DNA of 64,000 bases from Macrostomum lignano (taxonomy: Eukaryota), in contig NIVC01001686.1 in the NCBI GenBank assembly GCA_002269645.1, positions 62,001 through 126,000 of the forward strand, written 5' to 3'. Below, piece by piece: positions 1 to 64,000 of the stretch (position 1 is the first letter of the stretch; every line of letters starts with the position of its first letter). A program made the translations under genes and the position numbers. The notes under the pieces are model-generated. The model was not told where the DNA came from. It did not search any database and saw only the letters and a program-made list of their open reading frames with translations.

Positions 1-3000
1 AGGCCCTGGCATAAAATGATAAACCCGAACGCCTCTGACAAGTTGTCAATGCCGACCAGTTCAATGCCGATGATTGATCGAAGGGCAACGAAAATGGCTG
101 AAATTGGCAGCATATACTCACGGCATATTGACAGGCCTATCGTAGGATTGTAGCAAATGCTCAAGACCGTATAGAATGATTGGTACGAGAGTGTCTTAGG
201 AAGAATAGAACAGCGAGGATAGAACAAAGACCAAAATGAGTTGAGGACAAAGTTAAAACCAAGAAGAGTTAGAGGATACAAAGACCAGGAAGAGTTAGGT
301 GGCACATAGACCAGCAAGAGAAACTATTAAACAAAGACTAGGAAGAGAACGGAGGACACAAGGATCCGAAAGAGTTAGCGGATACAAAGTCCAAAAAGAG
401 AAAGAAAGGACACAAAGACCAGCAAGTGTTTGAAAACACAAAGACAAGGAAGAGAGCGGTGGACACAAAACTAATCAATAAATTAAAAACGCAGAAAAAA
501 CAGGTAAGAATTGCCAATTTTCTGGTTGCCCCCTCATACGCACCGATGCAGCTCCCAAACACCACACACGCCATCACCAGCAGAGCGAAGCTCCGATACA
601 GAACAAAAAATCCAGTAGCGATTCCACCAATAGTCAACGAGAAGCTGTTAATCAACAGACTGTCGGCCCAAGGTCGATCAGCCACCCAGCCAACAAGAAG
701 GCGAGACACGAGGTTCACCCAGCCGGTGACGGAGATCAAGTCCTGCGGCGCCGAGTCTCTCAGCGACAGAGACTTAGCGTACACGGGTATGTAGGTGAAC
801 GGAATGTAGAATCCTGTGGGATGCGGTAACGAACGAATGCAATAATTTTAAGAATTGAGTAGCAATCTGAAATTCATTTAGCATATCGCAAAGTACTATC
901 TGAAGCTAGGAATAGGAGTTTCTCGGAAGCCTCACCGGCCATGCAGAGGAAGCAGGCTGCTCCATAGATGGCCAAAGCTGGATTTCCTCGCAGCAGCCGG
1001 AGCAGTTTCAAAGCCTCCCGGCTCAGTCGTCGAAGTCGAGCTTTCAAGCTGTCATTCTCATCGTCGGCTGTTGAAGCCTGCGGCATCTCCTGCGAGGCCT
1101 CCAGTCGCAGAATTTCATCTCGAAGTACGTCTAGGTTAGTTGTAGAAGCGGCCGCCGCAGCCAACTGCCAGTCGCTGCCACCGACTGAACGATATTTCGG
1201 TCGAGAGATGTCGATCCGGTGTAGTCGACGTTGGCGATGCTGCTGAACGTTCGATGCACTACTCTGGGCGAGGCCTGTAAGGCTGCTGCGATTTGAGTAA
1301 GTATTTGATGCGATGCTTAAATTCTGAGAGGTGATTCATGAGGTTCTCTACGTTGCTTTGCACGAAACCTAAAACCCTCCAGAGTGCTCATCTGGAAGTG
1401 ATTCATGAGGTTCTCTACGTTGCTTTGCACGAAACCTAAAACCCTCCAGAGTGCTCATCTGGAAGTGATTCATTCATGAGGTTCTCTACGTTGCTTTGCA
1501 CGAAACCTAAAACCCTCCAGAGTGCTCATCTGGAAGTGATTCATTCATGAGGTTCTCTACGTTGCTTTGCACGAAACCTAAAACCCTCCAGAGTGCTCAT
1601 CTGGAAGTGATTCATGAGGTTCTCTACGTCGCTTTCCGCGAAACCTAAAACCCTCCAGAGTGCTCTGCATGATCTATTAGGCTCTCTACTGTTTTTTATC
1701 ATGTCTGAAGCATAATTCCTAAGTGTTTTGAGCGATAATAGCACCTATGTGTCGATTTCAGTCTTCTCTTGAAGTTTCTAAACAAGTTCAGTGGTTGCTT
1801 TATCAAGCTAGGACGGCAATATTAAACTAGATCGGAACTAGCCATGAATAGCTAGAACAACCATACCTCGCTGCATCAGCCTGTTGCTGCTTCTGCTGCT
1901 GATTCTTTGTAGCCGGTGGCTGCTTCTGCGGCTGCGTATGAAGATTCAACAACAGCATTGGCTGCGAGCCAGTCGTGTCGCCGCCACCGGCGCCATGGAC
2001 TGTCGGTAGGCGAAATCGATGCTGATGCTTGGCAGATGTTGATGTTGAAGAAATGCGCCAATCTGGTAGGCTGAGATAAAAAGCGTCGCTGTTGCTTCGA
2101 GTGTTGGCCTCGGCGTCAGCGGTCGGCTGTAGCTCTACAAGATCAGCTGTGTCCGCTGTGTCATCCGGGTCGGGGTTCACAATGATGGTGGCCTCGAGCG
2201 GTCGGAGAAGTGCCCCGAAGACAACTCCGTTTAGTGCGATGCCTGTATCATCGGATAAGGAGAAAAACTTATGGTAGTAGCAAGCATCAAATGTTCGGCA
2301 TAGTTAAACTTGATCTGAGGCTCCCGAAGTCCTGGCTTTCTGTGATTTGAGGCTCCTGAAGTGCTGTTACCTGTGACCTGAGGCTTCCAAAGTGCATTGT
2401 GTAAGTATAGCTTTATCAGTGATTTGAGGACTTAAAAGCGCATGGTACAATTTATTTTGTATTAAGCGGCTCTTGAAGTTCCTGACTATCTATCTGAGAT
2501 TTGTATATCCCTAATACTTAATTATGGTATTAGCTAGCATTCAGTGTTCGGCTCTCTCAGTTTTCAACACGTTTTACAACCCCATGAGGCCCTGTGGCAT
2601 AGTTTAACTTGACCTGAGGGTCTCAAAGAGCTGACTAACTGTGATCTGAGGCTCCCGATGTGCTGGCTTTCTGTGATTTGAGGCTCCCGAAGTGCTGACT
2701 AACTGTGATCTGAGGCTCTCGAAGTGCATTGTGTAAATAGTTTTATCAGTGATTCGAGGCCTTAGAATCACATGGTACAATTTAATTTGCAATATGGGGC
2801 TCCCGAAGTGCCTGACTATCTATCTGTGATTTGTATCTACCTATACCTAAACTTGACATAGCTCAACAAATGACCGTCTCACCTGCCACAATAAGTGTGG
2901 CGCCTCTCCAGGTGAAAGTGTCAATGAGGAATTCTGCCAGGTAGGCGAAGACAAAAGCTCCGACTCCCGAGCCGCACACCGCAATGCCGGTTGCCAAGGC

Positions 3001-4230
3001 GCGGCGCTTGTCAAAATACTGGCCTACCATGACCAGAGCCGGCAGGTACATCATGCCGAAGCCAAATCCTGCAGCGAGTGTTTCGAAAGCAAGTCCGAGA
3101 GTTCATTTGAGGTCAGTGTGCAAATATCAAATCTGAATACAAATCATAATCGTCATAATTTCAATCATAATCCCCAATGACCCAGCTGAGTCTCACCGCC
3201 CAGAAAACCGTAGGTGAGGATCAGCAGAGACACAGAGTTGGCCACCACAGCGCACACGCAGGCGCCGCAGGCGAGCAGGCCACCGAACATGGACACTTTG
3301 CGGCAGCCGAATCTGTCGCAGAGGAAACTCACGAATGGGCCTGTCGAGGCGGATGTACGACAAAGATGTTGGTGTCTTGAGTATCCAGATGCAGTTCAGG
3401 GTATTCAAGCTGCTGTAACAAACTATTCAGGTATCCAGGGTAATTATTCAGGTATCATGGTAGTTTTTCAGGTATCAGGGTACTTATTCAGGTAACGAGG
3501 GTTTAATTATTCATGCATATGGAGTAGCTATCCAGGTATCCAGGGTAATTATTCAGGTATCCAGGGTATTTATTCAGGTATCTAGAGTAATTATTCAGGT
3601 ATCTAGGGTAATTATTCAGGTATCCAGGTTTAATTATTCATGCATCTAGAGTAGCTATCCAGGTATGTAGAGTAATTATTCAGGTATCCAGGGTAATTAT
3701 TCAGGTATCTAGGGTAATTACTCACGTGTCAAGGGTAATTATTCACGTGTCTAGGGTAATTATTCAGGTATCTATGGTAACTATTCCGGTATCCAGGGTA
3801 ACTATCCAGGTATCCAGGGTAATTATTCAGGCATATAGAGTATTTGTCCAGGTATTCAGGGTAATTAATTATTCAGGTATCCAGGATAATTATTTAAATA
3901 TCTTGGGTAATTATTCAGGTATAGCGTAATTATTCGGGTATCCAAGGTACTATTCAGATGCCAAGATACTATTCAGACACTACACAAGTACAGCTAATAA
4001 AAGTACATCCACTGACCAATAAACATGTACATCCCATTGTACACGCTACCAATCCAAGCCGTCTTAGCCTTGGACTCTTGAAAGTACTCCAAGAACTCGT
4101 TGTAGAACAGGCCAAATGAAAAGCTGATGCCGTCAAGAATGACGCCAACCATGAAGGCTGAAAATGTCACCACCCAGCCGTAGCCGCCATCGAGTGGGAT
4201 TCGAACCACGGCCTCACCTGTAGACTGCAT
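1..4230 (-). CDS. SLC16/monocarboxylate transporter (MFS) family gene, 3'-truncated at window edge; coding exons 4230-4017, 3340-3197, 3068-2883, 2242-1867, 1285(or 1282)-936, 813-544, 97-<1
   Basis: Family motifs PLDGGYGW (TM1) and YFDKRRALATGIAVCGSG (loop 4/5). All six introns are GT-AG and phases chain correctly (1,1,1,2,1,1). The last visible exon reads AIFVALRSIIGIELVGIDNLSEAFGFIILCQG, typical of MCT TM10-11. Confidence 0.92.
1331..1665 (+). repeat. 67-bp minisatellite, about 5 copies, in MCT intron 4
   Basis: Unit GTGATTCATGAGGTTCTCTACGTTGCTTTGCACGAAACCTAAAACCCTCCAGAGTGCTCATCTGGAA starts at 1331 and recurs at 1398 onward, with small ATTC insertions. Confidence 0.9.
2299..2830 (+). repeat. 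Diverged ~300-bp tandem duplication with internal TGAGGCTCCCGAAGTG subrepeats (MCT intron 3)
   Basis: CATAGTT(A/T)AACTTGA...TGAGG blocks start near 2299 and 2598 and share downstream sequence (TTTATCAGTGATT, CATGGTACAATTTA). Confidence 0.75.
3420..3950 (+). repeat. Degenerate 21-bp minisatellite GGTATCCAGGGTAATTATTCA (MCT intron 1)
   Basis: Over 20 imperfect copies visible. Confidence 0.9.
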
Positions 4231-4461
4231 CTTTTGACTTTCTTCAGTGCAGGATGAAGGAGAACTTTTTGAACAATTGTTAGTTCCAATTAATAATCTA
4301 AACTGACATGCAAACCACGGTCTGCATTGTAAAATAATAAAACACCTTTATCTGGAGTGTCAGGTGTCAAATTTACCGAATTCTTATATTGCAATTGCCT
4401 TTATAGAAGCAACAGACTGAGGGGTGCAAAGGTTCCTGATAACAGTGAATGACTTGTGAGA

Positions 4462-7174
4462 AGCAAGTTTAGTGTTGAGTACCGCACCGTTGCTCTTATC
4501 GGAATTAAACAATCAGGCTGCTTTGATCTTGCTTTACATTGTCCTAGTCAATTGTGACTCCGAGTTCACCGGAAAATGACATTATTCTGTATGTGGACAC
4601 TAGAACAGACACTAGGACAGACACTAAGACAGACACTGGGACAGACACTGGGACAGACACTGGGACAGACACTGGGACAAACAGTAGGACAGACAGTAGG
4701 ACAGACACTGGGACAGACACTGGGACAGACACCATGTTAACTAGATTTACTAGATTAACTAGATTAACACCATGTTAACTAGACAGACACTAGGACAGAC
4801 ACTGGGTCAGACACTGGGACAGACACTAGGACAGACACTGGGACAGACACTGGGACAGACACTGGGACAGACACTAGGACAGACACTGGGACAGACACTG
4901 GGACAGACACTAGGACAGACACTGGGACAGACACTTGGACAGACACTGGGACAGACACTAGGACAGACACTGGGACAGACACTGGGACAGACAGTAGGAC
5001 AGACACTGGGACTGACACTGGGACAGACACTGGGACAGACAGTAGGACAGACAATAGGACAGACACTGGGACAGACACTGGGACAGACAGTAGGACAGAC
5101 AGTAGGACAGACACTGGGACAGACAGTAGGACAGACAATAGGACAGACACTGGGACAGACACTAGGACAGACAATAGGACAGACACTGGGACAGACAGTA
5201 GGACAGACAGTAGGACAGACACTGGGACAGACAATAGGACAGACAATAGGACAGACACTGGGACAGACAATAGGACAGACAGTAGGACAGACACTGGGAC
5301 AGACACTGGGACAGACACTGGGACAGACACTAGCACAGACACCATGTTAACTAGATTAGCAATCCATTCGATTCCTTCAGCAATATCCTGAACAGATTAG
5401 CGATCATAATCATGAACTGTGAGAGGCTGGCCATATCAAATTTCCTTTCTAAACTGATAAAACCGAAAGCATTTCGCAGCTGAGCTGAGATTGCCAACAC
5501 TCGCCACAACTTGCTGGTGGCTCCCGGAACAGAGATTTGCATTGTAAAAGTGCTTTTCCTCTCCTCTCCTGAAAGCGACTATCTGTTTGTCGAATTCACT
5601 CGCTGTCGACAGCTTCAGAGCTTTGCCTGTTACCCCCCTCCCTGCTCCAGAAGATCAGCAAGTTTAGTGTTGAGTACCGCACCGTTGCTCTTATCGGAAT
5701 TAAACAATCAGGCTGCTTTGATCTTTCTTTACATTGTCCTAGTCAATTGTGACTCTGAGTTCACCGGAAAATGACATTATTCTGTATGTGGACACTAGAA
5801 CAGACACTAAGACAGACACTAGGACAGACACTGGGACAGACACTGGGACAGACACTGGGACAGACACTGGGACAAACACTAAGACAGACACAGGGACAGA
5901 CAGTAGGACAGACAGTAGGACAGACACTGGGACAGACACTGGGACAGACACCAAGTTAACTAGATTTACTAGATTAACTAGATTAACACCATGTTAACTA
6001 GACAGACACTAGGACAGACACTGGGACAGACACTGGGACAGACACTAGGACAGACACTGGGACAGACACTGGGACAGACACTAGGACAGACACTGGGACA
6101 GACACTGGGACAGACACTGGGACAGACACTAGGACAGACACTGGGACAGACACTGGGACAGACACTGGGACAGACACTAGGACAGACACTGGGACAGACA
6201 TTGGGACAGACAGTAGGACAGACACTGGGACAGACACTGGGACAGACACTGGGACAGACAGTAGGACAGACACTGGGACAGACAGTAGGACAGACAATAG
6301 GACAGACACTGGGACAGACACTAGGACAGACAATAGGACAGACACTGGGACAGACAGTAGGACAGACAGTAGGACAGACACTGGGACAGACAATAGGACA
6401 GACAATAGGACAGACACTGGGACAGACAATAGGACAGACAGTAGACAGACACTGGGACAGACAGTAGGACAGACACTGGGACAGACACTAGGACAGACAC
6501 TGGGACAGACACTAGGACAGACACTGGGACAGAGACTGGGACAGACAGTAGGACAGACACTGGGACAGACACTGGGACAGACACTAGGACAGACACAGGG
6601 ACAGACACTGGGACAGACAGTAGGACAGACACTGGGACAGACACTAGGACAGACACTGGGACAGACACTAGGACAGACACTGGGACAGAGAATGGGACAG
6701 ACAGTAGGACAGACACTGGGACAGACAGTAGGACAGACACAGGGACAGACACTGGGACAGACAGTAGGACAGACACTGGGACAGACACTAGGACAGACAC
6801 TAGGACAGACACTGGGACAGACACTGGGACAGACACTGGGACAGACACTAGCACAGACACCATGTTAACTAGATTAGCAATCCATTCGATTCCTTCAGCA
6901 ATATCCTGAACAGATTAGCGATCATAATCATGAACTGTGAGAGGCTGGCCATATCAAATTTCCTTTCTAAACTGATAAAACCGAAAGCATTTCGCAGCTG
7001 AGCTGAGATTGCCAACACTCGCCACAACTTGCTGGTGGCTCCCGGAACAGAGATTTGCATTGTAAAAGTGCTTTTCCTCTCCTCTCCTGAAAGCGACTAT
7101 CTGTTTGTCGAATTCACTCGCTGTCGACAGCTTCAGAGCTTTGCCTGTTACCCCCCTCCCTGCTCCAGCAGATC
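4462..7174 (+). repeat. Tandem segmental duplication (copy 1 4462-5656, copy 2 5657-7174), each copy carrying GGACAGACACTG 12-mer arrays
   Basis: Near-identical unique flanks in both copies (AGCAAGTTTAGTGTTGAGTACC... at 4462 and 5657; ...CCTGCTCCAG(A/C)AGATC at ~5641 and ~7160). Only the array lengths differ substantially. Confidence 0.92.
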
Positions 7175-7414
7175 AGCCGTAGAGGCTCGCGCGGCCGCAC
7201 CGTCACGCAATTCAAACAGTTTTTTCCCCTAGAGGGGGAGAAAAAGGCTTGGCTTGGCCCGCGTGTCCTTGGGGTTGGCTGCGTGCTTCGCCAGCACCAA
7301 GTTTTTGCCGGCGCCTCGATCCCGCGGTTTGCGAAACGCAAGGAGAACGCGGAACCAGAAGCTGGATAAACTAATGGCTCTTCACAGAGTGGCGACTTCA
7401 CACCTAAACTTAAC

Positions 7415-7612
7415 AAGACCTAAACTTCACACCTAAACTTCACAATCCTAAACTTCACAAGACCCAAACTTTATGAGACCTAAACTTCACAAGACCTAAA
7501 CATCACAAGACCTAAACTTCACAAGACCTAAACTTCACAAGACCTAAACACTTCACAAGACCTAAACTTAACAAGACCTAAACTTCACAAGTCCTAAACT
7601 TCACAAGACCTA
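7415..7612 (+). repeat. 16-bp minisatellite AGACCTAAACTTCACA
   Basis: About 12 imperfect copies. Confidence 0.88.
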
Positions 7613-7899
7613 ATAGTTAATGCAAGTTAAGATTTTCATCGACATTATCAATGCTCAAAACAGGTGAAGTTTAGGCTCTTGTAAATTCTTAGAAATGCAC
7701 TATAAGCTTATAAATTTTATGAAAATGTTAAGGCATTTGGGGGAAGGCCCTTGACTCCAAGTTGTAGTAATGGGTCTCTTTGGCCGTGGTCTCGCCGCGT
7801 GTTTTACTTTTACTATCAGGAAAATTAATTTTAACGCCAGGGTTAGGAGACAGAACTCCAGCTGGCTGCAAAGCGCGCTGTTTGAAACCAACTGCTCTC

Positions 7900-8420
7900 T
7901 TGTTGTCACTCTCTGTTGTCACTCTCCTACGAGTATTCTCACTCTCTTATGGTCACTCTCTGTCGTCACTCTCTGTTGTCACTCTCTGTTTTCAATCTCC
8001 GGTGTCACTCTCTATTGTCACTCTTTGTTGTCACTCTCTGTTGTCACTCTCCTATTGTCACTCTCTGTCGTCACTCTCTGTTGTTACTCTCCGTTGTCAC
8101 TCTCTTATAGTCCCAGTTTAGTATCACTCTTGTCACTCTCCTATTTTCACTCACAGTTATCACTCTCCTATTGTCACTCTCTTATTGTCACTCTCTTGCT
8201 GTCACTCCCCTATTGTCACTCTCTTATTGTCACTCTCTTGTTGTCAGTCTGTCAGTCTCGTATTTTCACTCTCGTATTTTCACTCTCCTATTGTCACTCT
8301 CCTTTTGTCACTTTACTATTGTCACTCCTATTGTCATTTCCCTATTGTCACTCTTCTATTTTCACTCTCCTATTGTCACTCTCTGTTGTCACTCTCCTAT
8401 TTGTCACTTCTCATTGTTCC
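7900..8420 (+). repeat. Degenerate TTGTCACTCTC-core repeat
   Basis: TTGTCACTCTC(C/T) recurs throughout; it generates the spurious LSL/VVT/CHS ORFs. Confidence 0.85.
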
Positions 8421-8969
8421 TCGTCATTTTATCTGTTGCATGCAGTTCTGTATATTTAAATCCTACACATTGTCACACTGCATTGTCATTCTATTGTCAA
8501 AAAGTTCAAATCTTCACTCTTCATTGGCACTAGCTCCAGTATCCATTAAGAACACTAAATACATGTAAAAGAAAAAGTTTGAAGAAATCCTAGTGTGCAG
8601 CAGCTATTAGCAAAAATTTTCCCACTTGCCCATAACTGGAGTGGCGCCACTCCACCCCCCCCCTGGTCCAGTTTCATATTTTTCTCTGCTTTCATCAAAT
8701 TTCAATAGCTTGGCCAAATATCGCAGCAGCCAGGATCGACCGAGTTGACATCGGCTCCGTCCCGGTGATTAATCAAATCCTGTGCCCATAGAGCAGAGGC
8801 GACTCAGCGCCGCCACACCAGCGCTGTGTGTGGTTTCCTGATATTGGCCTTTTAACAATGAACTGCTCCCGAGACAGGAGACTCTCAGGAAATACTGTGA
8901 GGTCCTGAGTCATTTGTCTTTTACTCTCTACTGGATCCCATTGCTCACATCCTGTGCCACCGCCCCCTC

Positions 8970-9545
<576 letters not shown>

Positions 9546-9819
9546 ATATATCACAGATGCCTTTCATTTTTTCTTTGTTCGGTAATTACCGGAAAGGCAG
9601 CAGGCGCTGCATCAAAGGAAAGTCTGTAAAGAGTTCTTAAAAGCCAAAAATCAGATCAGATCCAACTTATTCAGTGCGTCTGCTTTTAGAAAATTGGAAA
9701 ATTCAAAGGTAGAAGTCGATTGCGAAGAAAGGATAGGAATTGTTTACAACTCATCAACCACGAGGACTTCTATAGGGATGGGATGCCCGAGTATTTATGG
9801 ATTATATGGATAGCATTTT

Positions 9820-10040
9820 CAGACAGACAGACAGACAAACAGCCACTAAGACAGTCAAACAGAATGGCAGACAGACAGGCAAACAGAATGGCAGACAGAC
9901 AGGCAAACAGAATGGCAGACAGACAGACAAACAGAATGGCGGACTGACAGGCAAACAGAATGGCAGACTGACAGGCAAACAGAATGGGAGACAGACAGGC
10001 AAACAGAATGGGAGACAGACAGGCAAACTAAATGGCAGGC
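9820..10040 (+). repeat. 20-bp minisatellite GACAGGCAAACAGAATGGCA
   Basis: About 9 copies following a short (GACA)n seed. Confidence 0.88.
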
Positions 10041-10431
10041 AATCAGAAAACAGCACCAGATGCCCGGGCGGCTATCAGCTTTCAAAGGGTCAGTGCGGTT
10101 CGCTGCCAAAAAGGCGGACTTATAGCGTCGGGCCCGGAGCAGTCTTTATCTTAGCGTGAAATACGAGCCCTTCGCGGGCTCTGCACGGGGCATTTCGCGC
10201 ATTCCCAATGCATGGAATATTAAAGAAGGCCAAGCAGTGCCTGCAAACCGAAGGGGAGGATGCAGTGTCGGGGATTAACGGCGGCAGGAAGGGGAATATT
10301 GCCCGACAAAATGCACATATTTTTAACCCCCAAACTGCGAACTGCACTGTATAAGCATACTGGCAGAGGGCCTTAGCACTGAGCAGATCTATTCAGTGGA
10401 ATGTCTGATGTACTACTGAGCGTTTCTGGGT

Positions 10432-10757
10432 CCCTCTCGCTGCACCCTCCATCCCGCCTCTCTACCCTCTCGCTGCACCCTCCATCCCGCCTCTCTACCC
10501 TCTCGCTGCACCCTCCATCCCGCCTCTCTACCCTCTCGCTGCACCCTCCATTCCGCCTCTCTACCCTCTCGCTGCACCCTCCATTCCGCCTCTCTACCCT
10601 CTCGCTGCACCCTCCATCCCGCCTCTCTACCCTCTCGCTGCACCCTCCATTCCGCCTCTCTACCCTCTCGCTGCACCCTCCATCCCGCCTCTCTACCCTC
10701 TCGCTGCACCCTCCATCCCGCCTCTCTACCCTCTCGCTGCACCCTCCATCCCGCCTC
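10432..10757 (+). repeat. 33-bp minisatellite CCCTCTCGCTGCACCCTCCATCCCGCCTCTCTA
   Basis: Period 33 (TGCACCC at 10441 and 10474), about 10 copies. Confidence 0.93.
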
Positions 10758-11162
10758 TCAGACACTGGGACAGACAGTAGGAAATTCACTAGGACACTGG
10801 GACAGACACTGGGACAGACACTGGGACAGACACCAGGACACTAGGAAAGCCACTGGGACACTGGATCAGACACTGGGAAAGACACCAGGACACTGGGAAA
10901 GACACCAGGACACTGGGAAAGACACCAGGACACTGGGAAAGACACCAGGACACTGGGAAAGACACCAGGACACTGGGAAAGACACCAGGACACTGGGAAA
11001 GACACCAGGACACTGGGAAAGACACCAGGACACTGGGAAAGACACCAGGACACTGGGAAAGACACCAGGACACTGGGAAAGACACCAGGACACTGGGAAA
11101 GACACCAGGACACTGGGAAAGACACCAGGACACTGGGAAAGACACCAGGACACTGGGACAGA
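10758..11162 (+). repeat. GGACAGACACTG 12-mer grading into a 20-mer GACACCAGGACACTGGGAAA array
   Basis: 12-mer units at both ends, with about 14 near-perfect 20-mers between them. Confidence 0.93.
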
Positions 11163-11827
11163 CGGTGTCAGAACGGGCCATTCAAGCTAATCCATCTCCT
11201 ACGCCTGAAAGCAATCGATTTGGAATTATGTTCCTATCAGCCAATCAAAAGCCTTCAGCTGGCACATGGCAGTTTCCAGAAAATATTAAATTGTCCAGGA
11301 TTTTGGCCCCCTGTTCCGCAGCTCATCGAACCAGCTTCTGTCGGCCGTCTGTGACCAGCAATTCTTAAATAAAAGCAAATTTTCGATTAGGAAGAAAATC
11401 GTCTTTGACTTACCTCGAAAATATCGATAATTAACAGGCAAGCAGATTCTTAATTACCATTGAGTGTCAAAAATACGAGTGTCCTAACTCATTAACACTT
11501 GGGTCATCTGCTTTCTTATAGTTCCACTCGACCCCATAGGCCAACTTATGCTAATGTACATGCGAGCATTCATACTTATCGTGCTGGATGCTTTCAGCTG
11601 TACACATTAAACAAATTGCATTGACGTAGTAAGCTATGCTCTTTTTGTGAAAATCTAAACAAAAGAGGCTTGCTAAAAAAATTACTATGCTCGTGAATAA
11701 TTGTACTTTTTATGTCTGTCTGTCCTAAGTTTTCTGGCTGACTGTCGCACTGTTTATATAATTACTTAGCACTAAACATCCATAATATCCAAGTTGCCCG
11801 TCTCAGTAGCTCCCCTATTATTTCTTA

Positions 11828-12570
11828 GTGTGTGTCCCAGTGTCTGTCCTAGTGTGTCCTAGTGTCTCCCCTAGTGTCTGACCTAGCGTCTGCCCTAGTG
11901 TCTGACCCAGTGTCTGTCCCAGTGTCTGTCCCAGTGTCTGTCCCAGTGTCTGTCCCAGTGTCTGTCTCAGTGTCTGCCCCAGTGTCTGTCCCAGTGTCTG
12001 TCCCAGTGTCTGTCCCAGTGTCTGTCCCAGTGTCTGTCCCAGTGTCTGTCCCAGTGTCTGTCCCAGTGTCTGTCCCAGTGTCTGTCCCAGTGTCTGTCCC
12101 AGTATCTGTCCCAGTGTCTGTCCCAGTGTCTGTCCCAGTGTCTGTCCCAGTGTCTGTCCCAGTGTCTGTCCCAGTGTCTGTCCCAGTGTCTGTCCCAGTG
12201 TCTGTCCTAGTGTTTGTCCCAGTGTCTGTCCCATTGTCTGTCCCAGTGTCTGTCCTAGTATCTGTCCCAGTGTCAGAGTATTTCCCCTTGTCTGTCCCAG
12301 TGTCTGTCCCAGTGTCTGTCCCAGTGTCTGTCCTAGTGTCTGTCCCAGTGTCTGTCCCAGTATCTGTCCCAGTGTCTGTCTCAGTGTCTGCCCCAGTGTC
12401 TGTCCCAGTGTCTGTCCCAGTGTCTGCCCCAGTGTCTGTCCCAGTATCTGTCCCAGTGTCTGTCCCAGTGTCTGTCCCAGTGTCTGTCCCAGCTAGTGTC
12501 TGTCCCAGTGTATGTCCCAGTGTCTGTCCCAGTGTCTGTCCCAGAGTCTGTCTCAGTTAGTGTCTGTCTT
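11828..12570 (-). repeat. GGACAGACACTG 12-mer array in inverted orientation
   Basis: (CAGTGTCTGTCC)n on + is the reverse complement of the arrays at 4.6-6.9 kb and 10.76 kb. Confidence 0.95.
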
Positions 12571-12909
12571 ATTCTCACTGTGCCCCTTAATACATATAAG
12601 CAAGACACCTCATGAGCTGAGAACTCTCCTGTCCCAACGGAGAACAATATTCATACCGCATCAAATTCCTTGTTAAATCCACCAGAGAAAGGACTGGCAC
12701 ACGGTTACCTGTCTTCTGAATGAACATTTCAAACCTAATGACATACAATAGCAGTCATAATCTCGCTGAATTGTGTAAGCCCATTTCCATCAGCAGGTGC
12801 TGATTAAAGCAGGCAAATATTCTATTTGACAATATCCACTCCATGCGAATATTCAAAGCATTGTATACTGCATGGACTATCAATAAATCGTCCTTGACGC
12901 TTTCAGGTC

Positions 12910-23040
<10,131 letters not shown>

Positions 23041-23179
23041 GGCCTTTTCGAGCAGAGCTTTCGCGAGTTCGAATAGCGATTGAGGGTTCGAAAATTTGTG
23101 GTTGGGAGATGATTGACATGTGTGGCAGTTGGTGTGGACACCGGTTCAATTTTGCAATGAGTACCTACAGTCAAGGGAA

Positions 23180-24370
23180 TAAGAAAGACAGGTAGATAAG
23201 AGAAGCAGACAAGTAGATAAGAGAAGCAGACAGGTCGATAAGAGAAGCAGACAGGTAGATAAGAGAAGCAGACAGGTATGATAAGAGAAGCAGACAGGTA
23301 GATAAGAGAAGCAAACAGGTATGATAAGAGAAGCAGACAGGTAGATAAGAGAAGCAGACAGGTAGATAAGAGAAGCAAACAGATAGATAAGAGAAGCAAA
23401 CAGGTAAGATAAGAGAAGCAGACAGGTAGATAAGAGAAGCAGACAGGTATGATAAGAGAAGCAGACAGGTAGATAAGAGAAGCAGACAGGTAGATAAGAG
23501 AAGCAGACATTTATGATAAGAGAAGCAGACAGGTATGATAAGAGAAGCAAACAGATAGATAAGAGAAGCAGACAGGTAAGATAAGAGAAGCAGACAGGTA
23601 GATAAGAGAAGCAGACAGGTAGATAAGAGAAGCAGATAGGTAGATAAGAGAAGCAGACATTTATGATAAGAGAAGCAGACAGGTAAGATAAGAGAAGCAG
23701 ACAGGTAGATAAGAGAAGCAGACAGGTATGATAAGAGAAGCAGACAGGTAGATAAGAGAAGCAGATAGGTAGATAAGAGAAGCAGACATTTATGATAAGA
23801 GAAGCAAACAGGTAGATAAGAGAAGCAGATAGGTAGATAAGAGAAGCAGACATTTATGATAAGAGAAGCAAACAGGTAGATAAGAGAAGCAGATAGGTAG
23901 ATAAGAGAAGCAGACATTTATGATAAGAGAAGCAGACAGGTAGATAAGAGAAGCAGATAGGTAGATAAGAGAAGCAGACATTTATGATAAGAGAAGCAAA
24001 CAGGTAGATAAGAGAAGCAGATAGGTAGATAAGAGAAGCAGACAGGTATGATAAGAGAAGCAAACAGATAGATAAGAGAAGCAGACAGGTAAGATAAGAG
24101 AAGCAGACAGGTAGATAAGAGAAGCAGACAGGTAGATAAGAGAAGCAGATAGGTAGATAAGAGAAGCAGACATTTATGATAAGAGAAGCAGACAGGTAAG
24201 ATAAGAGAAGCAGACAGGTAGATAAGAGAAGCAGACAGGTATGATAAGAGAAGCAGACAGGTAGATAAGAGAAGCAGATAGGTAGATAAGAGAAGCAGAC
24301 ATTTATGATAAGAGAAGCAGACAGGTAGATGAGAGAAGCAGACAGGTAGATAAGAGTAGCATATTGATAA
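23180..24370 (+). repeat. 21/22-bp minisatellite GATAAGAGAAGCAGACAGGTA
   Basis: About 55 copies with recurring variants, downstream of the P2X stop codon. Confidence 0.96.
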
Positions 24371-25561
24371 GTAAAATGACACTATAAACATTGTATTAAA
24401 TGACTGCTTGTATTACAGTTGCAAAAGCACAGACTAAATCTACTGAAGATGTGACGCTGCAATAAACTTTGTTTATTGTAAATTTTCTTTATTGCAATCC
24501 ATTTTTTGTACTTCTCTAGGGAATCTTAAAGGAATATGATGGTTCCCACACCTATTACAATATCTATTACTCATTTTGTTGTGTTCCACTGAATATCTAC
24601 AAAGTGTCTCCTTGAGAACCTCCCAGCTGCAATTGTTCTTCATCTCAATTCAAGCCTGGAGATCTACGCTATTAATCAACTATCTTGACCTGTTTCATAC
24701 CATTTTTATGGATTTTTATATTTTTCTACGGACATGTTGGAGCTTTGGACGCATGCAGACGAGGCTGATAGAGTCGTTCTAGCTACAGCGAAAAGAGAGC
24801 TACCTTTCTCAATTCCCGAAGGAATTACTTTCCCTAAATCAGAGCAACTGGGACTCGCTCCGTGCCTCCGGCAACTTGGCTTGTTTGCAATGTAGCAGCA
24901 GAGCTACGAGCTACCCTCTGGTTAGGGAAATCTATAATCACGATCTGCTTTTGGCAAGAAGTTGGCGGCAACAGAAAATCCTCAACTGTTTGATCCCTCC
25001 GGAGGCGTTCTTGGGGCCTTGAGGGCTTCCATCCTGCACCGCAGCAGTGTGTGGGGGGGGGGCAATGCAGCCAAGATTTATGGAGTAGCTTAACCTCGGA
25101 GAGTGGGAAACCAAATCCCGCTTGCTTTCAAGGGGAAATTTGGGGGGAGAAAGATAAAAAAGGCCGTTCTAGCGTCTGCCTTTTTATCGGCCTTTTAAGT
25201 TTTCTACGAACAGATATTGCTTATCTCCCAGTGTTGCATGCCTTGGCAAGTACCTACTTTAACTATTATTTTATACCTTCAAATTACTAGCCTGTTACGA
25301 GCTGCTTTACTTCTTGCAATTCTTATCTCGTGTTAAAGAAACGAAACTCTGTATGCTTGAATAATACATGTACTAGTCCATGCAAAACTATGGCTATAAT
25401 GCAATACAAATGTACAATACCCTATTCTAATAACCAGCTTATTTGAATACCAAAACAATTTTGCTTTGCGTTCGTCAGCTCATTTCAGACTTCGCTTCCT
25501 CATTGGAAGGGTAGAAAACGCTAAATCCTTCTGTGTAAATTGAATATCTCTTATCCATTTT

Positions 25562-25975
25562 CTTGTAGCTGATTGGCTGGAGCAAACCTCTCCCCTAACA
25601 CTAGGGACGAGAAGTTCTGTAGGCACTGTACACCCAATTTATTGCCTTGTGCCCCTTGTAGCTGATTGGCTGCAGCAAATCTCTCCCCTAACACTAGGGA
25701 CGAGAAGTTCTGTGGGCACTGTACACCCAATTTATTGCCTTGTGCCCCTTGTAGCTGATTGGCTGCAGCAAATCTCTCCCTAACACTAGGGACGAGAAGT
25801 TCTGTAGCACTGTACACCCAATTTATTGCCTTGTGCCCCTTGTAGCTGATTGGCTGCAGCAAATCTCTCCCCTAACACTAGGGACGAGAAGTTCTGTAGC
25901 ACAGTACGCCCTATTTATTGCCTTCTGCTACTTACTTGCAGTTGATTGGCTGGAGAAAACCTCTCCCCCACTTTA
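25562..25975 (+). repeat. 93-bp tandem repeat, 4 copies plus a degenerate fifth, each containing CTGATTGGCT
   Basis: Unit starts at 25562, 25655, 25748 and ~25839. Confidence 0.9.
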
Positions 25976-26569
25976 GTGACGAAAAGTTTATGCACACTGT
26001 AAATTCTGCTTATTATGGTAGAAAAGTTGAATGCACGTTAAGGCCATCAAGGAGGGTTACATGTACAAAATATCATATTGCTTTAATTACATTTTATTGC
26101 TCTGGGTCATTATCATTTTAACTAACATTGCTGTGCTCAGAAATCGGCAATCAACAATTCAAGTAATGCTTGTTAAGCAAACAGTAAGGACTGCGTAGTT
26201 GGTGCAGTCACTATGAGTTATTATCGCTATTTTCCTAAAAATGGGATCAAGTGCAAACAGTTGCAATTAAATAGCGCTGTGAATAATGATACTGCTTGCT
26301 CATAGTCAGCTCAATTTTGTTGGGTTAATTGTATTATATGTAAAGCGATCCATTTGAGCCATTTGAAATTTAACTGATTTGATCAGTTATTCAGGAAATT
26401 TGACACAATTATTAAAAATATTTTGAGTCGGTAGTGAGGGTTCATGAATTGTTCAGTTTTAACTGCTTAAAGGTCCAATTGACTTAAAAGATCCATTGAG
26501 TCATGGAACTAAGAGAAACATTGACTCAGGAATCCATTGGGCTCACGGACATGCACATTGACTCGGACT

Positions 26570-26824
26570 CATTCACTCAGGGACATATTCACTCAGGGAC
26601 ATATTCACTCAGGGACATATTCACTCAGGGACATATTCACTCAGGGACACATTCACTCAGGGACACATTCACTCAGGGACATATTCCCTCAGGGACACAT
26701 TCACTCAGGGACATATTCACTCAGGCACATATTCCCTCAGGGACACATTCACTCAGGGACATATTCACTCAGGGACATATTCCCTCAGGGACACATTCAC
26801 TCAGGGACATATTCACTCAGGGAC
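26570..26824 (+). repeat. 16-bp minisatellite ACTCAGGGACATATTC
   Basis: About 16 copies directly abutting the stop codon of the sirtuin-like ORF. Confidence 0.93.
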
Positions 26825-26837
26825 CCATTGGCTCAAT

Positions 26838-27962
26838 TCAGTCGATTCTCTTGGAGCGCCAACTCGTCTCTCCCGGCGCCACCGTGAGCGCCAGCCAGAA
26901 CTCGCCGCGCCAGCCGTCAGCCGCCAGGCTGCACTCGAACGCTGGCGGCCTCCAGCCGTCGCCACGCCGCAGCGGCCGGAACAGCAGCCGCAAAGTCAGC
27001 GACATCACCGACGCCGGTCTGAGCGGCCGGAGCTGCACGCAGCTCGCGTTCAACGGCACGTCGAATTCGAACGGCGGTCGTCGCCGCCATTCTGCGTCGC
27101 TGCCGCCGCCGTAGCCAAGCCCGACTGCCGCCAGCATCGTGGAGATGAAGTCCTCGTCGGGGTCCTTCAGCAGCACAGACACCCGATCCGCGGTGGCACG
27201 AACGCGGAGCCGACAGTGGACGATCCATCGAAGCGACTTTGGCGACTGCAGCGGAGCCAGCAGTCGGATCAGGAGCTTGGCTGGCGACGCGGCCACTCGC
27301 TCGTCTGCCTCGTCGTCCAGCGGGGATCGCGAAAGTCCGCAGACCACGAGACGGCGCCAACATTGGCGGCGCTGACGGCGCTCAGATCGGTGCCAATCGG
27401 CAACTCGGTAGTCGCGTCGAACAGTTCCAAGCAGCAGCAGCAGGTCCGCCGACTCGATTGTCGACGCAATGACGTCATCGTTCTTGATGACGTCATCGCT
27501 ACGAAGAGGCGCGGAGAGAGCTCCTCCGCAGGCGGGGCACAACCTGCCCGACGAATCGCCGTCGCTGTCAAAGTCCCAGTGAACTACGGTGCTTCGCCTG
27601 CGGCAGGCGTCACTGCCTCTCAGGCGACATCGTCGAAAGTCCGACTGCCGGCGGCCTGCAGCAGTTTGGCCGGCGGAAAACCGGCGCGACGCAACCGGCC
27701 GTCCGAGGTGTCGACGATCGTGGCACTGACGAGGCCGGCGGCGGCCAGAGCAGCCAGAGCGAGGTGCCCGACTCCAGGCTCGTCGACGCCGAGGTCCGAC
27801 TGGTTGTCAATGCCGCTGCCAACGATGGCAAGGACGCGGCCGTCAGGTGCCGACTTGGCCATCCAGGTGCCGATATCAGCCGCCTGTCTGTCGGTTGTTG
27901 CTTCAGGAGCTTCTGACAGCGGCTGCAGAAATTTGTGATTGCCTTGGCGACGTCGGGCATTT
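26838..27962 (-). CDS. Class IV (SIRT6/7-like) sirtuin homologue lacking catalytic residues, with a C-terminal YEATS-like domain; a 1-nt frameshift at ~27641-27643 splits it into two ORFs (pseudoenzyme or pseudogene)
   Basis: Frame A gives VLAIVGSGID and HLALAALAAAGLVSATIVDTSDGRLRRAGFPPAKLLQAAGS, which aligns without gaps to SIRT6 H95-N135 as recalled. Frame B continues with four Cys (C-x7-C-x21-CPAC), SADLLLLLGT and RRLVVCGLSRSPLDDEADERV. Splice acceptor TTCTCAG at 27963-27969; the N-terminal exon and start codon were not identified. Confidence 0.8.
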
Positions 27963-27987
27963 CTGAGAATAGTGTTGAGCAATATGA

Positions 27988-28797
27988 CAACTCAGAAACT
28001 CAGCAACTCAGTAATTCAACAACTCAGCAGCTCAGTAACTCTGCAACTCAGAAACTCAGCAACTCAGCAACTCAGAAACTCAGCAACTCAAAAACTCAGC
28101 AACTCAGCAACTCAGCAACTCAGTAACTCAGTAACTCAGCAACTCATCAACTCTGCAACTCATCAACTCAGCAACTCAGTAACTCTGCAACTCAGAAACT
28201 CAGCAACTCAGAAACTCAGCAACTCAGAAACTCAGCAACTCAGAAACTCAGCAACTCAGTAACTCAGCAACTCAGCAACTCAGCAACTCATCAACTCTGC
28301 AACTCAGCAGCTCAGCAATTCAGCAACTCATCAACTCAGCAACTCAGCAACTCATCAACTCATCAACTCAGCAACTCATCAACTCATCAACTCAGCAACT
28401 CATCAACTCAGCAACTCAGCAACTGAGCAACTCATCAACTCAGCAACTCATCAACTCATCAACTCATCAACTCAGCAACTCAGCAACTCAGCAACTCAGC
28501 AACTCATCAACTCAGCAACTCAGTAACTCAGCAACTCAGCAACTCATCAACTCAGCAACTCAGTAACTCTGCAACTCAGCAACTCAGTAACTCAGCAACT
28601 CAGCAACTCAGCAACTCAGTAACTCAGAAACTCAGAAACTCAGCAACTCAGCAACTCAGCAACTCAGCAACTCAGCAACTCAGTAACTCAGAAACTCAGA
28701 AACTCAGAAACCCAGCAACTCAGCAACTCAGAAACTCAGAAACTCAGAAACTCAGTAACTCAGCAACTCAGTAACTCAGAAACTCAGAATCTCATCA
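27988..28797 (+). repeat. 8-bp satellite (AACTCAGC)n with variants
   Basis: About 100 units in the intron 5' of the sirtuin-like exon. Confidence 0.96.
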
Positions 28798-29329
28798 ACA
28801 TGGGGAAACGACAACTTAGCTAAAAGATAACAAATAGTATTTTCAGGAAGAACTTACCGAATTCGCAGTCAGATTCCAATGTTTATTCGAAGAACGAGTT
28901 TCAACGCTCTATGCGCTAAGAAGTCGCGCAGTTGACGCATAGCGAGACAAAGTCGCTAAGATGCTTTGCGCGGACGCGGCTTCTTCATATATGGTAAAAA
29001 AGCCGTCTCGTTTTACTGTTCTCAGCCGGCTTCATAAATAATTAATACCAAAAATAACTTGACAACCTAAGATGGGGGCAATTCTGCTGAGTGGAACCGT
29101 GGCAACAATGAATGAATTTTTCATAGCTTTTTGGCGAAATTAGTTTGCAAGTACGATGCGGTGTGTTAAGACATGTTTTATATTGTTCTTTAGTGCTTAG
29201 GTTGACCGGATCTGCTGAGCTTCGTCACTAATTTTTACATGATTCTCATAGGTGATTTTAGGATTTTTCGATCACTTTACGAGCGTATGATTCGAGAGAG
29301 ACGTCATTATTTTTCTCTGATTTCACTGC

Positions 29330-31988
29330 TCGTCACTTGACTCGTCACTGATTCCATGACTCGTCACTGATTCCATTGATCGTCACTGATTCCATCACTC
29401 GTCACTGATTTCATTGATCGTCACTGATTTCATTATTAATCGTCACTGATTCCATTAATCGTCACTGATTCCATGACTCGTCACTGATTCCATGACTCGT
29501 CACAGATTCCATGACTCGTCACTGATTCCATGACTCGTCACTGATTCCATGACTCGTCACTGATTCCATGACTCGTCACTGATTCCATGACTCGTCACTG
29601 ATTTCATTAAAAATCGTCACTGATTTCATTAAAAATCGTCACTGATTCCATTGATCGTCACTGATTCCATCACTCGTCACTGATTCCATTGATCGTCACT
29701 GATTCCATCACTCGTCACTGATTCCATTGATCGTCACTGATTTCATTGATCGTCACTGATTTCATTATTAATCGTCACTGATTCCATGACTCGTCACTGA
29801 TTCCATGACTCGTCACTGATTCCATGACTCGTCACTGATTCCATGACTCGTCACTGATTCCATCACTCGTCACTGATTCCATTGATCGTCACTGATTTCA
29901 TTATTAATCGTCACTGATTCCATGACTCGTCACTGATTCCATGACTCGTCACTGATTCCATGACTCGTCACTGATTCCATGACTCGTCACTGATTCCATG
30001 ACTCGTCACTGATTCCATGACTCGTCACTGATTCCATGACTCGTCACTGATTTCATTAAAAATCGTCACTGATTCCATCACTCGTCACTGATTCCATTGA
30101 TCGTCACTGATTTCATTAATAATCGTCACTGATTCCATCACTCGTCACTGATTCCATCACTCGTCACTGATTCCATTGATCGTCACTGATTCCATCACTC
30201 GTCACTGATTCCATTGATCGTCACTGATTCCATTGATCGTCACTGATTTCATTAATAATCGTCACTGATTCCATCACTCGTCACTGATTCCATTGATCGT
30301 CACTGATTCCATCACTCGTCACTGATTCCATTGATCGTCACTGATTCCATTGATCGTCACTGATTCCATCACTCGTCACTGATTCCATTGATCGTCACTG
30401 ATTCCATTGATCGTCACTGATTCCATTGATCGTCACTGATTCCATTGATCGTCACTGATTCCATTGATCGTCACTGATTCCATTGATCGTCACTGATTCC
30501 ATTGATCGTCACTGATTCCATTGATCGTCACTGATTCCATTGATCGTCACTGATTCCATTGATCGTCACTGATTCCATTGATCGTCACTGATTCCATCAC
30601 TCGTCACTGATTCCATTGATCGTCACTGATTCCATCACTCGTCACTGATTCCATCACTCGTCACTGATTCCATTGATCGTCACTGATTTCATTAATAATC
30701 GTCACTGATTCCATTGATCATCACTGATTCCATTGATCGTCACTGATTCCATTGATCGTCACTGATTCCATTGATCGTCACTGATTCCATTGATCGTCAC
30801 TGATTCCATTGATCGTCACTGATTCCATCACTCGTCACTGATTCCATTGATCGTCACTGATTTCATTAATAATCGTCACTGATTCCATTGATCATCACTG
30901 ATTCCATTGATCGTCACTGATTCCATTGATCGTCACTGATTCCATTGATCGTCACTGATTCCATTGATCGTCACTGATTCCATTGATCGTCACTGATTCA
31001 TGACTTGTCACTGATTCCATGACTTGTCACTGATTCCATTGATCGTCACTGATTGCATCACTCGTCACTGATTCCATTGATCATCACTGATTCCATTGAT
31101 CGTCACTGATTCCATCACTTGTCACTGATTCCATTGATCGTCACTGATTCCATTGATCGTCACTGATTCCATTGATCGTCACTGATTCCATTGATCATCA
31201 CTGATTCCATTGATCGTCACTGATTCCATTGATCGTCACTGATTCCATTGATCGTCACTGATTCCATTGATCGTCACTGATTCCATTGATCGTCACTGAT
31301 TCATGACTTGTCACTGATTCCATGACTTGTCACTGATTCCATTGATCGTCACTGATTGCATCACTCGTCACTGATTCCATTGATCATCACTGATTCCATT
31401 GATCGTCACTGATTCCATCACTTGTCACTGATTCCATTGATCGTCACTGATTCCATTGATCGTCACTGATTCCATTGATCGTCACTGATTCCATTGATCG
31501 TCACTGATTCCATTGATAGTCACTGATTCCATTGATAGTCACTGATTCCATTGATCGTCCTGATTCCATTGATCGTCACTGATTCCATCACTCGTCACTG
31601 ATTCCATTGATCGTCACTGATTCCATTGATAGTCACTGATTCCATTGATAGTCACTGATTCCATTGATCGTCACTGATTCCATTGATCGTCACTGATTCC
31701 ATTGATAGTCACTGATTCCATTGATAGTCACTGATTCCATTGATCGTCCTGATTCCATTGATCGTCACTGATTCCATCACTCGTCACTGATTCCATTGAT
31801 CGTCACTGATTCCATTGATAGTCACTGATTCCATTGATAGTCACTGATTCCATTGATCGTCACTGATTCCATCACTCGTCACTGATTCCATTGATCGTCA
31901 CTGATTCCATTCATCGTCACTGATTCCATTGATCGTCACTGATTCCATTGATCGTCACTGATTCCATCACTCGTCACTGATTCCATGA
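29330..31988 (+). repeat. 18/19-bp satellite TCGTCACTGATTCCAT(TGA/GAC/CAC), about 140 copies
   Basis: Largest array in the window; variant blocks are duplicated as higher-order units. Confidence 0.98.
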
Positions 31989-32954
31989 CTACCTGTACAA
32001 TCGTATGTACAGTTCCCCCCAGTGACATCGGAACTGAAACAAGAGACGTAGTTCTCATCCTTTTGAACGATTTGAAAAAGCATATTTACTTCTGCCTTCA
32101 ATGCGTCAAATTACTGGCTTGAGTATCTATCCGTTTCCCTCGTCAATTGTTGCAGGCAGCAAAGGCAGGTGACTGGAGAAAGAAATTCCCGTCACGGTCT
32201 CACGCTAAAAGTACGATATTTCTTCGCAGCTGAGGCATGCCAGTTCTCACACCTCTCTTTCTTCATCTAATTCTGCTTATTCCTCCAGAGATGCTGAAGA
32301 GACAGAGGCTGCAATGCTAGCCTTAGTTAAAAAACTCATGCTCAATTGCCGCACCTCAATGGAAGGGAGCTGTCTGTGGAAGGCTTTCTTTTCTAAAGTG
32401 GCTGCAGGCTCGGTCTTGTGCTTTCTTATCTTCCCTCTTTTCCCCTCTCCTCCGTGTGAGCTGGTTTCATCAATAATGGGACTGACTGCTGCAAGGCGTG
32501 GATTTGGGAGCAGGCAAATATCGATTAAAAAAGATAGTTCCAAGAAGAACTCGTACAATATTTCTGATGATTTTAGTTCTACCGCAATTTTCTATTGCTG
32601 CGAAACTCCCATGCAGATTCAAGAACAGACTGGCTTTTCAGCATTCTATTTTTATTGTAAGTCTCACAGACACAAAATTTCTGAGGACAAACATCGAAGT
32701 TGATGCGGACTGTTTGATGTACTTGACATTTTGATACTTCGGAGTGGCAGTCAAAGCTGCTGGTTTATATCGAGGCCGAACGTCGGTAATCCATCTTAGC
32801 GTCAGATATGTAGCGATTTATTCTGCGCCTTGGGGGCTGGCCCGATAAGCATTAGGCTAATATTCTCGCTTTTTTTAAATCAAAACCACGGAGATTACCT
32901 TTCCATGCCGAAGCCTGGAAATATAATAAACTGTTCCTGCCGTCACAGTCAATA

Positions 32955-33622
32955 GGACTGGCCATAGACTATCGCTGCCATTTCAACACACTGCTGTGGG
33001 ATCTGGCCATAGACTATCGCTGCCATTTCGACACACTGCTGTGAGGGCTGGCCATAGACCATCGCTGCTATTTCGACACACTGCTGTGGGGTCTGGCCAA
33101 AGAATATCGCTGAAATTTCGACACACTGCTGTGAGGACTGGCCATAGACTATGGATTCCATTTCAACACACTGCTGTGGGATCTGGCCATAGACTATCGC
33201 TGCCATTTCAACACACTGCTGTGGGATCTGGCCATAGACTATCGCTGCCATTTCGACACACTGCTGTGAGGGCTGGCCATAGACCATCGCTGCTATTTCG
33301 ACACACTGCTGTGGGGTCTGGCCAAAGAATATCGCTGAAATTTCGACACACTGCTGTGAGGACTGGCCATAGACTATGGATTCCATTTCAACACACTGCT
33401 GTGGGATCTGGCCATAGACTATCGCTGCCATTTCAACACACTGCTGTGGGGTCTGGCCATAGAAAATCACTGAAATTTCAACATACTGCTGTGAGGTCTG
33501 GCCATGGACTATGGATTCCATTTCAACACACTGATGTGGGGTCCGGCCAAAGACTATCATTGCCATTTCAACACACTGCTGTGGGGTCTGGCCATAGACT
33601 ATCGCTGCCATTTCGACACTGC
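32955..33622 (+). repeat. 45-bp minisatellite, about 15 copies
   Basis: CTGGCCATAGAC recurs at 32958 and 33003; explains the 15-aa periodic ORFs. Confidence 0.94.
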
Positions 33623-34611
33623 TGTGCAAAGAGAAAGGAGCACTTATTCCATACGAAGGCTTAGCTCTAGAATTGAATCCAAGAGGTTTCCAGTCCACAC
33701 CTTCTCTTGAAGCTCATGGCCCGGGGGTCGGGTGGGGTAGAAAGAGAAGATTAAATTGAGTATAGAGAGCACGATAGAAGACTATCTGAGATACTATACA
33801 GATATGGGCAGGTAAAGGGTGCATGAGTTTTCAGGGGATTTTGTTGGTGAAGAATCTCTAGGTCCCAGAGCGCCCGTCAGAAAATTGACGCAGAGTTGCA
33901 CGAGCTGAGGAAGATCGGGCTGACTGAGTGTGTTTGCCCACTAGGTGGTGCCGGCACATTTCGAGTGGGTGTCAAATTTCCTTCAAGACTGCGCCGCAGC
34001 GCTTCCTGTTTTTTGTTATTGCTGTGCAAATAATAATCAAGGGAAATTATTGATTATTAACAGTAATATTTTTTTCTGACAGAAATCTGATTAGTACAAG
34101 TTGAGGGTATCGACGGGGGTCACATTGACAGGTAGGGTTTTGAGTTCGCAATTGGATAGGTAGTTCAAATAAAAGTACACTGCATTTATCATCTAGAACT
34201 GTTAAAAAGATCTCGAAGTACTATTAAAAAACTATAGCTACAAAGAAAACGAGAAAACAGAATGACAACAGATTGCGGAATTATTTGCTAAGTTATAATC
34301 AATACTTATAACTACCATAGCGTAGGACGTGCATTTTCAATCGCAAGACAAAAACAAAAGAGTAACTCCAAGAGTAACTTCAATGGCAAAGTCACCAGTT
34401 CGTGACAGAAAAATACACGGGGAGGAGGGAATTTTACATCATAGGAGTTTATTATCGGGTCTTCGAAAAGACAATTTTGCTTTGTGCATTACAACGTAAC
34501 TCTTAGATAAGACAGCGCTATCTTTGACAGTCGTGTCATTTTATTACAGTATGATCATTTTCAGGCTTTGTTTTCTAAATATAAACAAAATACACAACGA
34601 AACAAGGTCAC

Positions 34612-35382
34612 ATGCTAAATGGTCACATAGTGACACAAGTCTCAAAGCACAGTGCTAAATGGTCACATAGTGACACAAGTCTCAAAGCACAGTGCTAAAT
34701 GGTCACATAGTGATACAAGTCTCAAAGTACGGTGCTCATTGGTCACATAGTGACACAAGTCTCAAAGTACGGTGCTCATTGGTCACATAGTGACACAAGT
34801 CTCAAAGCACAGTGCTAAATGGTCACATAGTGACACAAGTCTCAAAGCACAGTGCTAAATGGTCACATATTGATACAAGTTTCAAAGCACAGTGCTAAAT
34901 GGCCACATAGTGATACAAGTCTCAAAGTACAGTGCTCATTGGTCACATAGTGACACAAGTCTCAAAGCACAGTTGCTAAATGGTCACATAGTGATACAAG
35001 TCTCAAAGCACAGTGCTAAATGGTCACATAGTGACACAAGTCTCAAAGTACGGTGCTCATTGGTCACATAGTGATACAAGTTTCAAAGCACAGTGCTAAA
35101 TGGTCACATAGTGATACAAGTCTCAAAGCACAGTGCTAAATGGTCACATAGTGATACAAGTTTCAAAGCACAGTGCTAAATGGCCACATAGTGATACAAG
35201 TCTCAAAGTACGGTGCTCATTGGTCACATAGTGACACAAGTCTCAAAGCACAGTGCTAAATGGTCACATAGTGATACAAGTCTCAAAGCACAGTGCTTAA
35301 TGGTCACACAGTGACACAAGTCTCAAATCAAAGTGCTAAATAGTCACGTAGTGACAAAGTCTCAAAGTACGGTGCTCATTGG
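34612..35382 (+). repeat. 40-bp minisatellite GTGCTAAATGGTCACATAGTGACACAAGTCTCAAAGCACA, about 19 copies
   Basis: Direct inspection; it ends ~60 bp from the GPCR stop codon. Confidence 0.95.
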
Positions 35383-35443
35383 TCAGAGCGTCAATTACAG
35401 TTCTGGTTGAAACCACACAGTGTCCGATTTCGTCAGTGCCAAA

Positions 35444-36775
35444 TCAGTCGTACAAGGAGTCGTGCGACTTGGCCAGCTTCTGTCCGTGCCCTTCAATGTG
35501 CTGCAACGATCCACAACCCGTGGCCGCGTCTCCGCTGCCGCCGGCGCTGGTCCCGTCGCCACCATTGTTGGCGTACAGGCATTTCAGGTGCACGGTCTCC
35601 AAGGCGTGCGAATCTGCGCCGGAGGTCATATCGGCTGTAGCGTCGGCATTGGCGGCCGCGGCTTCGGCCGCCCGACGGCAAACTCCGCAGACCAGCGGAC
35701 GGGCCGCCAGACGGTAGACGTCGCTGCGAAATTTGGCGGAGCTGGCCGAGTATACGAAGAAATTTAACAGAGAATCGGTGACGGACAACACGTTGGTGAT
35801 GGTGTCCGGGTGGATCGGCAGCGTGCCCTGCAAGCTTGGAGACACAATCAGCATCGTAGTGGACACGAAGGTTGGAAACTCGAGCACGGAGAACAGGATG
35901 GCCAGGCCGAGGACCATCTGGCTGGCTCTGCGCGAGCTCAGCGTCCGTTTCTGCTGACTGCGCCCGGCATTCTGACGGCAAGAGTGGCCGCACCGTTTCG
36001 CTGGCCGGCTGCGTCGAATCTTCACCCACATGATCACGGTGGGGATCGGGATGAGCACTGTTGGAATCAGCGACTGAAAAGCGTACAGAGCCCACTGGGC
36101 GCCTGACGAGTTCATGAGAGGCCGGATGACGACCAGGTCTGGCAGGTTGGTGCACAGCGCCCCCATGTGGCCGAGGTTGTTCAGGACGGCCAGCAGGAGG
36201 GCGACGGCGATCACGGCGCAGAACATCCCGGCCAGGCGAGTCCGGCTGAACAGCAAGAAACGACGCGAAGCCAACGGCCGGGCGATGACTTCGCAACGGG
36301 CTGAACTAATCAACAGTACGTTCCAGTTCCTGATGGACACCAGAGTGTTGATGCCGATGTGTACGCAGGTTGTCACCGTGTAGCTAGGCACAGTGTGCCA
36401 GTGCTCAAAGTCGCTACGAACGATGCCAGTCTCCACTAGCAGGATGCACTGCAGGCAGATCTCGGTGCACGAGATTGACAGCAGGGAGAAGCGGACAGCT
36501 CGATTGTCGAATTTCTGCTTGGCGAAGATGAACAGCGAGAGCGAATTGGCAACCAGAGCCACGGCGGCGATGGGCAGAATGATGAGGCTGTTGAATTTTT
36601 CTGTCTCCACAAAGCCGTGTCCGTGATCTTTGAGGGTTTTATTGGGCTCGGATTCGTTGCACCAGTCTCTGATGTAGTATAGCATGGCTGCTGGAGCTGG
36701 GAAGCAAGTTGGGTAAGGGTTCAATTCGTTAGGCAATTTGGCTTTAATGCACTTGTCGATTTCAAGAAAAGTCAT
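35444..36775 (-). CDS. Class A (rhodopsin-like) orphan GPCR, 443 aa, single coding exon; peptide-receptor-related
   Basis: Seven hydrophobic segments; N-terminal sequons NES and NKT; TM1 ..ANS; TM3 RNWNVLLISSARCEVIARP; TM6 LFSVLEFP; TM7 DSLLNFFVY followed by helix 8 KFRSDV; Cys in TM3 and ECL2. A branch-point-like CTAAC and an acceptor lie at ~36812-36833, upstream of the ATG. Confidence 0.93.
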   Translation of the reverse strand: MTFLEIDKCIKAKLPNELNPYPTCFPAPAAMLYYIRDWCNESEPNKTLKDHGHGFVETEKFNSLIILPIAAVALVANSLSLFIFAKQKFDNRAVRFSLLSISCTEICLQCILLVETGIVRSDFEHWHTVPSYTVTTCVHIGINTLVSIRNWNVLLISSARCEVIARPLASRRFLLFSRTRLAGMFCAVIAVALLLAVLNNLGHMGALCTNLPDLVVIRPLMNSSGAQWALYAFQSLIPTVLIPIPTVIMWVKIRRSRPAKRCGHSCRQNAGRSQQKRTLSSRRASQMVLGLAILFSVLEFPTFVSTTMLIVSPSLQGTLPIHPDTITNVLSVTDSLLNFFVYSASSAKFRSDVYRLAARPLVCGVCRRAAEAAAANADATADMTSGADSHALETVHLKCLYANNGGDGTSAGGSGDAATGCGSLQHIEGHGQKLAKSHDSLYD

Positions 36776-38004
36776 AATGGTTTGGCATATTTAATGTGGT
36801 TCTGTCCCTGCCTAACCGGAAGACATCAGTTAGTATTAGGCGGCTAGTTTGTCACTGGCTCAGTTCTGCGACCTAATTTTGTTTTCCCATGCGCCCATGC
36901 GGTAAATGCTTCCTGAACCTAATCGTAATTGGAAAATTCCACATATTGTCTCACAAAATCCGCCTTTGTCTGGCAGCCAGGGGATTCAGCCTCAGATCGA
37001 ATCAAGGGAGGGAGGTTTGATAAAAAACGTTCTTTCGAAAAAGTATTTCTGCCTTGTGAATTGTAGGTTTCTGTTGACACAAGCGTAACGATGATTTCTG
37101 GCTAAGAGGGCTCACGAGATAATAGCCTTCTATTATAGGGGCCGGTTCTGCAACGACCCTCGATTATATTTAGCATTGGGCTTTTGCACATCGGGAAACG
37201 TATTTGCTAATTCATTCCACTTAAATATTGCGGAAATAGAAGAATTAGAGTTTTTCTGCAATAGTTCTCCAGTTTTGACATTTCCGATACGTATTTCCTT
37301 AGCCCAGAAGATTAAGATTACCTACGCTCCTACGAATCATGAAAATAATAAGCAGCCTCAATTGAAGCACGAATACCGGTATCACGTGATTTTACTTAAG
37401 TAACTTAATAAAATTAACCCTCAATTCGATATCTCTAATAGTAGCTCGAGTCTCATTTAGTTATAAATCCATCTGTCTTTGCTCATTTCTGCCGGAGCCA
37501 ACGCCGCATGATCCGCCCGCGGATGCTGCTGCCTCCCTCATCTGTGAGTTTGCGCTGGGTCGTGTGGCTTCCTTGTTGACTGACTGGCTCTCTCTCTCTC
37601 TCTATGTGGCAGCAGGATGCATCTTTCCGCGCGAATCTGCTTCCAGCCTCGCTCCCCAACCTGGGCATCCCTCCTTTGCCACCGGAAGCCTGAACTTATC
37701 AAAGGCCGAGCTGTCAGCGGGCCGCTAACTGCCGCATCGGCTCCAGCAAACAAACCGCAGGCAGAGAAGCTGAGCTGGCTTGGACTCTGCTTTTCTTTGT
37801 TCCCAGAGCTCGTTAAATGTTGATCAAGTCCCGACTGGAACGGACTGTGAATCATGCAGGCTTATCTGCTATTCTTCCAAGACGCTTTGGTAGACATTGG
37901 AGTTCACCCAAAATACTCGTATGTCGAAGAAGATTCAACTGCAAAATGCACAGAATAAATTCAAGAGACGACGTATCAGTCAAATTTTTATCTAGGACAC
38001 AAAA

Positions 38005-39063
38005 TCATCTACGATGCACACCAGACAGACACAGCATCTGCGATGCACACCAGACAGACACAACATCTGCGATGCACACCAGACTGACACAACATCTGCG
38101 ATGCACACCAGACAGACACAACATCTGCGATGCACACCAGACTGACACAACATCTGCGATGCACACCAGACAGACACAGCATCTGCGATGCACACCAGAC
38201 AGACACAACATCTGCGATGCACACCAGACTGACACAACATCTGCGATGCACACCAGACAGACACAACATCTGCGATGCACACCAGACTGACACAACATCT
38301 GCGATGCACACCAGACAGACACAACATCTAATGATGCACACCAGACAGACACAACATCTGCGATGCACACCAGACAGACACAACATCTAATGATGCACAC
38401 CAGACAGACACAAAATCTAATGATGCACACCAGACAGACACAACATCTGCGATGCACACCAGACAGACACAACATCTGCGATGCACACCAGACAGACACA
38501 ACATCTGCGATGCACACCAGACAGACACAACATCTAATGATGCACACCAGACAGACACAACATCTGCGATGCACACCAGACAGACACAACATCTGCGATG
38601 CACACCAGACAGACACAACATCTGCGATGCACACCAGACAGACACAGCATCTGCGATGCACACCAGACAGACACAGCATCTGCGATGCACACCAGACAGA
38701 CACAGCATCTGCGATGCACACCAGACAGACACAGCATCTGCGATGCACACCAGACAGGCACAACATCTGCGATGCACACCAGACAGACACAGCATCTGCG
38801 ATGCACACCAGACAGACACAACATCTGCGATGCACACCAGACAGACACAGCATCTGCGATGCACACCAGACAGACACAGCATCTGCGATGCACACCAGAC
38901 AGACACAACATCTGCGATGCACACCAGACAGACACAGCATCTGCGATGCACACCAGACAGACACAGCATCTGCGATGCACACCAGACAGACACAACATCT
39001 GCGATGCACACCAGACAGACACAACATCTAATGATGCACACCAGACAGACACAACATCTGCGA
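38005..39063 (+). repeat. 29-bp minisatellite TGCGATGCACACCAGACAGACACAACATC, about 36 copies
   Basis: Direct inspection. Confidence 0.96.
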
Positions 39064-39669
39064 TACACATTACACTCACACAGTGGCGCTGACACATCGA
39101 TGCTTAGTTGATTTATGCCTGATGATCATCGTGCATCTTTTCCAGAATAACTTTGATCCTTTTAAGCAGAGTGTCCAGGCTAAAGAAATGGCTTCCAAGC
39201 CTTCTGGACATGATTTCCTTTTCATTTTTTCTGCAACATTCCATTTTCTAACCAATCTCGCTTCCTTTGAAGGCCATACATGCTCACTTTTCATTTCAGC
39301 TGAGTCCGCTTTCATCCGCTTCCTTGACCAATCTATCCAGGACTTCTCAAGGAGCCGGACATTCCCTCTTCCATGACTTCCTAAACCTCTATTCATTGAA
39401 AAGCAATGCCGCGCATATAGATTGGGAATAAAAATAAAAGGGAAATTTTCCAGCGGACTCTCTCTCGACAATGGGATATTGGGGAGTAGTAGAGTTTGCA
39501 AAGCCCAGAGGAAGTTGGGTTGAAAAAGATCGCTTGATTAAATTTGACTTTTAATTAAAGCAAAGACTTCCTCTCGGTCCGACCGGAGGAGACAATCGCC
39601 ATTTGCTCGAAGTGCTCGTAAAATAAAAAGGAAATGCTTTCTCGGAAACCCAGTCCGTGCTGCATCGAA

Positions 39670-40610
39670 CACTTGGGACATTTCCCCAACAGGGAACTTG
39701 GGACATTTCCCCAACAGGGACACTTGGGACATTTCCCCAACAGGGAACTTGGGACATTTCCCCAACAGGGACACTTGGGACATTTCCCCAACAGGGACAC
39801 TTGGGACATTTCCCCAACAGGGAACTTGGGACATTTTCCCAACAGGGACACTTGGGACATTTCCCCAACAGGGAACTTGGGACATTTTCCCAACAGGGAC
39901 ACTTGGGACATTTCCCCAACAGGGAACTTGGGACATTTTCCCAACAGGGACACTTGGGACATTTCCCCAACAGGGACACTTGGGACATTCCCTAACACGG
40001 GCACTCCTGACATTTCCCCTCCACGGACACTGGGGACTTTTACCCAACACGGACACTTGGGACATTCCCTAACACGGGCACTCCTGACATTTCCCCTCCA
40101 GGACACTTATGTTATGTCTTCTGCTTCAACAATGATTACAGCCTCAAGGCTATCATCGGACATAAAAGTCTAAGAAGCTTTGTCTAGAGTACCGCGGTTC
40201 ACGGCTAATATTTGCCTCTAGCGAGTACACTCAGAACCTTGCTCTTTGCGCTACTGTATTATTCGGCTCCTAAGGAAATAAAAGTCCGGAAATTGCAGAG
40301 AGAAATTAAAGTCCGTTTAGTCTTTTGTCTATACACAACAACTTATGACATTTACCCTACACGGACATTTGGACATTTCCCTAACACAAACACGAGACAT
40401 CTCCCAACATTGACACTTAGGGACATTTTCTCAACATAGACTTTTAAGACATTTCCCCAGCACGGGCACCTGATACATCTCCCCAACAAAAGTGTCAACG
40501 CTCGTAGACACTTGGGACATTTTCTGAACTTGGACACTTTGCCATCTTCCCAGCAGGACACTGGGACACTTCCCTAACACGGACACTTGGGACATTTCCA
40601 GAACACGGAC
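39670..40610 (+). repeat. 25/26-bp minisatellite ACTTGGGACATTTCCCCAACAGGGA(C), decaying to the right
   Basis: Regular over 39671-39990; degenerate copies continue to ~40610. Confidence 0.9.
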
Positions 40611-41559
40611 ATTTTAGACAGCCTCTACAGGAAAATTCGGAATGGCTCCTCCCATAAAAAACTGAACTATATTTATTCAACCAATTAAAAAACTTTTCAA
40701 AACGAACGATTTATTCGAACAGCAACACCCGCAAGAATTTAGTTATCTTAGAAAAAAATGTTTTATATCGGAAGTCTCTGAAACGACAGAAAGCTTCTCA
40801 GCAAAGATAATTACTGCAAAGAAATTGGCAATTGACGGAATAATACGGAAGAAATGCTTGACTGGAAAAACATTATGGATTTATTGCTACTCTCGATGAG
40901 AACAGGAAGGCCATGAGGACTGTCTGGACTTGGAGGAAGAAAAGTGCTTGATGTCTTAGACTCATACTCAATCTTGCCGTCCGAAGTTGGTATAGGCTAT
41001 ATAGCTAGGCCCGATCCCACTTTACTTCCCTTCGCGGTCACCAATTGATCTGTCCAATAAATCAGACAACCGGACGAGCTAACAAGAGTCCTCGGGGTGG
41101 TCAAGACGGAAAAAAACAAGCAGTAAGCCCAGTCTTATCAGCCGAGAACTATGCAAAGAGCATAAAAGAAGAAACTTCTAGAGGTATAAAGATTGAGAGT
41201 TGGAAAGATTTGTCACATCCCGCTGGCAAACTATATACCGGTAACATCTAGCTGGTAATCTGAGCTAATTCATCTTACTTTTTCTCCTGCCTTTGATGCC
41301 GGGGACAAATAATTGGCCCGGGGCAGCTGTAGACTCTGAGCCGGCATGGGTGAGACAATGAAGAGAAAGCGAAAGCGAAAGCCAATAATAATATCTTATT
41401 AAGACGGAATAGCTAAATTTAAATACAGAAATTCCAGAAAAGCACAGCTTTTAGGTATTTTATAAATAGAATGAAGCGAAGTGAATGAGTTGTATTTATA
41501 AGCATTGACGGAGATAGTGCGTCATCAGTCAGACTATATGGAGAAGAAATAATATGGTT

Positions 41560-42485
41560 GTGAGGTGGGTTTCACTTGGGGTAGGAATGGAAAGGGACAG
41601 TAGGATAGTTAAGTAAGGGAGTGAGGTGGGTGTCACTTGGGGTAGGAATGGAAGGGGACAGTAGGATAGTTAAGTCAGGGAGTGAGGTGGGTGTCACTTG
41701 GGGTAGGAATGGAAGGGGACAGTAGGATAGTTAAGCCAGGGAATGAGGTGGGTGTCACTTGGGGTAGGAATGGAAAGGGACAGTAGGATAGTTAAGTAAG
41801 GGAGTGAGGTGGGTGTCACTTGGAGTAGGAATGGAAAGGGACAGTAGAATAGTTAAGCCAGGGAATGAGGTGGGTGTCACTTGGGGTAGGAATGGAAAGG
41901 GACAGTAGTATAGTTAAGTAAGGGAGTGAGGTGGGTGTCACTTGGAGTAGGAATGGAAAGGGACAGTAGAATACTTAAGTCAGGGAGTGAGGTGGGTGTC
42001 ACTTGGGGTAGGAATGGAAAGGGACAGTAGGATAGTTAAGTAAGGGAATGAGGTGGGTGTCACTTGGGGTAGGAATGGAAAGGGACAGTAGGATAATTAA
42101 ATCAGGGAGTGAGGTGGGTGTCACTTGGGGTAGGAATGGAAAGGGACAGTAGGATAGTTAAGTAAGGGAATGAGGTGGGTGTCACTTGGGGTAGTAATAG
42201 AAAGGGACAGTAGGATAATTAAATCAGGGAGTGAGGTGGGTGTCACTTGGGTAGGAATGGAAAGGGACAGTAGGATAGTTAAGTAAGGGAATGAGGTGGG
42301 TGTCACTTGGGGTAGTAATAGAAAGGGACAGTAGGATAGTTAAGTAAGGGAATGAGGTGGGTGTCACTTGGGGTAGGAATGGAAAGGGACAATAGGATAG
42401 TCAATTCAGGGAATGAGGTGGGTGTCACTTGGAGTAGGAATGGAAAGGGACAATAGGATAGTCAATTCAGGGAGTGAGGTGGGTG
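41560..42485 (+). repeat. 61-bp G-rich minisatellite, about 15 copies
   Basis: GTGAGGTGGG recurs at 41621 and 41682. Confidence 0.94.
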
Positions 42486-43384
42486 CTGGTTTGAATTTAT
42501 TCTTTTGTGACAGTAATACATGTACACCTGTGAGTTGACTATCTTGATTCAATCCAACCCAAGAACTTTGTTATATTGCTAGAAATTATTCAGTTTAACA
42601 AGTACTAAATAGAATAATACTGAAGCAACACATTTTCTGACATTAGGAAAACTAAAAGAGATGTCTCTAAAGGAAGTTGGTGCTATACAGAAGGTGCTAA
42701 AGAATGTCTTCATTTTCTTACCTTCGATTTTATATTCAGTCTGTCAGTTCTGCCACAAAGTTATTGAACGTTACGATTCCGTTATTTTAAAGCTGTCTGG
42801 AAACTTCAACTCCAAAGTGATGCAGCAGTTTTTTACTTGGACTTCGGTTTTAGCAACAGAAGCTACTGAGAAAATGGAATGAATAATCATTTTAGCATTC
42901 ACGCCAGAGCCAATGACAGCAAAGATACTGAGGCGCGCGACTGTTATTGGCGCTTGCTGAGCTGTGAGGCCGGCCTCTAGCTAGGTGCACTGCCAGGCAC
43001 AGCTGACTTACCAGGAAAGAAACTCTGCAGTCCGAGGAACATATAGTTTCATATTATAAGACCTAAATTTCACATTACATCACCTTTCATAACGCCAAAG
43101 CTTACGCAATGCCTAAAATGATCAAAATGAATGGTTGGTTGAAAGTTTTTTTGGCATTATGAAGTTTAGGTCCTCAACTCGCTGAAGTTACAAGTGAACT
43201 AAACTAAAGTTCATTTATTTATATAAAAAATCCTGAAGCATTTATCAGTACATGTAAATCCTATTCAATATACTTTAATAATAACTTCTGCTTCTGTCTT
43301 TGTGAATCACACCTTTCTTTTTGTTATTAATCTCTTTAATAGTAAAATCGCTGTTCTGTGAATGACCTTTTGTGTTATACATAA

Positions 43385-43653
43385 TTAATAATAACAATAA
43401 CTGATTACACCTGACCTAATTGGGCAGATGTGCAACCGACAGCTCAGCCGAAGCCAAACAGCTCAGCCGTACGGCTGTTCTGTCCAAGGACTGGGAGGTC
43501 GCCACACACGCCCTCAATGCTGGCACCTATTTTGAAGCAATGCTAATTCTAAGTGTCTTTCTCAAGAACACAAATTATTCCAGCGGGATCGGGAATCGAA
43601 CCCCCGACCTTCAAGTCGAGAGTCCGACGCTCTAACCACTAAGCTAAAACCCT
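43385..43653 (-). mobile_element. tRNA-derived SINE
   Basis: Head contains an A box (TAGCTTAGTGG) and a B box (GGTTCGATTCCC), but acceptor and anticodon stems are broken. It is followed by a GTGTTCTTGAGAAAGACACTTA hairpin motif resembling conserved SINE central domains, and an AT-rich (TTA-like) tail. Confidence 0.75.
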
Positions 43654-44371
43654 CTTTACTCTTTGTTATACAATGTAGGTAAATAATGTAATCAACCTTT
43701 CCGTTGTGATCAATAATGCTTATGTGTGCCCATCTGAAAGGCTTCTAGTTTGCATCCCTATATTTTCAGAATAAATATTCCAATAAGCCTAATAATTTTA
43801 TCAGTTGGCAACCTTCGCAAACCACCCGTAGTTATTCAGAGAATTTTAGTAATTAAATATAGAATTGAGTTTGATTACGCAATATGGGACTTGCTCGAAG
43901 GCCTTCCCTCAACCTTTACACACCGTTTCCTCTTCAAACCCCTACGCAGAAGGACAGAGAAAGAGGACAGGGGAGAGAGAGGGTCAGAGAGTGGAAAGGA
44001 CTGGAGGGGTGACGAGGCCTAGAACCAAGCCCCCCTTTCAAACCTCACCCCCTCTTCCTGTCCAAAAAGCCCTTGGGACTCCACACACACAGCACACCCA
44101 CCACCAATGTGCGCGTACATCTACGCAATATCAATCATTTAGCGATGACATCATTCCCCCCTTAAAGTTGGTATATTGTATAGACTGGACTGGAGTCCCG
44201 TCCTGTACATTCCAACCCCCACAAACCTTAACTCTGTCCGATTCCTTCTTCGTTCGTCTGTAATAAATATAATGGCGAGGTAAAAGCAGAGGAGAGAGGC
44301 CAGTGTATCAACCACTCCCATCCTTAGGAGAATAAAGCCAGAAGAGAACACGGTTCTTACACGGTATAGAA

Positions 44372-44944
44372 ATGTCGCAACATCACACAGACTTGGCCAA
44401 CTGTTCTCCACCGCTCAGCTCATCGGAGAGTCGTCCAGCCTCTTCCACGGCCTCATCAACCTGCTGCGGCTCGGAGCAGAGATCGACTACGACACCGCTG
44501 CTCTGGGACAGCATCATCGAGGAGGAGGTGCTGCGGGATTTGAACTTGGCTTCACAGCTTCAGCAGCAGCATCGGCAGAGGCGGCGCGATCTGGCCCAGC
44601 GTTTGACCAGGCAATACCTGGAGGAGCAGCAACAACAGCAGCAACAGCAAACGCACCTAACTCCGCCACCGACACGAATGAAACGAAAGACTCGAACTCC
44701 GCACAGAATCGTTAAAGAATCGGGCACCGCTTCGGTAGCCTCTGCAACGACACCAACTGCAGTCAGTAAGTCGACCGTCTCGGATCCACTGTCCTCTTCG
44801 TCGGTGCCATCAAAGTCATGCGGCGCTATTCGGGACCAGTTGGCTCCATCGTCCAGCCATTCCCTGCTAGAGAAGGTTGTCTGTCGTCTGCGTCACAGGC
44901 AGAATAGTGCGGATTCGCAGTCTAGCGGCGGCATGAGTATGTAG
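44372..44944 (+). CDS. Putative orphan protein, 190 aa, Ser-rich with a short helical/polyQ segment
   Basis: Uninterrupted non-repetitive ORF in GC-richer sequence, with an upstream in-frame stop at 44333-44335; no recognisable domain. Confidence 0.45.
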   Translation: MSQHHTDLANCSPPLSSSESRPASSTASSTCCGSEQRSTTTPLLWDSIIEEEVLRDLNLASQLQQQHRQRRRDLAQRLTRQYLEEQQQQQQQQTHLTPPPTRMKRKTRTPHRIVKESGTASVASATTPTAVSKSTVSDPLSSSSVPSKSCGAIRDQLAPSSSHSLLEKVVCRLRHRQNSADSQSSGGMSM

Positions 44945-46501
44945 AAGAATCAGTTACATTCAACCGATACTCCGCTGACATTGTTTAATGGTCCCTCCGT
45001 TATTTGTTTCCATGAGTTGGTCGAGTTGACAATCTACTGTTTGTGTAGAAATCAGTGGCCAGAATGCAATTCAGCAGCAGAAGCCATAGTCTATGGTCAT
45101 AACACCGGGTGACACATTTAGGTAATATAGAATCTGTGGTCTAAACTAGACCAAACATGATTGTATAATCACTAACAAGTTTCACTGGTAGCTGTCCGAT
45201 TGGTTGGATTGATTGTCTATGGTCGAGATATATGATTTTTTTAATTTGAAGCATTTATAAGCTTAATTCAAATGCTACTACTACTTTTAATTTGACTAAT
45301 TTTTCAGGTGTTAAACTTGAATGCAGGCAAGCTACATACTTTTAATTTTAATGAACTCCATTCTATTGCATTTCTTTGTAATAACTTCTTTGTATTCTAG
45401 TTCTCTTGTTTTAATTTGCTCATTTGTTCTGCTTTTACGAGTATTTTAATTTTAATTTAAATTTTAATTATGCCCCCTATTTTTGTCGAATGTTGTTTTA
45501 ATGATGTGCTGTCTGGTTCTGCATATATTTTGGTTCCTATACGAGAACGTATCTATAGTCTAAAATATACTCAAAACATTCAAAATTTAATTATTTTGAA
45601 ACATTTCTGCTGCAGGTGCGGTTTAAACTTGGTCAACACTTACACCTCCACGTTTATCTTCTCTGCCGTCACTCTCTTTCCTGCGTACCCTGTCTACCCT
45701 ACCCATTGACCTTTACTACTTTTCTCTCTACTGTGACTAACATTTCTACCCTTTTCTCAACTCTGGCTACCCTGTCTACTCTTTCCTCTACTCTATCTAC
45801 AATACCCTTTCCCGCCTGGCATTTCTATCCTTCTCTACGCCCTGTCTACCATTCAGTCTACTCTGTCTACCCTGTCTACCTTTCCCTCTACCCTCGGTGC
45901 CTACCCTTACCTCTACTCTACCCCAGTCTACCCTCTCCCTCCCATGATAGCTATAAGACCTGATTCTACTAAAACGATTTCCGAGCAAAGCAAGTCCACT
46001 TAAAGTCTCAATCGCACTCTGAAAACACTTGAGGCAAAAAATTCAACAATGGGAAAAGCTTCACTTGTGCGGTGGTTTCCGACCAAAGGCGCTCCCTGCG
46101 AAAGAATTGATGAGGCCAATTTCGTGGCTGGCTTTTTAGTTTCTTTCCTTCTCCTTATTTACGGTCTCCATTTATCAAATTTATGAATTATCCGCGCCGG
46201 GGGACCATTGTTGCACGCACGCGTCTATCACCGCAGCTATTTTAGTTTTGAAGCAATTTGATTTATGACACAAACCAAGGCATTTTGCGGCTTTGTGAAT
46301 TTGCTGGGGCTGCTTCTTGTCAGGATTATTAAAAAATGTGCCCATTGACACCGCGTTGGAACTGCTGCAGTTCCAATGCGGCCTCGAATTCCTGTATGGC
46401 GAATTCACTTTATGAGAATTATATTAATGGAGTTTGTTTCGCCATTCTGAATCACGTCACTCTACTGATAGTATTAGGATGCGAAACCATTTAGTACTAG
46501 C

Positions 46502-47190
<689 letters not shown>

Positions 47191-48254
47191 GTGGTACGAG
47201 TATAAAGGCCCAGCCACTGCAGTCACCCAAGTCAGAAAGCGCCAGCCCTGTGATTGGCTACCTGAAACCACTCAGCGCAAGCGGAATGAGCAGGGCATGG
47301 CAGCTCAGAGACTCCCACCGGTCGGCCCATTGAAAAGAGAGCTCAGTGAGTGAGGCTTTCGCTCCCGCGGCGTCCCGGTCCGGAGGGAAGCTGAGAGAAC
47401 ACGGCGGCTCATTTATATTGTTGATGAGATTCTTTGTTAGTTTGTTTTTGCATCCGTCCAACTTTATCCAGTCTATCAGCTCGCCCAGAACAGCTCAGTG
47501 AAGATTTTTCTTCAATTTTATGTTAAAAGAGCCGCATTAGTTACTCAGTTGAATCTCATGGCAACGCATGTATCGGTTGATGCTCACTGCTGATTGAAAG
47601 TTCGTCAGGTGAGATTTCAAGGTGAGCTGAGTTCACTTGTTATACAATTTGTTATAGTAAGCACAACACGTCTGGCTTTGCGTGAAAATCACTACCAGAG
47701 TAAAGGACGGAAAATCGTTAAAGGCCTGCAAAGATTGTGACTACATCTCAGCCAGGTGGCTCAATACCTTCAGGTCGCCGATTCTCTTGGCCTTAGGAGA
47801 GGAAAAAAAGTAACAATGCGATGAGAAAAGGTGAGAAGAGAAGCAGCAGGTGAGGGAGCAGGCCCGGGCTTCAGTCAACAACAGCGAGGAGAAGTCCGGG
47901 GCTCAAGGTCCGGCCCCACCACCTGAGGCAGACAATGGGAACCGGTGGGCCTCTGCAACAGGCTTAGGGGGATAGAGGGAGAAATGATGGAGCAGAAGAA
48001 GGAGAGAACCGAGAAGCTGTCTTTCCTGTAGTATTTTTGGCTCAATCATGGTGTTGCTAGGCTGTTGCTTCCATGAGCTGCGGCTGGGCTGCCTGTCTGG
48101 GGGATTCCACATGAGCCGTAGATGAAGGGGAAGAGAGTAGAGGTGAGCTGAATGTTGGGAAACGATTTTTTGCAGTTTTTTCTATCGGCTTTGTTTTACA
48201 GATTTTCTTTTTCTGTTAGATTCACTTAATCACACAGAGAGTGATTTGGAGTGA

Positions 48255-48585
48255 GCTCATGAGTTCATAAGTGAGTTAATGAGTTCATAAGTGAGTTAAT
48301 AAGTTCATAAATGAGCTAATGAGTTCATAAGTGAGCTAATGAGTTCATAAGTGAGTCCATGAGTTCATAGGTGAGCTAATGAGTTCATAAGTGAGTTAAT
48401 GAGTTCATAAGTGAGTTAATGAGTTCATAAGTGAGTTAATGAGTTCATAAGTGAGTTAATGAGTTCATAAGTGAGTCCATGAGTTCATTAGTGAGTCCAT
48501 GAGTTCGTAAGTGAGTCCATGAGCTCATAAGTGAGTTAATGAGTTCATTAGTGAGTCCATGAGTTCATAAGTGAGTCCATGAGTT
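48255..48585 (+). repeat. 20-bp minisatellite GAGTTCATAAGTGAGTTAAT
   Basis: About 16 copies. Confidence 0.92.
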
Positions 48586-49304
48586 TATATGCATTTTCAT
48601 AATTTTATGAGTGCTTTTTTAATTATCCAGTTTACAAGTGCTCGGTGGAGTTTATGAGTGAGTTAGTTAGTGAATAAATTAATTACTCACTAAGTATGAG
48701 TGATGAAAATTTCAAAACAATAAAAGTATGACAATTAGTTGGTACAGACGACACCTACAATACTAAAAAAATATTATACCTGAAAGTACCTAATCAGGCT
48801 CACTACAGTTGTGCGAGAGAAGTCGGGCCCTGCAAAACTGCAAGAACGAAGCAAAACTTTCACCCAGACCACCACTTTGACAGACTGCAATCCAAATTAA
48901 TTGCTGAACTGTCAATCAAACCTTGAGGCGAACGCCCAGTGTAGTTGAGTAGCTGAACTAGTGAAAGTGCTCTTGAGCGAATATATTAAAAGACTTGTGT
49001 GGTATTGTAACCCTTTTTTAGTTTTATATCACTAAGAATACATTGTCTAGCCTCTGTAATGGGATACTGTATCAGGCATATGAAGAATCTCTCTAGAGTG
49101 CGTATGGCTCACTTTGATGAAGCTTTATATATAAACTATTGCAGCTGGACAAGAAGTATTTTATAAAAATTAGTTGCTTAGTTGATTTGCTACTTAGAAG
49201 CAGACATTTTACAGGTAAGATATCTGTACAACAGGAAGCGCAGGGAAGCTTGACAACTACATTTCCACTATTTCGAACAAGTCTATTGTCAGAAAAGTAC
49301 ATCA

Positions 49305-49645
49305 TTGTTGCTTCTGACATCATTGTTGCCTTTCTGGCCTCATTGTTACCTTTCTGACATCATTGTTGCCTTTCTGACATCATTGTTGCTTTTCTGACAT
49401 CATTGTTGCCTTTCTGACATCCCATTTTCGTCTTTCTGACATCATTGTTGCCTTTCTGACATCATTGTTGCTTTTCTGACATCATTGTTGCCTCTCTAAC
49501 AGCATTGTTGCCTTTCTGACATCATTGTTGCCTTTCTGACATCATTGTTGCTTTTCTGACATCATTGTTGCCTCTCTAACAGCATTGTTGCCTCTCTGAC
49601 ATCATTGTTGCCTCTCTGACGTCATTGTTACCTTTCTGACAGCAT
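49305..49645 (+). repeat. 20-bp minisatellite TTCTGACATCATTGTTGCCT
   Basis: About 17 copies, ending just before a splice acceptor at 49651-49653. Confidence 0.93.
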
Positions 49646-49653
49646 TTTGACAG

Positions 49654-50078
49654 TGAAACGATTTTCAACTCGCTCTCAAAATCCTTGGCGAACTTCAGGA
49701 CACGGACCTCCCCCGATCATGGACTCGAAGCCGGCCTGCTACGCCAGCTTCCAAGAATTTGCCGACGCAACCTGGAATTTTCTGACTGTCCGGTCACTTT
49801 CCAGAATTTCTTCAGCCAGCTCGGAGTCGAACAGCTTGGCACCGTCGGTCGTGCAGTCGACAGGATGTCCAAAGCGGATCGTCAGCGCGCCGCCTGCAGT
49901 GTCGCATCATCGCAGATGGGCATTCCAGGCTCAGCAACATCAAGCTGCAGGATGCTGGAAAGATCGGCTCAGACAGAGCAGTGCATCTGCCAACAGATCT
50001 TCGGCAGTCGATGCGAGGCACCTGCGGTGCTTGGGCAGTCGAGGACAGCAGTTTCGCTTGCTGTGGCCAGACTCACCG
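49654..50078 (+). CDS. Putative internal exon of an unassigned + strand gene
   Basis: Bounded by TTTTGACAG and G|GTGAGG; two reading frames are open across it; no partner exons were confidently found. Confidence 0.4.
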
Positions 50079-50179
50079 GTGAGGCAATTTAATTTAATTC
50101 AATTTTTGCCCAAGTGGCCATGCGTTGCATTTAGCAAATACAATAGATAGCTGAGGTCCGAATTGAACTTGAGCTGGCA

Positions 50180-51525
50180 ATAAACCTGACCGAGTTGCAA
50201 TAAACCTGACCGAGTTGCAATAAACCTGGCCGAGTTGCAATTAACCTGACCGAGTTGTAACTTAAGCTACCTGACCGAGTTACAATTAACCTGACCGAGT
50301 TGTACTTAAGCTACCTGACCGAGTTGCAATTAACCTGACCGAGTTGTAACTTAAGCTACCTGACCGAGTTGCAATTAACCTGACCGAGTTGTACTTAAGC
50401 TACCTGACTGAGTTGCAATTAACCTGACCGAGTTGTAACTTAAGCTACCTGACCGAGTTGCAATTAACCTGACCGAGTTGTACTTAAGCTACCTGACCGA
50501 GTTGCAATTAACCTGACCGAGTTGTAATTAACCTACCTGACCGAGTTGAAATTAACCTGACCGAGTTGTAACTTAAGCTACCTGACCGAGTTGCAATTAA
50601 CATACCTGACTGAGTTGCAATTAACCTGACCGAGTTGTACTTAAGCTACCTGACCGAGTTGCAATTAACCTGACCGAGTTGCAATTAACCTGACCGAGTT
50701 GCAATTAACCTGACCGAGTTGTAACTTAAGCTACCTGACCAAGTTGCAATTAACCTGACCGAGTTGCAATAAACCTGACCGAGTTGTACTTAAGCTACCT
50801 GACCGAGTTGCAATTAACCTGACCGAGTTGCAATTAACCTGACCGAGTTGCAATTAACCTGACCGAGTTGCACTTAAGCTACCTGACCGAGTTGCAATTA
50901 ACCTGACCGAGTTGCAATTAACCTGACCGAGTTGTACTTAAGCTACCTGACCGAGTTGCAATTAACCTGACCGAGTTGCAATTAACCTGACCGAGTTGCA
51001 ATTAACCTGACCGAGTTGCACTTAAGCTACCTGACCGAGTTGCAATTAACCTGACCGAGTTGTACTTAAGCTACCTGACCGAGTTGCAATTAACATACCT
51101 GACCGAGTTGCAATTAACCTGACCGAGTTGCAATTAACCTGACCGAGTTGTACTTAAGCTACCTGACCGAGTTGCAATTAACCTGACCGAGTTGCAATTA
51201 ACCTGACCGAGTTGCAATTAACCTGACCGAGTTGTACTTAAGCTACCTGACCGAGTTGCAATTAACATACCTGACCGAGTTGCAATTAACCTGACCGAGT
51301 TGTACTTAAGCTACCTGACCGAGTTGCAATTAACATACCTGACCGAGTTGCAATTAACCTGACCGAGTTGTACTTAAGCTACCTGACCGAGTTGCAATTA
51401 ACATACCTGACCGAGTTGCAATTAACCTGACCGAGTTGTACTTAAGCTACCTGACCGAGTTGCAATTAACATACCTGACCGAGTTGCAATTAACCTGACC
51501 GAGTTGTAACTTAAGCTACCTGACT
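50180..51525 (+). repeat. Satellite of ACCTGACCGAGTTGCAATTA (20 bp) interleaved with ACCTGACCGAGTTGTACTTAAGCT variants
   Basis: About 60 units. Confidence 0.96.
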
Positions 51526-52560
51526 GGACTGCACCTTAGTCGTACCTTTGGTACCTAAGCGAGTTGCACCTTTGCTACTTGATTAAATGAGCCAAGTTGG
51601 CGTCCATTTACGGCGACATTGAGGTCAATTTAACACAGCGCACAAGCATATTGAAGTCAGTGGTTGACAAGTACTTTTTGGCACCAGAAAGCTACCTGTC
51701 AAAACTAGCCAGAATGCATAGCACAGAGAAAATGTACTTTTTTCTCCATGAAAGCTTCGACAATGGTTTGGCAGTAGTTGGGCAGACTGAAAAAAGCCAT
51801 TTAAAACAGTGCCTAAATTGCCATCAACACTGCAAACATTAGTTTGTAGGACGTGGCTTTCTCACGGCTAAAAAATGAAATTCATTGAATGCATTGCAGC
51901 AGTAACCCAACGGTTAAAGTTGACTGGTGAACAATGATTGCTGCTAGTACAGCAGCCCCTGGTGAGTGCTTTCTTTAAAGAGGAAAGTCTCAAAATAATG
52001 GAACGCACGCAAATGCTGTTCAAATGGACGACATGAAGCACACTGTCAACTTGAGAGAGTTATAGGCTGAAAGCTACATGGGATAGAACTCTGTTTTTTA
52101 GCATTTTTCTAACATTACGAGAGTAGAGTTAGGAGAGAAAGGGGGAGAGTAGAGAGGACAGGTAGGCAGAGAAAGCCACCCAGGTGAGGCAGTGTTGGCT
52201 TTTTGTCAGTCGCAGCATGCGGGGGTTGGGGTGGCCACCCATACAAACTGACTGACACGGCTGCGCTGAGAGCAGTGTTGAGCAACTGTGTCTCATTTTA
52301 TTGTTACCTAGCTCTCCCCCTCTTCTATATGTCTGAGCACCCAGCCCCCCAGGGTGAGGCACGATTCTGGGTGCAGAATTTACAGAACAATGTAATAAAA
52401 AACAATATTAATCGAACACCCACTGCGGTAGAATGGCTGCTCCATCTGACTACAAATGGTGTAGACTATAAAAGCTGTAAAATACCTGCTCCTTCGAAGC
52501 ATTCTTTAACAGATTAAACAGGTAGCCAGAGAGAAAGATTGAGTGAAAGTGAGCACAAAG

Positions 52561-53321
52561 ATGACAACCTCCAGCCGATGGCACGCCGAGCACGAGCGTC
52601 TCGTTGTCTACGTTGAGCAGCATCGAGCAGATTTTATTGAAGATGATGAAGTCGACGATGAGGATGAATTTGATGAGCAAGAGGAGCCTGTGCAGAAGAT
52701 GGAGATTGTACGCGAGTGGCTGACCGCCATTCCCGAGACCCCTGCCGGAAGCAACTCGTCGACTCGAAACGCTTCGGGCAAAGGCAAAGGTGACAGAAGA
52801 AGATCGCAGACAGCTTCTTACGCCAGAACGCGAGACTCCGAAAAGGTCAGTTTTAGCTGTTGGTGAAAGTACGCACGAATCCCCACTCCACATCAAGCCC
52901 TCAAACAGATACTCTGCAAAATCCTGAACTCTCAGCATGTGTACACACACAGATCTCACCAGGCTCAAAAGTTTAGATCCTTCAGAACTACCCGCCAAAA
53001 CCCTGAACTCCATGGAACGTCCTATAGAAGCTCTCTATTCACGTACATTTAATAACCAAGAGCAATAGATAATATCCAAAGACGCACGACTACATTCTAT
53101 TTCCAGACTGACACAGGCCTCGTCCGCTTGTCGTCAAGCAAACGAAGGGCCTCGGCCAGCAGTCAGGTGCAGCACAATCGCCGAAAACCACTGAGAAGTT
53201 TGGCCTCGCTTGTAAGACGCGGCGGCCGACTGCGACAAGCTTTGGTAGAGCAAACAGACGAACAGCAGGTGCAGCAAAAACAACAACACCAACAGCAACA
53301 ACAACAACAACAGCAGCAACA

Positions 53322-53356
<35 letters not shown>

Positions 53357-56300
53357 AACACGTGTACAACCAGGCAGCCAAACCAATCAATTCTTCAGCG
53401 CCTCTCTGGTTAGCCGCCGTTCAATCGACAAAGAAGTCGAATAATGATAGCAATAATAAGTCGAAACAGCGACAGTCGAATCGGCCACGAAGTCGGTCAG
53501 TTGAGGTCACGAGTTCGACACCAGCCAGCGGTGGCAGCAGTCCGCGTCATCGCGTGACCCAGTGGGGCAGTTCGTCCAACCTCCTGGCAACCGTAGGCTA
53601 TAGATAGGCTCAATTTTATATTCAATACAATTAAGAGCATGCGCAGCAACACTACTGTCTACTGTCGCTAGAAAAAGTAGTGCTGACGCATTTCACCACC
53701 CAGCAACGAAAATCGATTTATTGGGTTACTAAGCTCTTACCTTGACTACTCAGGTTTCACCCTGTCATTCAAAATGCTGGGAGGAATTCTGTCCCTTACA
53801 AAATCGATTTTCACTCACCTGGAGCGACAAAGTGGGTCTACAGAAAAAGAAGAGGCTGCCTGAGCTTTGACCAGCTTGCTGCTTTTAGTCTTCTCCAAGA
53901 AGGCCAAGAGGAACGACATGCAGGCAAACTCTGACTCGTTAGCCTTTTTTAGACTGAGCTCTTTTCTTTTGAACGCAAGCAGCTAAAGAATCCACACAAG
54001 TAGTTTGAGCAAACAGGAAAAATCCAAAATCCACTTACTCCTTCTACCTTCCCTCCTTTCTTGAATTTTCTGCATCCGTTTAGCTCCCAACTCAATTCAG
54101 ACGGCATCCAAATGTATAAAAAGGTTTCGTTAGTCAGACGCCATTCAAAAAGAAACGTTGCTATACAAACGAAATACATTAACTTCTTATTGGATATTCC
54201 TCACACATAGCATAATACTCTTTTCCTCCTTTGTTGCTTTGCCTCCACCGCAAGCAGCAGAGCAGCAGCGGCAACTCTGCCTCGCTAGAGACGCTCCGGG
54301 CCAAGAGCCGCAGCCCGCTCTACCAACGGGTCACCAGCGCCAAGCCAATCCAGTCGAGACAGCAGCAGGATGCGGCAGTCAGGAAGCCGGACCTGACTGC
54401 TGCAGCTACACCAGACCGAGATAAAACAACCATAAAACGACGCTTGGTGGCTCAGGTGCCGCAGTCTGCGGTCCTTCCGAAACGAGATTCCGTTAACGAA
54501 CCGGAGCAGCAAGAGCAGGCAGCGGCGGAGCCTGCACAGGATTCTGTCTGGCAGCAGATTGACTTCTCTATGCTGCGACAAATCGGGCAGAGGCGACCAA
54601 AGACCGCCTTTGAGGCTGCGGCGAATACTGGTGAGTTCTTGAAAGAAGAGACTTTGTTAATCTTGTGCTTTGTGCAAATGTCTCACAGGTCTTAAAGCAA
54701 CACCATAACTTCTAAACAGACATCCTCAGATCTAAACTGACATCCTCAGATCTAAACTGACATCCTCAGATCTAAACTGACATCCTCAGATCTAAACTGA
54801 CATCCTCAGATCTAAACTGACATCCTCAGATCTGAACTGACATCCTCAGATCTAAACTGACATCCTCAGATCTAAACTGACATCCTCAGATCTAAACTGA
54901 CATCCTCTGATCCAAACTGACATCCTCATATCCAAACTGACATCCTCAGATCCAAACTGACATCCTCAGATCTAAACTGACATCCTCAGATCCAAACTGA
55001 CATCCTCAGATCCAAACTGACATCCTCAGATCTAAACTGACATCCTCAGATCCAAACTGACATCCTCAGATCCAAACTGACATCCTCAGATCTAAACTGA
55101 CATCCTCAGATCTAAACTGACATCCTCTGATCCAAACTGACATCCTCATATCCAAACTGACATCCTCAGATCCAAACTGACATCCTCAGATCCAAACTGA
55201 CATCCTCAGATCTAAACTGACATCCTCAGATCCAAACTGACATCCTCAGATCTAAACTGACATCCTCATATCCAAACTGACATCCTCAGATCCAAACTGA
55301 CATCCTCAGATCTAAACTGACATCCTCAGATCCAAACTGACATCCTCAGATCCAAACTGACATCCTCAGATCTAAACTGACATCCTCAGATCTAAACTGA
55401 CATCCTCAGATCCAAACTGACATCCTCAGATCTGAACTGACATCCTCAGATCTAAACTGACATCCTCAGATCTGAACTGACACCTTCAGATCTAAACTAA
55501 CTACGTCAGATCTAATTTAACTTCGTCAGATATAAACTGACATCCTCAGATCTGAACTGACATCCTCAGATCTCAACTAACACCCCAGAATAGAGACAAA
55601 TTCCCCGCATCAAAAACAAAATCTGCGTAAATAGCACTAAATTTAAAACAGTACCCATGAATGCATTCTGAATCCTTACTCAGAAATCCCCTATCTGACT
55701 TGTGCTGAGATATTCCCCTAGTCTATTGTACTCGCCCCATATCATGGCTAATTCAATCCCGAACCAGAATTAACTGCAATTCAATAATTGCATAGAGTGT
55801 ACATTTTGAGCACTTCTCATTGTTCGTCGTTTTAGATTTAACTGCCGATGAAGCCAGCATTCCGGCAAACACTCCGTCCTCGCCAACTGCCAAGCAGACA
55901 ACCGTCAAGGTTTGACTTTTCTGTTCTACTAGGAATTATCTAAAATAGATAGATACTAATTAAACAAGTTAATAGCTCAATTCACTGGCCTAATTGCGCA
56001 GTGCAGAGCTCAGGTTCTCTGTCACTATTATGCCTTTACCCCTCTCTATTAGCTTTCTCTTGCGTGAAGCCTGAGTGAGGCTATGAAGCTCAACTCTATA
56101 TTTACCAATCTCTCTGTCTGGTTCCATTTCATTATGCACATACGACGCTTGTACAAGCATAGAGGCTTGTGCATGGACAGACACCCGGCAATCATTGGAG
56201 AGAGTATTTAACTGAGGGTCCAACAGACCAGCTAGCCCGAGTCCCTCAAACCTCCAAGCCTTTCCCTCACACCGTAGAGCACAAAGCCGCAGGCGAGGAG

Positions 56301-59300
56301 GGCTGCAGCAGCAACAGCGCGCAGTTTCGAGGCCTCAGCAGCAGCTACCCAGCCACTAACAGCAAACGGCTGCTACAACTCGTCTGAGAAAAGACAATTA
56401 TTGCAGAGCGGCCCAGCCGAGCCAGAAACTGCGGTTGGGTATTTTGTGGAGCGCGAGAGAGCGAAAACAGCTCGTCAGAGCAGAGCAGCAGGTAAAAACG
56501 GTACCGTTGGAAGAGAAAGCCTGAGTCAGAGCCTGCTATCTAGCGAACAACAGGAACCTGTGGTTGGCGTTGAAAATTCTTTAACGAATTCAACTGCTAG
56601 GTAAATTGTTCTTTTTTTACTTCCTTCAAAGTTTCTGGTCAAGGAGAATTGACGTTTCTTTCAAATGAAACTATCATTGATAATGTCAATTCTTCATGCA
56701 GAGCTCAACACGTGTTCCAACTGCAGCCGGCCCCTGGTCAGAACTCTGCACACAAAGGACGTGGCGTTGCGGGAAACCTTGCAACCGCATCAACAGCTGA
56801 TAAAGTGGGCGCAATACGTTTTTGTTAACTGTTCTTAACCTTATTTAAACCCCGAAAGATCGCCAGGCATCTCTTCAACCCGAGATATGTTTGCCAAAGT
56901 AATGTAGCTTTTGTCTATGGTTGCAAGGCATCAATTTGATCCATACTAGCCGCTATGAAGCCCAATCGGGCGTTCGTTAGACAGTCTGGCATATGCATGT
57001 TTCACGATTCTGGGCACTGCTTCCGTCCTCACTGCTTATGACAGTCATGTCTAAATGAAAATCTAGGGGTGAAACTATACAGAAGCCGCTATATGGACCA
57101 AACTGATGCTTGTTGGACCAAATTAAATGCCGCTGTGCCAGTCTTGCTACCATAGGCAGAAGCTTCGTGACTTTGGCAAACGTATCTTGGATTAAATTCA
57201 ATGCATCTACATGTAGGCCAAAATGGGCTGCAAAAAGATATACACTCTCAGTAATATTGAAAAGTTTCCACGTCTGCACAAAAGGCTACACTAGCTGAAC
57301 GATTAGGGATTGAAAGGGTTTTAACTATGTTTGGGCCATAGACAATCAAAATAAGGCAACAAAGAATGAACAGCGAAACAAGTCCATGCAGGTATACAGG
57401 TCAGTAACCTATATAGTCAATAGTCAGTAACAGGTATAGATAGCAACCACGAGCGTCCAACAGACCGCTCACTCGCCGAGGCATTCCCGAACAAGGCGCC
57501 ACAGAAAGTCTTGTGGAAGCTGTTGCCACGCGACTGAAAGCGTATTGCGCAGCTGGACCATGTTCTGGGGGCATAGAGATTGTTATTGCACCGAATCGTG
57601 CGCTTCAGGAAATCCCACACGTACTCAATCAGGTTCATATCTGGTGATCTGGACGGCCAACGCAAAGTGCGCCAATCAGTCATTTGGCGGACTATCGTTG
57701 TCACCTGCATCCAGATGCCTCGAGTAAACCCCTGTACACTCGTTACTGTAACGCTTTTCCCTGTGACACCAGACATCGGTCTTTACACTTTCCTGCTCTT
57801 TTTGCTCATTTGTCTATGGCCCAAAGCCAATTGGCGAAACCATCGATCGTGCTGCCCATGGACCCTTGGGGCCAGGGTGGACACTTTTAAATGTTGCTGA
57901 GTGTATATTAAAATAGCACCGTGTCTGAGGTTTTTAATGAAGCTTGATTTTGTACGTCAAAAAGGTTTTAATATCAGACAAACTTTGACCTGTTTGCCCA
58001 CGTTGCAGAAACCCGTCTCTTACGGCTACAATTGGCTACAAGAATTCAATAAAATGTCAATGACTGAAGCTGAGATTGAACGTGTAAGAACTTATGGAGC
58101 ACCTGTAGCTCTTATTATATGTATGCCCCAATGTTTCGGCGAACTACGGTGGTCTACAAAGAATCTACAGTGTCAAGGACTACTGAAGTAGAGGGACAGG
58201 AAACTATAAGCTTGTTGGAAAATTTTAAATGAATAAGAACCTGCGTTAGAACCCGCCTCCTAAAATTTTCTAAGAAACGAGGTTTCCCGTCCTTCTACTC
58301 GAGTAGTCCTTGCTACGTGTACGAAAAATTTGGGTTGAGTTGGGAAAAGTTTTGTTGGTACTTAATTCTGCGCGTTCGCAGCTATCATTCCCTATGATTT
58401 CAAATGTCCCAATTACTTACTTATTTTTCAGCGGGTCAAGAATGGTGGAAAACTGCGAAACAGCGCCTCTCAAACAACGCGATTTGAGCTGCCATTCGAT
58501 TTGAAGGACCTGGAAGGTGCGTGATATGGTATAGTTTCATGTATTCGTAGTTCGCAGGTGGGCTTTGCGTGAGCAATGCCGCTCAAACCATAAATTCTGG
58601 CCTAAGAAACAATGAGGACTGCGAGACCAAATGTACTTTTACGAGAATAGGACCTGATGATCAAAATGCCGTGTGTACATGGGTAGAAAGTGAAGTTCAC
58701 ATCCTGTTAAAGTTGTTGGAACTTTAATAGTGCCCCCATGATTAATTTGAACTGGATATCTCGGATAGTTTTGAATTTTCAATACCTTACTGCAGAGGAT
58801 TAAGTACCTACATGTATAATTAATATCGATAGGCTATCGATATCGAATATTAATCGATCTGTTTACGCTTGAAATATAATTTTAATTCCCATTTACGTTG
58901 AAAGTTCTATTCAGTTTAATTTTTTTCATTTTGTTTTACTTCCTCTGTATTAATTTACAGTGCGTGTCCACGTGCGAATATAATACTAAAGAATAACAAA
59001 TATTTACTATTTTATTTTAAATTATTTTAGTATATATTTAATATTAATACATAATTATAATGAAAAAATAAGTTAATTAGAATATTAAAATTAGGAATGC
59101 AAGCACTAGCTCTGATAAATATTATCACGATAAATATTATGTTAATGATAATATTTACAAAAATTAAAATTAGTTATCATTAATTAACCACAGGAACTAA
59201 ATACTCTGTCTCTCTTAAATTGAAGTTAGATTTAACAAATTTTATTTAGCAAATGCAATTCAAATATCCATATAGCCTCATCTAAACTGTTCACCCACAG

Positions 59301-59806
59301 AAATGGATCCCAAAGACTACCTGAGGCAGTACACCGTTGTGTCTTCCCGGCGACTGTACCTGTACCAGAAGGTGTTTCAGAAGTACCGCAATCCGTCTCT
59401 GAATGCGGTTGAAGTCAAAGTATGTCAGTCATTATATAATGCTTGTACATAGCTGTTTTGCTTGCTGAACACATCCGAATTTACTTCCATGTTTATTTTT
59501 ATTTTCAAGGACCTGTCCAAGTGCATCTCGGACATCATTGTTGGCGGCATATCCGAGGAGAAGCTGGAAGAGATGCTGCATCTCACCAGCATGCTGGACG
59601 TTGGACAGCTGGACTCAAAACTGTTCTACGCCTTCTGCGCCGTGGTGGAACGGCAAACCACGGGCAAGAAGATGCCGGACGATCCTTCTGAGCTGATGGA
59701 GTGCCACAAGCAGAGGCTGGAGAGCGCCGACTTCATCGGGCTCAGCTACAAGTTTAAGGGCATCAGCTTGTCGGAAGAGATGGCTCGACTACTTAAGGCA
59801 TTGTGA
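52561..59806 (+). CDS. Uncharacterised 715-aa protein: acidic N-terminus, long disordered Q/S-rich middle, C-terminal domain with a degenerate EF-hand pair; exons 52561-52845, 53107-53592, 54255-54630, 55836-55909, 56278-56600, 56702-56804, 58432-58516, 59301-59419, 59510-59806
   Basis: Nine exons total 2148 nt with phases 0,0,1,0,2,0,1,0 all compatible and GT-AG introns; in-frame stop upstream of the ATG (52540-52542). The C-terminal exons read FELPFDLKDLEEMDPKDYLRQY...VFQKYRNPSLNAVEVKDLSKCI...MLDVGQLDSKLFYAFCAVVER...ADFIGLSYKFKG. Some donors (GTAGGC, GTTTGA, GTGGGC) are weak. Confidence 0.8.
54720..55575 (+). repeat. 20-bp minisatellite CATCCTCAGATCTAAACTGA, about 42 copies
   Basis: Direct inspection; lies in intron 3 of the 715-aa gene. 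Confidence 0.97.
57243..57903 (-). mobile_element. Internally deleted Tc1/mariner-type DNA transposon, 661 bp
   Basis: Transposase C-terminal remnants lie in three frames: DNDSP, WPSRSPDMNLIEYVWDFLK, QLRNTLSVAWQQLPQ and MPRRVSGLLDARG. Imperfect ~100-bp TIRs (CACTC..AG.AA.ATT.AAAAGT.TCCAC; TTTGGGCCATAGACAA in both arms), flanked by TA at 57241-57242 and 57904-57905. Confidence 0.88.
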
Positions 59807-60219
59807 ATTTAATTTTTGATTACTTTTCAAACGAAACAGAAGCGCCAGCTACTTAAAGTACATTTGTTTATTTTTCTATAGAAAGTTGAAACTGAAGGCT
59901 TTCTTATGTAAAATTCTCCCGAACTTAATGATTAATGAATTAATTATGTCTTACATTTTAAAACTAATGCTTGTAATTTAAACCTGTGCAGATGAAAGGT
60001 TTTAATAATTGCATGAAATTTCATGATTCTAAAAATAATGAGAAGAGTTCTTCTGTATGTATTTTAAATTTAAAAAAAGTTTGGGAAGTTTTGGGAAGCT
60101 CATAAATTTTTGGGAAGTGTTATTAATTGATACTAATGGTTTTCTAGTGAGCAATAAACAACGACTGTATACTCATACTTTATTGATTAGGTTGCGTGGG
60201 GCCGACCTGGTGTACAATC

Positions 60220-60445
60220 GAGGACAAAGACTAGGCTTCGGGAGAGGACTTGATGTACAGTCAAGGACAAAGACTAAGCTTCGAGAGAGGACTTACCGGT
60301 AATTTACAATCAAGGACAAAGACTAGGCTTCGGGAGAGGACTTGATGTACAGTCAAGGACAAAGACTAGGCTTCGGGAGAGGACTTGATGTACAGTCAAG
60401 GACAAAGACTAGGCTTCGGCAGAGGACTTGATGTACAGTCAAAGG
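60220..60445 (+). repeat. 43-bp minisatellite AGGACAAAGACTAGGCTTCGGGAGAGGACTTGATGTACAGTCA, about 5 copies
   Basis: Direct inspection. Confidence 0.9.
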
Positions 60446-61116
60446 CAAGGTAAGTTCTCTCTGGAACTTACAGCCGACTAAACAAATTTCAAATAATTGA
60501 CAAAATGGCCATCAAATTTTGAAAATGAAATCGGGACAGAAAAAAATTACTGTTTTTATTTTGAACTTTTTCAAAGCAGCGTCTCTTTCGACTGTTTGCG
60601 CACAATGTTAGGTTTTTAGAAGAAGAAAAGAAATTCTCACCTAATTGCTGCTCTCTGAAACGCGGGAAAATTAATTAATTAATTAATCAATTAATCGATA
60701 GGTTCTACTACTGAATGCTATGTCAGACTCGCGCACCAACTTGACTATTTCAAGCGAGGACAATTAAGTAAAAAAAAATTCGAACTAAATTGTACGCAGA
60801 AATCAGCGCTAACTGACGCCAATACATGGCAATAAGTACTAATTGGTAAAGTGTAAAGTACGCCAAACAAGATCGGGGACACAGAGGAAACTTAACGGAT
60901 GAGTTGGAGGCTTGATCCATATTGTTTGTTTTCAGTTCAGATTCAGACGCTTTGAAGCAGAGAGTTCGAGACAATTCAACAATATAGTTAAAAAGCAAGG
61001 AAAGCAACTTAGAAGAAAAAAAACGAGAAAGTCCAAAAAACAGTGAAGCACACGCTAGATTAAACTTAGTTTAAAAGTCAGAACTTGCGCAGGACAATTG
61101 GATGGGTTGGCTAGGG

Positions 61117-61310
61117 CAGGGGTCGGCAAACCTTTTTAGCTCGAGAGCTAGATACAGAATCTAGAGAAGAGAAGAGAGGAGGAGAGGAGAGGATAGGAGA
61201 GAGGAGAGAAGAGAGAAGAGAGGAGAGAAGACACAAACCCGATGACAGGATAGAGACGCTGCGCGGGCCGCATGACGTGAGAGTCGGATGAGCAACTTTG
61301 CCAACCCCTG
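61117..61310. mobile_element. hAT-superfamily (Charlie-like) MITE, 194 bp
   Basis: TIRs CAGGGGTCGGCAAA ... TTTGCCAACCCCTG (13/14 match); 8-bp flanks GGCTAGGG / AGCTAGTG (6/8, CTAG core); internal GAGAA/GAGAG expansion. Confidence 0.8.
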
Positions 61311-62566
61311 AGCTAGTGGATAAGCCATCCATTTAGATAGCAGATTTTATTCCTGAAGACAAGAGGCTTTTCTGCTGTTTCTGGCAATGGGTGTGGGAAA
61401 TTGGCCATCCAAGTTCACACGGTGGAAAGTGGCGGAGGCGGAGTTAAAATTGCTAGGAAAAGAGCGCACAAGCAATGTCGCTCTGTCTGCCTTGAGTACA
61501 AGTATGTTATGCTCGCGTATTTACATGAAAAAAGCTGGACTCGGGAGACAAAAATCAAAAAAAGGAACGATGGAAAACGTGGTGAACAACGTAGAAAGAA
61601 AATGACTTGGGGAAGGGAGCGCACACAGGGACGACTTTTTCAAGACTAAGCATTCCTGAAGTGGTTATCGATATAGACTTCTTACCCCACCCCCACCTCC
61701 AATGTACATTGGTGGAGAGAAACAGTGTCTAGCTTATCAAGTGTACATTGGTCACGCAAGATTTCAATCCTCTCTCTTTAGTGTACGTTTGCATCGGGTG
61801 TTTTTTAAGGGGTAGAGTTAGGGGTAGGGTCAGGGATAATGTACATTGCCTAGTGTACATGGGAGAAAGTACACATAACAAAGAATTTAAATATCGTTAC
61901 TACTAAAAAGCCAATCCAAATCAGTGCTCTTATCGGTGCCATCTAAAACCCAGACAGAGGGCAATTAGGGAGAAAATAAAACTAAAAAACCACTAGCAGT
62001 AAGATAGGAGCAAGCCCTGTAGCAGACAAAAACACAGCTTGGAGAACAAAAGGAGTGTGCGAGCGCATGTGAACAAAAACACATACCGGTAAGGAGAAGC
62101 GGGGAAAAAGCAATGCAAAAAGTCAAGACAAGAGTTTAAAAAAAGAGAACCTGCGCACCAGACTGCCAAATGAAAGATTACTAGAAATAATTGACTAAAG
62201 ACAATTCTTGATCTGCTGTTAGTGATGGAAATTAATAAACTGTAATTCCGGTCGCAAAAATAGGCAGGCAAAGGGATGTAAGACAATAAAGGGAGACAGA
62301 CAGCAAAAAGCAGCAAATACAAGCAGTTAGTTCCCGCAACGCAATGTCACCCACCTAGAGTAGAATTAAATCCTAAAGCTTATCTTCATGGCAGATTCCT
62401 GCTGAATAAAGAGGGGCAGTCAGTCCTGTGCAAGAAGCGAAATCGAGGAAAAACACTTGGGCTTGTAGAAACTTTTTTGTAGAAACGCACCCAGATCTAT
62501 TTTTTCCCCAAACTGCTTATGAAAAAAAATTTGACTATCTGTTAGGCCAACTCAAAGCTTGAGTTG

Positions 62567-63651
62567 TCACTGCTGCTCAGCCGTGGCCAGGCCAAGCTGA
62601 TGGTAGGCGGCGGCGGTGGCCGGGTCAATTCCGTAGTAGAGCGAGCCGTCCGTGGTGTACATGGCCGAGCTGGCGGCCGAGGTCATCAGGTGCGGCGCGG
62701 CGGCGTACATCCCGGACATTTGGTAGCCGGACGGGTCCAGCTGTGATGTACAGGGGGGGGGGGCATTAATGGTCAGCTTTGCCGTGTAAAACTCGATGCG
62801 CATGCGAACTTAGTGTTTTAGCTAGCACCCAACTCAGCTATCTACCAACTCAGCTACCACCCAACTCAGCTACCTACCAACTCAGCTAACACCCAACACA
62901 GCTACCTACCAACTCAACTACCTACCAACTCAGCTACTACCCAACTCAGCTACTACCCAACTCAGCTACTACCCAACTCAGCTACCACCCAACTCAGCTA
63001 CCACACAACTCAGCTACCACCCAACTCAGCTACCTACCAACTCAGCTACCTACCAACTCAGCTACCTACCAACTCAGCTACCTACCAACTCAGCTACCTA
63101 CCAACTCAGCTACCTACCAACTCAGCTACCTACCAACTCAGCTACCTACCAACTCAGCTACCTACCAACTCAGCTACCACCCAACTCAGCTACCACCCAA
63201 CTCAGCTACCACCCAACTCAGCTACCACCCAACTCAGCTACCACCCAACTCAGCTACCACACTGCTCAACCAGCCAGAACCGCACCTGGTAGATGGAGTG
63301 TCCCTGCGCCACGGACACGGGAGCGGCGCTAGCGGCGCCGGGCATCAGCTGGTAGCCTCCGGGAATGGCGGCGCCAGTCTGCGTTGGCGCACCAACGGAA
63401 GCCCGCGTGGCTGCGGCAGCGGCGGCGGCGTACAGCGAGGCAGCGGTGGCGGCCGCCGAGCCTGGCTGAAAAGTCTGGCTGTACAGGTGGTGCGGAAGCT
63501 GATGATGGCCCGGATGCGGCTGCTGCTGCTGAGGTTGCTGCTGCTGCTGCTGGAGCTGGAGCTGGTGGGCCGAAGGAGCCGCGTAGCCCCTGGCAGCTGC
63601 TAGCGCAGCGGCTGCAGCGGCGGCTGCAGCGGCGGAATTCTGCTGCTGTTG

Positions 63652-63687
<36 letters not shown>

Positions 63688-64000
63688 ATGGTGCAGCAGA
63701 GCCATGGAGGCGAGCTGGTGAGCGGCAGCGGCAGAGGCCGGAGGCGCTTGCATTGCCGGCTGTCCCGCGGCGGCGGCGGCAGCGGCAGCGGCGGCGGCTG
63801 CGGCCAGCTGCTGCTGCTGATGATGCTGAACTGTCTGCACCTGCTGCACCTGATGATGCTGCTGCTGCTGCTGCTGGCGCTGCTTCTTGCGCTGGTTGGT
63901 TTTGTCGGCCAGTTTGGCTTCTAGCGGCCTGGCTGTGCCGAGCTTCTGGCCGAGGGCCACGCCGACTTTGTTGATGTGCGAGATGGCCAGGACGGCGTCC
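62567..64000 (-). CDS. 3' end of a probable RRM RNA-binding protein with a polyQ/polyA, Tyr-rich low-complexity C-terminus; exons >64000-63286 and 62740-62567
   Basis: The first visible residues DAVLAISHINK...RPLEAKLADKTNQRKK resemble RRM helix 2/beta 4 plus linker of CELF/RBMS/ELAV-type proteins. A phase-0 intron CAG|GTGCGG...CACAG|CTG joins the two ORFs. The exon structure is firmer than the family call. Confidence 0.7.
62826..63260 (+). repeat. 15/16-bp minisatellite CCAACTCAGCTACC(T)A
   Basis: About 28 copies filling most of the last intron of the RRM-like gene. Confidence 0.95.

What the first reader, a model, noticed from the sequence alone, without database searches (positions are those of the whole stretch)
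26838..27962. Candidate pseudo-sirtuin: SIRT6-like fold with catalytic residues replaced but the Zn site intact
Seen: the ORF track splits this gene into two unannotated ORFs. The segment HLALAALAAAGLVSATIVDTSDGRLRRAGFPPAKLLQAAGS aligns without gaps to human SIRT6 H95-N135 (recalled; 15/41 identities). In that alignment the catalytic His133 is Ala, the QN motif is DT and H119 is Leu. GAGIS is GSGID, and only 10 residues separate it from the PxxxH helix versus about 35 in SIRT6, so the PDFRG cofactor loop is gone. GTS is GTV and the NLQ Asn is Gly. All four Zn cysteines and the Rossmann-fold strands (SADLLLLLGT, RRLVVCGL..LDDEADERV) are retained. Knowledge: these residues are required for NAD+-dependent deacylation. 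Inference: heavy active-site loss with ~1.1 kb otherwise free of in-frame stops suggests selection on a non-catalytic sirtuin (scaffold or dominant-negative partner), a class that is rarely described.
Basis: partly seen in the sequence, partly recalled or inferred. Interest (0 to 1): 0.85.

Follow-up and report, generated by a model that had tools for sequence, protein, structure and literature searches.

The report
Catalytically dead, frameshifted sirtuin-derived gene
This 1.1-kb GC-rich island in an animal genome descends from a SIRT6/7-type sirtuin gene and has lost every polar cofactor-binding and catalytic residue while keeping its structural ones, so it probably survived for a time as a non-enzymatic protein; here it is broken by a one-base frameshift, so it may be a recently dead gene.

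Summary
Minus-strand ORFs 27620-27982 and 26838-27542 are two halves of one sirtuin homologue, split by a 1-nt deletion between 27643 and 27630.

**Homology.** Pfam's SIR2 model finds nothing. An exhaustive phmmer search gives 57 hits; all ten best hits scanned carry SIR2 (best E 2.9e-11). A family HMM built without the window scores the repaired protein at 79.6 bits. The closest relatives are protist and fungal class-IV sirtuins with a C-terminal beta domain, which this locus also retains weakly. They are not animal SIRT6.

**Lost residues.** The catalytic His is Ala, QN is DT, GTS is GTV and NLQ is GLS. The cofactor loop is deleted. One Zn cysteine is displaced, giving Cx7C instead of CxxC.

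**Pseudo-enzyme or pseudogene?** Stop-freeness and codon periodicity can be reproduced by GC-biased neutral drift. The retention pattern cannot: of 51 conserved columns, polar residues are kept 0/13 and all others 25/38 (p about 1e-4). This points to selection on the scaffold after catalysis was lost.

Two neighbouring genes (2.4 kb of coding sequence) carry no frameshift. The break is therefore slightly more likely real than an assembly artefact.

No orthologues or transcripts could be reached. Interest is moderate.

The parts
27988..28799 (.). Upstream flank: minisatellite (CAACTCAG)n, about 101 copies. It ends 28 nt before the candidate ATG.
   Evidence: Tandem Repeats Finder.
27958..27960 (-). 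Candidate start codon (MPDVAKA..., in a third frame). It is usable only with a second, tentative 1-nt frameshift near 27936 or a 29-nt GT..AG removal (27923-27951). The alternative start is the in-frame ATG at 27860-27862 (MAKSAP...).
   Evidence: Sequence reading. The resemblance to the family N-terminus MA(D/W)TAHK was judged by eye only. The family HMM does not reach this far. Tentative.
27623..27991 (-). Open frame A, the N-terminal half of the sirtuin core. GSGID lies at 27806-27820 (position of GAGIS). PGVGH lies at 27764-27778 (PxxxH helix, kept). DT lies at 27707-27712 (QN lost). DG lies at 27698-27703 (kept). Ala lies at 27650-27652 in place of the catalytic His.
   Evidence: Family HMM positions 83-129, E 9e-6 at Z=1000. 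tblastn of 11 homologues. Coordinates. The codon-position GC phase fits this frame from about 27940 to 27610.
27630..27643 (-). Frameshift zone: a 1-nt deletion (or 2-nt insertion) between the Ser codon after the Ala-Gly at the His-Gly position (27644-27646) and the first Zn Cys codon (27627-27629). The frame-A stop TGA lies at 27620-27622.
   Evidence: Homology switches frame here, and the GC phase switches at about 27610-27550. The repaired junction scores 79.6 bits against 68.2 bits for a 29-nt GT..AG intron model.
27528..27629 (-). Zn-ribbon module. Cys1 lies at 27627-27629 (kept). The Cys2 position is Arg (27618-27620), with a displaced Cys at 27603-27605. CPAC lies at 27528-27539 (Cys3 and Cys4 kept).
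   Evidence: Alignments and coordinates. The loop between the Cys pairs has pLDDT below 50 in the model.
27237..27527 (-). Second half of the Rossmann core. ADLLLLLGTV has GTV at 27420-27428 (GTS lost). RLVVCGLS has GLS at 27330-27338 (NLQ lost). PLDDEADERV is kept. There is an 8-residue deletion in the conserved DTIINFGE segment and an Arg-rich inserted loop.
26841..27236 (-). C-terminal beta-sandwich domain typical of this class-IV subfamily, much diverged. The GHYxEP motif reads DGWRPP and the terminal Trp is kept. The domain ends at the family's natural end.
   Evidence: It adds 9.3 bits to the full-family HMM score, and 0 of 1000 shuffles reach that total. Alone it is not significant. GC3 here is 0.8-0.9. 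AF2 model pLDDT is 78.7.
26838..26840 (-). Stop codon TGA of frame B.
26571..26824 (.). Downstream flank: 16-nt minisatellite (ATTCACTCAGGGACAT)n. It starts 14 nt after the stop.
   Evidence: Tandem Repeats Finder.

Best explanation
The locus is an intronless descendant of a class-IV (SIRT6/7-type) sirtuin of the subfamily that carries a C-terminal beta-sandwich domain.

**Shown.** It is colinear with that family from about residue 20 to the family's natural stop. It has lost the residues that bind NAD+ and carry out deacylation. These are the catalytic His, the Asn of QN, the Ser of GTS, the Asn of NLQ and the FRG cofactor loop. From its sequence, it cannot be a deacylase, ADP-ribosyltransferase or NADase.

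**Inferred.** After that loss it went on evolving as a protein-coding gene under selection for its scaffold, that is, as a pseudo-sirtuin. If it acted, it did so by binding rather than catalysis. The candidate binding surfaces are what is left of the Rossmann core, the Zn ribbon and the C-terminal domain. A likely role is decoy or scaffold for partners of a catalytic paralogue.

**Inferred, less sure.** The copy in this assembly carries a genuine 1-nt deletion at 27630-27643 that truncates the protein after about 120 residues. It is therefore a recently inactivated gene or a null allele, caught before further decay.
For: **Homology**
- Exhaustive phmmer gives 57 hits at E<=1e-3, best 2.9e-11. 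All ten best hits scanned carry SIR2.
- An independent family HMM scores 79.6 bits.
- Foldseek of the AF2 model puts human SIRT6 first (E 6.5e-11).
- The C-terminal domain adds 9.3 bits, and 0 of 1000 shuffles reach that total.

**Catalytic loss**
- Of 15 columns invariant in 57 homologues, N, E, H, C, S and N are changed.

**Selection on the scaffold**
- Among 51 aligned columns conserved at >=80%, polar residues are kept 0/13 and the rest 25/38. Fisher gives 3e-5. The conditional P under codon-aware neutral models is 4e-5 to 3e-4.
- The homologous frame path has no stop in 374 codons. The other two minus-strand frames each contain several stops across the ORF-B span.
- With a background-like mutation spectrum, P(no stop) is below 0.4% at 40% residue replacement.
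- At least three lineage-specific indels in conserved segments are in frame.
- CpG observed/expected is 1.24, against 0.65 for the whole window.
- GC3 is 0.74, the same as the intact GPCR in the window.

**Frameshift real rather than intron or assembly noise**
- The indel model scores 11.4 bits above the intron model.
- The P2X gene (about 1.1 kb of coding sequence) and the GPCR (1.33 kb) show no frameshift.
Against: - There are no orthologues, paralogues or transcripts, so there is no dN/dS and no evidence of expression.
- GC-biased neutral drift (equilibrium GC 0.8-0.9) reproduces the observed GC1/2/3. It leaves the frame stop-free in 6-43% of runs.
- The fraction of consensus residues kept is about the same (0.49-0.62 of a typical member) in every conservation class.
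- Several changes look destructive for the fold. There is a 5-residue insertion inside the first CxxC. There are deletions of about 25 and 8 residues in conserved segments. The motifs of the C-terminal domain are degraded.
- The grouping of residues into polar and other was chosen after seeing the data.
- Catching a long-lived gene just after its death is a priori unlikely.
- The AF2 model relies on the homologues' alignment, so it is not independent evidence of foldability.
Confidence: 0.4

Rival explanations
1. It is a live pseudo-sirtuin. The gene is intact in the organism and encodes a non-catalytic protein of about 340-374 residues. The single-base frameshift is an assembly or consensus error, or a variant of one haplotype.
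For: All the evidence for scaffold selection applies here too. Apart from one indel there is no lesion at all. Both candidate frame changes are single-base deletions next to short homopolymers (TTT, AAA), which is the usual type of long-read consensus error. A 64-kb contig that is 39% minisatellite implies long-read assembly. A long-lived gene is more likely to be sampled alive than just after its death.
Against: The neighbouring P2X (about 1.1 kb) and GPCR (1.33 kb) coding sequences have no frameshift. The homopolymers are only 3 nt long. If the ATG at 27960 is the true start, a second error is needed. No transcript or read data are available.
Confidence: 0.3
2. It is an ordinary, long-dead pseudogene, for instance a retrocopy of a canonical class-IV sirtuin. 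All changes, including the catalytic ones, accumulated neutrally under a locally GC-biased substitution regime. It remained stop-free by luck.
For: The locus has a frameshift, large deletions in conserved segments, an insertion in the Zn knuckle and no introns. Composition is shifted to Gly/Ala/Arg/Pro (0.377, against 0.286 in homologues; Arg 12.3%). Simulated GC-biased drift ends at GC1/2/3 of about 0.69/0.57/0.75, against 0.69/0.55/0.74 observed, with P(no stop) of 6-43%. The retention ratio is flat across conservation classes. Class-IV sirtuin families are known to have been lost repeatedly in bilaterians (PMC9486876).
Against: Zero of 13 conserved polar residues are kept against 25 of 38 others, which is not neutral even after allowing for codon GC content. 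The GC-rich composition stops exactly at the ORF borders, and the flanks are 31-47% GC, so a local neutral equilibrium of 0.8-0.9 is hard to justify. Under the background spectrum P(no stop) is below 0.4%. With 0.16-0.24 substitutions per site one would expect several frameshifting indels; this rests on general knowledge of indel-to-substitution ratios in pseudogenes, not on anything measured here. Only 1-2 are seen, alongside at least 3 in-frame indels. CpG is not depleted.
Confidence: 0.2
3. The reading frame is restored in the mRNA by two 29-nt GT..AG mini-introns (27923-27951 and 27615-27643) or by programmed recoding. There would then be no lesion at all.
For: Both frame changes can be bridged by a GT..AG interval of exactly 29 nt. 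The first interval is AT-richer and ends in TTTCTGCAG (sequence reading).
Against: The spliced version of the second junction loses the first Zn Cys and scores 11.4 bits worse than the indel repair. GT..AG pairs of the right length class are expected by chance. The only short intron seen in the window, in P2X between 20880 and about 20965, is about 85-90 nt. No slippery site was seen by eye.
Confidence: 0.05

Closest known systems
Class-IV sirtuins with a C-terminal extension. Examples are the Balamuthia mandrillaris Sir2-family protein KAL6073944.1, the Paratrimastix pyriformis protein KAJ4461701.1 and Xylaria longipes 'sirtuin-7' KAI8951282.1. Plant SRT1 may be the same type, but that rests on my memory and on the OsSRT1 preprint 10.1101/2021.11.05.467508 and was not tested here.
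   Same: These are the best sequence matches (31% identity, E 2.9e-11). The architecture is colinear: N-terminal helix, Rossmann core, Zn ribbon, and a C-terminal beta domain of about 130 residues ending at the same point.
   Different: Every homologue keeps GAGIS, FRG, QN, HG, CxxC, G(S/T)S and NLQ, and the window protein has lost them all. It shares 25% identity with them, while they share 42% with one another. All named homologues are protists or fungi, whereas the window is from an animal.
Human SIRT6 (for example PDB 3pki, 6xv6, 7cl0)
   Same: It is the best solved-structure match both by sequence (E 0.0055) and by fold (Foldseek E 6.5e-11, TM 0.45-0.57). There is an ungapped 41-residue alignment across the QNxDG...HG region.
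   Different: SIRT6 is an active deacylase and ADP-ribosyltransferase with His133 and an intact cofactor loop. It lacks the C-terminal beta domain. It scores only 19 bits, against 59.8 bits for the protist-type subfamily.
SIR8 and SIR9, class-IV sirtuin families of early animals that were lost in most bilaterians (Gold and Sinclair 2022, PMC9486876)
   Same: They are extra class-IV paralogues in animals with a history of repeated lineage-specific loss. SIR9 survives in some annelids and molluscs. A decaying or repurposed extra class-IV gene in an animal fits that picture.
   Different: Membership was not tested. Their diagnostic motifs are in supplements that I did not read. SIR8 has an N-terminal CAP-C domain that is absent here. 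The paper predicts NAD binding and hydrolase activity for SIR8, and reports no inactive members.
Pseudoenzymes of other deacylase families, for example class IIa HDACs (PMC12383505)
   Same: These are enzyme-fold proteins with a substituted catalytic residue that act mainly as scaffolds or readers (abstract listed).
   Different: The fold and chemistry are unrelated. Class IIa HDACs keep their cofactor site and are conserved and expressed. None of that is shown here.

Membership tests
Sirtuin / SIR2 superfamily (homology) | Significant sequence similarity to SIR2-domain proteins | tested here: met
   phmmer against 1.84e9 proteins gives 57 hits, best E 2.9e-11, and all ten best hits scanned carry PF02146. 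A family HMM built without the window sequence scores 79.6 bits. Only the two colinear minus-strand frames hit it.
Sirtuin / SIR2 superfamily (homology) | Passes Pfam PF02146 gathering threshold | tested here: not met
   hmmscan of both ORFs and of the repaired protein gives no family at E<=10.
Sirtuin / SIR2 superfamily (homology) | Rossmann fold plus Zn-ribbon small domain | tested here: inconclusive
   The AF2 model has pLDDT 78.5 and pTM 0.76, and its best PDB matches are SIRT6 and Sir2Tm. The model was built from an alignment of sirtuins, so it is not independent. The Zn-module loop has pLDDT below 50.
Active NAD+-dependent sirtuin (enzyme) | Catalytic histidine (SIRT6 His133) | tested here: not met
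   Ala at 27650-27652. The column is 100% His in 57 homologues.
Active NAD+-dependent sirtuin (enzyme) | NAD+-binding motifs GAGIS, FRG loop, QN, G(T/S)S and NLQ | tested here: not met
   GSGID by position only; about 25 residues including FRG and the conserved Trp deleted; QN->DT; GTS->GTV; NLQ->GLS.
Active NAD+-dependent sirtuin (enzyme) | Zn site CxxC...CxxC | tested here: inconclusive
   Cys1, Cys3 and Cys4 are kept. The Cys2 position is Arg, with a Cys five residues later (Cx7C). Whether Zn still binds cannot be told from sequence.
Active NAD+-dependent sirtuin (enzyme) | Uninterrupted reading frame | tested here: not met
   A frame change lies between 27643 and 27630, with a TGA at 27620-27622 in the upstream frame.
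Class-IV subfamily with C-terminal beta domain | C-terminal domain homologous to that of the subfamily | tested here: met
   It adds 9.3 bits to the full-family HMM score, and 0 of 1000 shuffled C-termini reach that total. On its own it is not significant: 0.1 bits, and 25 of 2000 shuffles score as high or higher. The support is therefore weak.
Class-IV subfamily with C-terminal beta domain | Conserved motifs G.D.DGTP and GHYxEP | tested here: not met
   They read DPDEDFIS and DGWRPP. Of 34 aligned C-terminal-domain columns conserved at >=80%, 14 are kept.
Functional pseudoenzyme | Non-neutral retention of scaffold residues after loss of catalytic residues | tested here: met
   Polar residues are kept 0/13 and the rest 25/38. 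Fisher gives 3e-5, and codon-aware neutral models give P = 4e-5 to 3e-4. The grouping was chosen post hoc.
Functional pseudoenzyme | Expression, and orthologues under purifying selection | not testable with these tools
   No relative above 31% identity and no exact protein record were found in any collection.
Processed pseudogene / retrocopy | Intronless copy of a gene whose relatives have introns | tested here: inconclusive
   The locus is colinear with the protein over 1.1 kb without introns, while the P2X gene in the window has at least 5 introns. The parent gene and its structure are unknown.
Processed pseudogene / retrocopy | Poly(A) remnant and target-site duplication | tested here: not met
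   The stop is followed after 14 nt by a 16-nt minisatellite. There is no A-run. The nearest minus-strand AATAAA is about 740 nt downstream. The minisatellites may have overwritten the original flanks.

The most novel reading that the evidence does not exclude
A live, selected pseudo-sirtuin in an animal. It would be a class-IV sirtuin scaffold that has shed NAD+ chemistry but keeps a Zn module and a C-terminal beta-sandwich whose predicted fold is closest to YEATS acyl-lysine readers. It would act as a reader, decoy or scaffold on chromatin or on the partners of a catalytic paralogue. It belongs to a subfamily otherwise seen here only in protists and fungi. It would therefore be either a relic of an ancestral animal class-IV family or a horizontal acquisition.
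Probability: 0.25. Interest if true: 0.65.

Novelty: new variant of a known kind. Interest (0 to 1): 0.4.

Why it matters
Catalytically dead relatives are well known for kinases, phosphatases, proteases and class IIa HDACs. I found none described for sirtuins: two literature searches gave nothing relevant.

If this locus, or an intact orthologue, is expressed, it would show that the sirtuin fold can be kept for a non-enzymatic role. It would also give a natural dominant-negative or reader-type class-IV sirtuin to study.

If instead it is dying, it is a snapshot of the repeated loss of extra class-IV sirtuins in bilaterians reported by Gold and Sinclair (PMC9486876).

The analysis also carries a methodological warning. 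In GC-rich islands an open frame and codon periodicity do not by themselves show selection. The residue-class retention test was more informative.

Tried and rejected
- **Pfam.** hmmscan on both ORFs, the repaired protein and the other open frames of the island found no SIR2 hit. Only spurious repeat-driven hits appeared for the plus-strand ORF 26503-27114.
- **Exact-protein look-ups.** ORF B and the GPCR have no record.
- **Word-indexed homologue search.** The repaired protein gave one marginal SIR2 hit only.
- **Organism identification.** The GPCR search gave no hit at 1e-5.
- **Contig scans.** Metagenome and viral contigs hold no relatives.
- **Other copies in the window.** None was found.
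- **Mini-intron model for the frame change.** Rejected for the main junction, at 11.4 bits worse.
- **Stop-freeness as proof of selection.** Weakened by GC-biased simulations.
- **C-terminal domain as an independently significant match.** Not significant alone.
- **Sequence link between the C-terminal domain and YEATS.** None was found. The profile against PDB gives only chance CTCF hits, and Pfam gives nothing.
- **N-terminal GSGID region.** Only 3.2 bits.
- **Literature on inactive sirtuins.** Nothing relevant was found.
- **SLC16/MCT-like exon at 3997-4347.** My by-eye reading was not confirmed by Pfam.
- **Rfam tRNA hit at threshold.** ARAGORN does not confirm it.
Full report
**1. What is there**

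Window 26838-27990 is a GC-rich island (64-67% GC, against about 44% for the window). It sits between two minisatellites: (CAACTCAG)n at 27988-28799 and a 16-mer array at 26571-26824. On the minus strand it holds two ORFs in different frames, 27620-27982 and 26838-27542.

The window is from an animal genome with unusually many minisatellites; 39% of it is tandem repeat. It also carries an intact multi-exon P2X4-like receptor gene. Six ORF pieces between 12898 and 21204 align to residues 8-372 of P2X4 with E 2.7e-96. There is also an intact intronless rhodopsin-type GPCR at 35444-36775.

**2. Is it a sirtuin?**

Pfam's SIR2 model finds nothing, even at E<=10. Every more sensitive test agrees that it is a sirtuin.

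- phmmer of the frame-repaired protein against PDB puts SIRT6 first (E 0.0055), and 25 of the 26 hits are sirtuins.
- An exhaustive phmmer search of 1.84 billion representatives gives 57 hits at E<=1e-3, the best at 2.9e-11 with 31% identity over residues 29-252. All ten best hits scanned carry PF02146.
- A profile built from 11 homologues without the window sequence matches only two of all six-frame pieces, and matches them colinearly. Piece 27623-27991 covers profile positions 83-129, and piece 26841-27806 covers positions 141-329.
- The same profile scores the repaired protein at 79.6 bits.
- tblastn with each homologue gives the same two frames.

**3. Which sirtuin?**

The named best hits are protist and fungal proteins: Balamuthia, Pyxidicula, Vexillifera, Luapelamoeba, Paratrimastix, Ploeotia, Entosiphon, Florenciella and Xylaria 'sirtuin-7'. 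They are class-IV (SIRT6/7-like) sirtuins with a C-terminal extension of 110-150 residues that no Pfam model covers.

The window protein has an extension of the same length that ends at the same point. On its own that segment is not significantly similar. Within the full-length profile it adds 9.3 bits, and none of 1000 versions with a shuffled C-terminus reaches the real score.

Human SIRT6 scores 19 bits and the protist-type subfamily 59.8 bits. 'SIRT6-like' is therefore right at class level only.

**4. The frame change**

Homology and the phase of codon-position GC content both switch frame between about 27650 and 27550. The junction lies between the Ser codon at 27644-27646 and the first Zn Cys codon at 27627-27629. 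A single inserted base restores the family's spacing, HG(N/S)-x5-C.

A 29-nt GT..AG interval could also restore the frame. That version scores 11.4 bits lower and loses the first Zn cysteine.

A second frame change near 27936 would let the ATG at 27960 (MPDVAKA...) serve as start. It would give exactly the family's N-terminal length. This rests on inspection only. The in-frame ATG at 27860-27862 is an alternative start.

**5. What is lost and what is kept**

Among 57 homologues, 15 columns are invariant. The window changes six of them:

| Conserved residue | Window residue |
|---|---|
| Asn of QN | Thr |
| Glu before HG | Gln |
| catalytic His | Ala |
| second Zn Cys | Arg (a Cys sits five residues later, giving Cx7C) |
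| Ser of G(T/S)S | Val |
| Asn of NLQ | Gly |

- About 25 residues, including FRG and the conserved Trp, are deleted.
- Eight residues of the DTIINFGE segment are deleted.
- Five residues are inserted in the first CxxC.
- The GSGID = GAGIS equivalence is positional only, at 3.2 bits.
- The motifs of the C-terminal domain are also degraded. GHYxEP reads DGWRPP, and of 34 aligned C-terminal-domain columns conserved at >=80%, 14 are kept.
- Overall the protein is 25% identical to homologues that share 42% with one another.

By established sirtuin enzymology (my knowledge, not tested here), these residues are needed for NAD+ binding and for deacylation, ADP-ribosylation and NADase activity. The product cannot be an enzyme of this kind.

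**6. Pseudo-enzyme or pseudogene?**

- The homologous path has no stop in 374 codons, while the other two minus frames each contain several stops across ORF B.
- The island is so GC-rich that a 458-codon frame is open on the opposite strand, and all three minus frames are open over 27623-27806.
- I ran neutral simulations to 30-50% residue replacement, the range suggested by the loss of 6 of 15 invariant residues and of 18 of 36 aligned columns conserved at >=85%.
- Those runs give P(no stop) of 0.3% or less with a background-like spectrum and 1-3% with equilibrium GC 0.66.
- Starting from homologue-like ancestors with the window's codon usage and equilibrium GC 0.8-0.9, P(no stop) is 6-43%.
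- Those GC-biased runs end at GC1/2/3 of about 0.69/0.57/0.75, which matches the observed 0.69/0.55/0.74.

Stop-freeness, codon periodicity and the Gly/Ala/Arg/Pro-rich composition therefore do not exclude GC-biased neutral drift. The fraction of consensus residues kept is also flat across conservation classes.

Several observations argue against pure drift.

- The GC-rich composition stops at the ORF borders, so a local neutral equilibrium of 0.8-0.9 is hard to justify.
- CpG is not depleted, at 1.24 against 0.65.
- There are only one or two frameshifting indels, beside at least three in-frame indels in conserved segments.
- Most tellingly, the kept residues fall into a pattern. Among 51 aligned columns conserved at >=80%, the polar ones (N, S, T, E, Q, plus one Ile) are kept 0 of 13 and all others 25 of 38.
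- Codon-aware neutral models expect 5-6 polar residues kept. The conditional probability of none is 4e-5 to 3e-4, and Fisher gives 3e-5.

Conserved polar residues in an enzyme family are mostly ligand-binding and catalytic. Conserved Gly, Pro, Cys and hydrophobic residues are mostly structural. The pattern is what 'scaffold kept, active site purged' predicts. The grouping was chosen after seeing the data, which weakens the test somewhat.

**7. Is the frameshift real?**

The two neighbouring genes offer 2.4 kb of coding sequence without any frameshift. General assembly noise is therefore not evident, although the bound is loose.

My weights are as follows:

| Explanation | Weight |
|---|---|
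| Pseudo-sirtuin lineage now broken by a real lesion | 0.40 |
| Live pseudo-sirtuin with an assembly or haplotype artefact | 0.30 |
| Long-dead pseudogene under GC-biased drift | 0.20 |
| Mini-introns or recoding | 0.05 |

**8. How it would work (inference)**

Without a cofactor site the protein could act only by binding. The remaining surfaces are the Rossmann-like core, a Zn ribbon with three canonical ligands, and the C-terminal beta sandwich.

An AF2 model of that domain has pLDDT 78.7. Its 50 best PDB matches are all YEATS acyl-lysine readers, but only weakly (E 5e-3 and above, TM 0.4-0.5) and with no sequence support. A decoy, reader or scaffold role is the natural guess, and it is untested.

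The whole-protein AF2 model (pLDDT 78.5, best match SIRT6 at E 6.5e-11) depends on the homologues' alignment. It does not prove that this sequence folds.

**9. Origin and context**

The locus is intronless in a genome whose P2X gene has at least five introns. Its GC3 equals that of the native GPCR.

Its subfamily was seen here only in protists and fungi. Retroposition of an unsampled animal paralogue, survival of an ancestral class-IV family, and horizontal transfer all remain open. Gold and Sinclair (PMC9486876) describe extra class-IV families, SIR8 and SIR9, that were lost repeatedly in bilaterians.

No relative closer than 31% identity exists in any collection I could search.

**10. Verdict**

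Four points needed correcting: the Zn site, the GSGID equivalence, the subfamily assignment, and the meaning of the open frame.

The locus is a catalytically dead sirtuin derivative whose scaffold shows signs of past selection. Whether it is alive today is unresolved, and a young pseudogene is slightly more likely. It is a new variant of a known kind, of moderate interest (0.4).

Noticed in passing
window 26841-27236 (-) and homologues P0002, P0004, P0014, P0017, P0068-P0104: The C-terminal domain of about 130 residues in this class-IV sirtuin subfamily has no Pfam model. Its AF2 model is a beta sandwich whose 50 best PDB matches are all YEATS acyl-lysine reader domains, but only weakly (E 5e-3 and above, TM 0.4-0.5). 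The family motif GHYGEP loosely recalls the YEATS GWGEF loop, a comparison drawn from memory. If real, this would be a natural eraser-reader fusion.
   Followed up: partly
window 12898-21204 (+): An intact P2X4-like ATP-gated channel gene lies in at least six exon pieces (12898-13149, 17409-17606, 17998-18234, 19675-20127, 20665-20880, 20884-21204). It aligns to residues 8-372 of P2X4 with E 2.7e-96. Its long introns are filled with minisatellites, and one short intron is about 85-90 nt.
   Followed up: partly
window 35444-36775 (-): An intronless 443-aa rhodopsin-type GPCR (7tm_1 E 1.2e-5, Srw-like E 1.3e-5) has GC3 of 0.75. It has no homologue at E<=1e-5 among 5.8 billion proteins, so it is a very divergent orphan receptor.
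   Followed up: partly
whole window: 39% of the 64 kb is tandem repeat. There are more than 30 distinct mini- and microsatellite arrays (periods 4-185 nt), and they abut the coding islands directly. Coding islands are GC-rich (58-67%) within roughly 40-45% GC surroundings.
   Followed up: no
window 63250-64000 (-): Another GC-rich island (up to 72% GC) has a poly-Gln/poly-Ala-rich open frame that runs off the window end. There is no Pfam hit. It may be an exon of a low-complexity nuclear protein.
   Followed up: no
window 57420-57782 (-): A relic of a Tc1/mariner-type transposase (DDE_3, E 1.5e-5, below the gathering score).
   Followed up: no
window 43583-43653 (-): Rfam reports a tRNA exactly at its gathering score (29 bits, E 0.059), but ARAGORN finds no tRNA in the window. 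It is probably a tRNA-derived relic or a chance match.
   Followed up: partly
window 26562-27935 (+): A 458-codon open frame lies antisense to the sirtuin-like ORF and is codon-aligned with frame B. It has no family hit. It is a by-product of avoiding A-ending codons in the sense frame, not a gene.
   Followed up: yes
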